Part shown: piece after piece, positions 1 through 64,000 of the stretch
Layout: each line of letters begins with the position of its first letter
Numbering within the stretch: position 1 is the stretch's first letter
Source: an uncultured Planctomycetota bacterium
Lineage (GTDB): Bacteria > Planctomycetota > PLA2 > JAEUHO01
Direction: 5' to 3'
Assembly (NCBI GenBank): GCA_963752285.1
Contig: CAVVXN010000001.1
Location: 768,001-832,000, forward strand
DNA: 64,000 nucleotides
The notes under the pieces: generated by a model
What the model was told of the DNA's origin: nothing
Seen by the model: only the letters and a program-made list of their open reading frames with translations
The model's database searches: none
Position numbers and translations under genes: made by a program

Positions 1-867
1 ATGCGTTGCGATCAGCTTCGCGAGGACCTTCGGGTACTCCGCGGCCTGGTTCGCGTAGAGCGCCTCGATGCCCTTGAGCGGCATCATGTTCTCGGCGTCC
101 TGGTCCATGGCCGTCTCGTAGGCCTTCTGGGCCTCGGCCGTGTCGCCGAGGTACTGGCAGGCGTACGCGAGCTGCATCCAGGCGTCGAAGCTCGTGGGGT
201 CGGCCATCGTCGCCGCCCGGTACGAGCCCTGGGCCTTGCGGAAGAGGTCCTTCGTCGGCTCGTCCAGCGCGCCCGCCGCGCGGTACGCGTCCGTCGCCTT
301 GAGGTACTCGACCTGGCCCTTCCAGTAGAGCGCGGGGCCCTTGCTCTTGTGCGCGCCCAGGAAGTCGTCGAGCGTCTGGAGCGCGTCGTCGAAGGCGGCG
401 GCGCCGTACTGGGCGCGGGCGAGGCCCACGGCGGCGTCCTCGTCGGCCGCGTCGGCCTTCCGGAGCTCCTCGAAGATCTGGTTCGCGTCCGCGAGGTCGC
501 TCTCCATGTCCATCTGGGCGCCCATGCTGCCGTTCGCCCGGGTGAGGAAGACCTGTCCCAGGAGGAGCTTCGCGTCGTGATTCTTCGCGTCCTCGTCGAG
601 GGCGGCGTAGAGCGCGTCCACCGCCGCGGCGTAGCCGGGGTCGCTCCGCGCGGGCCGTCCGCCGACGAGGGCGCGCGCGAGGCCCTCGGCCGCCGCCACG
701 TTCGTCTTGTCCTTCGCGATCGCCTGCTGGAACGCGGCCGACGCCTTCGCCCAGTCCTTGGCGGCGAGGGCCTTCTGGCCGTCCTCCATGGGCCCGGCGA
801 GCGCGAGGCCCGAGAGGGGGAGGAGCACGGCGAGGGCCAGGAGGATCGGGCGGACGGGACGCGACAT
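1..867 (-). CDS. Exported tetratricopeptide-repeat protein (3' end runs off the window; not in ORF track)
   Basis: Manual translation from ATG at 867: MSRPVRPILLALAVLLPLSGLALAGPMEDGQKALAAKDWAKASAAFQQAIAKDKTNVAAAEGLARAL; signal peptide followed by TPR-like helices. Confidence 0.75.
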   Translation of the reverse strand, partial: MSRPVRPILLALAVLLPLSGLALAGPMEDGQKALAAKDWAKASAAFQQAIAKDKTNVAAAEGLARALVGGRPARSDPGYAAAVDALYAALDEDAKNHDAKLLLGQVFLTRANGSMGAQMDMESDLADANQIFEELRKADAADEDAAVGLARAQYGAAAFDDALQTLDDFLGAHKSKGPALYWKGQVEYLKATDAYRAAGALDEPTKDLFRKAQGSYRAATMADPTSFDAWMQLAYACQYLGDTAEAQKAYETAMDQDAENMMPLKGIEALYANQAAEYPKVLAKLIATH

Positions 868-1004
868 CGAGAGGGCTCCCAGGGGGTGACGTGCGTTCCC
901 CGGACGGAACGGCGGAAGGGCCGTTCCCTCCGGCAGGGGGGCGGATCAGGATACTCCTCGCACGTCCCGGACCATCCGGGGGCGCCCCACCGCGGCCGGA
1001 CCGG

Positions 1005-2846
1005 CTACCCGCCGCCGGCGCGCCCCTCGCCGGACCCCGACGCCGACGGCGGGGGCGGGGGCCAGGGGGCGCCGTCCTCGTCGGCGCCCTCCTCGAGCGT
1101 CCGGTAGAGCCGGGCCCGTACCTCCTCGACGTCCTTCTCGGCGACCGCGCGCTTCTCTTCGTCGGGGACCAGGTCGAATCCGCCGTCCGCCCGCGGCACC
1201 TCGGCGAGGACCGCGTCCCTCACCTGACGGGCGACGCGGTAGCGCGCCAGGTCGCGGTCGGGGAGGACCTTCGTGTAGAGCCGCCTCAGGTTCGGGACGT
1301 ACGTGTCCTTGAACGCGTAGTCGGTCATCCGGAGCGCCCGCAGGTACTGGCGTTCCGCCTCGAGCGGGTCCTGGACGTCCACGAAGTAGTGGACGATCAG
1401 CCCGTAGTCGTTGATCACCCCGGCGAGGCTCCAGGCGGTCCGCTCGTCGAGGTCCCGGTCCCTCGACTCCGGGATCGCGGCGACCGCCTCCGCGTACACG
1501 TCGCGGCATCGGACGAGCAGCTCGCGGATCCTGGGCGGCGCGCCCGGCACGAGCGTCTGCAGCCCGTCCTCACCCATCGCCGTGAAGGGCGAGACGATCT
1601 CCCTAAGGAGGAAGCCGTAGTTGTTGCGGACGTACGGGTCGCCCGGCCGGAGCCGGAGGATCTCCTCGTAGAAGGCGATCCCCCGCTCGCGGTCCCGCGC
1701 CATCACCGTCCGCGCGAGCTCCTCGAAGAGCGCGGTCGCCTGCGCGGACGTCGGGTCGAGGTCCAGCGCCCGGCGTACGTGCTTGCGCGCCTCCTCCCAC
1801 TGTTCGAGCGCGAGGAACACGCGTCCGCCGAGCAGCCAGCCGGCGGGGTCCTTCTCGTCGAGGGCGATGCGGCGTTCGAGCGCGAGGAGCGCCGCGGTGC
1901 CGTCCTTCGCGCCGACCTCAGCGAACACGAGGGCGTCGAGCGCGCCGGTGTCGTGCGGCCGCGCCTCGAGGACCCTCTCGAGCGCGGCGACGAGGCGCGC
2001 CGGCCGGCCCTGCTCCAGGCTCTCCAGACCGCGCAGCGGATACGGCGAGGCGGGGTCGAGGAGCCACGCGCTCACGTACGCCCCCTCGGCGCGGTCCAGG
2101 TCGCCGAGGCGGTGCGCGGCCCACGCCGCGGTGATCCGCGCCTGGAAGCGGTCCTTCGGGCCGAGCTCGTCGCCGGCGGCCGCGAGATCGTCGAGCGCCG
2201 CCTGGAGCTCGGCGCGTCCGGCCTCGGTCGGGCGCCCCTGGGCGTCCACCTCGCGGGCCACGGAGCGCTCGTAGTGGAGCCGGCCGCGCCACGCGCGGGC
2301 CTCGGGCGCGAGGTCGCCCCCCTCGAGCGCGGCGAGCGCGCCGTCGAGGTCGCCGACCGCGCGGCGGGTCCGTGCGAGGAGGACGCGCGCCTCCGCGCCG
2401 AGGGCCGGGTCGTCGAGGACCGCCTTCGCCTTCGTCTCGGCGTCGGAGAAGAGCTGGGCGAGGAGCTGGCCCTGCATACCCCGCGCGAGCCGTCCGGACG
2501 CGATCGCCTCGTCCGCCACGGCCAGGGCGAGGTCGAGCCGTGGGTCCGGCGTCTCCTCCGCCGAGATCTCCGCGCGTCCCTGCACGCGCTCGAGCAGGTC
2601 GAGGTCGTCGAGGTCGCGGGCGAGATGGGCCGCGTCGAGGAGCGCGGTGGGATCGGTCGGTTCCGCGAGGAGCCAGTCGAGGAGCGCGGCGCGCGCGGCG
2701 TCGGCGTGGCCCGCGTCGAACGCGGCGCGCGCGTCCGCGACGTCGTCCGCGAACGCCGCCGACGCCGGAAGGGCGAGTGCGACGGCGAGGAGGAGGAGCC
2801 GGATCGCGCGTGTGCGAGGGCTCCGGTGCGGGGTCGCGGTCTTCAT
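1005..2846 (-). CDS. Exported TPR-repeat protein
   Basis: Start re-picked at MKTATPH, followed by signal peptide (LLLLAVALALPASAAFA); TPR-like units such as ALERRIALDEKDPAGWLLGGRVF and YEEILRLRPGDPYVRNNYG. Confidence 0.75.
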   Translation of the reverse strand: MKTATPHRSPRTRAIRLLLLAVALALPASAAFADDVADARAAFDAGHADAARAALLDWLLAEPTDPTALLDAAHLARDLDDLDLLERVQGRAEISAEETPDPRLDLALAVADEAIASGRLARGMQGQLLAQLFSDAETKAKAVLDDPALGAEARVLLARTRRAVGDLDGALAALEGGDLAPEARAWRGRLHYERSVAREVDAQGRPTEAGRAELQAALDDLAAAGDELGPKDRFQARITAAWAAHRLGDLDRAEGAYVSAWLLDPASPYPLRGLESLEQGRPARLVAALERVLEARPHDTGALDALVFAEVGAKDGTAALLALERRIALDEKDPAGWLLGGRVFLALEQWEEARKHVRRALDLDPTSAQATALFEELARTVMARDRERGIAFYEEILRLRPGDPYVRNNYGFLLREIVSPFTAMGEDGLQTLVPGAPPRIRELLVRCRDVYAEAVAAIPESRDRDLDERTAWSLAGVINDYGLIVHYFVDVQDPLEAERQYLRALRMTDYAFKDTYVPNLRRLYTKVLPDRDLARYRVARQVRDAVLAEVPRADGGFDLVPDEEKRAVAEKDVEEVRARLYRTLEEGADEDGAPWPPPPPSASGSGEGRAGGG

Positions 2847-2947
2847 CCTCGACTCTCCCGATGCGTCGCACCTGAACACTTCGCGGTGTTGGTGCGACTC
2901 GGGAGGATACCCACTGTCCCCCGCGCGCGGTATTCTCGGAGACGTCC

Positions 2948-4435
2948 ATGCAACGGACACCCGCCTCGACGACGACCGCCACCCGTTCGTCCGCGCGAAC
3001 ACGCGACGCGTGCGCGCGCGTCCCCGTCCACGGCGAGGAGCGGCGCCGCATCGTCGCCGCGATCCGCACCGCGCTGCGCGGGCGGGGCCGCACCCGGCGG
3101 GACGCCGAGCGCGCGCTCCTCCAGCACCCGCGGCACGTCCCGGCGCACTGGATCCCCCTGGTCCTCGCCGAGCGCGACGCCATGCGGCGCGAGGGCCGTC
3201 CGCCGCGGGGGCTGGCAGGCCGCGTGGACCGGCTCCTCCTCGCCATCGCCGACGAGAGCGCGCGCCGCCGGGTCGAGCGACGGAGCGTCGCGCCGCCGGG
3301 CATCCGGCGCGTGCACGGCCTGACGGCCGGCGCGCGGACGGGCCGCCTGCTCCGCGCGCTCTTCTACCTGGCGCCCGATCCCGTCCTCACGGTCCGCGCG
3401 TCCGGACGCGTGGGGCTCTGGAGCCGGGCGGGCGTCGCGATCTCGGGACGCCGCCGGCGCGACCTCCTGCGCGACGGGGCGCGATCGCTGTTCACGGACG
3501 CCTCCGCGCTCGACGAGATGCTGAAGGAGCTCGAGGACGCCTCCGCCCTCGTGACGCGCGAGGAGCGGCTGCGCCGCGCGGACGGGGCCGAGGTCCCCGT
3601 GCGGGTGTTCGGGGCCCGGCTCGGTCCCGACACGGGCGACCGCCGCGATCCCGACCGGCACCTCTTCTTCTTCCACGACCTCACCGAGGTCCAGCGGATC
3701 CGGAGCCGGTTGATCGAGACCGAGAAGCTCTCCGCGATGGCGAAGATCGCCGGCAGCGTGGCGCACGAGTTCCGAAATCCCCTGAACTCGCTCTTCCTCT
3801 CGACGGACCTCCTCGAGGACGAGCTCTCCGGCAGCGGGGCGCCCGAGGAGGCCATCGCGCCGACGCTCGCGGCGATCCGCGAGGAGATCGAGCGGCTGAA
3901 CCAGATCATCAACCACTACCTCTCGCTCTCGAAGGTCGCGATGAACACGCCCGAGGTCGTGGACCTCGGCTCGGTCGTCCAGGAGTTCGCCGGCGAGTGG
4001 GCGGAGCGCGCCGCCGAGAAGGGCATCGACCTCCGCGTGCGCGTGCACCCGGGTGACCTGTCGGTGACCGCGGACCCGAACCAGGTCCGCCGCGTGCTCG
4101 TGAACCTCGTCGAGAACGCGTTCGACGCCCTCGACCTCGCGCCGGAGCGCGGCGGCGAGCGCCCGGGCGGGGGGGCGATCACGCTGGCCGTCCGGCCGAT
4201 GCGCCGGACCGCGAAGCTGACGGTGAAGGACAACGGTCCGGGGATCCCCGAGGACCTGAAGGCCCGGGTGTTCGAGCCGTTCTTCACCTCCAAGAGCCGC
4301 GGCTCCGGCCTCGGCCTGTACCTCGTGCGCGAGATCGTGCTCGCGCACGGGGGCGGCATCTCGCTCGCCTCCACCGGCGGCCGTGGGACGACGGTGGCGA
4401 TGCACTGGCCCCGGCCGGAGGGTGACTCCCGATGA
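2948..4435 (+). CDS. PAS-domain sensor histidine kinase (NtrB-like)
   Basis: H-box VAHEFRNPL, N-box LVNLVENAFDA, DNGPGIP, FEPFFTSK, GSGLGL; PAS/PAC-like segment upstream. Confidence 0.9.
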   Translation: MQRTPASTTTATRSSARTRDACARVPVHGEERRRIVAAIRTALRGRGRTRRDAERALLQHPRHVPAHWIPLVLAERDAMRREGRPPRGLAGRVDRLLLAIADESARRRVERRSVAPPGIRRVHGLTAGARTGRLLRALFYLAPDPVLTVRASGRVGLWSRAGVAISGRRRRDLLRDGARSLFTDASALDEMLKELEDASALVTREERLRRADGAEVPVRVFGARLGPDTGDRRDPDRHLFFFHDLTEVQRIRSRLIETEKLSAMAKIAGSVAHEFRNPLNSLFLSTDLLEDELSGSGAPEEAIAPTLAAIREEIERLNQIINHYLSLSKVAMNTPEVVDLGSVVQEFAGEWAERAAEKGIDLRVRVHPGDLSVTADPNQVRRVLVNLVENAFDALDLAPERGGERPGGGAITLAVRPMRRTAKLTVKDNGPGIPEDLKARVFEPFFTSKSRGSGLGLYLVREIVLAHGGGISLASTGGRGTTVAMHWPRPEGDSR

Positions 4436-5871
4436 CGACCGCCGCCGATGTGGCGCTCCGGATTCTCGTGGTGGACGACGACCGGAACAGCCGCGAGTCG
4501 TTGGGGCGGGCGCTCCGGCGGGACGGCTACGAGATCCTGGTGGCCGAGAACGGCAAGGTCGCCCTGGAGGTGGCGCGGGAGCACGAGGTGGACCTCGTCC
4601 TCACCGACCTCAAGATGCCGGGCCTCGACGGGCTCGACTTCCTCGAGGGGCTGCGCGTGGTCCGGCCCGACGTGCCGGCCATCCTGATCAGCGCGTACGC
4701 GAGCGTGGACACGGCGGTCAAGGCCGTCCGCCGCGGCGTGAGCGACGTCCTCGAGAAGCCCATCCGGCTCCGGGACGTCCGGCGGGCGATCAAGCGCGTC
4801 GTCGAGACGCACCGGATCCCCGTGCGCGACCGCTCGCCGGGCCGCTCCACCGGGAAGGCGCCCGCCGTGCTCGCGCCCGAGAACGGGCGGCTCATCGGCC
4901 GGAGCCCGGCGTTCCTGGAGGTGATGGACGTCGTCGCGCGCGTCGCGCCGGTGGACAGCACGGCGTTGCTCCTCGGCGAGAGCGGCACGGGGAAGGAGCT
5001 GATCGCCGACGCGATCCACGACGCGAGCCCCCGGCGTATGGGCCCGCTCGTCAAGGTCGCGTGCGCGGCCCTCGCCGAAGGCGTGCTCGAGGCCGAGCTG
5101 TTCGGGAGCGAGAAGGGCGCGTACACCGGCGCGCACGCGCTGCGCAAGGGCCGGTTCGAGCTGGCCCACCGCGGGACGCTCTTCCTCGACGAGGTGGGGG
5201 AGATCCCCCTCGCGCTGCAGGTCAAGCTGCTCCGCGTGCTCCAGGAGGGCGAGTTCGAGCGGGTCGGCGGGAGCGAGACGATCCGGACGGACGTCCGCGT
5301 GATCACCGCCACGAACCGCGACCTCGAGGCCGAGGTGGCCGAGGGCCGGTTCCGCGAGGACCTCTACTGGCGCCTCAACGTGATCGCGATCCGCGTCCCC
5401 CCGCTGCGGGACCGGCCCGAGGACGTCCCGATCCTCGCGCAGCACTTCCTCGACAAGTACATCCAGGCGACGGGCCGGAAGCGGGGGCTGGCCTTCGCTC
5501 CCGACGTGATCCCCGCCCTGCTCGACTACCGCTGGCCGGGGAACGTGCGCGAGCTCGAGAACGCGATCGAGCGGGCCGTCGTGCTCGCGCGCTCCGACGT
5601 CGTCACCCGGGAGGACCTCCCCGATCCCGTTCGACGCGCCGAGGGAGACCCCGCTCTCCAGCGCCGTGTCGTGGTCCGGTTCGAGGTCGGTCAGAGCCTG
5701 GAGACGCTCGAGCGCGAGGCGATCCGACGCACGCTCGAGGCGGTCGGCGGCAATCGCGAGGCGGCGGCGACGATCCTCGGCATCGGTCTCGCCACGCTCT
5801 ACCGCCGCCTCCGCGAGATGGGCGACGACGTCGAGCAGATCGAAGGGCCGGGACTCTTCGAGAACGCGTGA
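4432..5871 (+). CDS. Sigma54-dependent response regulator (receiver-AAA+-Fis HTH, NtrC family)
   Basis: Receiver VVDDD and LTDLKMP; Walker A GESGTGKE; GAYTGA loop; FLDEVGE; WPGNVRELEN; C-terminal HTH; ATGA overlap with the kinase. Confidence 0.95.
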   Translation: MTTAADVALRILVVDDDRNSRESLGRALRRDGYEILVAENGKVALEVAREHEVDLVLTDLKMPGLDGLDFLEGLRVVRPDVPAILISAYASVDTAVKAVRRGVSDVLEKPIRLRDVRRAIKRVVETHRIPVRDRSPGRSTGKAPAVLAPENGRLIGRSPAFLEVMDVVARVAPVDSTALLLGESGTGKELIADAIHDASPRRMGPLVKVACAALAEGVLEAELFGSEKGAYTGAHALRKGRFELAHRGTLFLDEVGEIPLALQVKLLRVLQEGEFERVGGSETIRTDVRVITATNRDLEAEVAEGRFREDLYWRLNVIAIRVPPLRDRPEDVPILAQHFLDKYIQATGRKRGLAFAPDVIPALLDYRWPGNVRELENAIERAVVLARSDVVTREDLPDPVRRAEGDPALQRRVVVRFEVGQSLETLEREAIRRTLEAVGGNREAAATILGIGLATLYRRLREMGDDVEQIEGPGLFENA

Positions 5872-5883
5872 CGCGCGCGATGA

Positions 5884-5911
5884 CGACGCGCGCGCGTTCG
5901 CGCGCGCGTCG
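5884..5911. repeat. Perfect 13-bp inverted repeat of alternating CG (possible terminator or cruciform)
   Basis: CGACGCGCGCGCG-TT-CGCGCGCGCGTCG just after the regulator stop codon. Confidence 0.5.
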
Positions 5912-6013
5912 CGTGTCCACGCGTCGCCGCGCTTCGCGTCGCGCCTCGGCGACGTGTCCTCGCGCGTCTTCGTCCACGTGTTCTCCACCGCGCGCGCACG
6001 CGACACGAGCACG

Positions 6014-6067
6014 CTCATCTTGAGAGGGTGAACGTGTCGAACACGTGCCGCGTTTCTCATTTTGAGA
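6014..6067 (+). promoter_or_regulatory. Two palindromic CTCA-N3-TGAG boxes, putative enhancer sites for a sigma54 activator
   Basis: CTCATCTTGAG (6014-6024) and TCTCATTTTGAGA (6055-6067), offset by 42 bp. Confidence 0.55.
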
Positions 6068-6112
6068 GTCGGAGCACGCTCGAAGTGGTGTGATCCCCCT
6101 CGAAGAGCCGTG

Positions 6113-6127
6113 CGGCACGGAAGTTGT
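6113..6127 (+). promoter_or_regulatory. Putative sigma54 -24/-12 promoter
   Basis: CGGCACG-GAAG-TTGT versus consensus TGGCACG-N4-TTGC; correct spacing but GT instead of GC at -12. Confidence 0.5.
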
Positions 6128-6360
6128 TGTGAACAGGGCGTGCGTGTGTAGCGCACGTGATCGGACCACTGACATGCCCTGTGCGCGTGGTACGCGCGGT
6201 GATGTCGGAGGGATCCGCGATCCTTTTCACGTGAAGAGTCGGTGAGCCCGGGTCCACCGTCGCGGGGCGTTTCGAGCCGCGCGCCGGGGACCCGATCGGC
6301 CCGGGTCGATCGAGCTCACCCGAAGCGCCCGTGCTCGAGACGGACGCATGGAGGCAGAGC

Positions 6361-6489
6361 ATGGCAGCGAAGAGGAAGAAGGGCACGCGCAAGAAGGCCG
6401 CGAAGAAGGCGACCCGCAAGAAGGCCGGCCGGAAGAAGGCCGCGAAGAAGGGGACCCGCCGCAAGAAGGCCACGCGCAAGAAGAAGTAG
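6361..6489 (+). CDS. 42-aa lysine/arginine-rich histone H1/protamine-like protein
   Basis: MAAKRKKGTRKKAAKKATRKKAGRKKAAKKGTRRKKATRKKK*; GGAGG Shine-Dalgarno upstream and terminator downstream; below the ORF-track length cutoff. Confidence 0.85.
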   Translation: MAAKRKKGTRKKAAKKATRKKAGRKKAAKKGTRRKKATRKKK

Positions 6490-6519
6490 CTTCCCTCGCG
6501 AACGCGATCGAAGTCCGAG

Positions 6520-6557
6520 AGGCCGCCGCGCCGGGGCGCGGCGGCCTTCGTTCGTTT
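6520..6557 (+). terminator. Intrinsic terminator
   Basis: AGGCCGCCGCGCC/GGCGCGGCGGCCT stem followed by TCGTTCGTTT. Confidence 0.7.
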
Positions 6558-6671
6558 CGGGGCGCCCTCGCGTGCGCCCGGGCCCGGGGGCGGGTTCTCC
6601 GAACCCCTTGCCGCGGCGGAGGTTAGGAAGTGCGGGGACCCCTGTCCCCGGCGCGGCGTAGGGTCCCCGCC

Positions 6672-7322
6672 ATGCTGCAGATCCGAAGCTGCTCCGCGCG
6701 GCGTTACCGCGTCCTCGGCCGACTCCCCTCCATCCGGGAGGAGGCCTTCCACCAGCGACTCTCCGACCGCAAGTTCCTTCCCCTCACGCCCTCGGAGGAG
6801 AGGTCGTTCGGTTGGGTCGAGGCCGACAACTGCCTCAAGACCGGGTTCGGCGTGGACGCGGTCGTGCGCGGCGACACCGCCGTGCTCGGGCTCAGGATCG
6901 ACCGCCGCCGCGTGAACCCCCGCCTGTTCCGCGCGCACGTCGAGCTCGAGGTCGAGGCGCGGCGGAAGGGCGCAGAGGACGGTGGCGGCCCCGCACGGCT
7001 CTCCCGGGACGAGCGCCTGGAGGTGCGGGCCGAGGTCCACGAGCGTCTGCTCCGCCAGACGAGCCCGACGACCGCGGTCGTGAGCGTGGTCCTCGCGCCG
7101 CGGCGCCGGATGCTCTACATGCTCGGCCTCTCACGGTTCGCGAACGAGATCCTCGTTCGACTCGTCCGCGACACGTTCGCGGTGGAGCTGGTCGCCCTGA
7201 CGCCCTGGCAGCGGGGGCGGGAGATCCTGGCGGGCGGGCCCGGCGCCGAGCGCCTGGACGGGCTCGAGCGGAGCGCGTTCGCGGCCCAGACGTCCGCCGC
7301 CGTGATGGAGGTGCCTTCGTGA
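6672..7322 (+). CDS. RdgC-like recombination-associated protein (short form)
   Basis: ARRYRV..F.PL..EERSFGWV and LGLRIDRRRV resemble the RdgC N-terminal region; recognised from memory, not searched. Confidence 0.6.
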   Translation: MLQIRSCSARRYRVLGRLPSIREEAFHQRLSDRKFLPLTPSEERSFGWVEADNCLKTGFGVDAVVRGDTAVLGLRIDRRRVNPRLFRAHVELEVEARRKGAEDGGGPARLSRDERLEVRAEVHERLLRQTSPTTAVVSVVLAPRRRMLYMLGLSRFANEILVRLVRDTFAVELVALTPWQRGREILAGGPGAERLDGLERSAFAAQTSAAVMEVPS

Positions 7323-7879
7323 TCGCCCCTACCCCCGTCGCCGACGACCGCGGCGGCCTCGACTATCTCGGTCCCGAGTTCCTGACGTGGCTGTGGTGGC
7401 GCGCGGAGGCGGAGCCGCGCTTCGTCCACGCCGACGGGACCGAGCTCTTCGTCCACGTGGACGAGCACCTCGAGTTCCGCGGCGAGCGCGCCGCCGCGCG
7501 GCGCACCGTCCTCCGCGCGGGCGCCCCCGGCGCCAGCATGGACGCCCGCGCGGCGCTCCGGAGCGGCAAGCACCTGGTCCGCGCGCGCCTGCTCTTCGCC
7601 CGGGGGGAGGAGGAGGTCCTCTTCACGCTCCGCGCCGAGGACCTCGAGGCTTCGGCGATCCGCCTCCCGGCTCCCTCCGAGGCGAGGTCCGGCGGTCCGC
7701 GCGACCGTCTCGAGCACGGACTCGAGGCGCTCGAGCGGTTCTGGGCGGACCTCGATCTCTGCTTCGCGCGCTTCCTCGAGGTCCGCACCTCCGACCAGTG
7801 GGACGCCGAGCGCCGCCGCGTCACGTCGTGGGCCGCGGGACCGAGCCCCGACGAACGCGAGGCCGCGGCGCTCCGATAG
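7319..7879 (+). CDS. Conserved partner of the RdgC-like protein
   Basis: GTG start overlaps upstream stop (GTGA); LGPEFLTWLWW motif and F..FLEVR.S.QW near the C-terminus. Confidence 0.6.
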   Translation: MIAPTPVADDRGGLDYLGPEFLTWLWWRAEAEPRFVHADGTELFVHVDEHLEFRGERAAARRTVLRAGAPGASMDARAALRSGKHLVRARLLFARGEEEVLFTLRAEDLEASAIRLPAPSEARSGGPRDRLEHGLEALERFWADLDLCFARFLEVRTSDQWDAERRRVTSWAAGPSPDEREAAALR

Positions 7880-7983
7880 GGGCCGCGCGGCCCCCGCTGC
7901 GGCGTCGCCCGAGCTTCGTCGTCCTCTCGGCCAGCGGCCGGCGGCCGGGGACCGTTCCGACGGGACCGTGGGAGAATGCGCCG

Positions 7984-8772
7984 GTGGGCGACCGTGTCGT
8001 GCTCGATCCCGCGCTCGCGCCCGCGCTCTCCGCGGGGGGCCTCGCGCGCGCCGAGGGGCTTTTCGGGCTCGCCGGCCCGCTCGATCGCTCGAGCGTAGTG
8101 ACGGAGGTCGAGATCCCGATCCCCGGCACGGTGGGTCGCTTCCACCTGAAGCGCTACGCGTACGACTCCTGGCGGCGGTCGAAAGGCCTCTTCGGGCGCG
8201 GGACCCTCTTCGGCTCCGCGCCCGAGATCCAGGAGATGAAGGCGCTCCAGTGGCTGCGCGAGCACCAGATCCCCGCCGTTCGGCCGATCGCGGCGGCGTC
8301 GAGGACGCGGCGCGGCCGCCTCGTGGCGCACCTCCTCCTGACCGAGCACGTCGAGAACGCCCGCGATCTCGCGGCGCGCCTCCGCGACCCGATGGACCCG
8401 CTCCGGACGGACGCCGCCGCGCGCGCGCGGGCCCTCGGGCTCGTCGCGCACCACCTCGCCCAGATGCACGCCGAGGGGTTCGTGCACCGCGACGCGCATC
8501 CGAGGAACGTCCTCGTCCGGGTGGACGAGGACGTGCGCGTCTGGTTCCTCGACTGTCGCCGCGGCGGGACGTCCGGCCGCCGCGGTCCGCTCGGGGACCT
8601 CGCGACGATGGACCTCGACCTCGAGGGGCTCGTCACGCGGACGGAGCGGCTCCGGGCGCTCGCCACCTATCTCCCCTTGGGCGCGCCGACACGGAAGACC
8701 CACGAGAAGGTGGCCGCGCTCCGCGACAAGCGGCGGCGGGCGGACGCGCGTCGCGGCCGCGCCCGGCGCTGA
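7984..8772 (+). CDS. Lipopolysaccharide kinase (Kdo/WaaP/InaA family)
   Basis: HLKRY, E..ALQWL, GFVHRDAHPRNVLV, WFLDC, DLATM. Confidence 0.8.
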   Translation: MGDRVVLDPALAPALSAGGLARAEGLFGLAGPLDRSSVVTEVEIPIPGTVGRFHLKRYAYDSWRRSKGLFGRGTLFGSAPEIQEMKALQWLREHQIPAVRPIAAASRTRRGRLVAHLLLTEHVENARDLAARLRDPMDPLRTDAAARARALGLVAHHLAQMHAEGFVHRDAHPRNVLVRVDEDVRVWFLDCRRGGTSGRRGPLGDLATMDLDLEGLVTRTERLRALATYLPLGAPTRKTHEKVAALRDKRRRADARRGRARR

Positions 8773-8811
8773 CCCGGCGCGGCCGTCGTTCCTCTGCGCT
8801 CGCGGCGGGGA

Positions 8812-10206
8812 CTACTTCCCCGTGTCGTCCGGCGTGTGGGGCGGAGGCGGGGGCGCGTCCGGCGCGGGCGGGGCCGGCGGCTGATCCTGTCGGTCGAGGA
8901 ACCCATCACTGTTCGTGTCGAGCCGGTCGAACGCCTCGGCCGGGCCCTGGAACTCGCGCCGCGACACGCGACCGTCGCCGTCCACGTCGTCCTGGGTCAG
9001 CACGTCGGCGAACGCGCGGGGCGCGTCGGCCTTCGGCGGGACGCGGTCCGCGTCCGTGAGGACGCCGTCGTGGTTCGTGTCGAGCTCGTCGAAGCGCTCG
9101 TCGCTCCCGGGGAACTCCTCGCGCGTCACCTTGCCGTCCTTGTCGGCGTCGAACCGGCGGAAGGCCTCCTCGGAGAGGCCGGGCCGCGCTCCCCGCTCGC
9201 CGCCGCGCCGGCCACCGCGGAGCTCGGCCGCGGCTCGGAGGAACTCCTCCTTCGAGACGAGGCCGTCGTTGTCTCGGTCGAGACGGCGCAGGACCTCGGG
9301 ACGCTTCAGCTCGGTGGCGTCGAGCGACCCGTCGTGGTTCACGTCGAGCTCCTGGAACCGGGCCTCGGGATCACCGCGGCCCCGCTCGCCGCGCGGCCCG
9401 CCCTCCGGCGGGGCGTCCGCCGGGTCGAGGAAGCCGTCGCCGTTCCGGTCGAGCCGCTCGAACGGGATCCGGCCCGTGTACTCCTCCTTGGAGACGCGGC
9501 CGTCGCCGTCCTTGTCCATCGCATGGAGCTGCTCGCGCATGCGCTCGCGCATCCGGGCGCCCGGCCCGCCGTCGCGACCGGCTGCGCCCCGGTTGTCCGG
9601 ACCCCGCTCGCCGTCGGGTCCCAGGAGGTCCTTCTCGTCGAGGACGCCGTCGTGGTTTCGGTCCAGGCGCTGGAACGCCTCGTCGGGACCGGGGAACTCC
9701 TCTCGCGAGACCTTGCCGTCGCCGTTCACGTCGAGGGCGTGCAGGCGCTCGAGTCGGGGGTCCGGGCCCCGGCCCTCGGGCAGCCGCGGGCCGTTCGGTC
9801 CACCCGGACCCGTCGTCCCGTCGGGTCCCCTCGGCCCGTCGGGACCCGGGGCCCCGTTCGGTCGCGGCAGAGCGCCCGGGCCCGGCATGCCCTCGGGCCG
9901 TCCCGGGCCCGCGTCCCGCCCGCCTTCGGGGGGGCGGCGCGGGTGGAAGCCGGCGGGCGGACCGAGGTCTTCCGGCGTCACCACGCCGTCGCCGTTCTTG
10001 TCGAGCACGCGGAAGATCTCGGGATCGACGCCCAGCTCCTCGGGCGTCACCTTTCCGTCGTGGTCCTTGTCGTAGGCCTCGAAGAACCGAGAGGTCGTGG
10101 GCGGGTCGTCGGCCCGGGCGCGTCGCGGGAGGGCGAGGCAGAGGAGGGCGGCGGCCGGCAGGGCGAGGCAGAGCGAACGGACGAGACGAACGGGCGGGCG
10201 GTCCAT
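8812..10206 (-). CDS. Exported protein with 12 EF-hand-like loops
   Basis: Signal peptide, then six pairs of DxDxDG/DxNxDG loops (DKDHDGKVTPEE to DTNSDGFLDRQD); alternative start at 10230. Confidence 0.85.
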   Translation of the reverse strand: MDRPPVRLVRSLCLALPAAALLCLALPRRARADDPPTTSRFFEAYDKDHDGKVTPEELGVDPEIFRVLDKNGDGVVTPEDLGPPAGFHPRRPPEGGRDAGPGRPEGMPGPGALPRPNGAPGPDGPRGPDGTTGPGGPNGPRLPEGRGPDPRLERLHALDVNGDGKVSREEFPGPDEAFQRLDRNHDGVLDEKDLLGPDGERGPDNRGAAGRDGGPGARMRERMREQLHAMDKDGDGRVSKEEYTGRIPFERLDRNGDGFLDPADAPPEGGPRGERGRGDPEARFQELDVNHDGSLDATELKRPEVLRRLDRDNDGLVSKEEFLRAAAELRGGRRGGERGARPGLSEEAFRRFDADKDGKVTREEFPGSDERFDELDTNHDGVLTDADRVPPKADAPRAFADVLTQDDVDGDGRVSRREFQGPAEAFDRLDTNSDGFLDRQDQPPAPPAPDAPPPPPHTPDDTGK

Positions 10207-10281
10207 GGAGTCCTCCACAGGGGCGTTCATCTGAAACCCGCCTCGGGGGGAGGAGGGTTCGCCCGACGGGCGGCGGCCGGG

Positions 10282-11649
10282 CTACCGGGGCCGGAGCCGC
10301 ACCCGGTCGAGGAGGGGCCCCCCCGGGGGGAGCGTCAGGCGGAAGGTGTGGTCCCCCTCGGTCAGCTCGAGGACGGGCCCCTCGGAGAGGTCGCTCTCGT
10401 AGACCGTGTACTGGGCCGTCGCGCGGAGGCGGACGACCACGACGCGCCCGTGCGAGAGGACGCCGAACGGCCCGAGGCCGAGCGCGCGGTCCACGTGGAG
10501 GTGGGCGAGGGGGCGCCCGTCGAGCCGCCCGATCGCGAGGCCGTCGAGGAGGTCCACCGCGAGCACGTGGTCGCCGGCCCCCGCGCGCGGCTCGAGGGTG
10601 GCGGTCTCGAGCACCCGCTGCCGCCCGCCCTCGAGGAGCCCCATCGCGAGACGGCGCCCCCCGTCTACGAGCGCGACGAACGGCGCGTTCGCCTCGTCCT
10701 CCGCGTCGAAGAGGAGGAGCACGTCGTCGAGTCCCTCCTCCTCCGAGGGCAGGGCGATCTCCGCTTCGAGCCGGCGGTGCTCGACCTCCACCGGCACGAC
10801 GAACGCCGCCGGCGCGTCCGGCCTGCCGTCGAGACGCGCGTGTCCGCCCTCGAAGCGGACGTCACCGCGCGAAGCGGTGACCGGAGCGCCCGCGTCGAGG
10901 AGCTCCGACGGCCCGGCCTCGCCGAACGTCGCCGACGTACACACGACCGCACCGCGCGCGTGTCCGTCCAGGACCACGCGGATCTCGCCAGGGCCTCGGG
11001 CCGTGCACAGGAGCTCGTACGGGCCCGCGCCCGGCACGTGGACGCGGAAGGTGACGACGCCGCCCTCGGGGCCCGGCGACACCGCGCGGCCCCCGGACGC
11101 CGCGGCGTCCTCGATCGGCGCCACGCCGCCGCCCAGGGCGAGGTCCTCGGCCTCGAGGAGGAGTCCGTCCGGCCCGACCGACGGGAGACCCGCGTGCGGC
11201 GCCGCGGGCGCCGCCGCGGCGTCGGTCCTCGCGCCGTCGATGAAGTCCACGAGCGTCCGGTACTCGAGGCTCCCGTACCGGACCCGCGAGCCGCCTTGGT
11301 GCTCGACGCCTCCCTCCTTCGGTCCGAGGGCCTTCAGGAGGAGGGGAGAACGGGACGGGTCGCCGGGGTCCACGAAGCCCGAAACGACCGCGAAGTTCTT
11401 CTCGTGGTCGCGCGAGGACGGCGTGCGCGGAGGTCGCGGGCGAAGACGAAAGCGCCCCACCTTCCGTCTCGGGTCCGCGTGGCACTCGGCGCACGCGCTC
11501 GTGAGGATCGGGGCGACGCGGGTGGTGTAGTAGGCCAGGTCGAGCGTCGGCTTGTCGTCGCCACGCGAGACCCCCGTGGCGAGCGCGAGCGCGCCAGCGA
11601 CGAGCACCGCCGCCAGGGCGGCGCGGGACGAGGGCGGCACGGGACGCAT
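10282..11649 (-). CDS. Exported c-type cytochrome-domain protein with carbohydrate-binding-like C-terminal domains
   Basis: Signal peptide; VAPILTSACAECH heme motif; SPLLLKALG..HQGG; LLLEAED..AASGG CBM6/35-like start. Confidence 0.7.
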   Translation of the reverse strand: MRPVPPSSRAALAAVLVAGALALATGVSRGDDKPTLDLAYYTTRVAPILTSACAECHADPRRKVGRFRLRPRPPRTPSSRDHEKNFAVVSGFVDPGDPSRSPLLLKALGPKEGGVEHQGGSRVRYGSLEYRTLVDFIDGARTDAAAAPAAPHAGLPSVGPDGLLLEAEDLALGGGVAPIEDAAASGGRAVSPGPEGGVVTFRVHVPGAGPYELLCTARGPGEIRVVLDGHARGAVVCTSATFGEAGPSELLDAGAPVTASRGDVRFEGGHARLDGRPDAPAAFVVPVEVEHRRLEAEIALPSEEEGLDDVLLLFDAEDEANAPFVALVDGGRRLAMGLLEGGRQRVLETATLEPRAGAGDHVLAVDLLDGLAIGRLDGRPLAHLHVDRALGLGPFGVLSHGRVVVVRLRATAQYTVYESDLSEGPVLELTEGDHTFRLTLPPGGPLLDRVRLRPR

Positions 11650-11784
11650 CCCGCCCATTCCAACCGCCGCCGGCGGGCTCTGCGGGCCCGTCGGCCTCTC
11701 GCGGCTTGACGGGGCTCGTCCGTCCCGGAAGGATGGCGGTCCGGCCGTGCGCCCGAAAGGCGCGCCGGAGGGAGGTTTCTTCAC

Positions 11785-12147
11785 ATGATGCTGCCGATGG
11801 CGTTCGTCTTCGAGCCGTTCCTGCTGTTCCTGGTCTGGGGCGTGCTGCTCCTCTTCAACCTCTGGCTGTGGCAGAAGACGAAGGGGCAGGGCAACCTCGT
11901 GATGATGGTCGGGGCGGGCGTGCTGGCGCTGGCGGCCCTCCTGTTCGCTTTCGAGAGCGTCAGCCGATTCGTCTGGTTCTGGCTCCCGTTCATCGGGGCC
12001 GTGATCCTCGTCATCGGCTTCTACCTGACCTCCAAGACGATCGTGGACGCGCACCTCACGGGCCTCAAGACGAAGCTCCACGACATCACCGCCGAGAAGA
12101 AGGCGCCGCCGTCCTCCGGTCCGACGCCGCCGCCGGCCGGCGGGTAG
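11785..12147 (+). CDS. Small membrane protein (about 3 TM helices)
   Basis: Three hydrophobic stretches; GGAGG upstream; host-like codon usage. Confidence 0.7.
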   Translation: MMLPMAFVFEPFLLFLVWGVLLLFNLWLWQKTKGQGNLVMMVGAGVLALAALLFAFESVSRFVWFWLPFIGAVILVIGFYLTSKTIVDAHLTGLKTKLHDITAEKKAPPSSGPTPPPAGG

Positions 12148-12160
12148 GCGACCGGGTCCG

Positions 12161-12928
12161 TTGCTGGACGCCGCGGAGATCGAACGCGCCACCGGCTGGC
12201 GCGTTCTCCATCTCCCCTCCGCCGACTCCACGAACGACGAGGCCGGGCGTCTCCGCGACGCGGGCGGTGGACCTCGTGTCGTCGTCGTCGCGGACGAGCA
12301 GCACCGGGGCCGCGGGCGCGCGGGCCACGTGTTCTCGTCGCCGCGCGGGGGACTCTACGCGTCGCTGCTCGTCGCGGTCGCGCCCGACGACCTCCCGGGT
12401 CCGCTCGGCGCGGCGATCGCCCTCGCCACCGCCGAGGCCATCGACGAGGTGGCCGAGGTCCACACGGGCATCAAGTGGCCGAACGACCTCTTCGTCGCGG
12501 AGCGGAAGGTCGGCGGGATCCTGCTCTCGGCTTCCGGTCCCGAGGTGTGCGTGGTCGTCGGGATCGGAGTGAACGTCGCCGCGGTCCCGACGGACCTGCC
12601 GTCGGAGGTCCGCGCGCGGACCACCGCCCTCGGAGAGGCGGCGCGACGGGCGGTCACCCGCTCGGCGCTCCTGGGAGCGCTCCTCCCGCACGTGGACGAG
12701 CGGACCGCGGACCTCGGCTTTCCGGCCCGGCGAGAGGCGCTCGCGCGTGCATGGCACGACCGGCTCGTGCACCTCGGACGCCGCGTCGAGTTCGAGCTCC
12801 GGGGACGGCGGCGGCGCGGGGTCCTCGTGGACGCCTCCCTCGAGGAGGGCCTGGTGCTCGACGACGACACGGAGGGCCGGATCCGGCCGCGTGGCGAGCA
12901 CGTCCGCGAGATCCGCCTTCTCGACTGA
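12161..12928 (+). CDS. birA: Biotin-[acetyl-CoA carboxylase] ligase, no N-terminal HTH
   Basis: DSTNDEA, QHRGRGRAG, IKWPNDL, RKVGGIL, VGIGVNV. Confidence 0.9.
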   Translation: MLDAAEIERATGWRVLHLPSADSTNDEAGRLRDAGGGPRVVVVADEQHRGRGRAGHVFSSPRGGLYASLLVAVAPDDLPGPLGAAIALATAEAIDEVAEVHTGIKWPNDLFVAERKVGGILLSASGPEVCVVVGIGVNVAAVPTDLPSEVRARTTALGEAARRAVTRSALLGALLPHVDERTADLGFPARREALARAWHDRLVHLGRRVEFELRGRRRRGVLVDASLEEGLVLDDDTEGRIRPRGEHVREIRLLD

Positions 12929-13073
12929 CCGAGGCCCGCCTCGCGGGACCGCCTCCCGGCCCGGCTCGGGGCCCGCCGCCCGCGCGTGCTACCTTCGCCC
13001 CCCGGGCCCGCCCGGGCCCCCGAGGAGCACCCGACCGGCGACCGCGCCCCCCGAAGGCCGGATCTCGAGCGAC

Positions 13074-15179
13074 ATGATCGACCCCCAGGCCCCCACCTCC
13101 CGGGGATCGAAGACCGCGGCGGTCGTCATCTTCGTCGTGTTCCTCCAGGTGCTCCTGGTCGCGGTCCTCGGTCTCTCGGGCATGGCCAGCAACCGCAAGG
13201 AGGCGCGCCGGCGGGCGGAGGAGAAGGGGCAGGCCGACGCGATCGGGGCGCTCGGGAAGGTCGTCCAGACCGCGGCCGACACCGTCAAGGGCACCCTGGA
13301 GGACGTCCGTGTCCGCGTCCGGTCGTATCGCGACCTCCAGTGGCTCCGCTCCAGTGGGCACGGCGACCACGCGGACCTCGTCCAGACGATCTATCACGTC
13401 GATCCGGACAGCGGCGAGATCCTCTGGCTCGACGGCGTGCACCGTCTCTACGTCCCACCGCGGGGGCGCGAGGCCGAGATCAAGGCGAACGCCACACCCG
13501 AGATGGACGCGGTCTACGAGCACTACCGCCGGGGCGTGGACAGCGACGTCCTGGACGACCTGCCGCGCCTGCAGAACGCGCTCCAGATCCTCCGGCACTT
13601 CCCGTATCGCCAGGACCGGGACGGGTATCCGCTGGCCCTCGGCGAGGCCAAGCGGCTCGTGCCCTGGGCGCGGTCCGTCGCGGACTGGCGGGCCGACATG
13701 GCGGACGGCCCCGAGGCGTTCGCCACGCTCGAGAACGTCTTGCTGGCCGCGCTCGAGGTCGTCACGCTGAACCGGGATCGCGTCGCGGACCTCCCGTGGG
13801 CGGACCGCGCGCTCCTCGACGCGACCCGAGAGGAGGTCCAGGCCGCCTCGACGGGGCTCCCCTCCGACCAGGTCGCGGTCCGGAGCGACGTCGAGGCGTA
13901 CGACGACGCGCGCCGCGCGCTCGACGGCGGCATGCGCGACGTGATCGGCCTCGCGCTGGGCGCCCTCGGGGGTGAGCCCCGCGTCGCGCGCTACGACCGG
14001 TTCCTCGTCGGCCTCGTGCCGGACGTGCCGCTGCCGATCGCGCCCTCCCAGGGCTCGATGGTCCGCCACCACGGCGTCGTCGTCCTGAACGAGCGAGCCG
14101 TGCTGGACCTGCTGGAGGAGGCGGGGCGCTCGAGCGAGCTCTCGAGGCAGGGTCTGCTCCTGCGGGTGTCGCCGGTCGGGGAACCCGCGCCGACCGACTA
14201 CGCCGCGGCGAGGGAGCTCGGCCCCGAGCCCTGGCTGCACATTCCCTTCCGCGCCACCCTGCTCCGGGTCCACCCGTACGCCCTGCCCTCCGAGGGTCCC
14301 GGCGAGCCGTTCTACTGGGTGATCATCCTCCTCGCGACGGGCGGCCTCGCGATGGGCGCGTACGTGCTGAGCCGTCTCTACACGCGCGAGGTGAGGCTGG
14401 CGCGGCTCAAGGCCGACTTCGTGAGCAGCCTGTCGCACGAGCTCAAGACGCCGCTCACGAGCATCATGATGTTCACGGAGATGCTCCAAGACGGCCAACT
14501 CACGACCGAGGCCGATCGTACGGAGGGGTTGGCGGTGCTGGCGCAGGAGACGCAGCGGTTGCAGGGGATCGTCGCGCGAATGCTCGACGTCGCGCGCCGG
14601 GAGGCGCGAGGGACGCCGTACGACCTGGTCGTGGGCGACCTGAACGAGGTCGTGTCGAAGGCCGTCGAACGGTTCCGGCGCATCGTCACGGAACCCGGGC
14701 TGGACCTGGGCACGGCGCTCGCGCCCGGTCCGCTCGAGGTCGCCATGGACGCCGCGGCGACGGACGACGTCGTCACGAACCTGCTCACGAACGCGTGGAA
14801 GTACCGGCGGGGCGAGGCGGCGCGGATCCGCGTGGCCACCGCGAGGGTGGGCCGTCGCGCCGAGCTCGTGGTGTCGGACGACGGGTTGGGGATCGCGCGC
14901 CGCGACCGCCGGCGCGTGTTCGAGGTCTTCTACCGCGCCGAGGCGTACCTCACGAAGGTGTCGGGAACGGGCCTCGGGCTCGCGCTGGTCCGGACCATCG
15001 TGCGGGCCCACCGCGGCTCGATCCGGATCGAGACCGGCGACGAGGGTGTCGGGACCCGGTTCCGGATCCGATTCCCGCTCGCAGCGTCGGGTCGTCGTTC
15101 GACCTCCGCCTCGCTTCCCGTAGGATCAGACCCGCGCCCGGAGGCGGCGTCGCGCTCGGAGGCAAACGCCACGCCATGA
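13074..15179 (+). CDS. Membrane sensor histidine kinase
   Basis: Two TM segments flanking a large extracytoplasmic domain; LSHELKTPLTSI, NLLTNAWKY, DDGLGI, GTGLGL. Confidence 0.9.
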   Translation: MIDPQAPTSRGSKTAAVVIFVVFLQVLLVAVLGLSGMASNRKEARRRAEEKGQADAIGALGKVVQTAADTVKGTLEDVRVRVRSYRDLQWLRSSGHGDHADLVQTIYHVDPDSGEILWLDGVHRLYVPPRGREAEIKANATPEMDAVYEHYRRGVDSDVLDDLPRLQNALQILRHFPYRQDRDGYPLALGEAKRLVPWARSVADWRADMADGPEAFATLENVLLAALEVVTLNRDRVADLPWADRALLDATREEVQAASTGLPSDQVAVRSDVEAYDDARRALDGGMRDVIGLALGALGGEPRVARYDRFLVGLVPDVPLPIAPSQGSMVRHHGVVVLNERAVLDLLEEAGRSSELSRQGLLLRVSPVGEPAPTDYAAARELGPEPWLHIPFRATLLRVHPYALPSEGPGEPFYWVIILLATGGLAMGAYVLSRLYTREVRLARLKADFVSSLSHELKTPLTSIMMFTEMLQDGQLTTEADRTEGLAVLAQETQRLQGIVARMLDVARREARGTPYDLVVGDLNEVVSKAVERFRRIVTEPGLDLGTALAPGPLEVAMDAAATDDVVTNLLTNAWKYRRGEAARIRVATARVGRRAELVVSDDGLGIARRDRRRVFEVFYRAEAYLTKVSGTGLGLALVRTIVRAHRGSIRIETGDEGVGTRFRIRFPLAASGRRSTSASLPVGSDPRPEAASRSEANATP

Positions 15180-15868
15180 GCTCCCGCATCCTGATCGTCG
15201 AGGACGACGCCGCCATCCGTCTGGGACTGAAGCGGAGCCTCGAGTTCGAGGGATTCCACGTCGAGCTGGCCCGGGACGGCGAGGAAGCGATCCAGCGCGC
15301 GTTCGACAAGAAGCCCGACCTCATCGTGCTCGACCTGATGCTCCCCAAGGTCAACGGCTTCGAGGTCTGCCGCACGGTGCGGAAGTACGACAGCACGATC
15401 CCGATCGTGATCCTGTCGGCGAAGGGCGACGAGGGCGACAAGGTGCTCGGGCTGGAGCTCGGCGCCGACGACTACGTCACGAAGCCCTTCTCGATCCGCG
15501 AGCTGACGGCGCGCATCAAGACGGCGCTGCGGCGCCGCAAGGCGATGGAAGGCGAGATCGAGACCTTCGAGGAGGGAGACCTCCACATCGACTTCAGCGG
15601 CCAGACCCTCACCGTGCGCGGCGAGGGCCGGGAGCTCTCGACGCGCGAGTTCAACCTCCTCCGGCACCTGATCCAGAACCGTGGCCGCGTTCTTTCACGC
15701 GACCAGATCCTGAACAAGGTCTGGGGCTACGACTACGACGGCACGCCACGCACGATCGACAACTTCATCAACAAGCTGCGCCAGAAGATCGAGGACGACG
15801 CGACGAACCCCTTCTGGATCCTGACGGTCCGCGGCAGCGGCTACAAGTTCCGCCCCCAAGGCGACTGA
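15176..15868 (+). CDS. OmpR/PhoB-family response regulator
   Basis: MSSRILIVEDD, LDLMLP, GADDYVTKPF, winged helix RTIDNFINKLRQKIE..TVRGSGYKF. Confidence 0.95.
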   Translation: MSSRILIVEDDAAIRLGLKRSLEFEGFHVELARDGEEAIQRAFDKKPDLIVLDLMLPKVNGFEVCRTVRKYDSTIPIVILSAKGDEGDKVLGLELGADDYVTKPFSIRELTARIKTALRRRKAMEGEIETFEEGDLHIDFSGQTLTVRGEGRELSTREFNLLRHLIQNRGRVLSRDQILNKVWGYDYDGTPRTIDNFINKLRQKIEDDATNPFWILTVRGSGYKFRPQGD

Positions 15869-15880
15869 CGCCCGCCTCGT

Positions 15881-16798
15881 CTACGCTCCGGGAACCGGGC
15901 AGAGCGGCTTCCACATCCGCTTCGCGCGCGCTGGCGACCCGTACGCGTCCTCGATCGGGCTCGGGCGCCCGAGGAACCGCTGGACGCGCTCGGAGCAGCA
16001 GGGGAGCGCCGGACGCTCCCTTCCGGTGTAGTTGTCGATCGTCGGCCCCTGACCGCGCGGCGCGGTGAGCACGTGGAACGTCGTGGACGCGTTGGCGACC
16101 TGGACGTAGTCGCTCGGGCCCTGGCGCCTGAGGATCCGCACCACCGCCTCCACGCCGTAGCCCTCCGACGCGGCGCCGACGCAGGGGAACGCCCGGTAGG
16201 GCACGATCAGGGTGGTCGTGAAGATCTGCGCGTCCTTGGTCATCTGGACGAAGCGCGTCCACACGCTCACCTGGCCGGTCCGGTTCGCGTACGGGAGCAG
16301 GATCGACCGAATCGGCTGGTTGCCGGGCGAGGTGTAGAAGTCCACCGCCGCGCCGACGAGCTGGTCGCGGAGGCCCACCACCGCGAGGTCCACGTCGAGG
16401 CGGAGCGCCTTCGTCCCGCGGTGGTTCCGCCACGTGACGTTGTGGGTCTTCCGGATGTCGAGGACGCGTGTCTCGGTCGGGACCTGGGCGTAGACCGGCG
16501 CGGGCGGCGGCGCGGGCTCGACGTCCTCGGCGGGCGTCGCGCGGACCGGGAGCGGCATCGGGCCCTCGTCCGCACCCTCGGGGTCGGGGACGGCGACGGG
16601 CTCGCCCGGCAGGGGGGGCTCGTCGGGAGGCGTCTCGGCCGGCGCCGGCGCCGGCGGCGCCACGTCGGGCGGCAGCGGGGCCGTGGCGGCCCCGCCCGCG
16701 GGCGGCTCGTCCGCCCGGGCGGCCGGAGAGAGGGCCAGGAAGGTCAGGGCGGCGACGAGAACCGTGCCCATCGCGAGGACCAGGGGCCGGGAGCGCAT
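15881..16798 (-). CDS. Exported hypothetical protein, Pro-rich linker plus beta-rich domain
   Basis: Signal peptide MRSRPLVLAMG..ARA; GAGGAGG SD upstream. Confidence 0.65.
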   Translation of the reverse strand: MRSRPLVLAMGTVLVAALTFLALSPAARADEPPAGGAATAPLPPDVAPPAPAPAETPPDEPPLPGEPVAVPDPEGADEGPMPLPVRATPAEDVEPAPPPAPVYAQVPTETRVLDIRKTHNVTWRNHRGTKALRLDVDLAVVGLRDQLVGAAVDFYTSPGNQPIRSILLPYANRTGQVSVWTRFVQMTKDAQIFTTTLIVPYRAFPCVGAASEGYGVEAVVRILRRQGPSDYVQVANASTTFHVLTAPRGQGPTIDNYTGRERPALPCCSERVQRFLGRPSPIEDAYGSPARAKRMWKPLCPVPGA

Positions 16799-16800
16799 GT

Positions 16801-17199
16801 TCACCTCCTCGCCGTATAGACGACGATCACCGCCATCAGCAGGTGCACGAGCACCACGCACCCGACGCCGAACGTTTCGAGCGCCCAGCCGAGGGCCTGG
16901 TGGCCGGGCTCGGCCTCGAGCCGCGCGAGCGTCTTCTCCTTGACGGGGTACCACCAGAAGAGGAAGAACCACGAGGCGAGGGAGAGGACCGCCAGCACCC
17001 CCGCCTGCGTGAGCTCCATCTTGCCGGCGAGGGCGAGCGCGACCAAGCCTCCGTAGCCCATGAAGGCCAGGTAGGCGGCGGACCGGAGCACCCAGGAGTC
17101 CTTGAGCCGCTGGTGCGGGATTTCGAGGATCCGCCGGCCCCGGCCGGGGACGGGGGCGTCCCGGGAGGCGTCGGCGGCGTCGGGCTGGGGGTGGGACAA
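16801..17199 (-). CDS. Small membrane protein
   Basis: Three hydrophobic segments; probable TTG start with GGAG upstream (start uncertain). Confidence 0.55.
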   Translation of the reverse strand: MSHPQPDAADASRDAPVPGRGRRILEIPHQRLKDSWVLRSAAYLAFMGYGGLVALALAGKMELTQAGVLAVLSLASWFFLFWWYPVKEKTLARLEAEPGHQALGWALETFGVGCVVLVHLLMAVIVVYTARR

Positions 17200-17318
17200 G
17201 GGCGCTCCGAGGGGCGGAGCGGCGATGGTACCCGGCCGCGGCAAGCCGGCCGGGACCGGGACCGCCCGGGCCGGGGCGGGGGAGCCCCGGCCCGCGGGCC
17301 GCGTGGACCGGAGCCCGG

Positions 17319-18317
17319 CTACCCCCCGAGAAAGGCCCTCACCGCCTTCGTGAGCATCGGGACGACGACGTGGACGTCGCCCACGATGCCGTAGTCCGCG
17401 ACCTTGAAGATCGGGGCCTCGGGGTCCTTGTTGATCGCGACGATCACCTTGCTGCTGCTCATGCCCGCCAGGTGCTGGATCGCCCCGCTGATGCCCGCGG
17501 CCACGTAGAGCTTCGGCGACACCGTCTTCCCGGTCTGGCCCACCTGCTCCGCGTGGGGCCGCCACCCGGCGTCCACGACGGCGCGCGAGGCGCCCTGCGC
17601 CGCGCCCAGCGCACGGGCGAGGTCGTCGAGCAGCCCCCAGCTCTCGGGACCGCCGAGCCCGCGGCCGCCCGACACGATGCGGTCGGCCTCGGTCAGCTCG
17701 AGCTTCTTCTCCTTCGGCGCTCGGACCTCGCGGAGGCGGACCCGGGGGGCCGGCGCCTCGACGGCGAGGGGCTCGGCGGTCGCCTCTCTCTCCGAGGCCG
17801 TTGCCGGCACCGCGTTGGGGCGCACCGACACGAGGGCGGGCAACGGGAGGCGGAGCGTGGCGAGCGCCTTCCCCGCGTAGCGGGGCTTCGTGACGACCAG
17901 GCGGTCGCCCTCGAGCGCGAGCGCCGTCACGTCCGAGGCGAACGCGAGGCCCCGACGCGCCGCGACCGTCGGTCCGAGCTCCTTGCCCGCGAGCGTCGCG
18001 GCGAGGAGGACGGCGCGCGGCGCCGCCGACGTGATCGCGGCCTCGAGGGCCGCCGCGTGCGGCTCGAGCGCGTAGCGCCCGAACGCCTCGCCCTCGACCC
18101 GGAGGACGCGATCGACGCCGTGGTGTCCGAGGAGCCGGACGTCGGCGTCGCCGAGCGCGCCCGTGGCCACCGCGACGAGCGCGCCGCCGAGGCGGTCCGC
18201 GAGCGCGCGGCCCGCGGTCGCGACCTCCGCGGCCGAGCGCTTGAGCCCGCCCGCCGACCCCGACGCGCCGGCGGACGGGTGCTCGGACTCGACGTAGACC
18301 AGGACGTCGCCGGCCAT
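17319..18317 (-). CDS. etfA: Electron transfer flavoprotein alpha subunit
   Basis: [55 protein letters not shown]. Confidence 0.95.
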
Positions 18318-19066
18318 CAGAGCACCTTCCTCTCCGTACGAAGCGCGTGGAGGAGCACGTCGATGCCCTCGGGCGTCGGGTCGATCATCGTGACGGCGCC
18401 GCGCGGCTCCGGGAGGGCGAGCCCCGTCACCTCGACGTTGGACGCGACCTCGGGGGCGGCGACGGTCTCGAGCGGCTTCTTCTTCGCCGCCATGATCCCC
18501 TTGAGGCCCGGATAGCGGGGCTCGGCGAGGCCCTTCTGCGCCGTCACGACGGCCGGCAGGTCCACGTCGAGCACCTCGACCTCGCCCTCGACCTCGCGAC
18601 GCACCGTCGCGTGGCCGTCCTCCACCTCGAGGTGGCTCGCCGCCGTCACGCACGGCAGGCCGAGCAGCGCGGCGAGCATCGGACCGACGGCCGCGTCGTC
18701 CACGTCGGTCGCCTGACGACCGCAGAGGATCAGGTCGAACGCGCGGTCCTTCACGACCCCGTGGAGCGCCCGGGCGGTGGCCATGGCGTCGAGGCCCGGG
18801 TCGCCCGTCACGTGGACCGCCTGGTCGGCGCCCATGGCGAGGGCGGTCCTGAGCTCCTTGGTCGCCTCGGCGGCGCCCAACGTGACGACGGTGACCGTGC
18901 CCGAGCCCGCGGCCTCCTTCAGCTGGATCGCGCGCTCCACGGCGATCTCGTCGTACGGCGCCGTGATGTACTGGACGCCCGACGGATCGAGACCCTTGCC
19001 GTCGGCCGCGACCTTGACGCGCGTCTCCGTGTCGGGGACGCGCTTCATCAGGACCAGGATGTCCAT
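18317..19066 (-). CDS. etfB: Electron transfer flavoprotein beta subunit
   Basis: MKRVPDTE, PYDEIAVERA, ALAMGAD, GRQATD, EPRYP. Confidence 0.95.
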   Translation of the reverse strand: MDILVLMKRVPDTETRVKVAADGKGLDPSGVQYITAPYDEIAVERAIQLKEAAGSGTVTVVTLGAAEATKELRTALAMGADQAVHVTGDPGLDAMATARALHGVVKDRAFDLILCGRQATDVDDAAVGPMLAALLGLPCVTAASHLEVEDGHATVRREVEGEVEVLDVDLPAVVTAQKGLAEPRYPGLKGIMAAKKKPLETVAAPEVASNVEVTGLALPEPRGAVTMIDPTPEGIDVLLHALRTERKVL

Positions 19067-19240
19067 CGTCCTCCCGTCCGACCGCCGCTCGCCCGCGGTC
19101 CCGGCTCGATCTCGAGCCGCCGAGTCTACGGGCTTCGCGCCGCCGGGCGGAGCGGGGACGTGGGCGCCCGCCCGCGCGGGACCCCCGGTCCGCGGCCGTT
19201 CCGGCGGGGCGGGCCCGGCGGGGACCCGCGCGGTCCACGC

Positions 19241-19990
19241 TCAGGTGCTCGCGCCGTCGAGCTCCGGCATGTAGAAGCCCTCACCGAGATACGCGCGCCG
19301 TACGAGCTCGTCGCGAACCAGCGCCGCCGGCGTGCCCTGCGCGAGGATCTTCCCGAACGCGATGATGTAGGAGCGGTCCGTCATCGAGAGGGCTTCTCGC
19401 ACGTTGTGGTCGGTCAGGAGGATCGCGAGGCCCTTCGACTCGCGGAGCCGCCGGAGGATCCCCTGGATCTCCTGCACCGTGATCGGGTCCACGCCGGCGA
19501 AGGGCTCGTCCAGGAGCAGGAGCTTCGGCTCGTGCGTCAGGGCCCGCGCGATCTCGAGTCGGCGGCGCTCGCCACCCGAGAGCACCTCGGCCCGGCTCTT
19601 GCGAACACGTCCGAGATCGAGGTCCTGGAGGAGTGCCTCCATGCGGCGGCGGCGCTCGGCGCGGCCGAGCGGCAGCGTCTCGAGGATCGCGAGCAGGTTC
19701 CCCTCGACGGTCATCCGGCGGAACACGCTCGGCTCCTGCGGCAGGTAGGCGATGCCGCGTCGCGCGCGCTTGTAGATGGGGAGCCGCGACAGGTCGAGGT
19801 CGTGGAGGAAGACCTGGCCCGCGTCCGGACGTACGAGCCCCAGCACCATCCGGAACGACGTGGTCTTGCCGGCGCCGTTCGGTCCGAGGAGGCCGACGAT
19901 CTCGCCGGGATCGACGTGGAACGAGACCCGGTCCACGACGACGCGGCCGCGAAACGACTTCAGGAGCTGACGGGCCTCGAGCAGCGCCAC
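19241..19990 (-). CDS. lptB: LPS export ABC ATPase
   Basis: [58 protein letters not shown]. Confidence 0.95.
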
Positions 19991-20293
19991 CCGCAGATCC
20001 TAGCCCGGAAGGCCCCTCCGGGGCGCGACGTGTTCGACGGGAGCGGCCGCGCCCGCTCGACCCGCGATCGCGGGGCGATCGCGCCTTCGTCTACGGGGTG
20101 TCCTGCGCGCGCCGGAGCGCCAAGGACACGGCGGGAGGCGGGGGCCACCCCGAAGCGGGTCGTCGACGACGAGCCACACGGTCATCGGGCCCCTGGCGCG
20201 CAAAGGGACGCGCGATTCGCCCGCGTCAGGGGGCGTGCGGGCCCGAGGCAGGATCCGTCCCGCGTCCGCCCGGGGGCCGGCCGGTGGCGCCCG

Positions 20294-21691
20294 TCAGTGG
20301 ATGAAGCCGAGGCGGTGGGGGAACTCGGGGAAGAGCGGCCAGAAGACGAGGAACGCCTTTCCGACCACCAGGCTCCGGTCCACGAACGGGACGTGCTCGT
20401 CGTACTCCTGGCGCGCGGGGTCGCGCTCGGCGTCCGACCACGAGCGATCGATCCCGTCCATCCCGGCGACGTACGTCCGGTCGCCTACGCGTCGCGCCGG
20501 CTCGAGCGGGTCCCGGTAGTAGACGACGTCGCGTCCGTCGCGCAGGGGGATGTGCCGTACGACCCACTTCCGGCTGTCGTGCGAGTTTCCGGTGTTGTCG
20601 CCGAGCATGAAGTACTTTCCCGCCGGGATCCACAGCCCGTCGTCGCCCTCGACGAGCGCGTACATGCCGTCGTCCTCGTACTCGATGTCGCGGTCCACGC
20701 GGATGTCGGAGACCTCGAGCGCCCCGCCCCGGGCCTCGATCTCGAGCGACTGCGTGAAGTCGTCCGCGGCGGGGATCGAATCGGCGGGTCGCTCCTCGTC
20801 GAGCTCGGCGAGACGGCGTCCGTTCGCGTGCACCCACACGTGACCGTCCTCGCACTCGAGCTCCAGGTCCACCGGCCGGCCTCCCGCGAGCCGGACGTCG
20901 AGCGGGGCCTCCACCTGGCGCCCCGGCCGGCGGGTGCGGACGGTCGAGCCGTCCGCCCCGCCGGGCGACGCGAGGTGCACGACGGTCTCGCGCTCCCTGC
21001 CCGTGCTCCAGCGGAGATCGAGGTCGGCGTCGGCGGACGGCACGATGCGAAAGCGGACGCGCATGTCGGTCACGAGATCGTTCGAGGACTCGAGCTGGGG
21101 GTCGTCGATCGAGTCCGTCCGCCCGATGCGCTTGAGGAAGCGGGCCTTCGCCGCGTCGCCGCCCGAGAACGAGAGGGCCGCACGGTTCGTGGCCCGCCAG
21201 CCGGGCTCGAGGTCCCACCATCGATCGGCGTCCGCGGCGTTGGCGCGCGGGGCGGGGCCGAACACGGGATGGTACAGCTCCTCGCGCGCCCGGCGCGGCT
21301 TCGTGGCGATGCGCCACGGGACGTCCTTCGAAGGACGGGTCCAGATGTCGCCGCGGTAGATCTTGAACCACTCGGGCCCGCATCCGGCCGTGCGCTTGAT
21401 GAAGTGCTTCGACTCGTTCAGGGGGAAGAGAAAGACCATGACGTCCCAGCGCTTCGGGCCGGAGGTCAGGTACGCCCACTTGTCCACGAGGATCCGGTCG
21501 CCCACGCCGTTCGCCTTCTCGCCGAGGAGCGTGGGCTCCATCGACCCGGTCGGGATCTTGAAGGCCTCGACGGAGAAGTGCTTGATCACGAGCGCCATCA
21601 CGAGGGCGATCGTGAAGGCCTCGAGGTTGTCCTTCAGCACCTCGAGGAAGTGGTAGGGCTCCTCCCGCGGGATCGGGCCGCTCGGGCTCAC
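20294..21691 (-). CDS. lepB: Signal peptidase I with large internal insertion
   Basis: FKIPTGSMEPTL (Ser), FIKR (Lys), YFMLGDNTGNSHDSR, VGKAFLVFWP; GTG start overlaps the lepA stop. Confidence 0.9.
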   Translation of the reverse strand: MSPSGPIPREEPYHFLEVLKDNLEAFTIALVMALVIKHFSVEAFKIPTGSMEPTLLGEKANGVGDRILVDKWAYLTSGPKRWDVMVFLFPLNESKHFIKRTAGCGPEWFKIYRGDIWTRPSKDVPWRIATKPRRAREELYHPVFGPAPRANAADADRWWDLEPGWRATNRAALSFSGGDAAKARFLKRIGRTDSIDDPQLESSNDLVTDMRVRFRIVPSADADLDLRWSTGRERETVVHLASPGGADGSTVRTRRPGRQVEAPLDVRLAGGRPVDLELECEDGHVWVHANGRRLAELDEERPADSIPAADDFTQSLEIEARGGALEVSDIRVDRDIEYEDDGMYALVEGDDGLWIPAGKYFMLGDNTGNSHDSRKWVVRHIPLRDGRDVVYYRDPLEPARRVGDRTYVAGMDGIDRSWSDAERDPARQEYDEHVPFVDRSLVVGKAFLVFWPLFPEFPHRLGFIH

Positions 21692-23508
21692 TTCTCCGAC
21701 TCCTCGTCGTCGCCGAGCACGGCCAGGAAGGCGTCCTGCGGGATCTCCACACTGCCCACCTGCTTCATGCGCTTCTTGCCCTTCTTCTGCTTCTCGAGGA
21801 GCTTCCGCTTGCGCGTCACGTCGCCACCGTAGCACTTTGCGAGCACGTCCTTGCGGAGGGGGGCGATCGTCTCGCGCGCGACGATCCGGGCGCCGATCGC
21901 CGCCTGGAGCGGGACGGCGAAGAGGTGGCGGGGGATCGCCTTCCGGAGCCGTTTCAGGACGCGCCGCCCTCGGTTCTCGGCCACGGACCGGTGACAGATC
22001 AGCGAGAGCGCGTCCACCTCCTTGCCGTGGACCAGGACCCGGAGCCGCACCAGGTCGGCGGGCTTGTACGCGCGGACCTCGTAGTCGAGGGTCCCGTACC
22101 CCCGCGTGACCGACTTCAGGAGGTCGTAGAAGTCGAAGACGATCTCCTGGAGCGGGAGGTCGAAGACGAGCATCACGCGCGTCGGCGAGAGGTACTGCGT
22201 CTCCACGTACACGCCGCGTCGGTCCGTGCAGAGCTTCATCATCGGGCCGATGCCGTCGGTCGGGAGGATCATGGAGCAGCGCGAGATCGGCTCGCGGAAC
22301 TCCTCGATGTGGTTCGCGTCCGGCACGTCGGACGGCTTCTCGATGCGCATCGTCTCGCCGTTCGTGCGCAGGACCTCGTACGTGACGTTCGGCGCCGTCT
22401 GGACGAGGTCCACGTCGCTCTCGCGCTCGAGCCGCTCCTGGACGATCTCCATGTGGAGCAAGCCCAGGAACCCGCAGCGGAACCCGAACCCGAGGGCCTC
22501 CGAGGTCTCGGGCAGGAACGTGAACGACGCGTCGTTCAGCCGGAGCGTCTGGAGCGCTTTCCGGAGCGCCTCGAAGTCCTTCGGGTACGTCGGGTAGAGA
22601 CCGCAGTACACCATCGGCTGCGGTTCGCGGTAGCCCGGCAGCGCCTCGATCTGCGCGGGCGGCGGCGCCGTGGTGACCGTGTCGCCGATGCGCACGTCCT
22701 CGAGCGACTTGATGTTCGCGACCACGTATCCCGACTCGCCGGCCGAGAGCCGCTCGATGGGGTTCCGGTGGGGACGGAGGACGCCGAGCTCCACCACCTC
22801 GTGGTCGCGGCCGGTGCCGAGGAGCCGGATCTTCGCGCCGCGCTGGAGCACGCCGTCGATCAGCCGAACGTAGATCACCACGCCGCGGTACGTGTCGTAG
22901 ATCGCGTCGAAGAGGAGTGCGCGAAGCGGCGCCTCGGGGTCGCCCACCGGCGGCGGCACGACGTCGATCAGCCGCTCGAGGACCTCCTGCACCCCCTCGC
23001 CGGTCTTGGCCGAGCAGCGGAGCACGGTGTCGGGGTCGATCCCGAGGACGGAGTGCATCTCTTCGACGACCTCGTCGGGCCGGGCGCCGGCCACGTCGAT
23101 CTTGTTCACGACCGGGACGAGCTCGAGGCCGGCCTCGACCGCGAGGTACGCGTTCGCTACCGTCTGCGCCTCGACGCCCTGCGTCGCGTCCACGAGCAGG
23201 ATCGCGCCCTCGCACGCCGCGAGCGACCGGCTGACCTCGTACGAGAAGTCCACGTGGCCGGGCGTGTCGATCAGGTTGAGGACGTAGTCCTTGCCGTCCT
23301 TCCGGTACGGGAGCCGGACCGCGCGGGCCTTGATCGTGATGCCGCGCTCCCGCTCGAGGTCGAGCTCGTCCAAGACCTGGGGCACGGCCACCCCGCGCGC
23401 CACGAGCCCCGTGATCTCGAGGATCCGGTCCGCGAGCGTGGACTTGCCGTGGTCGATGTGGGCCACGATCGCGAAGTTGCGGATGTGTCGTTGTGCGGCG
23501 CGGGCCAT
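21688..23508 (-). CDS. lepA: Translation factor EF-4
   Basis: IRNFAIVAHIDHGKSTLADR, DTPGHVDFSYEV, GFRCGFLGLLH, KCYGGDVTRKRKLLEKQK. Confidence 0.97.
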   Translation of the reverse strand: MARAAQRHIRNFAIVAHIDHGKSTLADRILEITGLVARGVAVPQVLDELDLERERGITIKARAVRLPYRKDGKDYVLNLIDTPGHVDFSYEVSRSLAACEGAILLVDATQGVEAQTVANAYLAVEAGLELVPVVNKIDVAGARPDEVVEEMHSVLGIDPDTVLRCSAKTGEGVQEVLERLIDVVPPPVGDPEAPLRALLFDAIYDTYRGVVIYVRLIDGVLQRGAKIRLLGTGRDHEVVELGVLRPHRNPIERLSAGESGYVVANIKSLEDVRIGDTVTTAPPPAQIEALPGYREPQPMVYCGLYPTYPKDFEALRKALQTLRLNDASFTFLPETSEALGFGFRCGFLGLLHMEIVQERLERESDVDLVQTAPNVTYEVLRTNGETMRIEKPSDVPDANHIEEFREPISRCSMILPTDGIGPMMKLCTDRRGVYVETQYLSPTRVMLVFDLPLQEIVFDFYDLLKSVTRGYGTLDYEVRAYKPADLVRLRVLVHGKEVDALSLICHRSVAENRGRRVLKRLRKAIPRHLFAVPLQAAIGARIVARETIAPLRKDVLAKCYGGDVTRKRKLLEKQKKGKKRMKQVGSVEIPQDAFLAVLGDDEESEK

Positions 23509-23659
23509 GGGGGGGGCGGTCCCTCGGCGGGGGAGGGGCCGGACGAATCGCCCCTTCGGCACGCGCCCGGCCCCGGGCGGGGCGGCGCGGCGTGCATCCG
23601 GGAGAGGGTACGCCCCTTCGGACGGGGCGCCCAAGATCCCGGCCGGCGCTCGGCCCTCG

Positions 23660-24262
23660 TCAGACGAACAGGGAGTCCGGCAGGTCGGCGAGGCGCCGCG
23701 CGAGGTCGGTCAGCGCTCGGCCACGGTGGCTCCGCTGGTTCTTCTCCTTCGCCGTGAGCTCGGCCATGCGCCGGTCGAGGTCCGGCAGGTGGAAGAGCGG
23801 GTCGTAGCCGAAGCCGCCCTCGCCCTTCGCCGGCCACCGCAGCACGCCCTCGACCCGCCCTTCGGTCTCCACGAGGATCTCGCCGGCGGGGTCCGCGAGG
23901 GCGACCGCGCAGACGAAGGCCGCCTCGGGATCCACGAGGCCGGCGGCCTCGAGGTGGCGCACGAGGAGCGCGTTGTTCTGGGCCGCGGTCGCGCCGGGAC
24001 CCGCGAACCGCGCGGACCGTACCCCGGGCTTCCCGCCGAGCGCCGGCACCACCAGACCGGAGTCGTCGGCCAGGACCGGCCGGGCCAGGTGCCGCGCCGT
24101 CTCGGCCGCCTTCCGGCGCGCGTTCTCGGCGAACGTCTCGCCGGTCTCCTCGACCGGCGGGAGGTGGCCCGGCACGAGCACCTCGTAGCCGAGGGGCCCC
24201 AGGATGGCCGCGATCTCGCGCGCCTTGTGCCGGTTCGTGGTGGCCAGTGCGAGGAGTCGCAT
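23660..24262 (-). CDS. rdgB: Non-canonical purine NTP pyrophosphatase (Ham1 family)
   Basis: ATTNRHKARE, ETGETFAENA, ADDSGL, GFGYDPLF, KNQRSHRGRA. Confidence 0.95.
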   Translation of the reverse strand: MRLLALATTNRHKAREIAAILGPLGYEVLVPGHLPPVEETGETFAENARRKAAETARHLARPVLADDSGLVVPALGGKPGVRSARFAGPGATAAQNNALLVRHLEAAGLVDPEAAFVCAVALADPAGEILVETEGRVEGVLRWPAKGEGGFGYDPLFHLPDLDRRMAELTAKEKNQRSHRGRALTDLARRLADLPDSLFV

Positions 24263-24270
24263 CGTCCCCC

Positions 24271-24999
24271 TCACGCGATGGGCTGGGTGAGCGTGTCCCT
24301 CACGATTCCGAGCACGTTCTCGATTCCCTTCCTCGCGAGGTCGAGGAGCCGGTGGTGCTCGTCGAGGGTGAAGGGCCGCGCCTCGCCCGTGCCCTGGATC
24401 TCGAGGTACCGCCCCGAGGCGGTCATGACGACGTTCATGTCCACCTGCGCCTTGTGGTCCTCGCGGTACTCGAGGTCCACGACCTCCTGGTTCCCGACCA
24501 CGCCGACCGAGATCGCGCCGATCGGCTCCGCGATCGGCCAGCGTGAGAGCGGCTTCTTGAACTCGTACCGGCGGAGCGCGTCCGCGAGCGCGACGTAGGC
24601 CGCGTTGATGGCGGCGGTTCGGGTGCCGCCGTCCGCCTCCAGGACGTCGCAGTCGAGCCAGACCGTCCGCTCGCCGAGCGCGGGGAGGTCCACCACGCTG
24701 CGGAGCGACCTTCCGACCAGGCGCTGGATCTCGTGCGTCCGGCCGTCCACGCGTCCGGTCGAGCCCGCCCGGGCCTTCCGCTGCTGCGTGGAGCCGGGGA
24801 GCATCGCGTACTCCGCGGTCACCCACCCGGTGCCCCGACCGGTCATCCAGGGGGGGACCCGCTCCTCGATGGAGGCGGTGACGTACACGCAGGTACGTCC
24901 CGATCGGTAGAGGACCGATCCGGGCGCGGCGTCGGTGAAACGTCGCACGATCTCGATGGGGCGGATCTGGTCGGGGGCGCGGCCGTCGGGGCGGGGCAT
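24271..24999 (-). CDS. rph: Ribonuclease PH
   Basis: GWVTAEYAMLP, GRTHEIQRLVGRSLR, DCDVLEADGGTRTA, EIQGTGE. Confidence 0.97.
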   Translation of the reverse strand: MPRPDGRAPDQIRPIEIVRRFTDAAPGSVLYRSGRTCVYVTASIEERVPPWMTGRGTGWVTAEYAMLPGSTQQRKARAGSTGRVDGRTHEIQRLVGRSLRSVVDLPALGERTVWLDCDVLEADGGTRTAAINAAYVALADALRRYEFKKPLSRWPIAEPIGAISVGVVGNQEVVDLEYREDHKAQVDMNVVMTASGRYLEIQGTGEARPFTLDEHHRLLDLARKGIENVLGIVRDTLTQPIA

Positions 25000-25109
25000 C
25001 CGGGGCTCCTCCGCCGGGATCCTAACCCCTTCCTGACGGCCCTCCTCAAGGCCGGGGGGCGATCGGTCCGACAGGCATCCCGGGCGTGGTGGCCTGGAGT
25101 CGAGTCCTC

Positions 25110-25409
25110 GTGACGCCCCACCCTCCGTCCACGTCCCAGCCCCGCGTCGGCCTGAACTGGCGCGGAGAGACCCGCCCCGCCGTCGCGGTGGCGCTCCGCG
25201 GGGGGGAAGCCTGCCTCGTCGTCGAGAAGGCTCCGCCGTCTCCGTCGGAGGTCCGGCTGGTGCTCGACTGGCCCGCGGGCGAGACCACCTGGCTCGGCGG
25301 AACGCTTCGCGAGGTCGAGGACGACGGGCACGTCGCGCGCGTGGACATCCACGCCGTTCACGGCGACTGGCGTCCGTTCCTCGTCTGGCTCGGCCGCTCC
25401 TGCGCCTGA
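25110..25409 (+). CDS. Small hypothetical protein, possibly degenerate PilZ-like beta barrel
   Basis: Beta-strand pattern (VAVALRGGEACLVV, VRLVLDWP); start uncertain. Confidence 0.45.
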   Translation: MTPHPPSTSQPRVGLNWRGETRPAVAVALRGGEACLVVEKAPPSPSEVRLVLDWPAGETTWLGGTLREVEDDGHVARVDIHAVHGDWRPFLVWLGRSCA

Positions 25410-25442
25410 GAGCCGTCGGGAGCCCCGCGCTTCGAGGTGCGG

Positions 25443-26369
25443 TCAGCGCCCGGGGCCGCCCGTGTCGCGGGGCGACCCGTGCGGGGTCCAGGTGTCCGGC
25501 GACTCCCGCCACGTTCGCCCGCGGCGCGCGCGGTCCGACGCCGGGTCCGGGTCCGGGTCCGGGTCGGAGGGACGACTCGCGGGCGCGCCCTCCGCGGTGA
25601 GGGGGAGGCAGATCCGGACCGCGCGCGGCGCGTCCTGTTCCTCGATCACCCCGCCTACCTCCGCGAGCGACCGACGGGCGATCTCGATCTCGAACCCCGT
25701 CGCGCCGGTCGTGCCGAGGTCGTCCTCGCGGGGCGCCGCGCCGGCCGGGAGCGTGACTTCGACCAGCGCGCGCTCGCCGAGACGGGAGACGCGCACGTGG
25801 AGCGCCCCGTGGAGCGTCTGCGCGCCGCGAAGGAACGACTCGAGGGCGGCGACGAGCGCCTGGATGAGACGGGGGGCGGAGATCGCGACGGTCGCGTCGG
25901 CGTCGGCCTCGATCTCGATCTCGATCCACGGCGGCGCGGGACGCCCGTCCACGACGTCGGGCCACGGGGCGGCCTTGCGCAGTGGGAAGGCGACGAACCG
26001 GACCGCTTCGTCGAGCGCGGCCCGGAGCGACGTCACGGGCGGGCGCTCGTCGGCGTGCGCGACGAACTCCTTGAAGGCCTTCAGGCGCTGGATCACCCGC
26101 TCCAGGTTCGCCTGCACGCGGACGAGTCCCGCCCGGAGCGACGGCACGTCGTGGTCGAGGAGCGCGATCTCCACGTGTCCGCTCGCGGCGGTGAGGAGGT
26201 TGCCGAGGTCGTGCGCGAAGCCCCGCGCGTGGAGGCCGAGCTCGGCCCAGCGCTCCACCTGCTCGACGAGGGCGAAGAGGTGGTCCCGCTCGGCCGAGGG
26301 GGCCTCGCGCCCCCCTGCGGGCGGGGTCGGGGCGTCGGGCCGGCGAACCGGGTCGGTGCCCTGCGGCAT
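25443..26369 (-). CDS. Histidine-kinase-like protein with intact H-box and degenerate ATP-binding domain
   Basis: GFAHDLGNLL H-box; expected N, G1 and G2 boxes replaced (LVAALES, GATGFEIEIARR). Confidence 0.6.
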   Translation of the reverse strand: MPQGTDPVRRPDAPTPPAGGREAPSAERDHLFALVEQVERWAELGLHARGFAHDLGNLLTAASGHVEIALLDHDVPSLRAGLVRVQANLERVIQRLKAFKEFVAHADERPPVTSLRAALDEAVRFVAFPLRKAAPWPDVVDGRPAPPWIEIEIEADADATVAISAPRLIQALVAALESFLRGAQTLHGALHVRVSRLGERALVEVTLPAGAAPREDDLGTTGATGFEIEIARRSLAEVGGVIEEQDAPRAVRICLPLTAEGAPASRPSDPDPDPDPASDRARRGRTWRESPDTWTPHGSPRDTGGPGR

Positions 26370-26613
26370 GGTGAACATCCCTCGGGGGGGGACCCCCGCC
26401 GGCCCTATCGGCCATCCGGCCCCCCGACAGGATCCCCGATCGACGTCCCCGCGCCCCCGGATGGCGGACCGAAGGTTCGGGCGGCGGGCGCCGGGGCGGC
26501 GGGCCTCCGCGGGGACGGCCGGCTCGTCGGTCGAGCGCGTGCTCGTCCTCCTTCTCGTGCCCGTGGCGGGGGGCTCCCCTCCGCCCCCTCCTCGGACACA
26601 ATCGGGACCTGTC

Positions 26614-27465
26614 ATGGGCGCCCCCCGGATCCCCTTCACGAAGATGCACGGCATCGGGAACGACTACGTCGTGCTCGACGGCTTCGGCCCGCGGCCGGCC
26701 GACCCGGAGGCGCTCGCGCGCGCGCTCCTCGACCGCCGCTTCGGCGTGGGCGGCGACGGCCTCCTGCTCGTCCTCCCGAGCGACCAGGCCGACGTTCGGA
26801 TGCGGATGTTCAACGTGGACGGGAGCGAGGCCGAGATGTGCGGGAACGGCCTGCGCTGCCTCGTGAAATACGCGTGGGAGCGGGGCCGCATGACCGCGAA
26901 GGCCGAGGGCACCGTCGAGACGAAGGCCGGGATCCTAGGTTGGCGTGTCCGCGAGGCGGACGACAGGGTCGAGAGCGTGACGCTCGACATGGGCCGTCCA
27001 CGACGCGAGCGACGCGAGATCCCGATGTCGGGTCCGGACGGTCACGTCGAGGACGAGCCCCTCGAGGTCCTCGACCGCACGTTCTCGGTCACCGCGGTCT
27101 CGATGGGGAACCCCCACGCGGTGACCTTCGTGGACGACGTGGACGCGTTCCCGCTCGAGCGGTACGGCCCCGCCGTCGAGCGACACGCGTCGTTCCCGAG
27201 GCGCACGAACGCGGAGTTCGTGGAGGTGGTCTCACCGACCGAGCTCCGCCAGCGGACCTGGGAGCGCGGCTGCGGCGAGACGCTCGCGTGCGGCACCGGC
27301 GCGTGCGCCGTGGTGGTGGCGGCGGCGGCGACCGGTCGCACGAAGCGCGACGTCGTCGTCCACCTGCGCGGCGGCGACCTCGAGGTGCGCTGGACGAAGG
27401 ACGACCACGTCCTCCTGACCGGCCCCGCCGTCGAGGTGTTCGAGGGGACCTGGCGTCCACGGTGA
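26614..27465 (+). CDS. dapF: Diaminopimelate epimerase
   Basis: FTKMHGIGNDY, EMCGNG, SMGNPHAV, ERGCGETLACGTGA. Confidence 0.97.
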   Translation: MGAPRIPFTKMHGIGNDYVVLDGFGPRPADPEALARALLDRRFGVGGDGLLLVLPSDQADVRMRMFNVDGSEAEMCGNGLRCLVKYAWERGRMTAKAEGTVETKAGILGWRVREADDRVESVTLDMGRPRRERREIPMSGPDGHVEDEPLEVLDRTFSVTAVSMGNPHAVTFVDDVDAFPLERYGPAVERHASFPRRTNAEFVEVVSPTELRQRTWERGCGETLACGTGACAVVVAAAATGRTKRDVVVHLRGGDLEVRWTKDDHVLLTGPAVEVFEGTWRPR

Positions 27466-27608
27466 CCCGCGGGAGGCCCGTCGCCGCCGCGCCGGGCCGC
27501 CGCGCCGGGCCGTCGGGCCCGACCGCCCTGGTCCCCGCGGCCTCCCCGCGCGGAAAGGTCTCGCTCCGGGGTGCGGGTATCCTCGACCGATTCCCGCCGG
27601 AGAGGGCC

Positions 27609-28127
27609 ATGCCCGTCTGCGAGGAGTGCGGCAGCCAGCAGGTCGATGCCGACGTCGTCGAGGGCGTCGAGCTGGACGTCTGCCGCCTCTGCGGGCACCT
27701 CCAGGGCGAGGACGATCGGGTCGCGCGGGTCGAGGAGCTCCGGGCGGCGCGCGAGCGGGGCATCGACCCCCTCGTGTACCCGCTCGTCGTCGCGCTCGAG
27801 AAGGTCCCGACCTTCCGCGTGGAGCAGGCCACGGCGGGCCGACCCGAGCGCAACGAGTACCCCTTCGTGTTCCTCCGCGTGCGCGAGGGAGGCTTGCAGG
27901 ACCTGGAGCGTCTCCTGACCTCGCTCGAGATGGCGAACCGCGCGACGACGCGCCGGTGGGTGGTGGAGTCGGCGCTGCAGCGGGGCCTCCTCTTCATCCT
28001 GCGCCCGCGGTTCTGGAAGGCCGTCCTCGACATCACCGAGAAGGACATCCTCGAGGCGCGGCACGACCTCCCGGTCCTCGCCAAGGCGCTGCGTCGCGAC
28101 GTCGAGCTCGCCTGGTGGAGGGGCTGA
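27609..28127 (+). CDS. Zinc-ribbon (CxxC...CxxC) hypothetical protein
   Basis: MPVCEECG..VELDVCRLCG followed by an alpha/beta domain. Confidence 0.7.
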   Translation: MPVCEECGSQQVDADVVEGVELDVCRLCGHLQGEDDRVARVEELRAARERGIDPLVYPLVVALEKVPTFRVEQATAGRPERNEYPFVFLRVREGGLQDLERLLTSLEMANRATTRRWVVESALQRGLLFILRPRFWKAVLDITEKDILEARHDLPVLAKALRRDVELAWWRG

Positions 28128-28240
28128 CCGAGTCGGGGCTCTTCGGGGCGGGGCCCTGCGGGGGCGGGAGGGGCCGAGCGGGGCGCGTCCGAGCCGAGCG
28201 TCGTGCGGCGGCGGCGCGCCGGCCGGCGCCCCCCTCCGGG

Positions 28241-29131
28241 TCACCCTCGCCGCACGCGGAGCGAGAGGTCGAGCGCCGGCGCGCTGTGCGTGAGCGACCC
28301 GCTGCTCAGCCGGTCCACCCCCGTCGAGGCGAGCGCGGTCACCGTTTCGAGTCGGACCCCGCCCGTCGCCTCGACACGCGGCGCGCGGCCCGTGCGTGCA
28401 CGGAGACGACGCACGGCCGATCGGACTCCGCCGAGGTCGAAGCCGTCGAGCATCACGACGTCCGCGCCCGCGTCGGCCGCGGCGTCGAGCTCGTCGAGGT
28501 CCTCGACCTCGACGTAGAGCGTCGTCCCCGTGGGCAGCGCGGTCCGGCAACGGCGGATCGCCTCCCGAATCGCCTCCGGGCCCGTGTGTCCGAAAGCGGC
28601 GTAGAGGTGGTTCTCCTTGACCATCGCGGCGTCGGCGAGGTCGAGGCGGTGGGGGCGGCCGCCCCCCATGGCCACCGCGTACTTCTCGAGCGCGCGGAGT
28701 CCCGGCGTGGTCTTGCGCGTGTCGAGGATCTCGACGCCCGTCGCCATCGCCGCCTCGACGAACTCGTGGGTCCGGGTGGCGATGCCCGACAGGTGGCCGA
28801 GGAGGTTCAAGACCGTCCGCTCCGCCGAGAGGATCGCGCGGGCGCGGGCCTCTACGGTGAGGACCCGTACGCCTTCGGCGACGACTTCGCCGTCGGCATA
28901 GTGGAGGGTCACCGCCGCCTCCGCGTCGAGCGCGCGGAACGTGGGCTCCGCGAGGGGCAGGCCCGCGAGCACGCCGGGGGCCTTCGCGACGACGTCGGCG
29001 ACCGCGCGACGGTCGGCGGGCACGACGGCGCGGGTCGTCAGGTCGTCCTCGACCCGGTCCTCGGCGAGCGCCCGGCGGATCAGGTCGAGGTGCGCGGTCG
29101 GGTCGAGGCTCGGGAGGGGCGGGCCGGACAT
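28241..29131 (-). CDS. nadC: Quinolinate phosphoribosyltransferase
   Basis: ALAEDR, AERTVLN, LSGIAT, DTRKTTPG, KENH, EVE, VMLD, EATGG, LTHS. Confidence 0.95.
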   Translation of the reverse strand: MSGPPLPSLDPTAHLDLIRRALAEDRVEDDLTTRAVVPADRRAVADVVAKAPGVLAGLPLAEPTFRALDAEAAVTLHYADGEVVAEGVRVLTVEARARAILSAERTVLNLLGHLSGIATRTHEFVEAAMATGVEILDTRKTTPGLRALEKYAVAMGGGRPHRLDLADAAMVKENHLYAAFGHTGPEAIREAIRRCRTALPTGTTLYVEVEDLDELDAAADAGADVVMLDGFDLGGVRSAVRRLRARTGRAPRVEATGGVRLETVTALASTGVDRLSSGSLTHSAPALDLSLRVRRG

Positions 29132-29149
29132 GGCCGGATGCTACCGAGC

Positions 29150-29528
29150 CCTGGACGAGCGCGCGGATCCACGTCGCACGCCGGATCCCCGCGACGGTCG
29201 CCGGACCGATCCCCGGGATCCGCAGGAGGTCGTCGAAGCCGGCCACCGGACCGTTCTCGGCCCGGTCCGCGAGGATCGCCCGTGCGCGACGCGACCCGAT
29301 ACCGGGCAGGAGGACGAGTCGGGACGCCGGAGCCGATGCGACGTCCACCGCGAGCGGAGGCGGCGCTGCCCAGGGCACGCGCGCCGCGGCGCGGCAGCGG
29401 ACGGCGCCCGCGAGCCCGGCCACGACCGCCAGGAGGAGCCCCGCCTCGACCGCGGTCACGGCGAGCCGGTGGCGCGAGGCGCCGACGGGGTCGGGCGGCG
29501 GCAGCGAGCGGCGCGCGGACCGGTTCAC
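29150..29528 (-). CDS. ComEA-like helix-hairpin-helix protein lacking an in-frame stop near the domain end (end coordinate approximate)
   Basis: N-terminal TM; VDVASA..LVLLPGIGSRRARAI and LLRIPGIGPATV; frame stays open to 27042. Confidence 0.6.
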
Positions 29529-29586
29529 GAGGGAGGATCGCGCCGGGGGGGCGACCGGTCACAGCGCGGTCCGTAGAATCGCGTGG

Positions 29587-30345
29587 ATGGCCGACGCCGA
29601 CAGCTCCGCGGAACCGGTCGTCGTGGCCCGCGCGGTCCGACGGACGTTCGGCCGGGGGCGGCGGCTCGTCGAGGCCGTGTGCGAGCTCGGCTTCGAGCTC
29701 CGGCGGGGCGAGTGCCTCGGTCTCCTCGGCGCGAACGGGAGCGGCAAGAGCACGACCATCCGCGTCGTGCTGGGCCTCCTCGCGCCGTCCGGCGGACGGG
29801 TCGAGGTCTTCGGCGGCCCGGCGGGCGGGCGCGCGGCGCGGGCCCGGACGGGCTACGTCCCCGAGGAGGCGCGGCGCTTCGGCGACCTCGACGGACGCGA
29901 GACGGTCGCCCTCTTCGCGGCGCTCCAGGGCGTTCGCCCGCGCCGCGAGCGCCGGCGGCGCGTCGAAGAGGCGCTCGACGACGTCGGGCTCGAGGTCGCG
30001 GCCCGCCGCCGGCGCACCGGCACGTACTCCCGCGGGATGGCGCGACGCCTCGCCCTCGCCGCCGCGTGGGTGCACCGGCCCGACCTGCTCGTGCTCGACG
30101 AGCCGACGTCCGGCCTCGACCCGATCGGCACCGAAGAGGTACTCGCCCTGCTCGACCGCCACCGACGCGCGGGCGGCGCGACGCTGCTCTCGACCCACGA
30201 CCGGGTGACCGCCGAAGGCGCGTGCGACCGCGCTCTCGTGCTCGCGGCGGGGCGCGTCGCGCGGGAGGGCACTCTCGCGACGCTCCTCTCCGGCGACGAC
30301 ACGCCCTCGCTCCTCTCCCTCATCCGGGAGGCGCGCGGTGCGTGA
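29587..30345 (+). CDS. ABC transporter ATP-binding protein
   Basis: GANGSGKST, YSRGM signature, LDEPTSGLDP, STH. Confidence 0.92.
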   Translation: MADADSSAEPVVVARAVRRTFGRGRRLVEAVCELGFELRRGECLGLLGANGSGKSTTIRVVLGLLAPSGGRVEVFGGPAGGRAARARTGYVPEEARRFGDLDGRETVALFAALQGVRPRRERRRRVEEALDDVGLEVAARRRRTGTYSRGMARRLALAAAWVHRPDLLVLDEPTSGLDPIGTEEVLALLDRHRRAGGATLLSTHDRVTAEGACDRALVLAAGRVAREGTLATLLSGDDTPSLLSLIREARGA

Positions 30346-31447
30346 CCTCCTCGCGCTCGCCGGCCGCGACGTCCGGGCCCTCCTCCGCGGACGCGCGCCG
30401 CTCCGTCTCGCCGTCGCGCTCCTCCTCGCCGGGGCCCTGGTCGCGTACCTCGCGCGGTCCGGCGCGCCGGCGAGCGCCGTCGCGGCCGGACTCGCGCTCG
30501 TCCCGTCGCTCGCGGTCTTCGCGGGCGTCTCGGCGGCCAGCCTCCTCCCCGCGGACCGCGCCGCGGGACGCGAGGCGTGGCTCGCGACGACGCGCGCCAC
30601 CCCCGCGGCGCGTCGCCTCGCGCCCGCGTTCGCGGGCATGGCGGCCGCGCTCCTCGGCGCGCTCTCGTGCGCGCTCGTCGTGGGCCTCGCGCTGCTCGCC
30701 GTCGGCCGCGCACCGCGCGTTCGCGCGTGGGAGCGGCTGACGGTGCCGGGCGGGCCCGTGTCGGTCGCGCCCGCCGGGAAGGGCGGCCGCCCGCTCCTCC
30801 TCGAGACGCCCACGTCCGCGGGGACGCTCGTGGTGGACGTCCATCCCCGGTGGCGGCGGTGGGAGGAGGTCGAGCCGCGCCTCTCCGTCCGCTGGCACGT
30901 CGGCGGTCGCGAGGGGACCACGTCCTGGATCGCGGGGACGCCCCTTCGCGTGGACCTCGAGGCCGGCGGAACCGTGGCGCTCGAGAACGAGAGTGCGACG
31001 GCCGACCTCGTCGTGCGCGGCGCGCGGTGGCTCGAGGGGCCGCGGCCGTGGTCGCTCACGCTCCTCCTCGCGGGGCTCCTCGCGGGGGTCGTCGCCGCGG
31101 CGCTCGTGCCGCTCGCGGTGTGGCTCTCCCGGCTCGTGCGCGGGACCGCCGCGATCGCGCTCGTGGTCGTCCTCGGTCTGGCCAGCGCGCTCGCGCCGGC
31201 CCTCGCGGACCTGCTTCCGCCGCGCGCGTCCCCCGTCCAGGACCTCGCGCTCGAGGTGGTCCGCGTCGCCGCCCGCGCCGTGCCCGACCTCTCCGTGCTC
31301 CGCGCGTTCGCCGACCCCGCGGCGGGCCGCGCGCTCGACCCAAGCGCGCTCGCCCCGCTCGGGTGGGTCGTCGTCTACGCCGCGCTCGTCCTCCTCCTCG
31401 TCGCGCTGCCGCTGCCGCGGCGCGTCCTGCCCGAGGCGCCCCCGTGA
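30338..31447 (+). CDS. ABC-2-type permease-like membrane protein
   Basis: Multiple TM helices around a soluble loop, VPDLS motif, overlaps the ATPase. Confidence 0.7.
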   Translation: MRDLLALAGRDVRALLRGRAPLRLAVALLLAGALVAYLARSGAPASAVAAGLALVPSLAVFAGVSAASLLPADRAAGREAWLATTRATPAARRLAPAFAGMAAALLGALSCALVVGLALLAVGRAPRVRAWERLTVPGGPVSVAPAGKGGRPLLLETPTSAGTLVVDVHPRWRRWEEVEPRLSVRWHVGGREGTTSWIAGTPLRVDLEAGGTVALENESATADLVVRGARWLEGPRPWSLTLLLAGLLAGVVAAALVPLAVWLSRLVRGTAAIALVVVLGLASALAPALADLLPPRASPVQDLALEVVRVAARAVPDLSVLRAFADPAAGRALDPSALAPLGWVVVYAALVLLLVALPLPRRVLPEAPP

Positions 31448-32325
31448 TCCGCGACGTCCGCCTGCCGCTCGGTGTCCTCCTGGTCGTCGTGGGCGCCGCC
31501 TGCTTCCCGCGCCCCGCGGCGCCCGAGGGCGAGACCACCCTCGCGGCGCTCGGACGATCCGCCGGCGGCCTCACCGTCCTCGCCTCCGACGTCCTCTTCC
31601 TCCGCGCGGCCGCGTTGCGCCGCGAGGGCCGGCCCGAGGACGTGCCCGCTCTCTACCGGGCCGTTCTCGACCTCGAGCCCGACAACACCGCGGCCTCGGG
31701 CTTCCTCGTCGAGGTGCTCGCGTACGACCTTCTCGCGGAGGCGCCCGACGCCGAGGCGCGCGCGGGCTGGTGGCAGGCGGCGTACGACCTCCTCGCGCGC
31801 GCCCGCGCGCGGTCGCCCGACGACCCCTCGCTGCTCGTGCGCGAGGCGGAGCTGCTGATCGACGTCGTCGCGCTCCACCCCGATCTCGCGGCGCGCGCGG
31901 ACCGCGTCGCGGGCGATCACGTGCTCGCGGGCCTCCGACGGCTGCTCGAGGCCGCGAAGCGCACGCCCGACCTGCCCCGTCTCGGCCGCTGGCACCTCCA
32001 GCACCTCGCCGAGCTCGTCCCCGTCGTGGCGGCGGACCGTCTCGACGACGACCCCGAGCCGGTGCTCCGCCTCGGCGACCAGCTCCTCGCCGCGCGCGTG
32101 GACGAGCTCGGCGAGATGCGACGCATCGACCGCACGCCCGACGGCGAGCTGGAGATCGCGCGCGAGGACGAGCTCCTGGAGACCGCGATCCGTGCGCTTC
32201 GCGAGATCGTCGCGGCCGCGCCCGACCACGACCGGGACCGGGCGTGCCGCGCCCTCGCCCCGTGGCGCCGCCTCGTGCCGCACGACCCCACGGTCGCCCG
32301 CCTCGCCGCCTCGATCGGTTGCTGA
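31444..32325 (+). CDS. Membrane-anchored helical protein associated with the ABC module
   Basis: GTG start overlaps permease stop; GGLTVLASDVLFLRA, TPR-like LDLEPDN. Confidence 0.6.
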   Translation: MIRDVRLPLGVLLVVVGAACFPRPAAPEGETTLAALGRSAGGLTVLASDVLFLRAAALRREGRPEDVPALYRAVLDLEPDNTAASGFLVEVLAYDLLAEAPDAEARAGWWQAAYDLLARARARSPDDPSLLVREAELLIDVVALHPDLAARADRVAGDHVLAGLRRLLEAAKRTPDLPRLGRWHLQHLAELVPVVAADRLDDDPEPVLRLGDQLLAARVDELGEMRRIDRTPDGELEIAREDELLETAIRALREIVAAAPDHDRDRACRALAPWRRLVPHDPTVARLAASIGC

Positions 32326-32348
32326 ACCTACCCCGACCGGCCGTACGG

Positions 32349-32723
32349 TCAGGCGGGCGCGGTCTCGGGGAGGGGGAGGCGCGGCGCGTCGGCCCACAGG
32401 AGCTCGAGGTCGTAGAACGCGCGCGTCTCGGGCGTGAACACGTGGAGGACCACGTCCACGAAGTCCACGCAGATCCAGCTCCCGGCCTCCACGCCGGACT
32501 CGCTGAGCGGGCGCGTCCCCTCGCGCTTCGCCTCGCGGACGACCTGATCGGCGATGGACCGCGCCTGGCGTTCGCTCCGCGCCGTTACGACGAGGAGGAA
32601 GTCCATGTAGTCCACCAGCGTCCGGACGTCGAGTGCCACGATGTCCTCGGCGCGCGTCGCCCGCGCGAGGGCCGCGAGGCGCTGGACGAGGGCCTCGCTG
32701 TCGTACGCCGCCGATCCGGTCAT
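32349..32723 (-). CDS. rsfS: Ribosome silencing factor
   Basis: AEDIVALDV, WICVDFVDVVLHVF, RAFYDLELLW. Confidence 0.93.
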   Translation of the reverse strand: MTGSAAYDSEALVQRLAALARATRAEDIVALDVRTLVDYMDFLLVVTARSERQARSIADQVVREAKREGTRPLSESGVEAGSWICVDFVDVVLHVFTPETRAFYDLELLWADAPRLPLPETAPA

Positions 32724-32817
32724 CTTGCTCCGTGGGACGTGCGGGGCCGCATCGCCCCGCGGGACGGCATGGTCCCCGATCGGGCGGGGTCCGTCGGCGG
32801 GGGAGCCGGGGCGCGCC

Positions 32818-33444
32818 TCACAGCCGGTCGAGCGCGTCGAACTCCTGGAAGTCCACCACGCCGTCGTGGTTCGTGTCCGCCCGGCCGATGCGGTCGCCGA
32901 GGCTCTTCGTCTCGTCGGGCTGGAGGAGGCCGTCGCCGTTCAGGTCGATCGACTCGAAGGCGAGTCTCCGCTCGGTGGTCGGCTCGAGGTGGATCGAGTT
33001 CTTGGTCTGGAAGATCGCACCGACCGTGTCCCCGAGCGTTCCGATGCCGACGCCCACCTGGTCGAACCCATGGTTCCGGTCGGGCACGTACCGCCACCCG
33101 CGCCCCATCTGGTCGATCCGTCCGACCACCTCGCGACGGTTCTTCGAGGTGACCGTGTACGAGTCGTACACGGGCCCGCCGCGGAGCTGGCGGTACTGCG
33201 TCCGGATCAGGAGGCCCCGCTGGACGGGACGGCCGTTCCCGGTGTCCTCGAAGACCTTCGAGATCGAGACACGCTTGTCCACGAGCCAGTCCCCGCGGTC
33301 CAGGCGAACGGGGATCTCTCCCGCGCCGGGCGCCACCGTGAGCGCGGCCTGGGCGGAGGTGGGGCCGCCGTGCCCGGTCCGGCAGCCGGCGACCAGGAGC
33401 GCCGCGCCGAGTAGAGCCGCTCGAATCCGCCACGTGTAGGTCAT
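32818..33444 (-). CDS. Lipoprotein with C-terminal EF-hand pair
   Basis: Lipobox LVAGC; DLNGDGLLQPDE and DTNHDGVVDFQE. Confidence 0.75.
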   Translation of the reverse strand: MTYTWRIRAALLGAALLVAGCRTGHGGPTSAQAALTVAPGAGEIPVRLDRGDWLVDKRVSISKVFEDTGNGRPVQRGLLIRTQYRQLRGGPVYDSYTVTSKNRREVVGRIDQMGRGWRYVPDRNHGFDQVGVGIGTLGDTVGAIFQTKNSIHLEPTTERRLAFESIDLNGDGLLQPDETKSLGDRIGRADTNHDGVVDFQEFDALDRL

Positions 33445-33540
33445 CCGGGTCCTCCCGCCCGCGGGCCTAGGATACGGCCCCTCGTCGGCGATCGACAACC
33501 CGACCGGCCGATCCTCTTCGTCGAAGGCGCCCTGCCCGCC

Positions 33541-35511
33541 GTGACCGATCCGAACCCCGTCGCCGAGCTCGGAGGGCTTCTCGGGCCTTCCGGTCCCGTC
33601 GCGCGCGCGCTCGGCGGCACGGGCAAGGGATACGAGGCGCGCGCGGAGCAGATCGAGATGGCGGGCGCCGTCGCGTCGGCCCTGTCATCGACTCGTCACC
33701 TCGTCGTGGAGGCCGGGACCGGGGTCGGGAAGTCGTTCGCCTATCTCGTCCCGTTGCTCCACTTCGCCGCCGAGACCGGACGGACCGTCGCCGTCGCGAC
33801 GAGCACGATCGCCCTCCAGGAGCAGCTCGTCCGTCAGGACCTGCCGCTCCTCCAGGCGTGCCTCCCGTTCGAGGTCTCGTTCACGCTCGTCAAGGGCCGC
33901 GGGAACTACGTCTGCCTGCGCCGGCTCCACCTCGCCACGGACGACGCCGCGGCCCTCTTCGACGACGACGGCCCCCGCCGGGAGCTCGAGGCGATCCGGG
34001 CGTGGGCGCGGACCACCGCGGAGGGCAGCCGGCAGGACCTCCCGTTCCGCCCGCACCCCGCCGTCTGGGACCTCGTCCGTGCCGAGCAGGGCAACTGCAA
34101 GGGACGCGCGTGCTCCTTCTACGCCCGGTGCCCGTACCAGGCCTCGCGACGGCGCGCGCACGCGGTCCGCTGTCTGATCGTGAACCACCACGTCCTGATG
34201 GCGGACCTCGCGCTGCGCCGTTCGGGCGCGTCGTTCCTCCCCGAGGTCTCGGCCCTCGTCATCGACGAGGCCCACGACCTCGAGGACACGGCCGCCGAGC
34301 ACCTCGGCCTCCGTGTCTCGAGTCTCGGGACCGCGATCCTGCTCGGTCGCCTCTGGCAGCCGCGGACCGGGAAGGGGCTCCTCGCGGACCGCAACGAGTC
34401 CCTCCGCCGCGCCGTCGAGGGCGCGCGGCGGGCGTCGGACGGCTTCTTCGACGACCTCGGCGCGATCGTGCACGAGCACGGCGGGGGCCAGGGCCTCGTG
34501 GCCCTGGGCGACGGCTTCCCGGTCGAGGACCACCTGACGGACCGCCTCCACGACCTCGCGTCGCGGCTCCTCGAGACGGGGCGCACCGCGGCGGACGAGG
34601 ACCGAAGGATGGAGCTCCTCGCGCGGGGCCGCCAGATCGAGTCGTGGGCGGACGCGCTGGCGGACCTCGTCGTGCCGCAGCCGGGGCAGGTCCGCTGGCT
34701 CGAGCGGGCCGGCCGCGCGCACGTCGCGCTCACGAGCGCCCCGGTGGACGTCGGGCCGCTGCTCCACGAGGTCCTCTGGTCGAAGCTCGACACGGTGGTC
34801 CTGACGAGCGCGACCCTGGCGACGGGGCGCCCGCCGTCGTTCGCGTTCCTGCGTTCGCGCCTCGGCCTCGCGGACGCGGACGAGCTGGGCGTCGGGAGCC
34901 CCTTCGACTACCGCGCGCAGGCGCGGATCGTCGCGCGGCAGGACCTGCCCGACCCGGTCCGCGACCCCGCGGGCTTCGAGGCGGCGCTCCCGGCCGCCGT
35001 GCTGGAGGCCGTCCGCGAGTCGAAGGGCGGCGCGTTCGTCCTCTTCACGGGCTACGGCGCGATGCGCCGGACGGTGGACGAGATCCGCGCGGACCTCCAG
35101 GCGGACGGGCTCGAGGTGCTCGTGCAGGGCGAGGGCCTCGAGCGGCCCGCGCTGATCGAGCGGTTCCGGACGTGCGAGGCGGTCCTCTTCGGCGTGTCGT
35201 CGTTCTGGCAGGGCGTGGACGTGCCCGGGCGCGCGCTCCGCCACGTCGTGATCGCGCGCCTCCCGTTCGAGGTGCCGACGCACCCCCTCCAAGTGGCGCG
35301 GGCCGAGCGCGTGCGCGCGGAGGGCCGCGACCCCTTCCACCACCTCTCGCTGCCCGTAGCCGCGCTGCGCCTGAAGCAGGGCTTCGGGCGGCTGATCCGG
35401 CGCCGGGACGACACGGGGACCGTCACGATCCTCGATCCCCGGGTCCTCACGCGGGCCTACGGGCGTACGCTCCTCGAGAGCCTGCCGGCGTGTGAGGTGG
35501 TCCGCCGCTGA
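33541..35511 (+). CDS. DinG/YoaA-family Fe-S DNA helicase
   Basis: Q motif RAEQIEMA, EAGTGVGKS, KGRGNYVC, CKGRAC..C, IDEAH, LTSATL, FWQGVDVPG, KQGFGRLIR. Confidence 0.95.
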   Translation: MTDPNPVAELGGLLGPSGPVARALGGTGKGYEARAEQIEMAGAVASALSSTRHLVVEAGTGVGKSFAYLVPLLHFAAETGRTVAVATSTIALQEQLVRQDLPLLQACLPFEVSFTLVKGRGNYVCLRRLHLATDDAAALFDDDGPRRELEAIRAWARTTAEGSRQDLPFRPHPAVWDLVRAEQGNCKGRACSFYARCPYQASRRRAHAVRCLIVNHHVLMADLALRRSGASFLPEVSALVIDEAHDLEDTAAEHLGLRVSSLGTAILLGRLWQPRTGKGLLADRNESLRRAVEGARRASDGFFDDLGAIVHEHGGGQGLVALGDGFPVEDHLTDRLHDLASRLLETGRTAADEDRRMELLARGRQIESWADALADLVVPQPGQVRWLERAGRAHVALTSAPVDVGPLLHEVLWSKLDTVVLTSATLATGRPPSFAFLRSRLGLADADELGVGSPFDYRAQARIVARQDLPDPVRDPAGFEAALPAAVLEAVRESKGGAFVLFTGYGAMRRTVDEIRADLQADGLEVLVQGEGLERPALIERFRTCEAVLFGVSSFWQGVDVPGRALRHVVIARLPFEVPTHPLQVARAERVRAEGRDPFHHLSLPVAALRLKQGFGRLIRRRDDTGTVTILDPRVLTRAYGRTLLESLPACEVVRR

Positions 35512-35518
35512 CGTCGGG

Positions 35519-36583
<1,065 letters not shown>

Positions 36584-36703
36584 CGGGGCCCTCCGAGGTC
36601 GTGGGACGTACGACGCGTACGGTAGCGCCACGGGCCCCTCGGCAGGAGAAAAGCCGCCGAGCAGAGGGGCCTCCGACCCCGCCCCGCGGACCCCGGGAAG
36701 GGG

Positions 36704-38932
36704 TCAGGGGAGGGTGGGGTCGTAGGGCCGTCCGACGCGCACGCGGGCGTCGATCGCGAGGACCCCGTCGGGCCGCGCGACGATCGGGTTCATCTCGAGC
36801 TCGAGGATCTCCGGATGCTCGTCCACGAGGGCCGCGAAGCGCAGGAGCGCGGTCTCGAGGGCGTCGAGGTCCACGGGCCGCCCGCCGCGCGCGCCGACGA
36901 GCAGCGGCCACGCCTTGAGCCGCCTCAGCATCCGCTCGGCGAGGCGACGCGTGAGCGGGAGGATGCCGAATCGGACGTCCTTCATGACCTCCACGTGGAT
37001 GCCGCCGAGGCCGACCATGATCACGGGCCCGAACACCGGGTCCGCGCGGGCGCCCATCACGACCTCCACGCCGCCCTCGACCATCGGCTGCACGAGGAGC
37101 CGGTGGGGCGCGCCCGGCGCGTGACGTTCCGCGAGTGACGTGAGCCGGAACGCCGCCCCGAGGATCGTGTCGTCGCCGTCGAGGTGGAGCGCGACGCCGC
37201 CGACGTCGGACTTGTGCAGGAAGGCCTCGCCGTCGAGCTTCAGCGCCACGGGCGTCCCGAGCTCGTGCGCGGCCTGGACGGCTTCCTCGGGCGTGGCGAC
37301 CTGGCGGAACGGCGGGACCGGGATCTTCGCCGCGTCGAGAATCCTGAACGCGTCGCCGATCGGGAGCCACCGCCCCCGCTGGTCGATCCCGTGCGCGAAG
37401 AGGAGCGGGGCCGCGGTCTCCGGCGGGAGGTCCTCCGCGGACGGGCTCTCGACCGGTTCGCCGGCGGAGAGCACCGCGCGGATCCGGTCGTGGTCGATGT
37501 CGTCGAACGTCTCGGGCTGGCCGGGGTCGTCCTCGCGGAGGCGCTTCAGCCGGACGAGGTGGTCCGCGACCCTGACGGCTTCCTCGGGGTACGTGTAGAC
37601 GGGGAAGCCGCCGCCCTCCTGCACCATCGCCTCGACGACCTTCTCGCGCGCCATGAAGCAGCCGAAGACGGGCTTCGTCGCGCCGCGCGCCGCGCCGAAG
37701 ATGGCGGAGGCGACGTCCGTCGCGTTCACGTGCACGGGAGGCACGAAGATCGCGATCACCATGTCCACGCCCGGGTCCGCCATCACGAGCGGAAGGGCGA
37801 GACCGTACTCCTTGGCCCCCGCGCTCGCGACCATGTCCACCGGGTTCGCCACGCTCGCCTCGGGGACGAGGAACTCGCGGAGGCGCGCCTGGGTCTCGTC
37901 GCTCAGGCGCGCGAGGCCGAGGCCCCTCCCGACGAGGAAGTCCACGGCGAGCACCGCGGGCCCGCCCGCGTTCGTGACGATGGCGATCCGGTCGCCCGGC
38001 GGCAGGGGCTGGGTCGTGAGCGCCTGCGCGACGTCGAAGAGCGCGCGGACCGTGTCCACCCGGAGCATGCCCGTCTGCTCCATCAGCGCGTCCACCGCCA
38101 CGTCGGCGCCGGCCAGCGCGCCCGTGTGGCTCGAAGCGGCCTTCGCGGCCTCCGCGGTCCGACCCGCCTTCACGCAGAGGACGGCCTTCGTGCGGCTCAT
38201 CCGGCGCACCATGGGCACGAACTTGCGCGGGTTGCCGAACGACTCGAGGTACATGAGCACGACCTTCGTGTCGGGGTCGTTCTCCCAGTACGCGAGGAGG
38301 TCGTTGCCGCTCACGTCCGCGCGGTTCCCGATGCTCGCGAACATGCTGAGGCCGAGGTTCAGGTCCACGGCGTGGTCGATGATCGAAACGCCCATCGCGC
38401 CCGACTGCGAGAGGAACGCCACGGGACCGGGGCGCGGGAAGTTCGGGGCGATCGTGGCGTCGAGGCGCACGTCGGGGAGGGCGTTCAGGACGCCCATGCA
38501 GTTCGGCCCGACGAGGCGCATGCCGTGGGCGCGGCAGAGGTCCCTCAGGGCGCGCTCCCGCTCCGCGCCGACGGGGCCGATCTCGCGAAACCCCGCCGTG
38601 ATGACCACGATCGCCCGCACCCCGCCGTCTGCGCACGACCGGGCCACTTCGAGGACGCTCGGCGCCGGCACGCAGACCACCGCGAGGTCCACGGGGTCGG
38701 GGACCTCGGCGATCGAGGGATAGCACTTGACCGAGTGGATCGACTCGGCGTGCGGGTTGACCGGGAACACGGACCCCGTGAACCCGCCGTCGATGATGTT
38801 CTGGAGGACCTGGTTCCCCACGCTCCCGGGGTTCCGGCTGGCGCCGATGACGGCGACGCGCCGGGGGCGGAAGAGCGCGTCCAGGCCCTCACGGGCCGCG
38901 ACGACCTCCGGTTCCGCGACGGGACGCGCCAT
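36704..38932 (-). CDS. ADP-forming acyl-CoA synthetase, fused alpha/beta
   Basis: VAVIGAS, GPNCMG, SQSGA, SHTGALAG, NPVDM, HKSDVGGV, DPVFGP, ELEMNP. Confidence 0.92.
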   Translation of the reverse strand: MARPVAEPEVVAAREGLDALFRPRRVAVIGASRNPGSVGNQVLQNIIDGGFTGSVFPVNPHAESIHSVKCYPSIAEVPDPVDLAVVCVPAPSVLEVARSCADGGVRAIVVITAGFREIGPVGAERERALRDLCRAHGMRLVGPNCMGVLNALPDVRLDATIAPNFPRPGPVAFLSQSGAMGVSIIDHAVDLNLGLSMFASIGNRADVSGNDLLAYWENDPDTKVVLMYLESFGNPRKFVPMVRRMSRTKAVLCVKAGRTAEAAKAASSHTGALAGADVAVDALMEQTGMLRVDTVRALFDVAQALTTQPLPPGDRIAIVTNAGGPAVLAVDFLVGRGLGLARLSDETQARLREFLVPEASVANPVDMVASAGAKEYGLALPLVMADPGVDMVIAIFVPPVHVNATDVASAIFGAARGATKPVFGCFMAREKVVEAMVQEGGGFPVYTYPEEAVRVADHLVRLKRLREDDPGQPETFDDIDHDRIRAVLSAGEPVESPSAEDLPPETAAPLLFAHGIDQRGRWLPIGDAFRILDAAKIPVPPFRQVATPEEAVQAAHELGTPVALKLDGEAFLHKSDVGGVALHLDGDDTILGAAFRLTSLAERHAPGAPHRLLVQPMVEGGVEVVMGARADPVFGPVIMVGLGGIHVEVMKDVRFGILPLTRRLAERMLRRLKAWPLLVGARGGRPVDLDALETALLRFAALVDEHPEILELEMNPIVARPDGVLAIDARVRVGRPYDPTLP

Positions 38933-39022
38933 CCGAGCTCTCCTTCGGCGTTCGTGCGCGTCAACCGTACATCGCCCCACGCAAATCGGCGCGCGCGGAT
39001 GCGACCGGAGGAAGGTCCCTGG

Positions 39023-41848
39023 CTACTCGGAGCTCGTTCGTGTGCGATCGGTCGTCCGGTCGCCGTGCGACGACGTCGGCTCCTTCGCGGCCTTCTTCCG
39101 TGCGGCCTTCTTCCTCGTGGCCTTCTTCTTCGTGGCCTTCTTCGCCGCCGTCTTCTTCTTCGCGGACGGGGTCCGCGCCGCCTTCTTCTTCGGGCCGCGC
39201 GGGGCCCCACCGGTCGCGCGCGCGGCGCGTCGGCCTCGACCGGGCCGTCCGCCGCCCGCCGCGAGTCGCTCCCGGCGGCGCTGGAGGAGGTCCACCGCCT
39301 CCTCCGTCGTGAGCTGGTTCGGGTCGCGGTTCCGCGGCAGGCTCGCGTTGACCTCGCCGTCCGTGACGTACGGGCCGTACCGGCCGCTCATCACCTTGAG
39401 GGGCGCCCCCGAGGTCGGGTGGGCGCCGAGGTCCCTGAGCGCCGTGGGTGCGCGCTGGCTCCGGCCGCGGCGCGGCTGCTTCAGGATCTCCACCGCCTCG
39501 GGCAGCGTGATCTCGAGCACGTTCTTGCCCTCGGGGATCGACCGCGACTCGTCGCCCCACTTGACGAACGGGCCGTAGCGTCCGGTCATCGCGAGGACCG
39601 GACGGTGCTCGGGGTCCTCGGGGTGCGGACCGAGCTCGCGGGGGAGCGAGAGCAGGCGGAGCGCCGCTTCGAGGGTCACCGCGCCGGGCTCCATCCCCGG
39701 GAGGAGGCTCTGCATCTTGGGCTTGGGCCCGTCGGCCGTGGCGTCGCCGAGCTGGACGTACGGGCCGTAGCGCCCGACGCGAACGTAGACGGGCTTCTTC
39801 GACTCCGGGTCGGTGCCGATCGGCGTCGGGCCCTGCGCGGCGCGGTCGATCAGGATGCGGGCGGCCTGCACGTCGATCTCGTCGGGGACCGCGTCGTCGG
39901 GAAGGGGCGCGTTCGAGGTGCCGTCGGTCATGAAGAGGCCGTAGCGCCCGATCCGGACCTCGAAACGCCGGCCGTCCTCCTCGCCGATCGGAATCGTGCC
40001 CGCGGCGCGCGCATCCACCTGGTCGAAGCCCGACTCGACGAGCCGGAGCAGGCCCGGCGCGCCGTTGCCGTACCAGAAGCGGTGGAGATAGGAGGGCCCG
40101 TCCTGCTCGCCGCGCGAGACGCTGTCGAGATCGTCCTCCATCCGTGCCGTGAACTCGTAGTCCACGAGCTCGCCGAAGCTCCGGACGAGCATCTGGACCA
40201 CGGCGATGCCCATGAACGAGGGGACCAGGCTCCCGCTCTTGCGGAAGGCGTAGCCGCGATCGAGGAGCACGCCGATGATGCTGGCCCACGTGCTGGGACG
40301 CCCGATGCCGCGCCGGTCGAGCTCCTTGACGAGACTCGCCTCGGTGTACCGCTGGGGCGGCTGGGTCGCGTGGCCGTTCGGCTGGAGGCTCGACGTGTGG
40401 AGGGCCTGGCCCTCGGCGAGCGCGGGGAGCACCGTGTCGCGCTCGGCGAGCTCGCCGATGGGGTCGTCGGAGCCTTCGACGTACGCGCGCTGGTAGCCCG
40501 GGAACTCGATCGTCCGGCCCTGCACACGGAATACGGCGTCGTCGATCCCGACGCGCACCGTCACGTTCCGACCCCGCGCGTCGGGCATCTGCGAGGCGAC
40601 CGTGCGCATCCAGATGAGCTCGTAGAGGCGGGCGGCCTCCTCGCCGTGGCGCTTCCGAACCTCGCCGATCGCGAGGAACGAGCGGCCGGCCGGGCGGATC
40701 GCCTCGTGCGCCTCCTGCGCGTTCTTGACCTTCGTCTTGTAGGTGCGCGGGCTCGCGGGCAGGTACGGCGGGCCGTAGTGGTCGCGGATGAACGAGCGTG
40801 CGCCCTCGATCGCCTCGCTCGAGAGCGAGGTCGAGTCGGTGCGCATGTACGTGATGACGCCGTTCTCGTACAGTCCCTGCGCCACGCTCATCGTGCGGCG
40901 CGCGGAGTAGCGGAGCTTGCGGCCCGCCTCCTGCTGGAGCGTGCTCGTCGTGAACGGCGCCGAGGGGCTCCGGACGTACGGTTTCTCCTCGACGGAGAGC
41001 ACGCGGGCCGGGCGGTCCACGAGGCGCTTCTGGAGCGCGTACGCCGCCTCCTCGTCGAGGTGGACCACGTCGGGCGACGTCAGGCGGCCCGTCTCGGGCG
41101 CGAAGTCTCGACCCGTCGCCACGCGCCGGCCGCCGACCTCCACGAGGCCCGCCTCGAAGTCCGCCGCGCGGCGGCCCTCCCCGTCCTTCCCGAGTTCCGT
41201 CGCGAACGTGGCGGCGAGGTCCCAGTAGGACGCGCTCGTGAACGCCATGCGCTCGAGCTCGCGCTCGGCGAGCAGGCGGAGCGCGACGCTCTGCACGCGG
41301 CCCGCGGACTTCGCGCCGCGGATCTTCCGCCAGAGGACGGGCGACACCTCGTAGCCGTAGAGGCGGTCGAGGATGCGTCGCGCCTCCTGCGCGGCGACGA
41401 GGTGCATGTCGATGTCGCGCGGATGCGAGAGGGCGTCGCGGATCGCGTCCTCGGTGATCTCGTGGAAGACCATCCGGTGCATCGGCACCTTCGGCTTCAG
41501 CACCTCGACGAGGTGCCACGAGATGGCTTCGCCCTCGCGGTCCTCGTCAGTCGCGAGCCAGAGCTCGCCCGCGCCCTTCAGATGCTGCTTCAGCTTCTGG
41601 ATCTGGGACTTCTTGTCGGGCGAGACGACGTAGACCGGCTCGAAGCCCTTCTCGATCCGGATCCCGTGGCGGGTGCCCTCGCGTGCCTCGGGCGGGAGCT
41701 TCGCGTCCGAGGAGGGGAGGTCGCGCACGTGGCCGACCGACGCCTCGACCACGTACCCCGGTCCGAGGAAGCGCTCGATCGTCTTCGCCTTGGCGGGCGA
41801 CTCGACGATGACGAGGGCGGCGGAGGAGGCCTTTTTCGAGGCGACCAT
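39023..41848 (-). CDS. topA: DNA topoisomerase I with Toprim C-terminal repeats and Lys-rich tail
   Basis: IVESPAKAKTI, ATDEDREGE, SAGRVQS, ITYMRTDS, AHEAIRP, GIGRPST, repeated GRYGPY/F. Confidence 0.97.
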   Translation of the reverse strand: MVASKKASSAALVIVESPAKAKTIERFLGPGYVVEASVGHVRDLPSSDAKLPPEAREGTRHGIRIEKGFEPVYVVSPDKKSQIQKLKQHLKGAGELWLATDEDREGEAISWHLVEVLKPKVPMHRMVFHEITEDAIRDALSHPRDIDMHLVAAQEARRILDRLYGYEVSPVLWRKIRGAKSAGRVQSVALRLLAERELERMAFTSASYWDLAATFATELGKDGEGRRAADFEAGLVEVGGRRVATGRDFAPETGRLTSPDVVHLDEEAAYALQKRLVDRPARVLSVEEKPYVRSPSAPFTTSTLQQEAGRKLRYSARRTMSVAQGLYENGVITYMRTDSTSLSSEAIEGARSFIRDHYGPPYLPASPRTYKTKVKNAQEAHEAIRPAGRSFLAIGEVRKRHGEEAARLYELIWMRTVASQMPDARGRNVTVRVGIDDAVFRVQGRTIEFPGYQRAYVEGSDDPIGELAERDTVLPALAEGQALHTSSLQPNGHATQPPQRYTEASLVKELDRRGIGRPSTWASIIGVLLDRGYAFRKSGSLVPSFMGIAVVQMLVRSFGELVDYEFTARMEDDLDSVSRGEQDGPSYLHRFWYGNGAPGLLRLVESGFDQVDARAAGTIPIGEEDGRRFEVRIGRYGLFMTDGTSNAPLPDDAVPDEIDVQAARILIDRAAQGPTPIGTDPESKKPVYVRVGRYGPYVQLGDATADGPKPKMQSLLPGMEPGAVTLEAALRLLSLPRELGPHPEDPEHRPVLAMTGRYGPFVKWGDESRSIPEGKNVLEITLPEAVEILKQPRRGRSQRAPTALRDLGAHPTSGAPLKVMSGRYGPYVTDGEVNASLPRNRDPNQLTTEEAVDLLQRRRERLAAGGGRPGRGRRAARATGGAPRGPKKKAARTPSAKKKTAAKKATKKKATRKKAARKKAAKEPTSSHGDRTTDRTRTSSE

Positions 41849-41994
41849 GCGGGGCGGATCCAGGGGGGGCGGGGCCGCGGCGTCGCGGCGGGACGGGGAG
41901 ACGACGGGGGGCCGAACCTACCGGCGACGGGGGGCCGGGTGGGTGGACGCTCCGACCCTCTCCAACGATCCGTCGGCCGGTTCGGCGTCTTCGT

Positions 41995-42879
41995 TCAAGT
42001 CCTTCGTCCCGGGGCGGACACGGCGAGGGCCGCGAGGTCGAGGACCCGCCGGGCGGGCGGGGCCGGGTCGGGCGGGAGCGGGACGGGGGGCGGCGGGCCC
42101 TCCGGCTCCCGCGCGGGACGGGACGCCCGCCGACGGGCCTTGCGGCGCCGGACGGCCCCGGCGAGGCGGGCGATTCGACGCGCGAGGTCGAGGGCCCCCG
42201 GGTCGTCGCCCGCGTACGCGCGGAGGAAGGCGCGGGGCGCCTCCTCCCCGAGGAGGAGCTCGATGGCCACGGTCCACTGCGCGAGGTCCTTCCGTCGCGC
42301 GCGGTCGAGCGCCGGCCCGGGACGTACGAACCGCGCCGCGGGAAAGCCGATCGGCCAGAGGTCCCCGTCGCGGCCGAGGAGCACGTTCTTCGGGTACGCG
42401 TCGCCGTGGCGAAAGCCCGCGTCGTGCCAGCGCCGCCACGCCGCGGCGGCGCGGGCCAGGAGATCCGGGCCCCCCGGTCCCGCGAGCCCGCGGTCGAGCG
42501 GCGCGCGGTCCACGAAGAACGGGCGGACGAGGACCGCGCCGAGGAGGAGCCCTCCCGCGCGGCGTTCGCCGACCGCGAGGGGATGGGGCGTCGCGATGCC
42601 CCGCGTGCGCGCCTCGAGGGCCGCCGCGGCCTCGCGCCGCTCCCGGCTGGGCCTCAGGAACGCGTGGCGGTGTCGCTTCGCGCCGCGGACGCGCCGCCAC
42701 TTGAGGAAGACGGGGGGCGGGCCCGCGAGGACGACGGCGGCGGACTGCTTGTCCGACGAGAGCACGCGCCCCGCGCCGGCCACCGCCATCGCCGAGGCGA
42801 CCGAGGCGACGCCCAGGCGTCCGAGCGCGCCCGTGGACTCGAGCGCCGAGGGCACTCCGAGCCACCAGGTCTCACGCAC
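41995..42879 (-). CDS. Lipopolysaccharide kinase-like protein
   Basis: VFLKW, REAAA, GIATPHPLAVGE, GFRHGDAYPKNVL; the usual second Asp motif appears as IGFP. Confidence 0.7.
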   Translation of the reverse strand: MRETWWLGVPSALESTGALGRLGVASVASAMAVAGAGRVLSSDKQSAAVVLAGPPPVFLKWRRVRGAKRHRHAFLRPSRERREAAAALEARTRGIATPHPLAVGERRAGGLLLGAVLVRPFFVDRAPLDRGLAGPGGPDLLARAAAAWRRWHDAGFRHGDAYPKNVLLGRDGDLWPIGFPAARFVRPGPALDRARRKDLAQWTVAIELLLGEEAPRAFLRAYAGDDPGALDLARRIARLAGAVRRRKARRRASRPAREPEGPPPPVPLPPDPAPPARRVLDLAALAVSAPGRRT

Positions 42880-43537
42880 GCGGGGCGTCCTCTTTTGCAA
42901 AGACGGCCACCGCGACGAGCGAGAACCACCCGCAGAGCCTCCGCGGGCGCGATGCGAGGACGAGGCCCGCGGCCCGCGCCTCGTCGCGGATCTCGTCGTG
43001 CGTCCACGCCGCGCGGCGCCGTGCGCGGCCCGCGCGGCGCTGCGCGCCCATCTTCCAGGTCGTGGCGTCATTGAACGAGAGCACCACGCGGCGGCGGGCG
43101 ACCCGCGCGAGCTCGGCGAGGATCCGGTGGCGGTCCTCTCGTTCGAGGACGTGGTGGATCAGCCGGTGACACACGACCGTGTCGAACGCGCCGTCCTCGA
43201 AGGGCAGTCGCTCCGCCGGGGCGACGACGAGGTCTACCCGCCCCGACCCGACCTCGGCGGCCAGCGCGTCGCTCGCCTCGGCGACCATCGACGCCGACGC
43301 GTCCGCGCCCGTCACGTGCTCGGCGCGTTCGAGCAGCACGGGGACGAGCCGGCCCGCGCCGCAGGGGCAGTCGAGGACGCGCCCGGCGGACCCGGCCCGG
43401 CCAAGCGCCGCGCGGACCACGGAGAGCTCCCGCGCGTTCGAGAGCCGGCGGAAGAGGCTCCGGCGGTACTTCTCGCGGTAGGCGTGCGCCCCCTCGGGGC
43501 TCTCGTAGCGGCGGGCGAGGTCGGCGTCGATCGACAC
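42872..43537 (-). CDS. Class I SAM-dependent methyltransferase
   Basis: VLDCPCGAGR, GADAS, LPFEDGAFDTV, ELARVAR. Confidence 0.9.
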   Translation of the reverse strand: MSIDADLARRYESPEGAHAYREKYRRSLFRRLSNARELSVVRAALGRAGSAGRVLDCPCGAGRLVPVLLERAEHVTGADASASMVAEASDALAAEVGSGRVDLVVAPAERLPFEDGAFDTVVCHRLIHHVLEREDRHRILAELARVARRRVVLSFNDATTWKMGAQRRAGRARRRAAWTHDEIRDEARAAGLVLASRPRRLCGWFSLVAVAVFAKEDAPRA

Positions 43538-43680
43538 GCGCGGTCTCCGGCAACCGAGCGTACCGCGCTCCGTGCGCGCTCGCCCCAAGGGTATGCTCCA
43601 CGGCGCTCGGAGGGTCTCGGGGCCCCGGGGCGCCTGGGGCGCCGCGTCGCCTCGAGGGCGAGGTCCAGGCGGGAGCGTCG

Positions 43681-44487
43681 ATGGAGGTGCGGATCCTGGG
43701 GTGCAGCGGCGGGATCGGGGCGTGGAGCCCCGCCCCGCCGGGACCGGATGCCGTGGCCCGCGGGCTCAGGCTCACGTCGTCCTACCTGCTCGACCACGAG
43801 ATCCTTCTCGACGCGGGGACGGGGGTGGGCGCGCTCACGCACGCCGAGATGCGGCGCGTCCGACACGTCTTCCTGACCCATTCGCACCTCGATCACGTCG
43901 GCTCGCTGCCGCTCCTCGTGGACACGATCTTCGAGGACCTGAAGACGCCCCTCGTGGTGCACGGCCTGCCCGTGACGATCCAGGCCTTGAAGGACCACGT
44001 CCTCAACTGGAAGATCTGGCCCGACTTCGCGGAGCTCCCGACGAAGGAGCGGCCGGTGATGGTCTACGAGCCCATGAGCCCCGGGGAGCAGGTCCGTGTC
44101 GGGGAGAAGACCCTCGAGATGGCGCCCGTGGTCCACGCCGTTCCCGCGGTGGCGTACGTGGTGACCGAGGGCGAGCGCCGGTTCTGTTACACGGGCGACA
44201 CGTCCACGAACGACTCGCTCTGGGCCTTCCTCGACGGCGCGCCGGGCCTCGACCTCCTTCTCGTCGAGTGCGGGTTCCCGAACGCCAACGAAGACCTCGC
44301 GCGTCTCGCGAAGCACTACTGCCCGCGCCTCCTGGCCCGGGACCTCGGGAAGCTCCGCCACCCCGCGCGGATCGCGATCACGCACCCGAAGCCCGGGGGC
44401 GAGGACGTCACGTGGCAGGAGTGCGTCGCGGCGATCCGCGGCCACGAGTTGATCCGCGTCGAGCAGGCGATGACGCTGTCGATCTGA
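43681..44487 (+). CDS. Metallo-beta-lactamase-fold cyclic nucleotide phosphodiesterase (class II-like)
   Basis: LGCSGGIG, LDAGTG, THSHLDHV, HVLNWKIWPDF, YTGDT. Confidence 0.85.
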   Translation: MEVRILGCSGGIGAWSPAPPGPDAVARGLRLTSSYLLDHEILLDAGTGVGALTHAEMRRVRHVFLTHSHLDHVGSLPLLVDTIFEDLKTPLVVHGLPVTIQALKDHVLNWKIWPDFAELPTKERPVMVYEPMSPGEQVRVGEKTLEMAPVVHAVPAVAYVVTEGERRFCYTGDTSTNDSLWAFLDGAPGLDLLLVECGFPNANEDLARLAKHYCPRLLARDLGKLRHPARIAITHPKPGGEDVTWQECVAAIRGHELIRVEQAMTLSI

Positions 44488-44533
44488 TCGCGGCCCCGGC
44501 GGCCGCCCGCGGCCGAGGTGGGCCGCAAGGAGG

Positions 44534-44986
44534 TCAGATCGCGCGGCGGTACTTCGTGAGGAACCCCCAGGCGATGTCGCCGGGGGTCAGCATGCCGACC
44601 ACCCGCCCGTCGGCCACGACGGGGAGCTGCTTCACGCGGCGCGCGTTCATGAGCGCCCCCGCCTTCAGCACGTTCTCGCCGGGCGACACCGTGGCCACGC
44701 TCTTCGTCATCACCTGCTCGACGGGCAGCAGCGCGACCTCCTCGAACCGGTCCTCCATGCGTTGGGGGTTCGAGAGGTAGTCCTCGCGCTCCGCGAGGTC
44801 CTGTTGCGTCGGGAGGACGCGCCGGCGAATGTCGCTGAGCGTCACGACGCCGAGCAGGTGCTGGGCCTCGTCCACGACCGCGAGTCCGTTCACGTGGAGG
44901 CGGAGCATGGTGGCGAGCGCGTCGCCGATCCGCGTCGAGGGGGGGATCCCGACCATCCCGCTCGTCATCCAGTCGCCGACCTTCAT
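44534..44986 (-). CDS. CBS-pair protein
   Basis: MKVGDWMT, LAVVD..LLGVVTLSD, VEQVMTK, LPVV..GRVVGMLTPGD. Confidence 0.9.
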   Translation of the reverse strand: MKVGDWMTSGMVGIPPSTRIGDALATMLRLHVNGLAVVDEAQHLLGVVTLSDIRRRVLPTQQDLAEREDYLSNPQRMEDRFEEVALLPVEQVMTKSVATVSPGENVLKAGALMNARRVKQLPVVADGRVVGMLTPGDIAWGFLTKYRRAI

Positions 44987-45153
44987 CGCGTCCTCCCGGC
45001 GGGGCGGGCGCGCCCCGACGACAAGGTGCCGCGAGGTCGCGCGTCTGGCCACCTGGGGACCGACCGAAGGGGGACCGCGCGCCGCCCGTCCGGGGGCGGG
45101 CGGAGGAGCGGCGCGTCGCCTGGGCCTCGGCGACGCCGCCCGGCGCTCGGGGG

Positions 45154-47904
45154 CTATCCCTCGGGCACGTGCGTGAACGTGCCGTCCCCCGCCTTGGCGA
45201 GGCGCTCGAGGAACGGAAGGTCCACCCCGAGGTTCCCCATGGCGATCACGTGGAGCTCGACCTTCGCGAAGCGGTTCAGGCTCGCGAACCACGCGAGGAG
45301 CGTCTCGGACTGCGTGATCTCGCCGCGCGTCGGCGAGCCGTCGGTCAGGAAGTAGACGGTGTCCGGGATCGGGTCGAGGTCGGCCTCGATCGTCGGCTTG
45401 TCGAGGAGGCCCAGCGCGGCGAGGAGCGCGCCGTGGATGTTGGTCTCGCCGTCGGCCTGCTGGGCCTTCACCGCTCCGATCGCCGCCGAGACGTTGCCCG
45501 GCGTCGCGGGCATGAGCCGCTTCTTCCAGGGCCGCACGTCCGTCGAGAAGAAGACCAGGTTGAACCGGACCTGGGGATCGAGCTTCTGGAGGGCCTCGGT
45601 CAGGACCTGCTTGGCGAGGTCGAAGCGCGTCCCCGACTGGGGCAGGTTCCCCAGGCCCTTCGCCGCGACCTCCGGAATGTGGATCGTCGTCTTCATGGAC
45701 CCGCTCGTGTCGAGCACGAAGCCGACGCTGTGCGAGAAGATCCGCTGGCCGTAGTAGCCGGGATCGTCGGGACCCGGGGGCTCCGGCTTGCCGTACTCGT
45801 CGCCGAGCTCGGCGCGCTTCTCGGGCTGGGGGCCGAGGCCTCCGTGCTCCGCCTTCTGCGTGTCCCACCACTTGCGCCACGTCTCGGGGTTCTTCCCGAG
45901 GTCGTCGCGCGCGATCACCTTGAGGGCCGCGTAGAGCTCGCGGTAGAGGCGCCCGCCCTCCTTGTTGAACCTGTCGATCAGCGCGTCCAGCGCTTCCTCG
46001 GTGCCGATGCGTGCGAGCGCCCGGGCTGCGGTGACGCGGACCTGCCAGTCCCGGTGGGAGAGGTAGGGAATGATCGCGAGCGTCGCGGCGCGGTCGGGCC
46101 GGCCATACGAGGCCGCCGCGTCGGCGACGAGCATCCACGTCTTCGCCGTGTGTTCGGACTGGAGCGCGCGGAGCAGGGTCGGGTACGACTTGTCGTCGTG
46201 GATCTGCCCGAGGGCCCACGCCGCCTCGGCGCGGACGAGCCACTGCCGGTCGGAGAGGAGCGCCTCGAGGCGCTCCCGCGCCTCGGCGAGCTTCAGATGG
46301 CCGAGGACGTGGGCGACGCCCGCGCGGACCAGGGTGTTCGGGTCGTCGAGGGCCTCGGTGCGGAGGTACGCGAGAACGTCGGGGTTCTTGGTCTCCCCGA
46401 GGACGACCTGGATCGACTCGCGGACGAGGTCGGACGCGTGGTCGAGGCGCGAGATGACGACGCGCGCGGTCTTGACGTCGTCCACCTTGTCGAGCCCGCG
46501 CACGAGGCCGGCCAGCACGGCCGGGTCGTCGGTGTCGAGGATCCGCTTCCGCTCGCGGGCGCCGGGGGTGTCCTCGTCGTCGTTCTGGTCGGCGCGGATC
46601 TCGCCCATGGTCGGGCGCTTGCCCGAGAGCCGGTCCACCCAGCGCAGGTGGAAGTCGTTGGGCGTGATGCCGAGGCCCTGCTTGAAGGCGACCCCCTCTT
46701 CCTGGCCCTCGCGCAGGGCGGCGAGGACGGCGAGCCACCGGTCGCGGTCCTCGTGCAGCATCAGGTTCATCATCGACCACGTCCGTATGTGGTCGTCGTA
46801 CGTGAACTTGCCGAGAGAGTCGCGCTGGAAGAACGTCTCGATGGGGTCGAGCTTGCGGTGGGCGAGCGCGCGGGCCTTCTTCTCCCAGTCCTTCGGGCTT
46901 CCCGTGGGGGCCGTCGTCTCGTTCGAACAGAACGACGCGCAGTCCTGGTGCTCGGGGAGCAGCTTCTCGAGGAAGTGGGCCGCGCCGACGAAGGCCCAGA
47001 TCGGGCAGTACTTCTCGTTCGGTTGCACGCCGTGCCAGCACGAGAACAGGAGGTGTCCGATCATGTGGCGGCAGTACGCGTGGAGGTCCTCGTCGGTCCG
47101 CAGGTCCTGGAGGCTGCCTACGAACCCGTTTCCCGCGAATCCGCCCGAGATGCGATCGCTGCCGCCCCCGTAGAGCATGTTGGTCCGCGGGCTGCCGAGG
47201 TACGCGGCCGCGGCGGCCTCCTTCTCGGAGTTCCGCGCGAAGAGGAACACGGCCATCGGTGAGCCGAGGCTGACGTTGCCCTCGAAGTAGTGGTTGAAGT
47301 CGCGCCACGCCATCTCGCAGCGCTGCGCGTAGAGATGTGCGACCTCGTGCCCGCTGGCGAGGCGCGGCGCCCCGCCATCGGTCGGGATCTTGAGCTTCCG
47401 GTTGATGTCGGTGACCACGTAGAAGTGGGGCGACACGACGATCCACAAGTCGTTTCGATCATAGCGGTGCTCGATCGCGAGCTGCGTCTCGAGCATCTTC
47501 CGCGTCTTCTCGTCGTTCACGCCCAGGGCCTCGTCGCACTCCGACGCCTCGGGCTCCTTCCAGCACTGGCTGCACTTGAGTCCCCACGACCAGGCGTGGC
47601 GCTTCCAGAACGCCTCCTCCTTCTGGTTGCCCCAGCACGCGGCGCTCGCGCCCTTGGGGCGGTCGAGGTTCTTGCAGTTCGCGCCACCGCCCGCGCACCG
47701 GGCACAGACCTGGTCGATCGGCGGGCGGAGCGGGGAGCGGAGGTACGCCCAGCAGGCCCCGCCCCCGGCCTGGTCGCTCGGGCGCTCCATCTGGCCGGGG
47801 ACGTAGGGGTCCTCCGCGGCGGTCGGGAGGCCCCGCGCCGCGAGGACCGGGAGCAGGAGGACGAGGACGGCGGCGCAGCGGAGGAGGGGGCGGTGACGGC
47901 GCAC
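45154..47904 (-). CDS. Exported Cys-rich / peptidase-like / HEAT-repeat / vWA multidomain protein
   Basis: Signal peptide; N-terminal Cys cluster; HMIGH; HEAT repeats (DWQVRVTAARALARIG); vWA MIDAS DTSGSM, GETN, FLTDG. Confidence 0.85.
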   Translation of the reverse strand: MRRHRPLLRCAAVLVLLLPVLAARGLPTAAEDPYVPGQMERPSDQAGGGACWAYLRSPLRPPIDQVCARCAGGGANCKNLDRPKGASAACWGNQKEEAFWKRHAWSWGLKCSQCWKEPEASECDEALGVNDEKTRKMLETQLAIEHRYDRNDLWIVVSPHFYVVTDINRKLKIPTDGGAPRLASGHEVAHLYAQRCEMAWRDFNHYFEGNVSLGSPMAVFLFARNSEKEAAAAAYLGSPRTNMLYGGGSDRISGGFAGNGFVGSLQDLRTDEDLHAYCRHMIGHLLFSCWHGVQPNEKYCPIWAFVGAAHFLEKLLPEHQDCASFCSNETTAPTGSPKDWEKKARALAHRKLDPIETFFQRDSLGKFTYDDHIRTWSMMNLMLHEDRDRWLAVLAALREGQEEGVAFKQGLGITPNDFHLRWVDRLSGKRPTMGEIRADQNDDEDTPGARERKRILDTDDPAVLAGLVRGLDKVDDVKTARVVISRLDHASDLVRESIQVVLGETKNPDVLAYLRTEALDDPNTLVRAGVAHVLGHLKLAEARERLEALLSDRQWLVRAEAAWALGQIHDDKSYPTLLRALQSEHTAKTWMLVADAAASYGRPDRAATLAIIPYLSHRDWQVRVTAARALARIGTEEALDALIDRFNKEGGRLYRELYAALKVIARDDLGKNPETWRKWWDTQKAEHGGLGPQPEKRAELGDEYGKPEPPGPDDPGYYGQRIFSHSVGFVLDTSGSMKTTIHIPEVAAKGLGNLPQSGTRFDLAKQVLTEALQKLDPQVRFNLVFFSTDVRPWKKRLMPATPGNVSAAIGAVKAQQADGETNIHGALLAALGLLDKPTIEADLDPIPDTVYFLTDGSPTRGEITQSETLLAWFASLNRFAKVELHVIAMGNLGVDLPFLERLAKAGDGTFTHVPEG

Positions 47905-48395
47905 GGACGGAGAGTCTACGCGCACGCCCTCAGCGGCACGCGCACCCCGTTTCGCTCTCGCGGTGGCCCTTGGGCGGCGGAGACGAGCGGGGCGCAGGGC
48001 GATCGGCGGCGCGTGCGGGACGGGCCCGGCGCAGCGAACGCGCACCTGAGGCAACCGGCCGGGAAGAGGTGGGCGGCGGCAACTTTCTGGAGAAAAGGGG
48101 AAATGTGTGGAATGAGAAGGAAAGTTTTACGCTATCGAGCAACCGCCGGACCCACCGCCAGCAGGATAGAGGGGACCGGGCGGTGGACGCAAGAATCGGA
48201 GTGGGCACTCGGGTCTCGGCCCGCCTGGACCGGCCGGGTCGTTGGCCCCGTCGGCCCGCGGGCGTCGCGTGAAGATGTCGGTCCGGCACCGCGCGGTGCC
48301 ACGCCGACCCGGGTCGGAGAACCCGCGCGCGGCGGCGCTCGATCGTGTGGCGCGAGGGGCAGGACGCGGCCGGTGCGAGGCGACGCGACGCGGCG

Positions 48396-49271
48396 TCACG
48401 CGCGCGCGTCGGCGCGTTCGGCGAGGACGGCGTCGAGGTCCGCCGCCGAGCCCGCATAGAGGACGCCCCGCGGACCGCGCCGCGCACCGCGGGCGCCGGC
48501 GCCGCCCGCGACGAGCCGCACGCGCGACGGGAGCCTCTCGCGCAGATCGGCGAGCGCGCGGTCCGTTCTCACGCCGCCGCTGGCGAGGGACACACTGATG
48601 CCGACGACGGCGGCGTCGCTTTCGAGCGCGGTGTCGAGGATCTCGCCGGGCGGCGTCTCGACGCCGAGCACGACGGGTGTGGCGCCGGCCGCCGAAACCA
48701 GGAGCGCGGCCATCTGGAGGCCGAGCCCGTGGCGTTCACCAGGCAGCGTGGCGAGGAGGACCGTGGGGCCGCGCCGCGCCGGGGCGCGGCGGCGCAGTCC
48801 GCGGAGCACGTCTTCGGCGGCCTCGCTCGCGAGGTGCTCGTGGCGGATCGCGAGCGCGCCGTCGGCCCACATGCGTCCGACGTGATGGAGGAGCGGTGCG
48901 AGACGGTCGGTGACGAACGCGCGCGGGCCGAGGCGGCGGGCGTCGCCGAGCAGCAGGCGTCGGAGCGCGGTGCCGTCGCCGCTCGCGACGGGGCGGAGGA
49001 GTCGCGAGACGCCGGGGAGGGGCTCGCGCGAGCCCGGGCCGTCGCGGAGGAGCCGGTCGAGGGCGTCGTCGTCGAGCGGAATGACGACGGAAGGCCGGAT
49101 TCCCAGACTCAGCGCCTCGGCGACACGGCGCACGCGTCGAACGTCGGTCGCGGTGTAGCGCCGGTGGCCCGAGGGGAGCCGGGTCGCCTTCGGCCACCCG
49201 TAGCGCCTCTCCCAGGCGCGGAGCGTGTCGGGCGAGATGCCCGTGCGGTGGGCGACGGTTCCGATCGACAC
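48396..49271 (-). CDS. MerR-family cobalamin-binding regulator (CarH/LitR-like); start uncertain
   Basis: SIGTVAHRTGISPDTLRAWERRYG HTH; W-x9-EH (WADGALAIRHEH); ExHxxG (ERHGLG). Confidence 0.88.
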   Translation of the reverse strand: MSIGTVAHRTGISPDTLRAWERRYGWPKATRLPSGHRRYTATDVRRVRRVAEALSLGIRPSVVIPLDDDALDRLLRDGPGSREPLPGVSRLLRPVASGDGTALRRLLLGDARRLGPRAFVTDRLAPLLHHVGRMWADGALAIRHEHLASEAAEDVLRGLRRRAPARRGPTVLLATLPGERHGLGLQMAALLVSAAGATPVVLGVETPPGEILDTALESDAAVVGISVSLASGGVRTDRALADLRERLPSRVRLVAGGAGARGARRGPRGVLYAGSAADLDAVLAERADARA

Positions 49272-49934
49272 GAGGTCACGCGCCCCACGGGCGTGGGGGC
49301 CCCACCTGTCGTGCGTCGTGCCGCTCGCTCGCGGCGTGGCGGTGCGGAGCGCGCGACGAGCCGTGTGCAGAGGGCGAGCGATGTTCGTGGAGCTGGCCGC
49401 CGATCGGGTCGCGGCGCTCGGGACCGGAGGTGTCGCGGTGGGCCCCGCAGTCCCGCCCGCACGCGCCGGCTGGAGGAGCGCCCGCGCCGGGGGGGAAGGA
49501 TGCGTCCCGTCCGGCCGGGGCCCGTCCTGGGCCGCGGGGTCTGCAAATCGGGGGGGCCTGCGGATCTGCGCCACGGCGTCCGACGATCTCCTTCGATGGC
49601 CCGTCGCCCCGTTCCCTCGCGCATCGTTCGGCCTCGGAGGACCCGGGACTTGTCCAGAATATCCTCCGGACGGCGATTCTCCCGCAGGCGCCCGCTCGGC
49701 CGGCCCCCGCGGGTGCGCCGACGCGCCCCCGTCCACCGCGATGGCAGCTCCGGCGCGCCCGGGGCACGCTCCGCGGCGGGATGCGTGCCCCGGGATCCAC
49801 GGCGCACTCCGTCGAACCGTCGCGCCACGGCGCCCCGTTCGCCGTCGTGACGGAGCCGGTCTGGAGGAGGTCCCCGCGCCCCGACGCTTCCGACCCGACG
49901 CCGCCCTCCGTACGCTGGCACGAACCCAATCATC

Positions 49935-50008
49935 GGGCCCGTAGCTCAATCGGTGAGAGCAGGGGACTCATAATCCCTTGGTTCCAGGTTCGAGTCCTGG
50001 CGGGCCCA
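49935..50008 (+). tRNA. tRNA with CAT anticodon, most likely tRNA-Ile2; CCA not encoded
   Basis: GGGCCCG/CGGGCCC-A acceptor stem, TAGCTCA..GGT..AGAGC D-arm, GGGA-CTCATAA-TCCC anticodon arm, GGTTCGAGTCC T-arm. Confidence 0.92.
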
Positions 50009-50158
50009 CTCCCCTCCAAGGGCCATTTCTTCGCCTCTGGCGCCCATCACGATCCGTAATCCACCCCCGACCGAGAGCCCCCGTTCGCGCAAGGAGCGGC
50101 GAGGAAGTGCGAGGTCGTGGCACCCGTCCCCCAAAGTTTCCCCCAAAGTGGCTCTCCG
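49960..50158 (+). repeat. 199-bp direct repeat, copy 1 (tRNA 3' part plus 150-bp arm; att site)
   Basis: Identical by eye to 62281-62479; contains tandem CCCCCAAAGT at 50128 and 50140. Confidence 0.92.
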
Positions 50159-50827
50159 TCGCGGGGCCCGCGCCATCAAGAGGTCCAGGCTAGGCGGGGT
50201 CTGGGAGCATCCGGAGGGTCAGATCGCCGGCGTGGCGACGGACGACCTCCAGCAGGCCGTTGCGGCAGCCCTCGGCTGCCCGCGCGAGGACATGTTCTTC
50301 GTGCAGCGTGACCCTCACGTACTGCGCTGATGGTGGGCCTTGAAGAGGACGCCGACGTGACGCGGGGCGGGACGGTGATCGGAGAGGCCAGGTACGGTGC
50401 GAACGAGGCACCTCCTGCCGACGAGGGGGAGCAGGTCCACACCGGGCCACCGACTCCAGGGCCGCACACGGTGCGAAACGTGGCGTACCCGGCCGCGGGG
50501 CTGCGCTGAGCCCCTGTGCGGGGCGCCACCGAGCGCCTGCGTTGCCATCCGCGGTAGGAGGCGCGTAGCATGCCGCAAGCACGTTGCGGACTGGCTCGGG
50601 GTGGAGCAGCCAGACCAGCCGCGCCGGGGAGCCAACATGCGTACAAGGGGAGCGATTCTCGGGGGGGCCACGCTTCTCGCGATCCTGGCGGCGGTGACCG
50701 CCAGCCGCGCGTGGGGCAGCGACGACGCGACCACGCCCGACCCGTCGGCACGAGTCGCAGACTGTGACCACGCCGGATCGACCGCTCTCACCCGAATGTA
50801 GGATCCCCGACGGAGAGGCGCTCCCGC

Positions 50828-51076
50828 ATGGCGAACATCCTCGCGGTCCCGGGTCCGAACTCGAGGTATCGGACTCCAGGGGCCGCTCCCGCCGGGTTCT
50901 TCTCGGGCTTCTGGCACGGGCTGATCTGCCCGTTCACCTTCCTGATCAGCCTCTTTGCCCCAGGCGTCCGGATCTACGAGACGAACAACTCCGGTCTCTG
51001 GTACGATTTCGGGTTCTTCCTGGGGATTGCCGCCACGTTCGGCTCCGGCGGCAGGAACGCTGCGCAGCTCCGCTGA
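50828..51076 (+). CDS. Small conserved membrane protein
   Basis: PAGFFSGFWHGLICPF..IYETNNSGLWYDFGFFLG; TAGGAT box and GGAGAGG upstream. Confidence 0.7.
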   Translation: MANILAVPGPNSRYRTPGAAPAGFFSGFWHGLICPFTFLISLFAPGVRIYETNNSGLWYDFGFFLGIAATFGSGGRNAAQLR

Positions 51077-51080
51077 TCGC

Positions 51081-52091
51081 CTACCGGGTGGGGGGCTGAC
51101 GAGTCCGTAGCGACGCGACGAACCTGGGGTCAAGGTCCAGTGCCTCTATGTCCAGCCGCTCTCCCAACACCTCCTTCTTACGGCCTGGCGGGAGGCCCTG
51201 GAAGGCACGAATGCTCTCGTCAGATGCGAACAGGGCGAGTGTCTCCGGCTGTGACAAGATGCGCCTGTATAGCCATCTCGCTAGCTCATGCGCCTGATGC
51301 ACACGACGCAGTGCCAGCGCCTCCGTAGGCTCAAACAGGTGCGGGGCTGCCGCTTTGAGGTCATTCATGTGTTCCGTCGCACTTCGAAGATCGTAGATGT
51401 CCGCCAAAGTTGTATGCGAGACGTCTGCTAGCGCCTCCACGCGGCTCTTGAACTGTGACTTCGTCTTGCCCTGCTCTGGCACGACTAGCGCTTCGACGGC
51501 ACGCACGGACTGGTGAAGACGATCCTCAGTGTGTCTGGCCTCAAGAGCCCTCTTCAGTGCCCGCAGTCCGCGCCTGAATCGATCGAAGCTGTCGAGTTCG
51601 TCGTTCAAAGTCTGAATCCCGGCGGCGGCCAAGTCGGCTTCGCGGAGAACCGCGTCGTCGACCGTGAGCCATGGCGTTCCCTGGAACCAGTAAAACTCCT
51701 GGAGGCTGCTGGTCTTGCGGACCTGGACTACTCCCTCGTGGTGCGAACCGCCGATGCGGACGCCAGGTTGCTCCAGATTCATGGATCCCTGCAAGAGCAG
51801 GCCCAGGACGACGCAGGTGCACCTGCCCTCGAGTGTGGAGAACTCCTCGTCCACGATGCCCAGTTTGTCGGACGGCCTTTGAGCGAGGATGTAGAGACGG
51901 CACTTCCTGAACCGATCTGCGTACAGACTCCCCAGTGCCTTCCGCATGTGGGCGTCGAGCTCGACGGGGGGAGACGGGAGCGCTAGGGTCTGAGAGCCCA
52001 GACGGACAGGTGCGACGACATCGCTCGCCGCGCCAACAAGGCCGCAACACACGAATTTGTGACCGGGCAGTATCAGTTGGGGCTCAGTCAT
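51081..52091 (-). CDS. HEPN-domain protein (ApeA-like), candidate defence RNase
   Basis: C-terminal helical domain with RAVEAL and IYDLRSATEH (R-x4-H). Confidence 0.65.
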   Translation of the reverse strand: MTEPQLILPGHKFVCCGLVGAASDVVAPVRLGSQTLALPSPPVELDAHMRKALGSLYADRFRKCRLYILAQRPSDKLGIVDEEFSTLEGRCTCVVLGLLLQGSMNLEQPGVRIGGSHHEGVVQVRKTSSLQEFYWFQGTPWLTVDDAVLREADLAAAGIQTLNDELDSFDRFRRGLRALKRALEARHTEDRLHQSVRAVEALVVPEQGKTKSQFKSRVEALADVSHTTLADIYDLRSATEHMNDLKAAAPHLFEPTEALALRRVHQAHELARWLYRRILSQPETLALFASDESIRAFQGLPPGRKKEVLGERLDIEALDLDPRFVASLRTRQPPTR

Positions 52092-52215
52092 GGCGCCATC
52101 TTGCGCGCACCCACGCTGCCAGGCGAGGCTCTTCCCTTCGCTCCCTCATCAGTGACGGCAGCGCCACTGGGCGGAGGCCCGAACGTCATGGGGGCGACAG
52201 TGCTCAGTGGTCGCC

Positions 52216-52719
52216 CTACCCTCCAACAGACTCGCGTCGCTCGCTGTTTGCCGCCGGCGCGGGACCCGAACCTGCCCCCACATCGATCCTCCCGACGGCC
52301 TCCCGCGCATCGTCCATCTGGAGCCTTACGTACACGTTCGCCGTGAGCGTCGGCGTCGAGTGCCGCATGAGCTTCTGGGCCTGGGCGAGGGAGACGCCGG
52401 CGCGCGCGAGGAGGGTGCCGTAGGTCGTACGGAGGGCGTGGAGGTCGATCACCCCGGCCGGCGTCTGGACGGGGATCCTCGCCGCCCCGAGGTCCTTCCG
52501 GAGCGTCACCGTGTTCGGGACCGCCCGGAAGACCTTGGCGCTCGGGAGCTGCTGGTCGCCCCGGAGCGTGGCGAGCGCGGCCACGGTCCCGGGCGGGAGC
52601 GGGAGCACGGCCTCGCGGCGGTTCTTGGCCTGGGACGCCCGGACGCGGACCGTCGCCACCTCCAGGTCCACGTCGGCCCAGGTGAGCGAGGCGAGCTCGG
52701 AGCGCCGCAGCCCCGTCCC
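52216..52719 (-). pseudogene. Tyrosine integrase C-terminal remnant truncated by IS
   Basis: TGLRRSEL, AKN, LHALRTT, MRHS, TANVY catalytic residues; homology stops at the IS boundary. Confidence 0.88.
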
Positions 52720-53729
52720 TGGTCCCGCAGAGGAGCATTCCCGGTACTGGATCTCGCCCGTGCAGCAGTTCGGTGACCGAGTAGAAGCCGAGGTTGGTCT
52801 TCGAGCCCTTCGGCGGGCCATGGACGAAGTTCAGCGCATCGGCGGCGAAGCTTGCGATCCTCGCGCTGGTGGCGCTCCTGGGCCCGCGTCTCTCCTACGA
52901 ACGGGTCCGGATCTTCCTGCCGGGGCTGGGCCGGCGGGAGGCGAGATCGTGGCTCCGGCGCTCTCGGCGGGACTGGGCGCGGGCGCGGGAACGGGGGCAG
53001 GCGTTGCTCCGGTGGCTCGCTCCCGGGACGGTGTGGGCGATGGACTTCAGCGAGGCGCCCACTCCGATCGAGGGGCGGTACCGCTACCTGCTCAGCGTGC
53101 GGGACCTGGCGAGCGGGATGCAACTGGTGGCGCTGCCGTGCCACGACACGACCGAGGCCACGGCGACGGCCGCGCTCGAGGCGGCGTTCCTTGCGCACGG
53201 CGCGCCGCTCGTGCTCAAGACGGACAACGGCTCGGCGTTCATCGCCGGGGCGTTCCGGGCGCTGCTCCTTGCCTACGGGGTGACCGCCCTCTACTCCCCG
53301 CCACGCTGGCCTCGCTACAATGGGGCCTGCGAGGCCGGGATCGGCGGGCTCAAGACCCGGGCCCACCACCTCTCGGCGTGGGCCGGGCGGCCCGGCGAGT
53401 GGACCCTAGAGGACCTGGAGCGTGCTCGATGCTACGGCAACGAGTTCGGACGGCCGTTCGGGCGAAGTCGGCCCGTGCCGGCGGGGGTCTGGGCGACGCG
53501 GCGCCCCCCGACGCCGGAGGCGTCAGACGCCTTTCGCGAGGCGCTCGCCCGGCACCGGGAGGCGCTGGCCGCGGTACGACATCCCGAGTCGGGGCGTTCC
53601 CGGCTCGCGCTCGACGAGCGCACGGCGATCACGCGCGCGCTCACCGAGCTGGGCTACCTGGAGTTCAAGACGAGGCGCGTTTCTCTACCCATTTCCCCGC
53701 CTTTGGCGGCAGGGATTCTCTGAGGACCA
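52720..53729 (+). mobile_element. IS3/IS481-like insertion sequence, probably internally deleted
   Basis: TG...CA ends with imperfect inverted repeats (TGGTCCCGCAGAG versus TGGTCCTCAGAG). Confidence 0.65.
52794..53723 (+). CDS. DDE (rve-type) transposase, N-terminus probably incomplete
   Basis: WAMDF, LKTDNGSAF, YSPPRWPRYNGACEAG. Confidence 0.85.
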   Translation: MVFEPFGGPWTKFSASAAKLAILALVALLGPRLSYERVRIFLPGLGRREARSWLRRSRRDWARARERGQALLRWLAPGTVWAMDFSEAPTPIEGRYRYLLSVRDLASGMQLVALPCHDTTEATATAALEAAFLAHGAPLVLKTDNGSAFIAGAFRALLLAYGVTALYSPPRWPRYNGACEAGIGGLKTRAHHLSAWAGRPGEWTLEDLERARCYGNEFGRPFGRSRPVPAGVWATRRPPTPEASDAFREALARHREALAAVRHPESGRSRLALDERTAITRALTELGYLEFKTRRVSLPISPPLAAGIL

Positions 53730-53852
53730 CACAAGAACCTGGAGCCGTGGCCACGGGTCATGACGGCTCTATGGGGCGAGCAAATGCGGTTGGATGAAGT
53801 GCGGTTGCTGCAGCCATAGTGCGATGAGCGCCGCCGAGCTGTACTTGTCTGG

Positions 53853-56132
53853 GTGTCCGCACGTTGCGGCAACGAGGAGGTCGGGAGGATCGAAGTGACT
53901 ACCTTCCCGTCCTGCAGGGGGCGTGTGACCGTAGCGCGGTCGCGTCTTGTCTTGGGAACACACGTCCTTCGGGTTGTTTGTCAGTGGGTGCTGCTGGCGG
54001 TGACCCTCTTTGCGTGTCGCGCCGGAAGCCGCGGGCCAGTCGACGTTTGCCCGAAGGAAATCGAGCGCGATGCATCAGTGAAGCGACTGTCCACCGCTGC
54101 CGCTGCGTCGGCGGCAGCCGGTGTGCCGCGTGGTGCGAGTGCCTCGGTCGTAATCACAGTGGTGGATGGTTCTGCCAGACCCATCGCTGGTGCGCGGGTG
54201 CGTATCTCCAGCGATCTCACGGTACTGACTGGCTGGGACGGTGTCGCGCATGTGCAACGAGCGCCGGTCGGGGAGTACAGAGCAGCCATCTGGTCCCAGG
54301 GACATCGCGCACAGGCTGTCCCCCTGGAGGTGATCCCGGGAAGATCGGTATCGGCGCGAGTGGTCCTGCGCGCGTGCCGTGGTCTACGCAGTGTGGTCCT
54401 CGATGCCGAATCAGCTCGGCCAGTGGCAGACGCGGAGTTGCGCCTGTATGACGACGGCGACTGGGGAGCACCGTGGCCGGAGAGCGTCCCGGCCCATGTC
54501 GGTCGCCCGACTTGGCAGGCCCGAAGCGATGGGCGCGGGGAGATCACCCTTCCATGCTCCTGGGGCGCTCTGGAGATCCGTGCGCGTGGCTACGCAACGA
54601 TCTGGAAGTTCTACGACGCCACGAAATCAAGCATGCGCCGCCGGTTCCCGGTGTACCTCCCCCAGTCAGGATGCGTGCGGGGTCACGTCGTCGCGGGACT
54701 GGAAAGCCGATGCAGCGTCGTGGCGACGCCGAGAGAACTCGCGCTACACGTCTATCCTGACGAGGGTTATTCTGACCCGTTCTTATGGAGAACCCCCGTC
54801 TTCAGGGATGCGCTTCGGGTGAGGACGGTGTCCGTCCAGCAGGGGGGTGGCTTCTTCATCGAAGGGGAGCCGATCGGGGAAGTCCTTGTCCTACGTGTCA
54901 TGTGCTCCGGCCATGAGCCCGGTACTGCGGTGGTCGTGCGCGCGGCCCTAGGAAAGCGGAGTCCCGACGTGTCGCTCCGGCCAGGTCCGCTCTTCCTGCA
55001 GGGTAGGCCGGATGGGGACCGAAACCGCGACGCGACGACGTCGGCCTTCGAAGTGGCTGGGCAGGTTGTCGACGAGGCCGGAAGGCCGGTGGCGGGGGCG
55101 GGTGTCTGGATCCACGGAAGGCGGGGCGCCGCGGCCCTGACGGACGCAGGAGGACACTTCGCAGGGATACGGGGCGCACTGGAGCCTCTGACTGAGATCG
55201 TTGCAGCGAAGGCCGGCTACAGCCGAGCTACGCGGGACCTGCGGACGTCCGGCAACGCCAGGGTGGTCTTGACCCTGGAGCGAGCCGCGCGACTCGTGGG
55301 AGAGGCCCGGATCCCGATGACCGTCACGGAACCCGGATCTCTCGGCCTCTCATGGCAGCTCGGCTGGGGTGAAGCCGTGGTGCCTTGGCCCGCTCACGCG
55401 CGAGGACGCTTGCGATTCGACATCAGCGCTCCGCCTGGGCACCTTGGCGATCTTCGCATTGAAGCGTGGCCGTTCGCCGCGGAAGTTCGGCAGGTAGAGA
55501 CCGTGCCCGGCCAGACCCTCGATCTCGGAACCGTGCAGCTCGCTCCCATTCCTCATGAGGTGATCTCGGGCACGGTCCGGAGGGAAGAGGGCGGTGCGCT
55601 ACCCGACGCTGAGGTCACGTTCAAGCGCGATGAAGAAGTCGGTACGGCCGCGCAGGCGACAACGGATGAGGCAGGGGCGTTTCAGTTCAACGTTCGAGGT
55701 CAAGTGCTGGGCGGCGAGTTGCGCGTGGTGCGGGCCGGTTACTGCAATGTGGTGAGGCACATTGTAGCTGGTCCCGGGCCCAAGCGAGTGGACATCGCAA
55801 TGGAGGAAGCGGGGACGATTGAAGGAAGGGTCCTCGGGGCCGAGGGGCACCCTGTCTTCTTGCTCCAAATCGAGGCTTGGAGTGCGGCCTCGAAGGAGAC
55901 CTGGGGTGCCCTCACCTACACGGATCGTGGTGGACGTTACTACCTTGAGCTGAAGCCGGGGCTCTGGTCGCTGCGCTGGGCTCTTCCGGGGCACCAGCAC
56001 GTGGGACGTGGAGATGAGAGGATCATCCGGGATCGGTTCCGAGTTGGGGCAGGAGAGCACCTGTCCCTTGTAACGTACCTCTCGGACTTGCCTCAAGTGG
56101 GAGTTCCGAAGCCGCGCGAGCGTTCCCGGTGA
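53853..56132 (+). CDS. Exported protein with repeated carboxypeptidase-regulatory-like beta-sandwich domains; start uncertain
   Basis: Repeated G.V.D..G.P(V/I)AGA.V and TD..G.F motifs; possible lipobox LFAC. Confidence 0.75.
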   Translation: MSARCGNEEVGRIEVTTFPSCRGRVTVARSRLVLGTHVLRVVCQWVLLAVTLFACRAGSRGPVDVCPKEIERDASVKRLSTAAAASAAAGVPRGASASVVITVVDGSARPIAGARVRISSDLTVLTGWDGVAHVQRAPVGEYRAAIWSQGHRAQAVPLEVIPGRSVSARVVLRACRGLRSVVLDAESARPVADAELRLYDDGDWGAPWPESVPAHVGRPTWQARSDGRGEITLPCSWGALEIRARGYATIWKFYDATKSSMRRRFPVYLPQSGCVRGHVVAGLESRCSVVATPRELALHVYPDEGYSDPFLWRTPVFRDALRVRTVSVQQGGGFFIEGEPIGEVLVLRVMCSGHEPGTAVVVRAALGKRSPDVSLRPGPLFLQGRPDGDRNRDATTSAFEVAGQVVDEAGRPVAGAGVWIHGRRGAAALTDAGGHFAGIRGALEPLTEIVAAKAGYSRATRDLRTSGNARVVLTLERAARLVGEARIPMTVTEPGSLGLSWQLGWGEAVVPWPAHARGRLRFDISAPPGHLGDLRIEAWPFAAEVRQVETVPGQTLDLGTVQLAPIPHEVISGTVRREEGGALPDAEVTFKRDEEVGTAAQATTDEAGAFQFNVRGQVLGGELRVVRAGYCNVVRHIVAGPGPKRVDIAMEEAGTIEGRVLGAEGHPVFLLQIEAWSAASKETWGALTYTDRGGRYYLELKPGLWSLRWALPGHQHVGRGDERIIRDRFRVGAGEHLSLVTYLSDLPQVGVPKPRERSR

Positions 56133-56310
56133 ATCGGCTCTGCGCCGACTCATTCGCGCTCCGCCGATGGGATGGGCGCGCGTCCCGCAGCCCCTTGACC
56201 GTGTGCTTCCGGCGATGGTGCGTGAGTCCGGGCCGCGGCGGCTGCGCGGGGCGCCGGGCGGGGCTCGGCGGGCGAGGGTGAGACCGGCGCCCGGCGCCGA
56301 CTTCCCGTCT

Positions 56311-56356
56311 TCGGAGGTGCGTGTCAATCCCTTCTGGAGCTTCCTGCCCAGAAGTC
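56311..56356 (+). repeat. 46-bp cassette-boundary motif, copy 1
   Basis: TCGGAGGTGCGTGTCAATCCCTTCTGGAGCTTCCTGCCCAGAAGTC; 38/46 identical to copy 3. Confidence 0.8.
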
Positions 56357-56540
56357 GGCACCGGGAGGACGCGGCCGTATCCGCCGACGAGGCCCGGCCC
56401 GGCGCGGAACCCGGTGCCTGACTTCCCGCAGACGGCGCCGACCAGGAGGGCGGAAAGTCGTCCTGCCGGGGCCGCGCGAGCAACGGGGAGGGCGCTTGGA
56501 GCCGGGTCTGATCGAGCTGGCGGTCACGCGTGACACGACA

Positions 56541-56616
56541 ATGGCCTGCCGCGGTAGGATCCTGGCCATGGCCGAGCCCGGGGAAGGTCCGCGGTCGGGG
56601 CGCGTGGCGGTGCCGC
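56541..56616 (+). repeat. Rhs cassette leader, copy 1 (TAGGAT box plus ATG)
   Basis: 68/76 identical to 59461-59536. Confidence 0.85.
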
Positions 56617-56653
56617 CTGCGCGCGACGCTGGGACCAAGCGTGCGCGACGCGG

Positions 56654-57865
56654 GTGCTGGGCCGACGGGTGGGGAAGGCCGTGACGGGTGGCGTGACCGA
56701 GCGGTACGTCTACGCGGGCGTCGAGACGATCGCGACCTACGACGGCTCGAACACCTGGAAGCAGGACTTCGTCTTCGGCCAGGGGATCGACAACGTGTTG
56801 ATGCTCGAGCAGGCGGACGTGCTCGACTTCGACTCGGACCAGAACACGACCGAGACGACAAGGTCCTTCTACCACAAGAACGCGCTCGGCTCCGTGATGG
56901 CGATCACGGACATGAACGAGGCGACGGCGGTGTCGTACCGGTACGATCCGTACGGCGAGGTAACCGTCACGCGCGGATGGCAGACGCAGTCGGCGGACCC
57001 GCTGCAACAGCACTGGACGTACCCGGGGCGGTTCTTCGACGAGGAGACGGGGCTCTACTACTATCGGGCGAGGTGCTTTGGCCCGGAGAAGGGGAGGTTC
57101 CTGGAGAGGGATCCGCTGGGCTATCAGGTTGGTCCGCACTTGTACAACTATGCAGGCGATCGACCTATCGGCATTCGCGATCCACTCGGCCTGGACGGAC
57201 TGGCGGACCCCGACCGGGCAGGCCCTGAGCCTGGTAGCGCGAATGACCCCGGTGGGTTTGATGAGAATCGCGGAGGCGGGCAGTTTGATCCGTTTACGTC
57301 CAGCGCAGGCACTCTGGAGTTCAGACTCGATGTCTACTTCTGGATTCCACGTGGCCACGGCCCCGCGGGAGGACTCTACGTGCAGTCGCGCATCTTGGTG
57401 TTTGCGACCGGGTGCAAGACGCAGCCCGGGACGTCTTTGCCATGCCCCAATCCACGCCTGACCGTGGAGTACTTCAGGTTGGATGGATATCGGACGAAGA
57501 TCCCGGACACCCATAGCTCCACGTTCATGACTGGATACTGTGCGGGCACAGTGCACGTTAGTTTCACTCTTACCTTGGGCGCGTTGATTGTGCGGGACCC
57601 CAACACCGGCGACTGGACGTCCGGCGCAGCATACTACCGGGCAGCGGCGTACGGCTACGTTCCACCCGCCACCCACACGACGTTCGGATTGGATAATGTA
57701 CACTTCACTCCCCTGAGTCGGCCTCGACGGTGGTATTACCAATTCAATTTCGATCAATGCACAGGCTCACCATCCAGGATCCGGTGCAGCTGGGACAGGA
57801 TCACTCGCCCGAGGCTCCGAGAGGATCCGGTTCCGAAGCCGCCCGTCATAACGCCTAGTGACTAG
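56654..57865 (+). CDS. Orphan Rhs core + C-terminal domain 1 (partly degenerate)
   Basis: LGRRV, HKNALGSV, YDPYG, ETGLYYYRAR, GRFLERDPLG, PIGIRDPLGL, then a beta/Cys-rich tip. Confidence 0.9.
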   Translation: MLGRRVGKAVTGGVTERYVYAGVETIATYDGSNTWKQDFVFGQGIDNVLMLEQADVLDFDSDQNTTETTRSFYHKNALGSVMAITDMNEATAVSYRYDPYGEVTVTRGWQTQSADPLQQHWTYPGRFFDEETGLYYYRARCFGPEKGRFLERDPLGYQVGPHLYNYAGDRPIGIRDPLGLDGLADPDRAGPEPGSANDPGGFDENRGGGQFDPFTSSAGTLEFRLDVYFWIPRGHGPAGGLYVQSRILVFATGCKTQPGTSLPCPNPRLTVEYFRLDGYRTKIPDTHSSTFMTGYCAGTVHVSFTLTLGALIVRDPNTGDWTSGAAYYRAAAYGYVPPATHTTFGLDNVHFTPLSRPRRWYYQFNFDQCTGSPSRIRCSWDRITRPRLREDPVPKPPVITPSD

Positions 57866-59012
57866 GGAGTACGCTGTGAACGCCGGTCTGTTCCGAGGTT
57901 CGCTAGTGGCCGCCGCCTTCGTTGTGTCCCTTACCCTAGCCTCTTCTCGTGCCGAGGATCGACCTACCCGAGACGACGTGCGACATGTGTTCCGGGCATT
58001 CGCACCCGAGTACTACCGCCGCTTCTACGCCTGGGCCAATGCACAGACATTTGTGCCGGGAGAGAACCTAGGAAAGGAGGAGCGTGACGCACGATATGCG
58101 TCACTGCGCCGGAGGAGCGAGTTGTGGGCTGAGGCTTTCCAGGAGGTGTTGGTGCTGGACAGCGATCAGACCTTCGTGCTCGAGTTTCGCGACCTTGTGT
58201 CCATGCCTGACAAGGTGCCCGTGATGTCCGTGATCCCGGAAGGGGCATGGACCAAGTGGAGCGGTCGGTGGGCACGGACTGGAACGACGTTGCGACTGAC
58301 GGTGTGGCGAATCAATGGATTACCTGTGGCTTCGCCAGTTGACTGGGTGGCTGTATGGATTCGGAGAGAGGTCGTCATTCCGAACCTGCGACAGGGCTAT
58401 GCACCAGCGGTCATGCACGAGGTTCTTGGCGGGGATGTGGGTACGAACCAGGTCTTGGACAGGAATGAGGATGCAAGCCAGCGGTGTGTGTCTATCTCGT
58501 CGACGGAGAGTCGGCTCGGCAGGTTGGCAAAGAGCATTACGGGCCTGCTGCGATTCGCGCTTGGTGAGAAGCATCGCAAGGCGTCTCAGAGGAGCGCGTT
58601 TGCAGACAACCCTCACCATTGGCTGCAAGTGCTGCGGGGGCCGAACGAGGCGCAGTGGACGGAGGCTGCCGTGGAGCTCGTCCGTCTCCACTCCACTGAG
58701 GCTGCTACGACCTTCATGAAGATCCTCGATGAGCGGAGAGGTGAAGGCGAGGTTCGGGTAGTTGCGGCGAACGCGCTAGGGGAGTGGAGAGTCGTTGACA
58801 GTGTGCCCACACTGATACGATCTCTCCAGGACGAAGACCGCGTTGTGCGGCTTTCAAGTATGTACGCTCTGGAGAGCGTAACCGGTCACCACATCGAAGT
58901 CGAAGGAAGTGATCGGAGTGAGGAAGAGGTTGCGAGTTGGCTGCAATCGCAGTGGTCGGCCTGGTGGGCAGAGAACGAGGCATCTGTGCGTGCTTCTCAT
59001 GCCGGGAGCTGA
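57858..59012 (+). CDS. Exported HEAT-repeat protein, candidate partner/immunity of Rhs-CT1
   Basis: Overlaps the Rhs stop; signal peptide; VRVVAANALGE and DEDRVVRLSSMYALESVTG; W..WW end. Confidence 0.75.
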   Translation: MTREYAVNAGLFRGSLVAAAFVVSLTLASSRAEDRPTRDDVRHVFRAFAPEYYRRFYAWANAQTFVPGENLGKEERDARYASLRRRSELWAEAFQEVLVLDSDQTFVLEFRDLVSMPDKVPVMSVIPEGAWTKWSGRWARTGTTLRLTVWRINGLPVASPVDWVAVWIRREVVIPNLRQGYAPAVMHEVLGGDVGTNQVLDRNEDASQRCVSISSTESRLGRLAKSITGLLRFALGEKHRKASQRSAFADNPHHWLQVLRGPNEAQWTEAAVELVRLHSTEAATTFMKILDERRGEGEVRVVAANALGEWRVVDSVPTLIRSLQDEDRVVRLSSMYALESVTGHHIEVEGSDRSEEEVASWLQSQWSAWWAENEASVRASHAGS

Positions 59013-59070
59013 GGCACCAGAACCTGTTCCGTCCCCGATCGGTGTTGACTCCTGACGGCCTTGGGAATCC

Positions 59071-59116
59071 TCAGAGGTATGTATCAGTCCCTTCTGGATA
59101 TTTCTGCCGAGTACTC
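59071..59116 (+). repeat. 46-bp cassette-boundary motif, copy 2
   Basis: TCAGAGGTATGTATCAGTCCCTTCTGGATATTTCTGCCGAGTACTC; 42/46 identical to copy 3. Confidence 0.85.
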
Positions 59117-59220
59117 TAATATCGGGGTCGCGGATCGTCCCGCCGCAATGACGGCCGTGGGCGTGTGTGAGGGTCGGGGCGGCGCCCCCCAGTCGGGCCG
59201 ACCGGGCATAGGACCCGCCG

Positions 59221-59325
59221 TGTCGGGTTCCTCCCCCTCGATGTCGTCAGGCGGAGCACACCCCGCATTGCGCAGCTCGGCTTACGGCGAGGCGGGCGGC
59301 CCGGGCTTCGCGGCGCCGGGTGGCG
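59221..59325 (+). repeat. Inter-cassette linker repeat, copy 1
   Basis: Shares GTCGTCAGGCG..GCACACCCCGCA..GCGCAGCTCGG..AGGCGGGCGGC..GCGCCGGGTGGCG with 61901-62003. Confidence 0.8.
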
Positions 59326-59460
59326 AGGGGCGCCCGGACGTTGACGCCCGTCCCGAAGTAGACTTGGTCCGGCGTCCGGCCCTGGATGGCCTGTGATTAG
59401 CCCGCCGTCAACACCGGGCCAACTGTCCCCATAGGGCTTCGGACGCCGCCTTTCGCACGC

Positions 59461-59536
59461 ATGGCCCGTTGCGGTAGGATCCTGGCCATGGCCGAGCCCG
59501 GGGCAGGTCCGCGGTCGGGACGCACGGCGGCGCCGC
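59461..59536 (+). repeat. Rhs cassette leader, copy 2
   Basis: TAGGAT at 59475-59480 and ATG at 59488, in frame with Rhs2. Confidence 0.85.
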
Positions 59537-61047
59537 GCGCCCGCAGGACAGGCTCGGCCCGCGGCAGGGCGGATGCGCCGGGCCGGCGGGTCGAGAAGGC
59601 CGTGTCGGGCGGCGCGACGACGCGCTACGTGCTCGACGCACAGCAGGTCGTCGAAGAGTACGACGGGCAGGACGTCTGGCAGGCGCGGTACGTCTACGAG
59701 GACGGGATCGACCGCCCGCGCGTCATGGACCGGGCGGACCAGGCGGACGTGAACGGAAACCAGAACACGACCGAGGTGCTCCGGTTCACGTACCACCAGC
59801 AGGCGCTGGGGTCGGTGACGGAGGTTTCGGAGCCCGGCGGGAGCGTCGTCGAGTGGGTGACCTACGACGCTTACGGCAAGCCCACGACTCTGGACCAGCA
59901 GGGAAACGCGGTCGCACAGAGCCCGGTCGGGAACCCGTACCTGTACACCGGGCGCGAGTATGACGCCGAGACGAAGACCTACTACTTCCGAGCGCGTGCG
60001 TACGACCCGGAGACTGGGCGGTTCCTGCAGAGAGATCCCGCTGGGTACGTCGGGGGGCTGTCCCTCCACCAGTACGTGGGGTCGGGCCCAGCTTCGTTCA
60101 CCGACCCGTCGGGGCTCATGCCGGAACCGAAGGACAAGGAGAACAAGCCAGTCGAGTGGCTTCGGTGGGCGGGCCAGCAACTCGTGGCTGCTCAGGAGAG
60201 GGCAGACGCTGCGTGGCGAGCCTATGACGCCGCTCTGGATGCGGCCTATGCGGCAGGGGGAGTGGTCAACGGTCTCCAGAAGCAGATCGACGATCTCAAG
60301 GAGAAGATCAAGGAGATGGAGGAGAAGTGCCTCGACACGACGCAGGAGGAGAAGGATCTTGCCAAGTTGGAGGAGCGCCTCGCGGACGCGAAGGCGGCGC
60401 AGGACGAGGCGTGGCATAAGGTCGACGAGGCTATCGCCGCCGCCGACACGGCTCAGGACGCTCTTGACGCCGCCGAAAACGAATTCCACAAGGCAGCGCA
60501 AAACATGTGGACTAAGAGCGGTGGGACCGGAAGTGTGCCACGCGGGGATCTCGGGGCTCTTAGCAGGGAGGACTTCAAGAGGTTGGCCAAACTCGATTTG
60601 ATCGCGTTCGGCGCGCGCGGGCAGGGCGGCGCCGATGACTGGTCTGCGCTGGCGATCGGCTACGGCCCGACCCGCTTCAGGGAACTAGGGATTGATCCAG
60701 ACACTGGACAACCTCGTATGGGTAGTGGGAACTCCAGGGGCATGTGGATTGATGTCAACGATACGTTGGACCCGGCGTACGGGGCGCGAAGTGGGATCGG
60801 TGAACAGATGCTAGGAGAGGTGTGGTTACATGAGGCTCGGCACTACTCGGAGGGAAACGACGAGCACTTTGTCTCATGGCCGGATGGAGCCATGCCGGAG
60901 ACAACCGACGCGAATCGATGGCAAGGCTACGAGGATCATTCGCCGGATCCGGCACGAGGAGTTGAGCATGGTGGGCGGAGTGGCTGGCTCCCGTATGACC
61001 AGCAGACGTCGCGTAACGCGCAAGTCGCCGGACGAAGGTACAGGTGA
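59488..61047 (+). CDS. Orphan Rhs core + coiled coil + HExxH metallopeptidase-like C-terminal domain
   Basis: GRRVEK, YDAYG, GNPYLYTGREYD, YDPETGRFLQRDP, PASFTDPSGL; VWLHEARH. Confidence 0.9.
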   Translation: MAEPGAGPRSGRTAAPRARRTGSARGRADAPGRRVEKAVSGGATTRYVLDAQQVVEEYDGQDVWQARYVYEDGIDRPRVMDRADQADVNGNQNTTEVLRFTYHQQALGSVTEVSEPGGSVVEWVTYDAYGKPTTLDQQGNAVAQSPVGNPYLYTGREYDAETKTYYFRARAYDPETGRFLQRDPAGYVGGLSLHQYVGSGPASFTDPSGLMPEPKDKENKPVEWLRWAGQQLVAAQERADAAWRAYDAALDAAYAAGGVVNGLQKQIDDLKEKIKEMEEKCLDTTQEEKDLAKLEERLADAKAAQDEAWHKVDEAIAAADTAQDALDAAENEFHKAAQNMWTKSGGTGSVPRGDLGALSREDFKRLAKLDLIAFGARGQGGADDWSALAIGYGPTRFRELGIDPDTGQPRMGSGNSRGMWIDVNDTLDPAYGARSGIGEQMLGEVWLHEARHYSEGNDEHFVSWPDGAMPETTDANRWQGYEDHSPDPARGVEHGGRSGWLPYDQQTSRNAQVAGRRYR

Positions 61048-61122
61048 ACACCGGCGCCTGGGAGTAGCCACTCTCGTCCCTTCCCGAAGCGGGAAGTGGT
61101 GCCCGAGCAGTCTGTGGGGACT

Positions 61123-61725
61123 ATGATGCCGGTCAAGGGCTGGAAGTGGGGCCTCGCCGTCGTACTCGTCGGTGCTTGCGTCCTCGGGGTCATTGTCTGG
61201 AAGATGACCGCGTGGAGCGGCGGGCCTGAAGAAGAGGACGGAAGTGCCAAGTGGATTGACATCGGGGAGGGGGTTATGCTCGTGCGCATACACCTCCGTG
61301 TGACGGACGCCGAGGGAATTCCCGTGGCTGGGGCGCGTGTCGTGTCAGACTTGAGCCGCACGGCGCTGGAGAGTGAGGAGGCTATCAATGACGTGCGGCG
61401 AATGGTCGATTCCGCTCTCGCAGAGGGTTTCAGGGGCGAGGAACAGGTCGCGATTGCCACCACGGATCAGAGTGGGGTGGCTGTGTTGGAGTACACCTCT
61501 GGGCGCGGAGGCGAGATCGCTTGGATCCCAGCGGTCCAGCGTGGGGAATTCCCCTTCGCGTGGTGGGTGCGCGTGGACGCGCCGACGTGCGGGACCTTGA
61601 TTCGGCCCCTGAATGAACCGAGGAACATCCGCTTCGACCTGCATCCCGGTCCGGTCGGACGCGGACGCTTTGGCGAGATCAAACGGGTTGGCGAGGCGGA
61701 TTTCGAGATCCGGTGTGAGAAGTAG
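61123..61725 (+). CDS. Membrane-anchored candidate partner/immunity protein of Rhs-CT2
   Basis: N-terminal TM; VTDAEGIPVAGARV and TTDQSGVA beta-sandwich motifs. Confidence 0.7.
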   Translation: MMPVKGWKWGLAVVLVGACVLGVIVWKMTAWSGGPEEEDGSAKWIDIGEGVMLVRIHLRVTDAEGIPVAGARVVSDLSRTALESEEAINDVRRMVDSALAEGFRGEEQVAIATTDQSGVAVLEYTSGRGGEIAWIPAVQRGEFPFAWWVRVDAPTCGTLIRPLNEPRNIRFDLHPGPVGRGRFGEIKRVGEADFEIRCEK

Positions 61726-61751
61726 AGGCCGTGGGTGAAGGCTGAGATGCA

Positions 61752-61797
61752 TCCGAGGTGCGTATCAGTCCCTTCTGGAGATTTCTGCCGAGTACTC
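61752..61797 (+). repeat. 46-bp cassette-boundary motif, copy 3
   Basis: TCCGAGGTGCGTATCAGTCCCTTCTGGAGATTTCTGCCGAGTACTC. Confidence 0.85.
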
Positions 61798-61900
61798 GAA
61801 CAGCGGGACGGCGGGTTCCCCCTGCCGCGAAGGGGCAGCGGGGGGGCGTGAGCGGGTTGCTGGCACGCACGTCCGTGCCGATCGTGCATGAGGGTCGAGG

Positions 61901-62003
61901 TGTCGGGGATCCTCCTCGGCGTCGTCAGGCGCTGCACACCCCGCAGCGCGCAGCTCGGTTGGCGGCCAGGCGGGCGGCACGGGCTTGGCAGCGCCGGGTG
62001 GCG
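61901..62003 (+). repeat. Inter-cassette linker repeat, copy 2
   Basis: Similar to 59221-59325, at about the same distance from the boundary motif. Confidence 0.8.
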
Positions 62004-62280
62004 CGGCGGTCGGAGTCGCGGGCGGCGGCGTGGCCGACCGTCCCCCGACGTGGCGCGTGTTCCCCGGGGGCGTGGTGTGGTCCGCGGACCGTGCGCCGGG
62101 CGCGACACGGCGCGACGTGGGCGCCTGGAGGCGGCCGACGAGGCGCCCGGTCGCCAGGCCCCCCGGCGGGGCGCGCGCCCTGTTCGGGCGGTCACCGTAC
62201 GATCGGCCCCCTGACCTACCCAAAGTGCCCCTCGCCGTCGCCCACGGAGGGCCATTTCATGCGGGTCTTATTGCGTTTCC

Positions 62281-62479
62281 CAGGGGACTCATAATCCCTT
62301 GGTTCCAGGTTCGAGTCCTGGCGGGCCCACTCCCCTCCAAGGGCCATTTCTTCGCCTCTGGCGCCCATCACGATCCGTAATCCACCCCCGACCGAGAGCC
62401 CCCGTTCGCGCAAGGAGCGGCGAGGAAGTGCGAGGTCGTGGCACCCGTCCCCCAAAGTTTCCCCCAAAGTGGCTCTCCG
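62281..62479 (+). repeat. 199-bp direct repeat, copy 2 (tRNA 3' fragment 62281-62329 plus arm; attP-like)
   Basis: Identical to 49960-50158; an extra CCCAAAGT box upstream at 62219-62226. Confidence 0.92.
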
Positions 62480-62676
62480 CGTTCGGTCCCCAGGAGCGCG
62501 CGCGTAGTCCACGACGGGCGTCTCCCTCCCCGGCGGTGAGGGCCCCGGTTCCGACCCCCGAGATCGCGTCTGCGCGCGGTTAGGGCAATGCAGTCATCGT
62601 AGTCCGTCAGAGTGTATGCACGGTGGACGCTGCGCGCTACCGTGACATTCATCCAACTGGCGAAAGGAGGTGACCA

Positions 62677-63735
62677 ATGAGCAGATGGATCCTCACGCTC
62701 TCTTTGGCAGTTTTTCTGTGGCCAAGGGAGGCCCTAGCACGAGATGAGGAACAGCACGTCAAGGAGTTGCAGGAGAGAATCGCCGTGCTGGAGAAAGAGA
62801 ACCACGTCCTGAGGCAGAAAGTCCTCTGGCATGAGTTGCTAGCAGCGGCCCGGTTGCCCAGGTCGGCTACTCGTGTGGATGTACTCCGATTAGGCCCCGG
62901 TTCCCGTCAGGCAAATGAACGGAGCGAGCACCTCAAGGGGATCCGGCTTCCCGATCGCCCCTCCAAGAGCGCTGTAAGGGAGTACGTCGGGAGGATCCTC
63001 GAGGCGGCACAGGATCACCGGCAGGTTTTCGAGTCGGTCGATCCCGAGATTGCTCTACTGGAAGCGGTTGGCCCCGCCAATGTAGACATATTGATCGAAC
63101 CGCTCGTATACCTCCCTCACATAGGTCCCTCGTATTACCTCATCGAGGCACTCGATACACTAGTCGGGGCAGAGCACAAGGAGTTGATTCTCGATAACCT
63201 CGCCGCTGCCGATGAGCTCGTGGCGATTGTCACTGATCGTGGATGGGTGAGAGACGCGGCGCCGATATTGCTGGGGGTTCTCGCAAAGAGGTCTGCGTTG
63301 CTGTCGGTGGAGTGGGTAGAGGCGGCCGCCAAAGTTGCCGGCCCGGACCGTTACGACGACTTGAAGTTCCAACTCGTCAACAACATGTCTCCCCTTCGCA
63401 TCTGGAAGGCGATCCGCTCCTTGCCTGGAATTGGCCCACTGGACAAGTTGATCGCTGAGAGGTGGCAACGAACGCCGAGGGTCGAGGACTCCTGGTCCTG
63501 GCAGCGGCTCGCTGCAGTCGCTGCCTACTGCGGTCACCTAGATGCGTTGGCGGCCGTGGTGCGGCACCTAGAGTCGAATGATGGGGAATTGTGGGGGACA
63601 TTCCAAACCCTGACTGGCTATGATGGTCAACCTGGCCCCCCGGAGCAGGCTGAGAAGGCAAGGAGGTGGTTCGCGGAACATGAGGGCAGCCTTGTCTTTG
63701 ATCGTTCGCAGGGGCGCTATCGAATCGTCAAGTGA
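62677..63735 (+). CDS. Exported hypothetical protein (signal peptide, short coiled coil, helical domain)
   Basis: Strong SD AAGGAGGTGA; MSRWILTLSLAVFLWPREALA; KELQERIAVLEKEN. Confidence 0.75.
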   Translation: MSRWILTLSLAVFLWPREALARDEEQHVKELQERIAVLEKENHVLRQKVLWHELLAAARLPRSATRVDVLRLGPGSRQANERSEHLKGIRLPDRPSKSAVREYVGRILEAAQDHRQVFESVDPEIALLEAVGPANVDILIEPLVYLPHIGPSYYLIEALDTLVGAEHKELILDNLAAADELVAIVTDRGWVRDAAPILLGVLAKRSALLSVEWVEAAAKVAGPDRYDDLKFQLVNNMSPLRIWKAIRSLPGIGPLDKLIAERWQRTPRVEDSWSWQRLAAVAAYCGHLDALAAVVRHLESNDGELWGTFQTLTGYDGQPGPPEQAEKARRWFAEHEGSLVFDRSQGRYRIVK

Positions 63736-63772
63736 GACGCACGAGCTCAGCGCGGCCACCATCTGAGCCGAG

Positions 63773-63844
63773 GAGCGGGATGCGTGAATCGCGCACGTCC
63801 GGATGTGTGGAAGGCCCGGGAGGCAACTCCCGGGCCTACCCGAC
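63773..63844 (+). ncRNA. Group II intron 3' fragment (domains V and VI only)
   Basis: DV GAGCGGGATGCG-TGAAT-CGCGCACGTCCGGA with AGC triad; DVI AGGCCCGGGAG-GCAA-CTCCCGGGCCT followed by bulged A and CCCGAC end. Confidence 0.85.
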
Positions 63845-64000
63845 TCCGTACGGTACGGTCACGATCACGCGGAGGGGGCAGACACAGTCGTCGGATCCCC
63901 TGGGGCAGCACTGGACGTACACGGGGCGGTTCTTCGACGTGGAAAGCGATCTGTACTACTTCCGTGCGCGCTACTGCCACAGCGGCCTCGGGCGCTTCAT
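63845..64000 (+). pseudogene. Third orphan Rhs core fragment, startless, runs off the window
   Basis: From 63846: PYGTVTITRRGQTQSSDPLGQHWTYTGRFFDVESDLYYFRARYCHSGLGRF; homologous to Rhs1 from 56947. Confidence 0.85.

Follow-up and report, generated by a model that had tools for sequence, protein, structure and literature searches.

We conclude with moderate confidence that a 12.3-kb unit lying 3' of a tRNA-Met gene in an uncultured soil Planctomycetota belongs to a family of tRNA-Met-specific integrative islands, and was accreted beside an older resident island. The unit is contained in the window, the 64,000-nt stretch of DNA analysed here, which is enclosed by a 925-kb contig of the metagenome-assembled genome (MAG) G000 (4.64 Mb, 5 contigs, 89% complete). 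It was compared with G001, a genome of the same genus, and with the metagenome contigs L041, L036 and L042.

The integration target is a tRNA-Met(CAT) gene at 49935-50009 on the plus strand (ARAGORN; Rfam RF00005, 74.4 bits at 49935-50008). Its acceptor end, G1-C72, indicates that it is not an initiator tRNA, and it may be an elongator Met or an Ile2 tRNA. A repeat search identified a 199-nt direct repeat, 100% identical between 49960-50158 and 62281-62479 and spaced by 12,321 nt. Each copy contains the 3' 49-50 nt of the tRNA followed by a 149-nt extension, here called X, in agreement with the original observation of 199 identical bp that include 49 bp of tRNA. Thus, one end of the island is marked by the whole tRNA gene and the other by a direct repeat of the gene's 3' part. 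Copy 1 (attL, 49960-50158, plus strand) comprises tRNA positions 26-75 and X, so that the block of identity starts in the anticodon stem/loop, which is also where the homologous blocks of G001 and L041 begin. Copy 2 (62281-62479, plus strand) comprises the partial tRNA and X. A 20-mer scan of the whole assembly found exactly these two copies. The GC content of the island is 0.60-0.70, against 0.72-0.77 in the flanks. We also considered other roles for X. As a functional RNA it was rejected, since it matched no Rfam family at E values up to 1 and folded no better than shuffled sequences (z = 0.31); besides the tRNA, Rfam returned a near-threshold pseudo-tRNA at 62264-62329 (28.7 vs 29 bits) and a chance antisense match to RF04354 (26.8 vs 65.7 bits). 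As the coding start of a gene it was rejected too, since the long open reading frames across X are GC-driven and the real downstream gene in G001 begins ~90 bp past the block.

The right end of X carries tandem CCCCCAAAGT boxes with a 12-nt period (50128-50149 in copy 1, plus strand; 62449-62470 in copy 2), located by box scan and footprint comparison. CCCCCAAAGT occurs four times in G000, always inside the two att copies (window positions 50128, 50140, 62449 and 62461), and CCCAAAGT occurs at 14 sites on both strands, 5 of which are at this locus; the reversed-motif controls gave 0 and 24 sites, respectively. Identity between the copies stops 9 nt past the second box, and a further CCCAAAGT at 62219 is present upstream of copy 2 only, both as originally described. 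The last 41 nt of X match G001 at 38/41 positions and L041 at 40/41, while the middle of X matches at 57/108 (53%) and 46/108 (43%). The tRNA part is identical in G001 (50/50), and matches L041 at just 40/50. At the level of sequence, the box region is therefore better kept between G000 and L041 than the tRNA itself. Since the boxes are kept in relatives while the rest of X diverges, and are nearly unique in the genome, these comparisons support the view that they behave like functional att-arm elements.

Among 40 genomes of the order the double box turned up in 2, and among 401 genomes of a phylum sample likewise in 2; each time these were G000 and G001 only, with no control matches. In the metagenome contigs L036 and L042 an intact 408-aa integrase has the same double box at its 3' end, 43 bp from a tRNA-Lys gene, and in G000 a single box lies 113 bp from a tRNA-Asn gene, after an integrase (C5:1098-1099 kb); in both settings, however, the orientation relative to the tRNA is opposite to that at tRNA-Met, which counts against our reading. 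Six of nine metagenome loci and four of four viral loci recovered by the double-box scans were discarded as simple 12-mer arrays or unrelated coding repeats. The attP sites of lambda-type phages carry short direct-repeat arm-type integrase sites on both sides of the core, and phage HP1, with 182 bp of att identity, provides a precedent for long identity blocks, explained in that case by downstream tRNA genes. As in these systems, direct-repeat boxes flank the core at tRNA-Met, with the motif repeated on both sides and kept in relatives, and identity runs from the anticodon region through and past the tRNA 3' end. Unlike in lambda-type attP, the putative right-arm boxes lie inside the duplicated block, and for the related full-length integrases of L042 and L027 Pfam reported SAM-like and catalytic domains only, with no arm-binding domain among them. 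Unlike at HP1, downstream tRNA genes are absent here. By analogy, the CCCAAAGT boxes may be arm-type binding sites for recombination proteins.

Homologous blocks that begin at the same tRNA position are present five times in G001 (two on C14, one on C7 and two on C2) and once in L041. All four non-tRNA copies of G001 have the left arm, and three of the five blocks (C14b, C7 and C2a) display arm-core-arm anatomy with a common right flank. Four G001 copies are alike over 450-686 bp from the core, which is 215-450 bp past the block; the last copy alone diverges at the end of X. Contigs C14 and C2 share a terminal overlap of 2.35 kb in reverse complement (99.9% identity), which makes the order tRNA, 17-kb unit, att, unit, att, 6-kb unit, att possible in G001. 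This contig arrangement suggests a layout that resembles a tandem array, although no core-only copy was found within 24 kb past the last one. In G000, copy 2 is itself an internal att site with both element arms, namely X and a conserved left (P) arm at 62153-62280 (plus strand) that includes CCCAAAGT at 62219-62226 and matches G001 at 44/52 positions over 62214-62265. The earlier proposal that copy 2 is a complete, attP-like arm-core-arm site thus holds for its structure, with arms matching those of three G001 blocks; its identification as attP is weakened by the last G001 copy, which also has X, so that X may simply belong to the native target.

We propose that an attP element, made up of the left arm, the tRNA 3' half and X as its box-bearing right arm, would have recombined with the tRNA gene via a tyrosine integrase. 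A crossover in the anticodon loop would then have generated attL (copy 1) and the second site (copy 2). For copy 2 to possess both element arms, the target should already have been trailed by X and island DNA, in which case the 12.3-kb unit would have been added by accretion next to an older island. That resident island may extend from 62480 to ~70 kb, and its far end may since have been lost, possibly through the insertion sequence (IS) whose fragment sits at 66.8-67.2 kb.

The DNA beyond copy 2 looks like such an older, decayed unit. Its GC content is 0.61-0.68 up to ~67 kb, against 0.72-0.77 in the flanks, and synteny with G001 and with G009 is confined to the left flank, being absent on this right-hand side. 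The first gene past copy 2 (62677-63735, plus strand) encodes a 352-aa protein with no family match. It is followed by a third orphan Rhs C-terminal fragment, which starts at 63732-64000 (plus strand), continues to 64841 beyond the window and is 56% identical to fragment 1 of the 12.3-kb unit over 97 aa. A CarboxypepD_reg protein and an IS copy of 98.4% identity are also present. Rhs C-terminal fragments thus occur on either side of copy 2, as had been noted for both units. Against this reading, the cargo that both units carry is no more than 56% (protein) to 77% (DNA) alike, although the att blocks are 100% identical.

A doubtful but possible alternative is that there was only ever one island and never a tandem array: the native target would have been tRNA-Met together with X, captured by the element, leaving copy 2 as an ordinary attR with host or unrelated older DNA beyond it. 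This would account for the presence of only two copies in G000 and for the terminal G001 copy, in which X is again the last part before unrelated DNA; the sharp boundary at the same X end in G000, G001 and L041 is what an inherited capture junction would produce. Such a host origin of X fits less well with the survival of its box region beyond that of the tRNA between G000 and L041, and with the motif turning up again in the left arm carried by the element and where other integrases adjoin tRNA genes; this points to an element function rather than a host spacer. Other genera of the family match the tRNA only, without X, and the low-GC, non-syntenic flank past copy 2, with the same kinds of cargo and the same IS, also argues against host DNA at this position.

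In favour of accretion, what follows X is not constant in three settings: between copies 1 and 2 of G000, between the last G001 copy and the others, and in L041, where a toxin-antitoxin-like pair follows X. It is conceivable, though unlikely, that the tRNA half and X form a self-regenerating docking site, of which each module would bring a fresh copy, so that the lineage would gather and exchange Rhs toxin/immunity modules across a platform-cargo junction at the boxed 41-nt edge. In its more specific form, which we judge quite improbable, the right end of X would be the recombination point, and modules with their own left arm, core and, at their right end, X would regenerate the target and pile up serially, much as on a cassette platform. 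In its favour, three independent comparisons, each with an unrelated cargo, show divergence setting in no more than a few bases from ...AAAGTGGCTCTC, and the X edge is precisely where the 41 best-conserved nt are found. Against this, the boxes are direct repeats rather than inverted core-type sites of the kind found around a tyrosine-recombinase crossover, four G001 copies remain alike well past X, and no recombinase is linked to the X edge. A degenerate left-arm copy in G000 (C3:4815-4956, 79% identical, downstream of an Rhs gene) loses homology inside the anticodon loop and not in X, in line with the crossover proposed in our main reading. A misjoined or duplicated repeat would be conceivable in an incomplete MAG of five contigs, yet such an artefact is very improbable given the 925-kb contig around the window, the same architecture found independently in G001 and L041, and the public contig X1 (50077-50324, 1 mismatch), which runs from copy 1 over its right edge into island DNA and whose run may be the source sample.

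Returning to the accreted unit, we found only the remnant of a tyrosine integrase near either att site (52216-52719, minus strand; PF00589, E 4e-16, profile positions 33-170 of 172). A tblastn search with the 385-aa G001 homolog aligned it to residues 228-378, the N-terminal ~227 residues being gone, and the truncation is abutted by an IS fragment with an rve (DDE) transposase reading frame (52785-53732, plus strand). This bears out the prediction that the local integrase is broken. The second copy of the IS fragment, 427 bp and 98.4% identical, is the one at 66785-67211, beyond the window. A full-length homolog, which it had been proposed to look for, exists in G001 on C9 (69% identical, near a tRNA-Leu gene), but no close intact one in G000, where the best paralog is 44% identical. 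Since the C9 homolog lies near tRNA-Leu, with no CCCAAAGT within 20 kb, the remnant may not be the cognate enzyme. The unit, with its integrase reduced to the C-terminal ~150 residues, would now be non-autonomous; its movement would require a compatible integrase acting in trans, and homologous recombination between the two perfect repeats could delete it.

The further copies and final core-only attR that were expected downstream did not appear: none was found within 38 kb at blastn-short sensitivity, nor did a profile built from arm, core and X reveal a third or core-only copy anywhere in G000. For an array, taken as at least three direct att copies delimiting at least two units, G000 offers two copies and G001 five on three contigs. 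A search for the empty site found the right flank to be common to no relative. In a read search, seven runs contained at most 0.20 of the sampled words, and the four examined gave short Logan contigs only; in these contigs, too short to bridge the 199-bp repeat, neither the circle joint (62280-50159) nor the empty-site joint (49959-62480) was seen. Taken as a whole, the original interpretation is partly supported.

The cargo of the unit consists of orphan Rhs toxin tips with candidate immunity genes and a few other proteins. A small open reading frame at 50768-51076 (plus strand; GC3 0.83, coding-like) matches phrog_30702, a phage protein family with no assigned function (E 2e-13), and searches of 50.2-52.1 kb with PHROGs and Pfam yielded no excisionase or regulator. 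Domain search identified a 759-aa protein with four CarboxypepD_reg domains (53853-56132, plus strand). Three related junction repeats (families D3-D6) follow, one after each upstream gene: J1 (56311-56624, plus strand) and J2 (59062-59544) precede an Rhs C-terminal cassette, and J3 (61743-62006) precedes the left arm of copy 2. Fragment 1 (56654-57865, plus strand; alignment A1 and blastp) begins with the end of an Rhs core (...RDPLGY...DPLGL) and continues into a variable tail. The gene after it encodes a HEAT-repeat protein (57858-59012, plus strand; domain search). The translation of fragment 2 (59461-61047, plus strand) is 68-70% identical to three Rhs-linked stretches of G001, and a further open reading frame follows (61096-61725, plus strand). 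Both following genes are candidate immunity genes by position only. Across 6/6 aligned sequences the end-of-core motif (...RDPxGY...DPxGL) precedes a variable tail, and D176, P177, G179 and flanking core residues are invariant. In enterobacteria, orphan Rhs toxin/immunity cassettes lie downstream of rhs genes. The fragments here similarly begin at the end of the Rhs core, with the DPxGL boundary, a variable tail and a small gene after each. They differ in that the cassettes ride a tRNA-integrated island that holds no full-length rhs or RHS_repeat (of 59 genomic PF05593 matches, none falls within C1:817-838 kb).

The island is a decayed case of the already known stacking of mobile islands at one tRNA gene. 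The available text of PMC5704250 describes tandem accretion of integrative elements and cis-mobilizable elements (CIMEs), related to ICESt1, in Streptococcus thermophilus. As with the CIMEs outlined there, the island is decayed, with its recombinase lost and flanking att sites kept, next to a further unit that uses the same target and with an internal att site bearing both element arms, and its mobilisation is proposed to depend on an integrase from elsewhere. It departs from that account in its Planctomycetota host, its two att copies only, the lack of a functional partner element, the Rhs toxin tips as cargo and the presumed arm sites within the duplicated 199-bp block. The tandem ssrA islands of Dehalococcoides, as far as they are set out in the available text of PMC3146451, have a 20-bp repeat, a serine recombinase and a tmRNA target. 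They share with the present locus the serial placement 3' of one small-RNA gene, the direct repeat of the 3' end of that gene as boundary, a conserved motif adjoining the repeat, and units without integration genes, proposed there to be cis-mobilizable. The repeat of 199 bp, the tyrosine recombinase remnant and the tRNA-Met target set our locus apart from them.

The general picture of island accretion is unchanged by these results. They define an att module, made up of a left arm, half of the tRNA and a box-bearing right edge of 41 nt, for a so far undescribed tRNA-Met island family of uncultured soil Planctomycetota, in which the conserved boxes offer concrete candidate arm sites for a recombinase. 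The islands bear polymorphic Rhs toxin tips, implying that inter-bacterial weaponry in Planctomycetota can be carried by site-specific elements which accumulate at a single tRNA.

A repeat search of the window recovered a direct repeat of 199 nt, 100% identical, at 49960-50158 (copy 1) and 62281-62479 (copy 2), with a start-to-start spacing of 12,321 nt. This is exactly the perfect tRNA-overlapping repeat of the original prediction. The only tRNA that ARAGORN identified in the window is tRNA-Met(CAT), at 49935-50009; since the repeat starts inside this gene, it comprises tRNA positions 26-75 followed by a 149-nt extension (X). A 20-mer scan of the whole source assembly (G000; 4.64 Mb, 5 contigs), in which the window spans C1:768001-832000, found just two copies of the block. 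The identity stops 9 nt past the second of two CCCCCAAAGT boxes spaced 12 nt apart, and an additional box, CCCAAAGT at 62219, lies 5' of copy 2 only, both as predicted. CCCAAAGT occurs at 14 sites in the genome, five of them inside the tRNA-Met att region. At copy 2 the junction also creates a pseudo-tRNA (62264-62329), made of the tRNA half and the terminal 17 nt of the left arm (the conserved stretch 5' of the core); against the Rfam tRNA model it scores 28.7 bits, slightly below the threshold of 29 bits.

The DNA between the copies has a GC content of 0.60-0.70, against 0.72-0.77 in the flanks. Its tRNA-side end holds unassigned ORFs (50.2-52.1 kb), a small one of which (50768-51076) matches a phage family of unknown function. 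A tyrosine integrase remnant follows on the minus strand (PF00589, profile positions 33-170 of 172). Its alignment to a homolog of 385 aa covers residues 228-378 only, and no trace of residues 1-227 was found across 50-56 kb; the local integrase is indeed broken, its N-terminal 227 residues gone. An rve transposase ORF (52785-53723), whose IS exists in the genome as partial copies only, directly adjoins the break and is followed by a 759-aa CarboxypepD_reg-domain protein. A junction repeat occurs in three related versions (74-87% identity), always directly 3' of the preceding gene's stop: J1 (56311-56624) introduces the first Rhs cassette, J2 (59062-59544) the second, and J3 (61743-62006) continues into the copy 2 left arm. 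These repeats may mark how cassettes get added or swapped. Alignment showed that each cassette ORF starts in the Rhs core end (...YYYRARxYDPxxGRFLxRDPxGY...DPxGL) and continues into a variable tail. The ORF after the first encodes a HEAT-repeat protein (57858-59012), and that after the second lies at 61096-61725. None of the 59 RHS_repeat matches in the genome falls in the island, so that the Rhs fragments expected in both units are present as orphan C-terminal tips, with a third past copy 2.

Low GC persists past copy 2 to ~67 kb. This flank carries an unassigned 352-aa ORF, the third Rhs tip (63732-64841; 56% identical to the first over 97 aa), a second CarboxypepD_reg protein and a 427-bp fragment (66785-67211; 98.4% identical) of the same IS as that beside the integrase remnant. 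GC returns to normal at this truncated IS (66.8-67.2 kb), and genes with homologs in relatives reappear only from ~70.6 kb, without synteny.

A putative crossover point is given by a degenerate extra copy, found by searching the genome with an arm, core and X profile. This copy (contig C3:4815-4956), 79% identical to 62153-62293, directly follows an Rhs gene of 1066 aa. Homology is lost within the anticodon loop, beyond which come a hairpin and a gene for an unrelated exported protein. From its sequence it would look like an attR at a secondary site. The point of homology loss would put the exchange in this loop, which is the usual sublocation. Contigs C3 (1-10248) and C2 (1-5000) each begin within an Rhs gene, and their repeat matches score identically and run in opposite orientation; the assembly was probably interrupted at these points by Rhs repeats.

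With the crossover in the anticodon loop, the tRNA half and X of copy 2 would be the target's own sequence, and the 12.3-kb unit would have entered a site already reading tRNA, X and 62480 onward. The low GC of the flank, its absence from relatives, its similar cargo and shared IS, and the element-type motif in X point to an older resident island. We therefore lean towards a reading in which the unit inserted beside such an island, with X as its right arm and copy 2 as a hybrid two-arm site produced by accretion. The far att site of the older island would since have been lost, and the truncated IS is plausibly the scar of that deletion. The predicted tandem array gains from the two-arm copy 2 and the island-like flank, but the far att site is missing and only two copies exist genome-wide. 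Such a hybrid att site with both arms arises in accretion (PMC5704250), and tandem ssrA islands offer a comparison (PMC3146451).

The main rival holds that X is part of a long native attB and that the identity block is merely long. The upstream side of the tRNA is syntenic with a same-genus genome (G001) and another relative (G009), and the downstream side with neither. G001 contains five homologous blocks, each ~235 bp, ~70% identical and starting at the same tRNA position. The tRNA is complete in one, on C14; a second lies 17 kb further down that contig, C7 holds a third, and C2 has the remaining pair, separated by 6 kb. A common left arm of 72-172 bp precedes each of the four copies that lack the full tRNA, and it can also be recognised 5' of G000 copy 2. 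Four G001 copies are alike over 450-686 bp counted from the core, that is 215-450 bp past the block, and the last (C2b) alone diverges at the X end. In favor of a native attB, this last copy also ends with X, no core-only copy occurs within the next 24 kb, and the X edge is equally sharp everywhere. We regard this rival as possible but rather unlikely. That the X edge itself serves as a docking point is more doubtful still, and an artefact is highly improbable.

The C14 and C2 ends overlap as reverse complements (2.35 kb, 99.9% identity), so G001 may carry a single continuous array from tRNA-Met. The copy on C7 could not be positioned. This overlap (C14:389260-391608; C2:939794-942140) belongs to a repeat that occurs four times and encodes a tyrosine recombinase of 292 aa, of which G001 has four identical-scoring copies and G000 a single homolog (C1:8118-8603). 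A third X version is carried by L041, a metagenome contig of 1.1 kb that begins exactly at the same tRNA position; it is followed directly (260-1000) by unrelated cargo, an apparently frameshifted RelE/Gp49-like ORF and an XRE-type HTH ORF. In genomes of other genera (G016:C9, G033:C137, G002:C62, G027, G029), truncated copies that cover the 5' 40-62 nt of tRNA-Met lie a few kb from the full gene, which suggests elements duplicating the 5' rather than the 3' half.

The last 41 nt of X (62439-62479) match G001 at 38/41 and L041 at 40/41 positions, compared with 57/108 and 46/108 for the middle of X and 50/50 and 40/50 for the tRNA part; the left arm (62214-62265) matches G001 at 44/52 and is not present in L041. 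Judged from these alignments, X is under constraint, its boxed edge kept better than the tRNA before it. As an RNA, X gave no family match and folded no better than shuffles. The double box was found in G000 and G001 only (2/40 genomes of the order, 2/401 of the phylum sample; zero control hits). Independently, it falls within the final codons of an intact 408-aa integrase gene found on metagenome contigs L036 and L042, where tRNA-Lys is 43 bp away. A single CCCAAAGT box lies 113 bp from tRNA-Asn(GTT), behind an integrase with apparent frameshifts on the opposite strand to the tRNA (G000 C5:1098400-1099702; L052 4400-5702); this locus is either a decayed island or reflects long-read indel errors. 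At both loci the box direction relative to the tRNA is opposite to that at tRNA-Met. Pfam detected no arm-binding domain in related integrases. We read the boxes as putative arm-type binding sites for recombination proteins. Elsewhere on C5, two tRNA-Arg(CCT) genes 38 kb apart (2151869-2151945; 2189813-2189892), with GGGCCATTTC motifs near both and a tyrosine integrase (2190690-2191154) just after the second, probably represent another island.

The original prediction also proposed a search for an intact homolog of the 52216-52719 integrase. No cognate intact enzyme was found: the best full-length homolog (G001 C9, 385 aa, 69% identical, 3.3 kb from tRNA-Leu(CAA)) has no CCCAAAGT within 20 kb, and the best G000 paralog is 44% identical. 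No PF00589 match is listed in the 17-kb unit of G001 C14 or on C7, and on C2 the stretch from the att copies to the end of the contig contains a single candidate (C2:934 kb), whose reading frame breaks before the C-terminus. The remnant may not be the cognate enzyme of these att sites.

Taken together, the repeat observation is confirmed and its interpretation partly supported. The unit retains intact-looking attL and attR-like sites and its own recombinase is absent. Unless the 11% of the genome missing from the assembly encodes a compatible integrase, or one arrives on another element, the unit is a CIME-like fossil. The perfect 199-bp repeats would allow RecA-dependent loss of the unit; public contigs for the locus are too short to reveal either a circle or an unoccupied site. 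The kind of finding is ordinary, tRNA-stacked islands with decayed non-autonomous units, and what it adds is a conserved att module of three parts, with Rhs-tip cargo, in an uncultured Planctomycete genus.

Follow-up and report, generated by a model that had tools for sequence, protein, structure and literature searches.

The window and its Rhs cassettes

The window, by which we mean the whole 64,000-nt stretch analysed here, carries a tRNA-bounded island in which orphan Rhs fragments, partner genes and a short repeated motif alternate. Coordinates without a prefix are window positions, and those prefixed C1, C2, C3 or C5 are contig positions in the same 4.64-Mb genome. The features are as follows.

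49935..50009, +: tRNA-Met gene (ARAGORN), which forms the attL-like left edge of island A
49960..50158, +: direct repeat copy 1, comprising 50 nt from the 3' end of tRNA-Met and 149 nt of flank
52216..52821, -: tyrosine recombinase fragment with a phage-integrase catalytic domain (PF00589, E=4.4e-16)
52794..53723, +: type-2 insertion sequence (IS), a second, unrelated rve-type transposase ORF of 309 aa (rve, E=2.1e-13)
56311..56375, -: probable IS scar 1, of which only the 46-bp motif and ~15 nt of interior remain; the motif is the right inverted repeat, with its outer terminus near 56314
56541..56624, +: leader of cassette 1, a conserved stretch before the truncated rhs, at this locus not in the reading frame of the rhs ORF
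56654..57865, +: orphan Rhs fragment 1, core end 56942-57193 (TIGR03696, 72.6 bits; DPLGL), then a unique tip of 223 aa
57858..59012, +: partner gene 1, a HEAT-repeat protein (HEAT_2, E=4.9e-12) and presumed immunity gene
59071..59396, -: probable IS scar 2, with the motif at 59071-59117 (right inverted repeat), ~130 nt of untranslated interior and a transposase C-terminal pseudogene
59461..61047, +: leader 2 (59461-59571) and orphan Rhs fragment 2, core end 59863-60117 (78.5 bits), then a tip of 309 aa
61096..61725, +: partner gene 2, a presumed immunity gene with four further family copies in the genome
61726..61751, -: degenerate sequence immediately past the stop codon of partner 2, probably an older IS end, resembling the first ~25 nt of the IS end found at homologous partner genes
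61752..62028, -: probable IS scar 3, in which the motif (61752-61798) is followed by untranslated interior and ~26-30 codons from the transposase 3' end
62281..62479, +: direct repeat copy 2, where island A ends on the right and a further element starts
62677..64000, +: partner-like gene of 352 aa (62677-63735), then orphan Rhs fragment 3, which runs from 63732 past the end of the window

The leader of cassette 1 is 87% identical to 59461-59544, and all six leader copies found across the genome meet rhs at one shared point. Tip 1 is near-unique, its one match, at the end of a contig (C5:627-1), being weak (29% identity), and the tip 2 family is also found at C1:49432, C3:2902, C2:936 and C5:324431. 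Relatives of partner gene 2, at 30-56% amino acid identity, lie at C1:57051-57629, C1:47890-48459, C3:3906-4493 and C5:325134-325613. The further element that starts at direct repeat copy 2 carries the 352-aa gene and the third orphan Rhs, whose core end begins at 63876 (C1:831876-832091, 68.9 bits).

A repeat search of the window returned a 47-nt family at 56311, 59071 and 61752, the latter two copies being 74% and 83% identical to the first. A degenerate 25-mer of the motif core (≤3 mismatches) matched three sites, all on the plus strand (56314, 59074 and 61755), against 0 expected from dinucleotide shuffles (n=100). The three non-coding copies with unrelated DNA on their left, as described in an earlier sequence-only reading, are thus confirmed. 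Similarity begins abruptly at GAGG, and about 13 left flanks among the motif copies are mutually unrelated. The proposed order of motif, linker, leader, Rhs core, tip, partner and motif also holds for two full units (56311-59070 and 59071-61751, the second closed by motif 3). The claim that each copy follows shortly after the stop of a partner gene applies to motifs 2 and 3, where conservation starts 61 and 29 nt after the preceding same-strand stop codon. At motif 1 the gap is 181 nt. The preceding gene there (53853-56132) follows no Rhs core and encodes a CarboxypepD_reg-domain protein of 759 aa, so the label of partner gene is unsupported for that copy.

Across the genome, 16 motif copies were found with ≤6 mismatches to the 25-mer, and a profile built from these detected 18 at E<1e-3. 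A Rhs core end lies <5 kb away from 17 of the 18 (random mean 0.54, maximum 5, in 2000 trials), copies being partly non-independent in that C1:1-16 kb and C2:8.5-17.5 kb are near-duplicates. All 17 array copies have the same orientation as rhs. The motif is no dispersed repeat unrelated to cassette ends: its copies occur solely in Rhs and island DNA, whose orientation they share, and they comprise at least two sequence subtypes. The anticipated association with Rhs boundaries is upheld, and the dedicated cassette site that it was thought to reveal is not.

The motif as the probable end of an insertion sequence

On the opposite strand inside the motifs lies a ~170-nt untranslated stretch followed by the last 26-57 codons of an rve-type DDE transposase, and minus-strand translation yields transposase C-termini. 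The pseudogene of scar 2 (59250-59396, minus strand, 49 codons plus stop) contains GRTPDQVYFGTG and ends in CGVCSA before the stop codon; by tblastn this remnant is 73% identical to the C1 copy and 58-65% identical to most full-length homologues in related genomes. Codons of scar 3 occupy about 61928-62015 on the minus strand, with a translation that ends in ARAARLAANRAARCGVCSA and a stop, and reference positions 80-352 align to window positions 61753-62028. In scar 1, only query positions 182-243 match other IS remnants.

A match to the transposase occurs in 20 of 61 genomes (this one counted), including 16 of the 28 within the same family. Full-length homologues are ORFs of ~400-500 aa, mostly at 53-67% identity, and three of them match Pfam rve (E=2e-13 to 1.2e-6), two above the gathering score. 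In one relative (G022), the intact 421-aa gene is part of a 1581-bp element whose 46-bp inverted repeats are 96% identical, and a repeat pair of the same kind occurs in another (G005). The window motifs align without internal gaps to both the left and the right inverted repeats (IRL and IRR) of these intact elements. Because the ~1.6-kb IS of the relatives has 46-bp terminal inverted repeats colinear with the motif, we conclude that the motif is very probably the IRR of such an IS, with a single 421-aa rve-type DDE transposase related to those of IS3 and IS481.

Further comparisons are consistent with this reading. An alignment of 14 motif and repeat sequences has 13 invariant columns, the CGAG..CTCG palindrome among them. 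The profile of the 16 copies matches predicted, inward-facing IS ends in the relatives' loci, with modest E-values (1.7e-5 to 9e-3); most matches lie ~150-290 nt past a transposase stop, a further one (locus L027) is a left end immediately ahead of the gene, and another (L032 3868) is a solo end. Eleven relatives' loci gave clear 46-bp repeat pairs in two cases, 12-23-nt matches around the palindrome in four and nothing convincing in five. Among the eight long copies, conservation is ~0.1-0.4 outside, jumps to 0.75-0.84 across the repeat, is 0.52-0.69 in the untranslated stretch and reaches 0.78-0.87 in the coding remnant, as expected of a once-functional IS.

Like IS3/IS481-related elements, the intact relatives combine ~1.6 kb of length and 46-bp inverted repeats with an HTH and rve transposase, and the remnants here retain the repeat, the untranslated stretch and the transposase 3' end. 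Unlike them, the transposase scores below the NCBIfam cut-offs for IS3 (117 versus 160 bits) and IS481 (99 versus 224 bits), and we therefore leave the family name open. The frameshifted two-ORF layout typical of IS3 is not seen, and neither of the two intact elements (G022 and G005) shows an evident target-site duplication.

The present genome also differs in keeping only right ends, all in Rhs or island DNA. Neither an intact copy nor a left end beside a transposase N-terminus was found in the 89%-complete assembly, where tblastn recovered only residues 365-422. An inverted-repeat-like 13-mer (≤1 mismatch) occurs in the 88 nt to the left of 1 of 16 copies, showing no general enrichment. The sequence-only reading had noted no intact enzyme for such a site in the window, and this fits a recognition end whose recombination enzyme is no longer encoded there. 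As for a particular recombinase beside the motif, one does adjoin it, in the form of the DDE transposase remnant, which is of neither integron nor HUH type.

That reading had instead proposed a dedicated site for cassette capture, either attC-type with a tyrosine integrase or REP-like with an HUH Y1 transposase acting in trans. The motif does recur at the ends of cassettes, facing one way and with an abrupt left edge, the window holds a tyrosine recombinase fragment, and the genome has one Y1_Tnp gene. Integron attC sites and REP/RAYT systems likewise place short non-coding repeats at cassette ends or between genes, where they are acted on in trans. Folding of single strands gave no significant attC-like or REP-like hairpin on either strand (z from -1.26 to +1.52), and no integron integrase was identified. 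The Y1_Tnp gene (C1:103535-103858) adjoins no array, being ~40 kb from the nearest one and ~665 kb from the window, and the integrase fragment belongs with the tRNA-Met repeat. Moreover, the IS family is present in relatives with 0 Rhs cores (8 transposase matches in G011, 3 in G022), and Rhs arrays of the same-genus relative G001 are built without the motif. A dedicated site is thus already largely refuted, and we consider it extremely improbable.

The rAID (recombinase-associated acquired interbacterial defence) arrays of Bacteroidales also speak for a dedicated site: they are described as arrays in which orphan immunity genes lie in one orientation together with a tyrosine recombinase, and in which sequence motifs between the genes are conserved (bioRxiv 10.1101/2025.05.03.651265). 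The arrays here share the co-oriented, toxin-linked layout, the intergenic motifs and a nearby tyrosine recombinase. They differ in having, very probably, an IS end as that motif; their recombinase is a phage-type integrase associated with tRNA, and their cassettes are two-gene units of Rhs tip and partner (~2.7 kb) rather than single short immunity genes.

A regulatory role for the motif, in either the cassette that follows or the operon that precedes it (as promoter, terminator, small RNA or palindrome bound by a protein), is also very improbable. In favour of such a role are a perfect 10-bp palindrome (CGAGTACTCG), the constant position of the motif between partner gene and next orphan, and, in some copies, TTGACA on the reverse strand ~10 nt from the terminus (read by eye). 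Against this, no sigma-70-like promoter was found in 56000-62700, neither of two terminator-like sites is at a motif, an Rfam search returned no family besides a tRNA fragment, and the motif folds no better than shuffled sequence. The palindrome sits in the inverted repeat of all the relatives' IS copies, and is most simply seen as a candidate transposase-binding feature.

Proposed history of the scars

If the motif is an IS end, each copy would record a former insertion a short distance past a toxin/immunity pair, and the unrelated DNA on its left would be flank outside the IS. Only right-end scars would survive (the IRR, the ~170-nt untranslated stretch and the last 26-57 transposase codons, reading towards the preceding partner gene), the left side of each element having been deleted. 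The IS may first have landed a few bases past the stop of ancestral partner genes and then been inherited with them. The partner-2 family exemplifies this: at the homologous genes C1:47890, C3:4493 and C5:325613, the IS end starts 4-5 nt after TAG. Live members of the family would later have re-inserted in the same orientation into or beside old scars, which would account for stacked partial ends and better-preserved younger copies. A younger end is nested further in at two of those three partner-2-family copies. Similarly, comparison by eye suggests that 61726..61751 is probably an older degenerate end with the younger scar 3 nested inside it. Some whole units of scar, leader and truncated rhs may then have been copied by recombination, and different deletions would have inactivated all IS copies.

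IS30 and IS911 are described as inserting beside the inverted repeats of existing copies, IS30 with pronounced orientation specificity (PMC9333248). By analogy, such targeting could explain the stacked, co-oriented ends, although the younger end here lies ~14-125 nt inside the older one and does not abut it as an IRL-IRR junction.

Could all copies instead be leftovers of one old tandem duplication of a cassette-plus-scar unit, with tips replaced later? Six orphans share the leader/rhs junction, the scar 2/leader 2 junction recurs at C3:13135-13548, and left flanks are common to two pairs of copies (C1:53351 with C1:62195, and C1:56962 with C1:61659). The other left flanks and the sequence subtypes argue against it. 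So, within small samples, do the different transposase truncation points, the stacked same-orientation ends and the coding remnants, which differ mostly at synonymous sites (dN/dS 0.21-0.68 among four remnants of 47-51 codons). These point to repeated nested insertion and inheritance, and a single duplication appears quite improbable.

Insertion and decay alone do not predict the single orientation of 17 of 17 copies, nor the several IS termini found 2-9 nt after a stop codon. It may be, though we regard it as rather unlikely, that the IS end was co-opted as the cassettes' right-hand homology arm, with new tips and partners entering through a double crossover that uses the rhs core to their left and the scar to their right. 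The variable tip and partner are bracketed by conserved core and scar, the array copies are co-oriented with rhs, and near-identical scars follow unrelated partners (C1:56962 and C2:573304, 97.6% identical over 85 nt, with unrelated left flanks). Recombination through the core is the documented route of orphan Rhs activation (PMC3967940). However, every copy breaks exactly at the IS terminus, as transposition predicts and crossovers spread along the homology do not require, and the G001 arrays use core repeats only. A homology arm is compatible with the IS-scar explanation and offers no alternative origin for the motif; if it existed, only modules already carrying a co-oriented IS copy could be captured. 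As an IS scar, the motif would have no cassette-moving activity today and would at most provide a homology block to the right of the variable tip and partner.

A precedent for IS-like DNA at Rhs loci is H-rpt, which belongs to the ISAs1 family. In E. coli Rhs elements, H-rpt is IS-like and sits with C-terminal tips downstream of rhs, with no transposition activity observed (PMC3032704). By contrast, the IS of the present genome is of another, rve type; it recurs after most cassettes, and what is left of it are right-end scars in a common orientation.

tRNA islands and integrases

The islands that hold the arrays are associated with tRNA-Met and tRNA-Gly and contain att-like repeats of tRNA 3' sequence. 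They also carry tyrosine integrase genes, which adjoin some of the repeat copies. In the window, the two copies of the direct repeat (49960..50158 and 62281..62479) are 100% identical over 199 nt, and copy 2 scores 28.7 bits against the Rfam tRNA family, just below the 29-bit gathering score. Repeats lacking the tRNA 5' half have a conserved arm upstream, which in four cases is a ~140-nt arm with repeated boxes.

These tRNA-derived repeats and tyrosine integrases are better candidates for site-specific capture than the motif, and capture in the arrays may still proceed through them. tRNA genes are known as places where integrative elements accrete in tandem, some of them (CIME-type) lacking an integrase but bounded by att sites. 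The arrays, as distinct from the motif, resemble such accretions in their repeated tRNA 3' fragments with tyrosine integrase genes beside some copies, and differ in their cargo, each 4-4.7-kb unit carrying a single orphan Rhs tip with its partner and an IS scar. The units could equally have been amplified by homologous recombination.

Within island A, the tyrosine recombinase fragment lacks its N-terminal part where the type-2 IS begins. Further copies of this second IS are found at C1:5487-4843, C1:834825-835241, C2:13991-13347 and C5:500138-500637.

Rhs cassettes and a recurrent boundary motif

The 46-bp non-coding motif occurs in the window at 56311, 59071 and 61752 (copies 1, 2 and 3). A degenerate 25-mer with up to 3 mismatches recovers these sites only, in agreement with the sequence-only reading, and has no match in 100 shuffles. 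They form a 47-nt repeat family in which copies 2 and 3 are 74% and 83% identical to copy 1. The proposed order of motif, linker, leader, rhs core, tip and partner (the presumed immunity gene) holds for two complete units, each with a truncated rhs ORF carrying a TIGR03696 core end, followed by a unique tip and then a partner gene. Their leaders are 84-111 nt long and 87% identical between the units. A partner gene had been placed before every motif; this is so at copies 2 and 3, but the gene ahead of copy 1, for a 759-aa CarboxypepD_reg protein (53853-56132), is no demonstrated partner. This protein, encoded directly before motif 1, has four CarboxypepD_reg-like domains and a weak teneurin TTR-like match. 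Because tblastn finds no homologue elsewhere in the genome, full-length rhs genes included, its interpretation as the N-terminus of a disrupted Rhs is unsupported.

The genome (4.64 Mb, five contigs, 73% G+C) encodes 23 TIGR03696 Rhs core ends, three of them in the window; as in orphan Rhs cassette arrays, a variable C-terminal tip and a small gene follow the core end. DPxGL motifs and tips vary from one copy to another, and their toxin and immunity roles are putative. No full-length main rhs gene lies upstream in the window array, where the core is preceded by no more than 58-154 aa in each of the three ORFs; full-length rhs genes of 2088 and 2165 aa are found in the array at C1:24-44 kb (C1, C2, C3 and C5 are contigs of this genome; positions without a prefix are those of the window). 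By eye, a TAGGAT is visible in the leader with an ATG 7 nt further on (56555-56570 and 59475-59490), an arrangement that would fit a leaderless-mRNA promoter; a sigma-70 scan identified no promoter.

Genome-wide, a profile search retrieved 18 motif copies at E<1e-3, of which 17 are at most 5 kb away from one of the 23 core ends, as the proposed link with Rhs predicted; random placement puts a mean of 0.54 and a maximum of 5 copies there (2000 trials). All 17 array copies are oriented as the rhs genes. The 18th (C5:502502) lies in a further island-like stretch, behind a partner-like gene with HEAT repeats. When 60 relatives were scanned with a 30-mer (up to 3 mismatches), the motif was found in this genome alone. 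The degenerate 30-mer, as an exact pattern, had no match in metagenome contigs. A looser pattern gave five single matches in genome contigs of unrelated taxa, with no nearby transposase and weak profile scores, which we treated as chance. Seven sequencing runs contained a small share (0.07-0.18) of the words searched; the four that were assembled yielded low-depth short contigs with three joints attributable to repeats. These showed neither a circle nor an empty site and weigh neither for nor against mobility. In G001, a relative of the same genus with 18 Rhs core matches, two arrays were examined (8 cores): the core repeats are the only thing in common, and neither motif, scar nor leader is present.

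The motif as the end of an insertion sequence

We then aligned the 16 genome copies with up to 6 mismatches to the motif core. Similarity starts abruptly at GAGG, where, in alignments of 16 and of 8 copies, an identity of about 0.1-0.4 gives way to one of 0.75-0.84, and extends rightward for up to about 380 nt. On the opposite strand inside the motif, the sequence ends in a protein C-terminus and stop (...IPHSAFQGQTPDEVYFGTG...RCGVCSA*). At copies 2 and 3 the distance from the motif inward to this transposase stop codon is about 130-170 nt, and the same distance and orientation recur at other genome copies and in the relatives examined. Of copy 1, no more than about 62 nt are left, with no coding remnant. 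The remnants identified by translation in the window are:

59250-59396, minus strand: transposase remnant of copy 2, 49 codons
about 61928-62015, minus strand: transposase remnant of copy 3

Relatives have full-length counterparts of the remnant peptide, ORFs of about 400-500 aa; matches occur in 20 of 61 genomes (this one included) and in 16 of 28 within the same family. Three full-length proteins match Pfam rve, two of them above the gathering score. Among NCBIfam models IS3 and IS481 rank first, both below cut-off (117.3 versus 160 bits and 98.8 versus 224). About 140-290 nt past the transposase stop codon, the relatives carry the palindrome CGAG(T/A)(A/T)CTCG, then ...CAGAA(T/G)G...GAC.... 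In G022 an intact gene sits in a 1581-bp element (locus L020, 2660-4240) bounded by 46-nt inverted repeats that are 95.7% identical, and G005 has a 46-nt inverted-repeat pair of the same identity. Nine other loci in relatives gave only 12-23-nt matches around the palindrome (four) or nothing convincing (five). Eight copies, the three window motifs and five from elsewhere in the genome, can be aligned without internal gaps to the left and right repeats of the relatives, and an alignment of 14 motifs and repeats has 13 invariant columns. A profile of the 16 copies also matches the predicted insertion sequence (IS) ends of relatives in inward orientation (E 1.7e-5 to 9e-3).

Given the colinear 46-nt repeats of two relatives, we identify the motif, on sequence grounds, as the right inverted repeat of an rve-type DDE IS. 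The DNA to its left is indeed unrelated between copies in alignment, as the sequence-only reading had it, and is reinterpreted here as flank outside the IS. The G022 and G005 elements show no evident target-site duplication, and left ends are missing in this genome. No intact IS copy was found in the assembly, which is 89% complete, with three of its contigs breaking off within arrays: a tblastn search by the 422-aa transposase of G022 returned residues 365-422 only (three fragments), together with three distant rve genes of 20-23% identity. In the relative G009 an intact copy interrupts an rhs fragment and is not placed after a partner gene. At one G009 locus (L032, contig C5:438000-453000; 5189-11378), an IS256-like transposase gene splits one rhs fragment, and another rhs fragment abuts the right end of an intact copy of the motif's IS family.

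These features bear on the two mechanisms proposed from the sequence, an integron-like site and an HUH/REP-associated transposase acting in trans. An attC site would form an imperfect hairpin; DNA folds of both strands of the three copies show none (z -1.26 to +1.52, 200 shuffles). Like a REP-type repeat, the motif includes a 10-bp palindrome, but the motif has no significant fold, and the sole PF01797 (Y1) match in the genome (C1:103535-103858) lies beside no array. Nor is the site dedicated to cassettes, as had been suggested: the IS family is also present in relatives with no Rhs core (eight transposase matches in G011 and three in G022). An integron would also have an IntI-type integrase, with attI and a promoter, at the array head; the one integrase identified in the window is a generic Phage_integrase domain fragment (52216-52821), which pairs with the tRNA-Met repeat. 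An Rfam scan of 56000-64000 (E up to 1) returned a tRNA fragment at 62264-62329 alone and nothing at the motif, and a scan of 56000-62700 gave no promoters and two terminator-like sites, neither at the motif. Neither the integron-like nor the HUH mechanism, as specified, is supported.

One preprint describes rAID arrays of Bacteroidales, in which a tyrosine recombinase stands at the head of a series of short orphan immunity genes, all in one orientation and with conserved motifs between them (bioRxiv 10.1101/2025.05.03.651265). Unlike in those arrays, the intergenic motif here is an IS end and each unit is an Rhs cassette of two genes. An IS-like component of Rhs loci, the H-repeat of E. coli, has long been known (PMC3032704). 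The conserved motif is an IS scar (motif plus interior left from a decayed IS) and as such nothing out of the ordinary. For any conserved 'boundary motif' in toxin-cassette arrays, a comparison with IS ends should come first; here, that check turned a seemingly new recombination site into an ordinary IS scar.

Stacked and inherited scars

Among the eight long scars, conservation is 0.75-0.84 in the repeat, 0.52-0.69 in the interior and 0.78-0.87 in the coding remnant, and right-hand truncation points differ. The dN/dS of the coding remnants is 0.21-0.68 over 47-51 codons (a small sample of six pairwise comparisons among four remnants), which suggests that divergence took place between live IS lineages and not within one dead scar. 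About 13 left flanks are mutually unrelated, and the distance from stop codon to IS terminus ranges from 2 to 181 nt across copies; two pairs of motif copies are not independent, since C1:1-16 kb and C2:8.5-17.5 kb are near-duplicates. These near-identical contig starts (C1:1-16000 and C2:8500-17500) share the same motif, scar, tRNA fragment and orphan and may be an assembly duplicate or a real duplication. The junction of scar 2 and leader 2 is found again at C3:13135-13548, and one leader-rhs junction is common to six orphans. On these recurrences, inheritance of some junctions is plain.

Homologues of partner gene 2 (61096-61725) occur at C1:47890, C3:4493 and C5:325613 (48-56% aa identity), with a more distant one at C1:57051 (30%). 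In the first three, an IS end starts 4-5 nt after the TAG stop, and at C1:47890 a younger full IS end follows about 125 nt further in. In the window, the approximately 29 nt from the partner-2 stop to motif 3 resemble, by eye, the start of the older of these IS ends. Partial ends precede a full motif at C1:35999, C1:56962, C1:61659, C5:502505 and window copy 1, and tandem motif copies occur at C3:12837 and C3:12968. Partial co-oriented IS-end fragments lie 0-170 nt left of full motifs at these sites:

C1:47827-47863: partial IS-end fragment
C1:61811-61836: partial IS-end fragment
C1:35999 flank: partial IS-end fragment
C5:502465-502505: partial IS-end fragment
window 56200-56240: partial IS-end fragment
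window 61726-61751: partial IS-end fragment

A 13-mer test for inverted-repeat-like sequence left of the motifs found no general enrichment; the stretch tested missed the adjacent duplicate at C1:35999. Between two tandem scars, the 76 nt at C1:61738-61813 match C2:49158-49233 and three C5 sites (84-92% identity) and may be a tRNA-like fragment; ARAGORN called no tRNA there.

In our reading, the history would begin with an old IS insertion beside ancestral partner genes, whose scar would have been passed on together with the cassettes; the IS would then have re-inserted repeatedly, in the same orientation, into old scars, and units would have been copied locally. Oriented insertion beside resident inverted repeats (IS30) and targeted transposition (IS911) are described in parts of PMC9333248; their geometry as given there is unlike that of the stacked ends of this genome. 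The scars are nearly confined to Rhs and island DNA, uniform in orientation and stacked, a pattern that points either to re-insertion, repeated and oriented, or to selection that kept a fixed block of homology on the right-hand side. In narrow keyword searches of the literature we met no account of Rhs cassettes most of which are followed by co-oriented IS right-end scars.

tRNA-derived repeats and integrases in the arrays

Another recurrent element of the arrays derives from tRNA genes. The 3' 50 nt of tRNA-Met (49935-50009) and 149 nt of flank are repeated at 62281-62479 (199 nt, 100% identical). The two copies (49960-50158 and 62281-62479) enclose 12.1 kb that hold both complete cassettes, all three motifs, the gene for the 759-aa protein and the following genes:

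52216-52821, minus strand: tyrosine-integrase fragment (PF00589, E=4.4e-16)
52794-53723, plus strand: second, unrelated rve transposase of 309 aa, overlapping the integrase fragment

Copies of this second transposase occur at C1:5487-4843, C1:834825-835241, C2:13991-13347 and C5:500138-500637; the one at C1:5487-4843 lacks its 5' part and is fused to a motif copy, about 100 nt behind it. After the second tRNA-Met repeat come a further partner-like gene and a third orphan.

In the array at C1:1-65 kb, the 3' 49 nt of tRNA-Gly(CCC) and its downstream flank recur, with seven fragment copies besides the gene (two being near-duplicates on C1 and C2) and one flank-only piece. The copies of tRNA-Gly(CCC) sequence are at:

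C1:64613
C1:60494
C1:55745
C1:52595
C1:22138
C1:557
C2:9043
C3:15138

Six fragment copies were aligned: four are preceded by a conserved arm of ~140 nt with repeated TTCTCAAnnTCCGnAA-like boxes, and the remaining two have a different conserved arm in common. The flank after the tRNA-Gly core passes directly into leader and truncated rhs. This continuity (blastn), with the lack of any motif-like sequence in the leader, led us to reject an IS origin for the leader. A 303-aa integrase open frame (C1:20858-21766) lies beside one tRNA-Gly copy. Between successive tRNA-Gly repeats the units measure 4.1-4.7 kb and carry one orphan Rhs cassette each and no integrase. Clustered tRNA-Gly 3' fragments are also found in relatives, with nine matches within 14 kb on contig C4 of G009. 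It is the arrays, and not the motif, that combine direct repeats of a tRNA 3' end with a tyrosine integrase, as tRNA-targeting islands do. In Stenotrophomonas, a preprint reports integrases and tRNA genes flanking some clusters of vgrG6 (an Rhs effector), and cites both IS sites and Xer systems as neighbours of poly-immunity loci (bioRxiv 10.64898/2026.07.13.738213).

The tRNA-repeat units look like a tandem accretion of integrative elements; homologous recombination could also have amplified them. Under accretion, orphan modules of this planctomycete lineage would exist as 4-5 kb units without an integrase, ordered as tRNA-derived att core, arm, leader, truncated rhs, tip, partner, IS scar and opposite arm. 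They would accrete site-specifically and in tandem at tRNA-Gly and tRNA-Met, with neighbouring tyrosine integrases acting in trans. On the right, homology would be provided by the co-oriented IS end as a fixed block, which would let tips and partners be exchanged within a constant scaffold. That all these parts hold together, as a capture system integron-like in logic and built from a tRNA att site and an IS scar, we regard as rather unlikely. Rhs diversification is accepted to proceed by recombination through the core, and part of PMC3967940 describes activation of an orphan rhs in Salmonella by this route. If orphan Rhs modules do travel as att-bounded mini-elements, a site-specific route would be added to it. 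Narrow keyword searches gave no description of att-bounded single-cassette units, and the oriented, stacked scars and att-like repeats are worth follow-up in work on polymorphic toxins and mobile DNA.

The tRNA-Met flank contains, by eye, repeated CCCAAAGT boxes, present too just left of the second repeat copy. In G001, a 70%-identical tRNA-Met 3' part and flank (locus L035, on contig C14, 15864-16097) lies just after that genome's own Rhs array, and this suggests that the tRNA-Met-linked Rhs island is common to the genus.

Follow-up and report, generated by a model that had tools for sequence, protein, structure and literature searches.

A group II intron remnant joined to an orphan Rhs cassette in an uncultured Planctomycetota bacterium looks like mobile-element debris

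The locus and its genomic setting

The window (the whole stretch of DNA analysed, 64,000 nt; G000:C1:768001-832000) comes from the assembly of an uncultured Planctomycetota bacterium (G000; 4.64 Mb, 73% GC, five contigs) that is 89% complete by marker genes. A tRNA was the sole Rfam match at gathering level in the whole window. After a tRNA-Met gene begins an island with a GC content lower than that of the genome (60-70% vs 73%), which covers window positions 49935-66700 and houses a stub of a putative group II intron, limited to domains V and VI (DV and DVI), followed by a fragment of an Rhs gene. Besides this stub-linked fragment the island contains two further short Rhs core-plus-tip cassettes. 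The features are as follows.

49935-50009: tRNA-Met, after which the low-GC island begins
52785-53723: rve-type integrase ORF, within the low-GC island
53820-56132: first CarboxypepD_reg repeat protein, within the low-GC island
56654-57865, + strand: 'Rhs1', a 403-aa core-plus-tip cassette and not a full rhs gene
57858-59012: HEAT-repeat ORF, within the low-GC island
62677-63735, + strand: upstream ORF, 352 aa, with codon-position GC of 0.67/0.43/0.68 and its stop codon at 63733-63735
63763-63844, + strand: 5'-truncated group II intron remnant, the final 82 nt (linker, DV, DVI), on the basis of profile, blastn and RF00029 matches
63773-63805, + strand: DV, 33 nt, sequence GAGCGGGATGCGTGAATCGCGCACGTCCGGATG
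63808-63844, + strand: DVI, 3' end ...CCTACCCGAC
63845-64000 and on past the window edge, + strand: orphan Rhs fragment, stop codon at C1:832839-832841 (window-equivalent 64841)
64655-66733, beyond the window edge: second CarboxypepD_reg repeat protein, within the low-GC island

The two CarboxypepD_reg proteins that flank the Rhs cassettes were considered as duplicates of each other, which was rejected as the similarity between them is not significant.

The initial annotation regarded the gene upstream of the stub as unrelated to it, and this is borne out: the stub starts 28 nt past the stop codon of ORF 62677-63735, which is not an intron reverse transcriptase (RT). The possibility that this ORF is a decayed intron RT was rejected on a BLASTP comparison with the RT of an intact relative of the intron (in genome G015; best E 0.23). 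The encoded protein has a signal-peptide-like N-terminus (MSRWILTLSLAVFLWPREALA) and matched nothing in Pfam or NCBIfam; the ORF may belong to the preceding Rhs module, as a cassette or an immunity gene.

The Rhs fragment, translated from 63846 as PYGTVTITRRGQTQSSDPLGQHWTYTGRFFDVESDLYYFRARY..., comprises the whole Rhs-associated core domain, ending in DPLGL, and then a tip of approximately 250 aa that belongs to no known family. It matches NCBIfam TIGR03696 with 64.7 bits (cut-off 32.5) over profile positions 5-76 of 76. A YD-repeat shell in frame with the fragment is absent, as its upstream neighbours are the intron stub and the unrelated gene. Orphan Rhs tips as such are well known.

The sequencing runs listed for this sequence are three DNA runs, all from soil and from one study, with small shares; none of them is an RNA run. 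Three 151-nt read contigs on the locus are 100% identical to the assembly; the one over L003 2833-2983 spans the junction between stub and Rhs fragment, with 12 nt on the intron side (bridging minimum, 31 nt).

The intron stub and its junction with the Rhs core

Against RF00029 the stub scores 20 bits (E 0.14 in 501 nt), below the gathering cut-off of 40; the intact homologous copies that relatives contain settled this sub-threshold match quickly. A DNA search of 60 related genomes found copies of the same 80-nt stretch with approximately 80% identity in three of them (G005, G009, and G015) and a partial copy in a fourth (G046). The G015 copies are three identical complete introns of 2,019 nt that start with GTGCG, match RF02005 (D1-D4-6) with 113 bits, and carry an ORF of 442 aa with an RVT_1 domain (E 3e-39) and a score of 343 bits for TIGR04416 (group II intron RT/maturase; cut-off 300). 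Both intact relatives pass the RF00029 cut-off of 40, with 44.8 bits in G009 and 42.5 bits in G015. The stub aligns with positions 1941-2019 of the G015 intron at 82% identity over ~76-82 nt (blastn E 1.6e-14), and a profile made from 51 copies, including 250 nt upstream of DV, aligns to the window only at 63763-63844, through profile positions 236-319 of 319 (E 1.4e-22). Because of this homology to verified intron 3' ends and the extent of the profile alignment, the remnant corresponds to the last 82 nt of an intron. Sequence homology identifies window positions 63763-63844 as genuinely homologous to the DV/DVI 3' ends that RT-bearing group II introns have in related genomes.

The stub retains several elements of a group II intron 3' end. 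After DV, the sequence reads TGTGGAA-GGCCCGGGAG-GCAA-CTCCCGGGCC-TACCCGAC, with its last base at 63844. DVI forms a perfect hairpin of 10 bp (63813-63822 with 63827-63836, loop GCAA), and the candidate branch-point A lies at 63838, 7 nt from the intron end. In DV, alignment with the other copies shows that the catalytic triad (AGC), the 2-nt bulge (AC), and the upper helix are present. The fold z-score of the hairpin just after the upstream gene is -3.7.

A metagenome scan with the central DV motif, which returned more than 121 loci and from which 80 copies were analysed, allows these elements to be compared with the intron class at large. The lower helix of DV in the stub has mismatches at 1x33 and 5x29, in addition to the family-typical G3.A31. 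G63777 breaks pair 5x29 and G63805 breaks pair 1x33, whereas intact copies have C at both positions: the 5' strand of this helix is GAGCCG in 75 of the 80 metagenome copies and never GAGCGG (0/80), and the helix-closing base after GGAT is C in all 80 copies and G in the window. In the basal helix of DVI, GGGG has changed to GGAA at 63811-63812, resulting in one mismatch, A63811 x C63839, directly under the candidate branch-point A63838. DVI, initially described as well paired, has a perfect hairpin and one mismatch in its basal helix; DV is not well paired, owing to its lower helix. ViennaRNA predicts the canonical two-helix DV with its bulge, and DVI with a single bulged A, for eight out of eight comparison copies and neither fold for the window copy, in which the 5' strand of DV pairs with the DVI tail. 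The upper DV stem differs between subfamilies, being GCGU/GCGC in the window, in G005 and in the metagenome copies (which were retrieved by that motif), and GCGG/CCGC in G009 and G015; as a compensated subfamily trait that the stub has in common with G005 and the metagenome copies, this is not decay. According to a review of these elements, some organellar introns with a dependence on host factors tolerate mispairing in the helices of DV or DVI (PMC4424553).

The stub ends at 63844 and is followed without spacer by TCCGTACGGT. Five blastn alignments of the fragment to Rhs cores in G000 all start at 63845, with unrelated upstream flanks. These cores, which are of the same subfamily, are 'Rhs1' in the window and those at C1:7152, C1:18891, C2:15656, and C5:307416; they carry ...GTGTCSTACCGSTACGA/TCCGTAYGG (slashes mark the junction), where the fragment has ...CCGGGCCTACCCGAC/TCCGTACGG. 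Rhs homology thus sets in at GA/TCCGTA, with the third base of the Asp codon in YDPYG. It had been noticed at the outset that a group II DV/DVI, standing alone, is joined exactly to a fragment of an Rhs core; this is confirmed by intron homology that ends at 63844 and Rhs homology that starts at 63845. The equivalent site assigned to 'Rhs1' is also correct: it is GA/T at 56946/56947, within an uninterrupted YRYD/PYG. A genome of the same genus (G001) has an uninterrupted YRYDPYG as well (...VSYRYDPYGTVTITRGGQ...). A search of the genome contigs for the junction pattern CCTACCCGACTCCGTAYGG gave six chance matches in unrelated coding or intergenic sequence, none of which involves an intron or Rhs (0/6), and these were set aside.

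No stop codon interrupts the reading frame that runs through the stub, in phase, into the Rhs fragment. An in-frame GTG at 63732 and an ATG at 63780 are found upstream, so that, although the fragment was described as lacking a start codon of its own, such codons are available to it. The ATG lies inside DV, is preceded by GAGGAG (63770-63775), and opens a frame of 353 codons in phase with the fragment. A further correction concerns 'Rhs1', which is a core-plus-tip cassette and not a full rhs gene.

Other parts of the intron, its relatives and the other Rhs cassettes

The absence of domains I-IV (DI-DIV) and of an RT ORF, first noted for the window, extends to the whole G000 assembly by profile, Rfam, Pfam, blastn, and tblastn searches. 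Upstream of the stub DV, no domains I-IV with a 5' GUGYG are present, and only 28 nt separate the stub from the preceding stop codon. The whole G015 intron has no match in G000 beyond its positions 1941-2019 (blastn, nhmmer). A DI-DIVa profile built from 34 metagenome copies gave no match in G000 at E<=10, and the same profile recovers the introns of the relatives with E-values of 5.5e-148, 7.9e-129, and 2.2e-22. Neither Pfam RVT_1 (PF00078) nor TIGR04416 matches the 89% complete genome, the best tblastn hit of the G015 RT has an E-value of 3.5, and the best scores in G000 for RF02001, RF01998, and RF02005 (15.6, 14.3, and 15.4 bits) are each far below the cut-off. The stub family has a copy number of one in G000 by blastn and by a 67-copy DV/DVI profile (E 1.4e-14; next best E 8). 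None of the five Rhs1-type cores in G000 is interrupted at GA/T (0/5). The genome is 89% complete and the starts of three contigs fall inside Rhs arrays, so repeats that did not assemble could contain an intron 5' part.

G000 contains a second lone DV/DVI, of a different intron family, at C2:572053-572114 (locus L001 1501-1562; RF00029, 37.5 bits). It is located 140 nt past the stop codon of a full-length Rhs and forms no junction with a core. The ORF just downstream of it is non-Rhs, encodes a predicted membrane helix and starts from a GAGGAG-GTG of its own. Homologs of this element are found in a contig interior in G010 and at contig ends in G019 and G024, the latter as expected of a multi-copy mobile element.

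The intron class of the stub is widespread in soil and sediment metagenomes and occurs with an RT/maturase in three related genomes. An RT is present in the locus for 52 of the 80 metagenome copies. For 66 copies the presence of an RT could be assessed (at least 500 nt of upstream sequence), the other 14 having too little upstream sequence, and 14 of these 66 are lone 3' stubs without RT; some come from near-identical loci, leaving roughly 11 independent ones. Lone 3' stubs are thus routine in this class. The G005 copy is also a lone stub, situated between a zinc-ribbon ORF and a Fic-like ORF.

The insertion targets of the intact relatives are non-Rhs. Each of the three G015 copies (loci L024, L025, and L026; G015:C7) lies in a short repeated target, ...CACGAAGA/intron/AACGAAGCGCAA, with flanks ...GCTCACACGAAGAGCACGAAGA / AACGAAGCGCAAGCGT..., and three identical copies in a repeated target indicate that the G015 intron homes into another repeated element. 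An Rhs core is found near none of the 80 metagenome copies (best tblastn E 0.25), and no intact intron of the stub's class lies inside rhs among these 80 copies and 40 genomes of the order.

On contig C9 of G009 (locus L008 1506-1581), the intron end ...CCTACCCGAC is followed from the next base (1582) by GTGCGCC..., which begins the D1-D4 domains of another intron (RF02001, 139.7 bits; RF01998, 36.6 bits). This is a head-to-tail intron pair, and the metagenome locus L067 has the same junction sequence.

Rhs cores match at 23 places in G000; contigs C1, C2, and C3 each start with an array, and many of the matches belong to these arrays. None of the 22 copies other than the fragment is preceded by a DV/DVI. 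Six short core-plus-tip cassettes have a conserved leader of approximately 110 nt (...GGTAGGATCCTGGCCATGGCCGAGCCCGGGGCAGGTCCGCGGTCGGGACGC...) in common, located as follows.

56541-56660 and 59470-59585 of the window, and upstream of C3:13423: ~110-nt leaders
C1:55164-55278, C1:59913-60027, and C1:64007-64121 of G000, - strand: ~110-nt leaders

The leader joins the core at a single point, YRYD/ALGRRVEKAV, that differs from the stub junction. Its ATG shares the reading frame of the core in all six cassettes except 'Rhs1', where a gap of 1 nt shifts the frame. Substitutions in the leader show no preference for third codon positions. Beyond G000 it has weak matches only, of ~40 bits. The leader was also considered as another kind of DV/DVI, which was rejected on the lack of an Rfam match and a fold z-score of 0.31; candidate explanations are an N-terminal extension, a 5' UTR or a recombination scar.

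Three near-identical leader-core-tip cassettes are arranged in tandem on the - strand of G000 at C1:54,600-64,700. A complete tRNA-Gly(CCC) (locus L170 2032-2107) stands before the outermost, and only the 3' half of this tRNA before each of the other two, as might be left by an island that integrated repeatedly at a tRNA gene.

Origin of the junction and comparison with known systems

Our preferred reading, to which we assign a probability of roughly 0.87, is that the stub is what remains, without function, of a mobile group II intron that formerly resided in an rhs core; it has lost its 5' part and is now fused to an orphan Rhs cassette. This is the simpler of the explanations offered at the outset, a decayed intron once in the Rhs core, and the one that the evidence favours. 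An intron of the stub's class, oriented in the sense direction, would have entered the core-coding sequence of an rhs gene and split its Asp codon into GA and T. A later deletion or illegitimate recombination would then have taken DI-DIV, the RT gene and the 5' part of rhs, so that the cassette would have lost everything upstream of the YD/PYG codons; the same event would have brought the stub next to the 3' flank of the gene before it. If the intron inserted inside rhs, the exact junction needs no coincidence, and a chance breakpoint at the last intron base is less economical. The exact junction therefore suggests that a group II intron was once present inside the conserved core-coding part of rhs, at the edge of the Rhs-associated core domain.

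Since the stub is without the other four domains, has lost base pairs in DV and DVI and has no partner in the genome, splicing at this locus probably no longer takes place. The Rhs fragment would then be a silent orphan without present function, which could at most serve as a recombination reservoir. Several observations count against debris: the stub still has an intact DVI hairpin, candidate branch-point A, AGC triad and 3' end; some organellar introns tolerate mispaired DV or DVI helices (PMC4424553); no stop codon interrupts the frame through the stub, with GTG 63732 and ATG 63780 in phase; the assembly is 89% complete, with the starts of three contigs inside Rhs arrays; and a second lone DV/DVI close after another Rhs tip is a mild coincidence. 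The proposed insertion in rhs also has no living example, with 0/80 metagenome copies near an Rhs core and 0/6 junction-pattern matches. Nevertheless, the locus looks like ordinary mobile-element debris rather than a toxin-tip-swapping splicing system.

The alternative that survives best concerns only the origin of the junction and is still rather unlikely: the intron may never have been inside rhs, the stub deriving from an intron located after ORF 62677-63735 to which the Rhs fragment was joined by illegitimate or microhomology recombination. The stub would be debris here as well. The intron end CCTACCCGAC and the Rhs sequence ahead of the junction, GTACCGCTACGA, have TACC and CGA in common, the intact relatives use non-Rhs sites, and Rhs arrays are recombination hot spots, judging from the many orphan cassettes, all of which is consistent with such a fusion. 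However, it requires a chance breakpoint exactly at the last base of the intron, and the entire intron terminus has been kept, including the final C.

It is improbable that the stub has been co-opted as a translation start, with GAGGAG (63770-63775) and ATG 63780 expressing the orphan as a small core-plus-toxin protein. The 353-codon frame from this ATG is open and in phase with the Rhs fragment, and the same ATG in the G005 stub is in phase with the downstream Fic-like ORF. Annotated start codons inside D5/6 motifs are also described for C. tetani (PMC3919590). However, ORFs of at least 100 codons that start from the DV ATG are no commoner in lone stubs (3/14, two of them at the same locus) than in RT-bearing introns (9/52), and for this reason we take the phase of ATG 63780 to be a coincidence. 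GAGGAG stands no more than 4 nt from the ATG, and between the upstream gene and the ATG there is no promoter-like site, the one weak site (63595-63624) being inside the upstream gene. Furthermore, an Rhs tip that lacks a YD-repeat shell is not known to have a delivery route, which also speaks against this reading.

The initial annotation had raised RNA-level or retro-mediated swapping of Rhs tips. In its most explicit form, the stub would be a functional acceptor for alternative or trans-splicing that joins different Rhs tips to one shell at the RNA level, like C.te.I1 of Clostridium tetani. If the stub worked with a distant 5' part, this bacterium could fit an Rhs shell with another toxin tip through its RNA. 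The idea is tempting: the junction is exact and keeps the phase of the Asp codon, the intron has the sense orientation and retains its branch-point A, 3' end and AGC triad, the genome is incomplete with three contigs starting within Rhs arrays, and the C. tetani precedent, with four D5/6 motifs, is real (PMC3919590). We nevertheless consider it very unlikely. Additional DV/DVI copies at the same Rhs phase, an rhs gene interrupted at the site by an intron 5' part and the junctions in relatives had been put forward as checks; G000 has a single unit, the 4.64-Mb assembly contains neither DI-DIV, nor an RT, nor an interrupted rhs core, and the intron relatives lie at other, non-Rhs junctions. Substitutions at positions that 75-80 of 80 copies conserve disrupt two pairs in DV and one in DVI. 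The other 22 Rhs cores have no DV/DVI, and the six with a different, unstructured leader have another junction; the second lone DV/DVI precedes a non-Rhs ORF with its own ribosome-binding site. Swapping of tips at the RNA level or through retro-mediated events is therefore unsupported, with a single copy, no intron 5' part or RT and helix-breaking substitutions, and the attribution of toxin swapping to this locus can be removed. A variant in which the missing ~10% of the genome holds an rhs core with ...TACGA followed by DI-DIV, so that the stub still works, perhaps aided by the host, as a distant 3' splice unit, is more doubtful still.

Finally, a chance resemblance, in which a GC-rich, terminator-like hairpin after the upstream gene mimics DV/DVI, could draw on the Rfam score of 20 bits against a cut-off of 40 and on the strong hairpin just past the gene end (z -3.7), and is refuted by the homology to intact introns (82% identity over 76-79 nt to verified intron 3' ends, E 1.6e-14 and 1.4e-22), with no T-run and 0 sites in a terminator scan.

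The remnant reading can be set against four known systems. In enterobacteria, orphan rhs-CT core/tip cassettes occur downstream of the main rhs genes. Similar to these, the fragment is a 5'-truncated piece of core with a variable tip, in an array with other cassettes. In contrast to them, its 5' boundary is an intron stub, and the neighbouring cassettes have the ~110-nt leader.

The C.te.I1 intron of C. tetani has four D5/6 motifs, each followed by an ORF with an annotated start in the motif, and its splicing has been shown in vivo, according to the published description (PMC3919590). As in that system, the D5/6 of the stub directly precedes an ORF fragment without an N-terminal part, and an ATG lies inside D5. 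In contrast, C.te.I1 as described there combines DI-DIV after the 5' exon with four D5/6 units in one locus (PMC3919590), whereas the stub is one degraded unit, known from DNA alone, in a genome in which no DI-DIV was found. Where a C.te.I1-type system has several D5/6 units, each with an alternative 3' exon, G000 has one.

Group II intron-mediated exon shuffling has been described for relaxase genes (PMC7947834). What the locus has in common with this work is the notion of a group II intron that recombines coding exons, whether in RNA or in DNA; the intron in that account is active and has an RT (PMC7947834), in contrast to the stub, at which nothing is active.

The fourth comparison is with the truncated or fragmentary group II introns of bacteria. 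Most bacterial copies are described as truncated or inactivated, often among mobile DNA (PMC4424553). As truncated copies are the commonest state of these introns, the stub as it stands matters little. Like them, it keeps only the 3' end of the ribozyme, without RT, among mobile or variable DNA and with disabling substitutions; in contrast to them, its 3' end is fused to a coding fragment of an Rhs core and not to intergenic or IS sequence.
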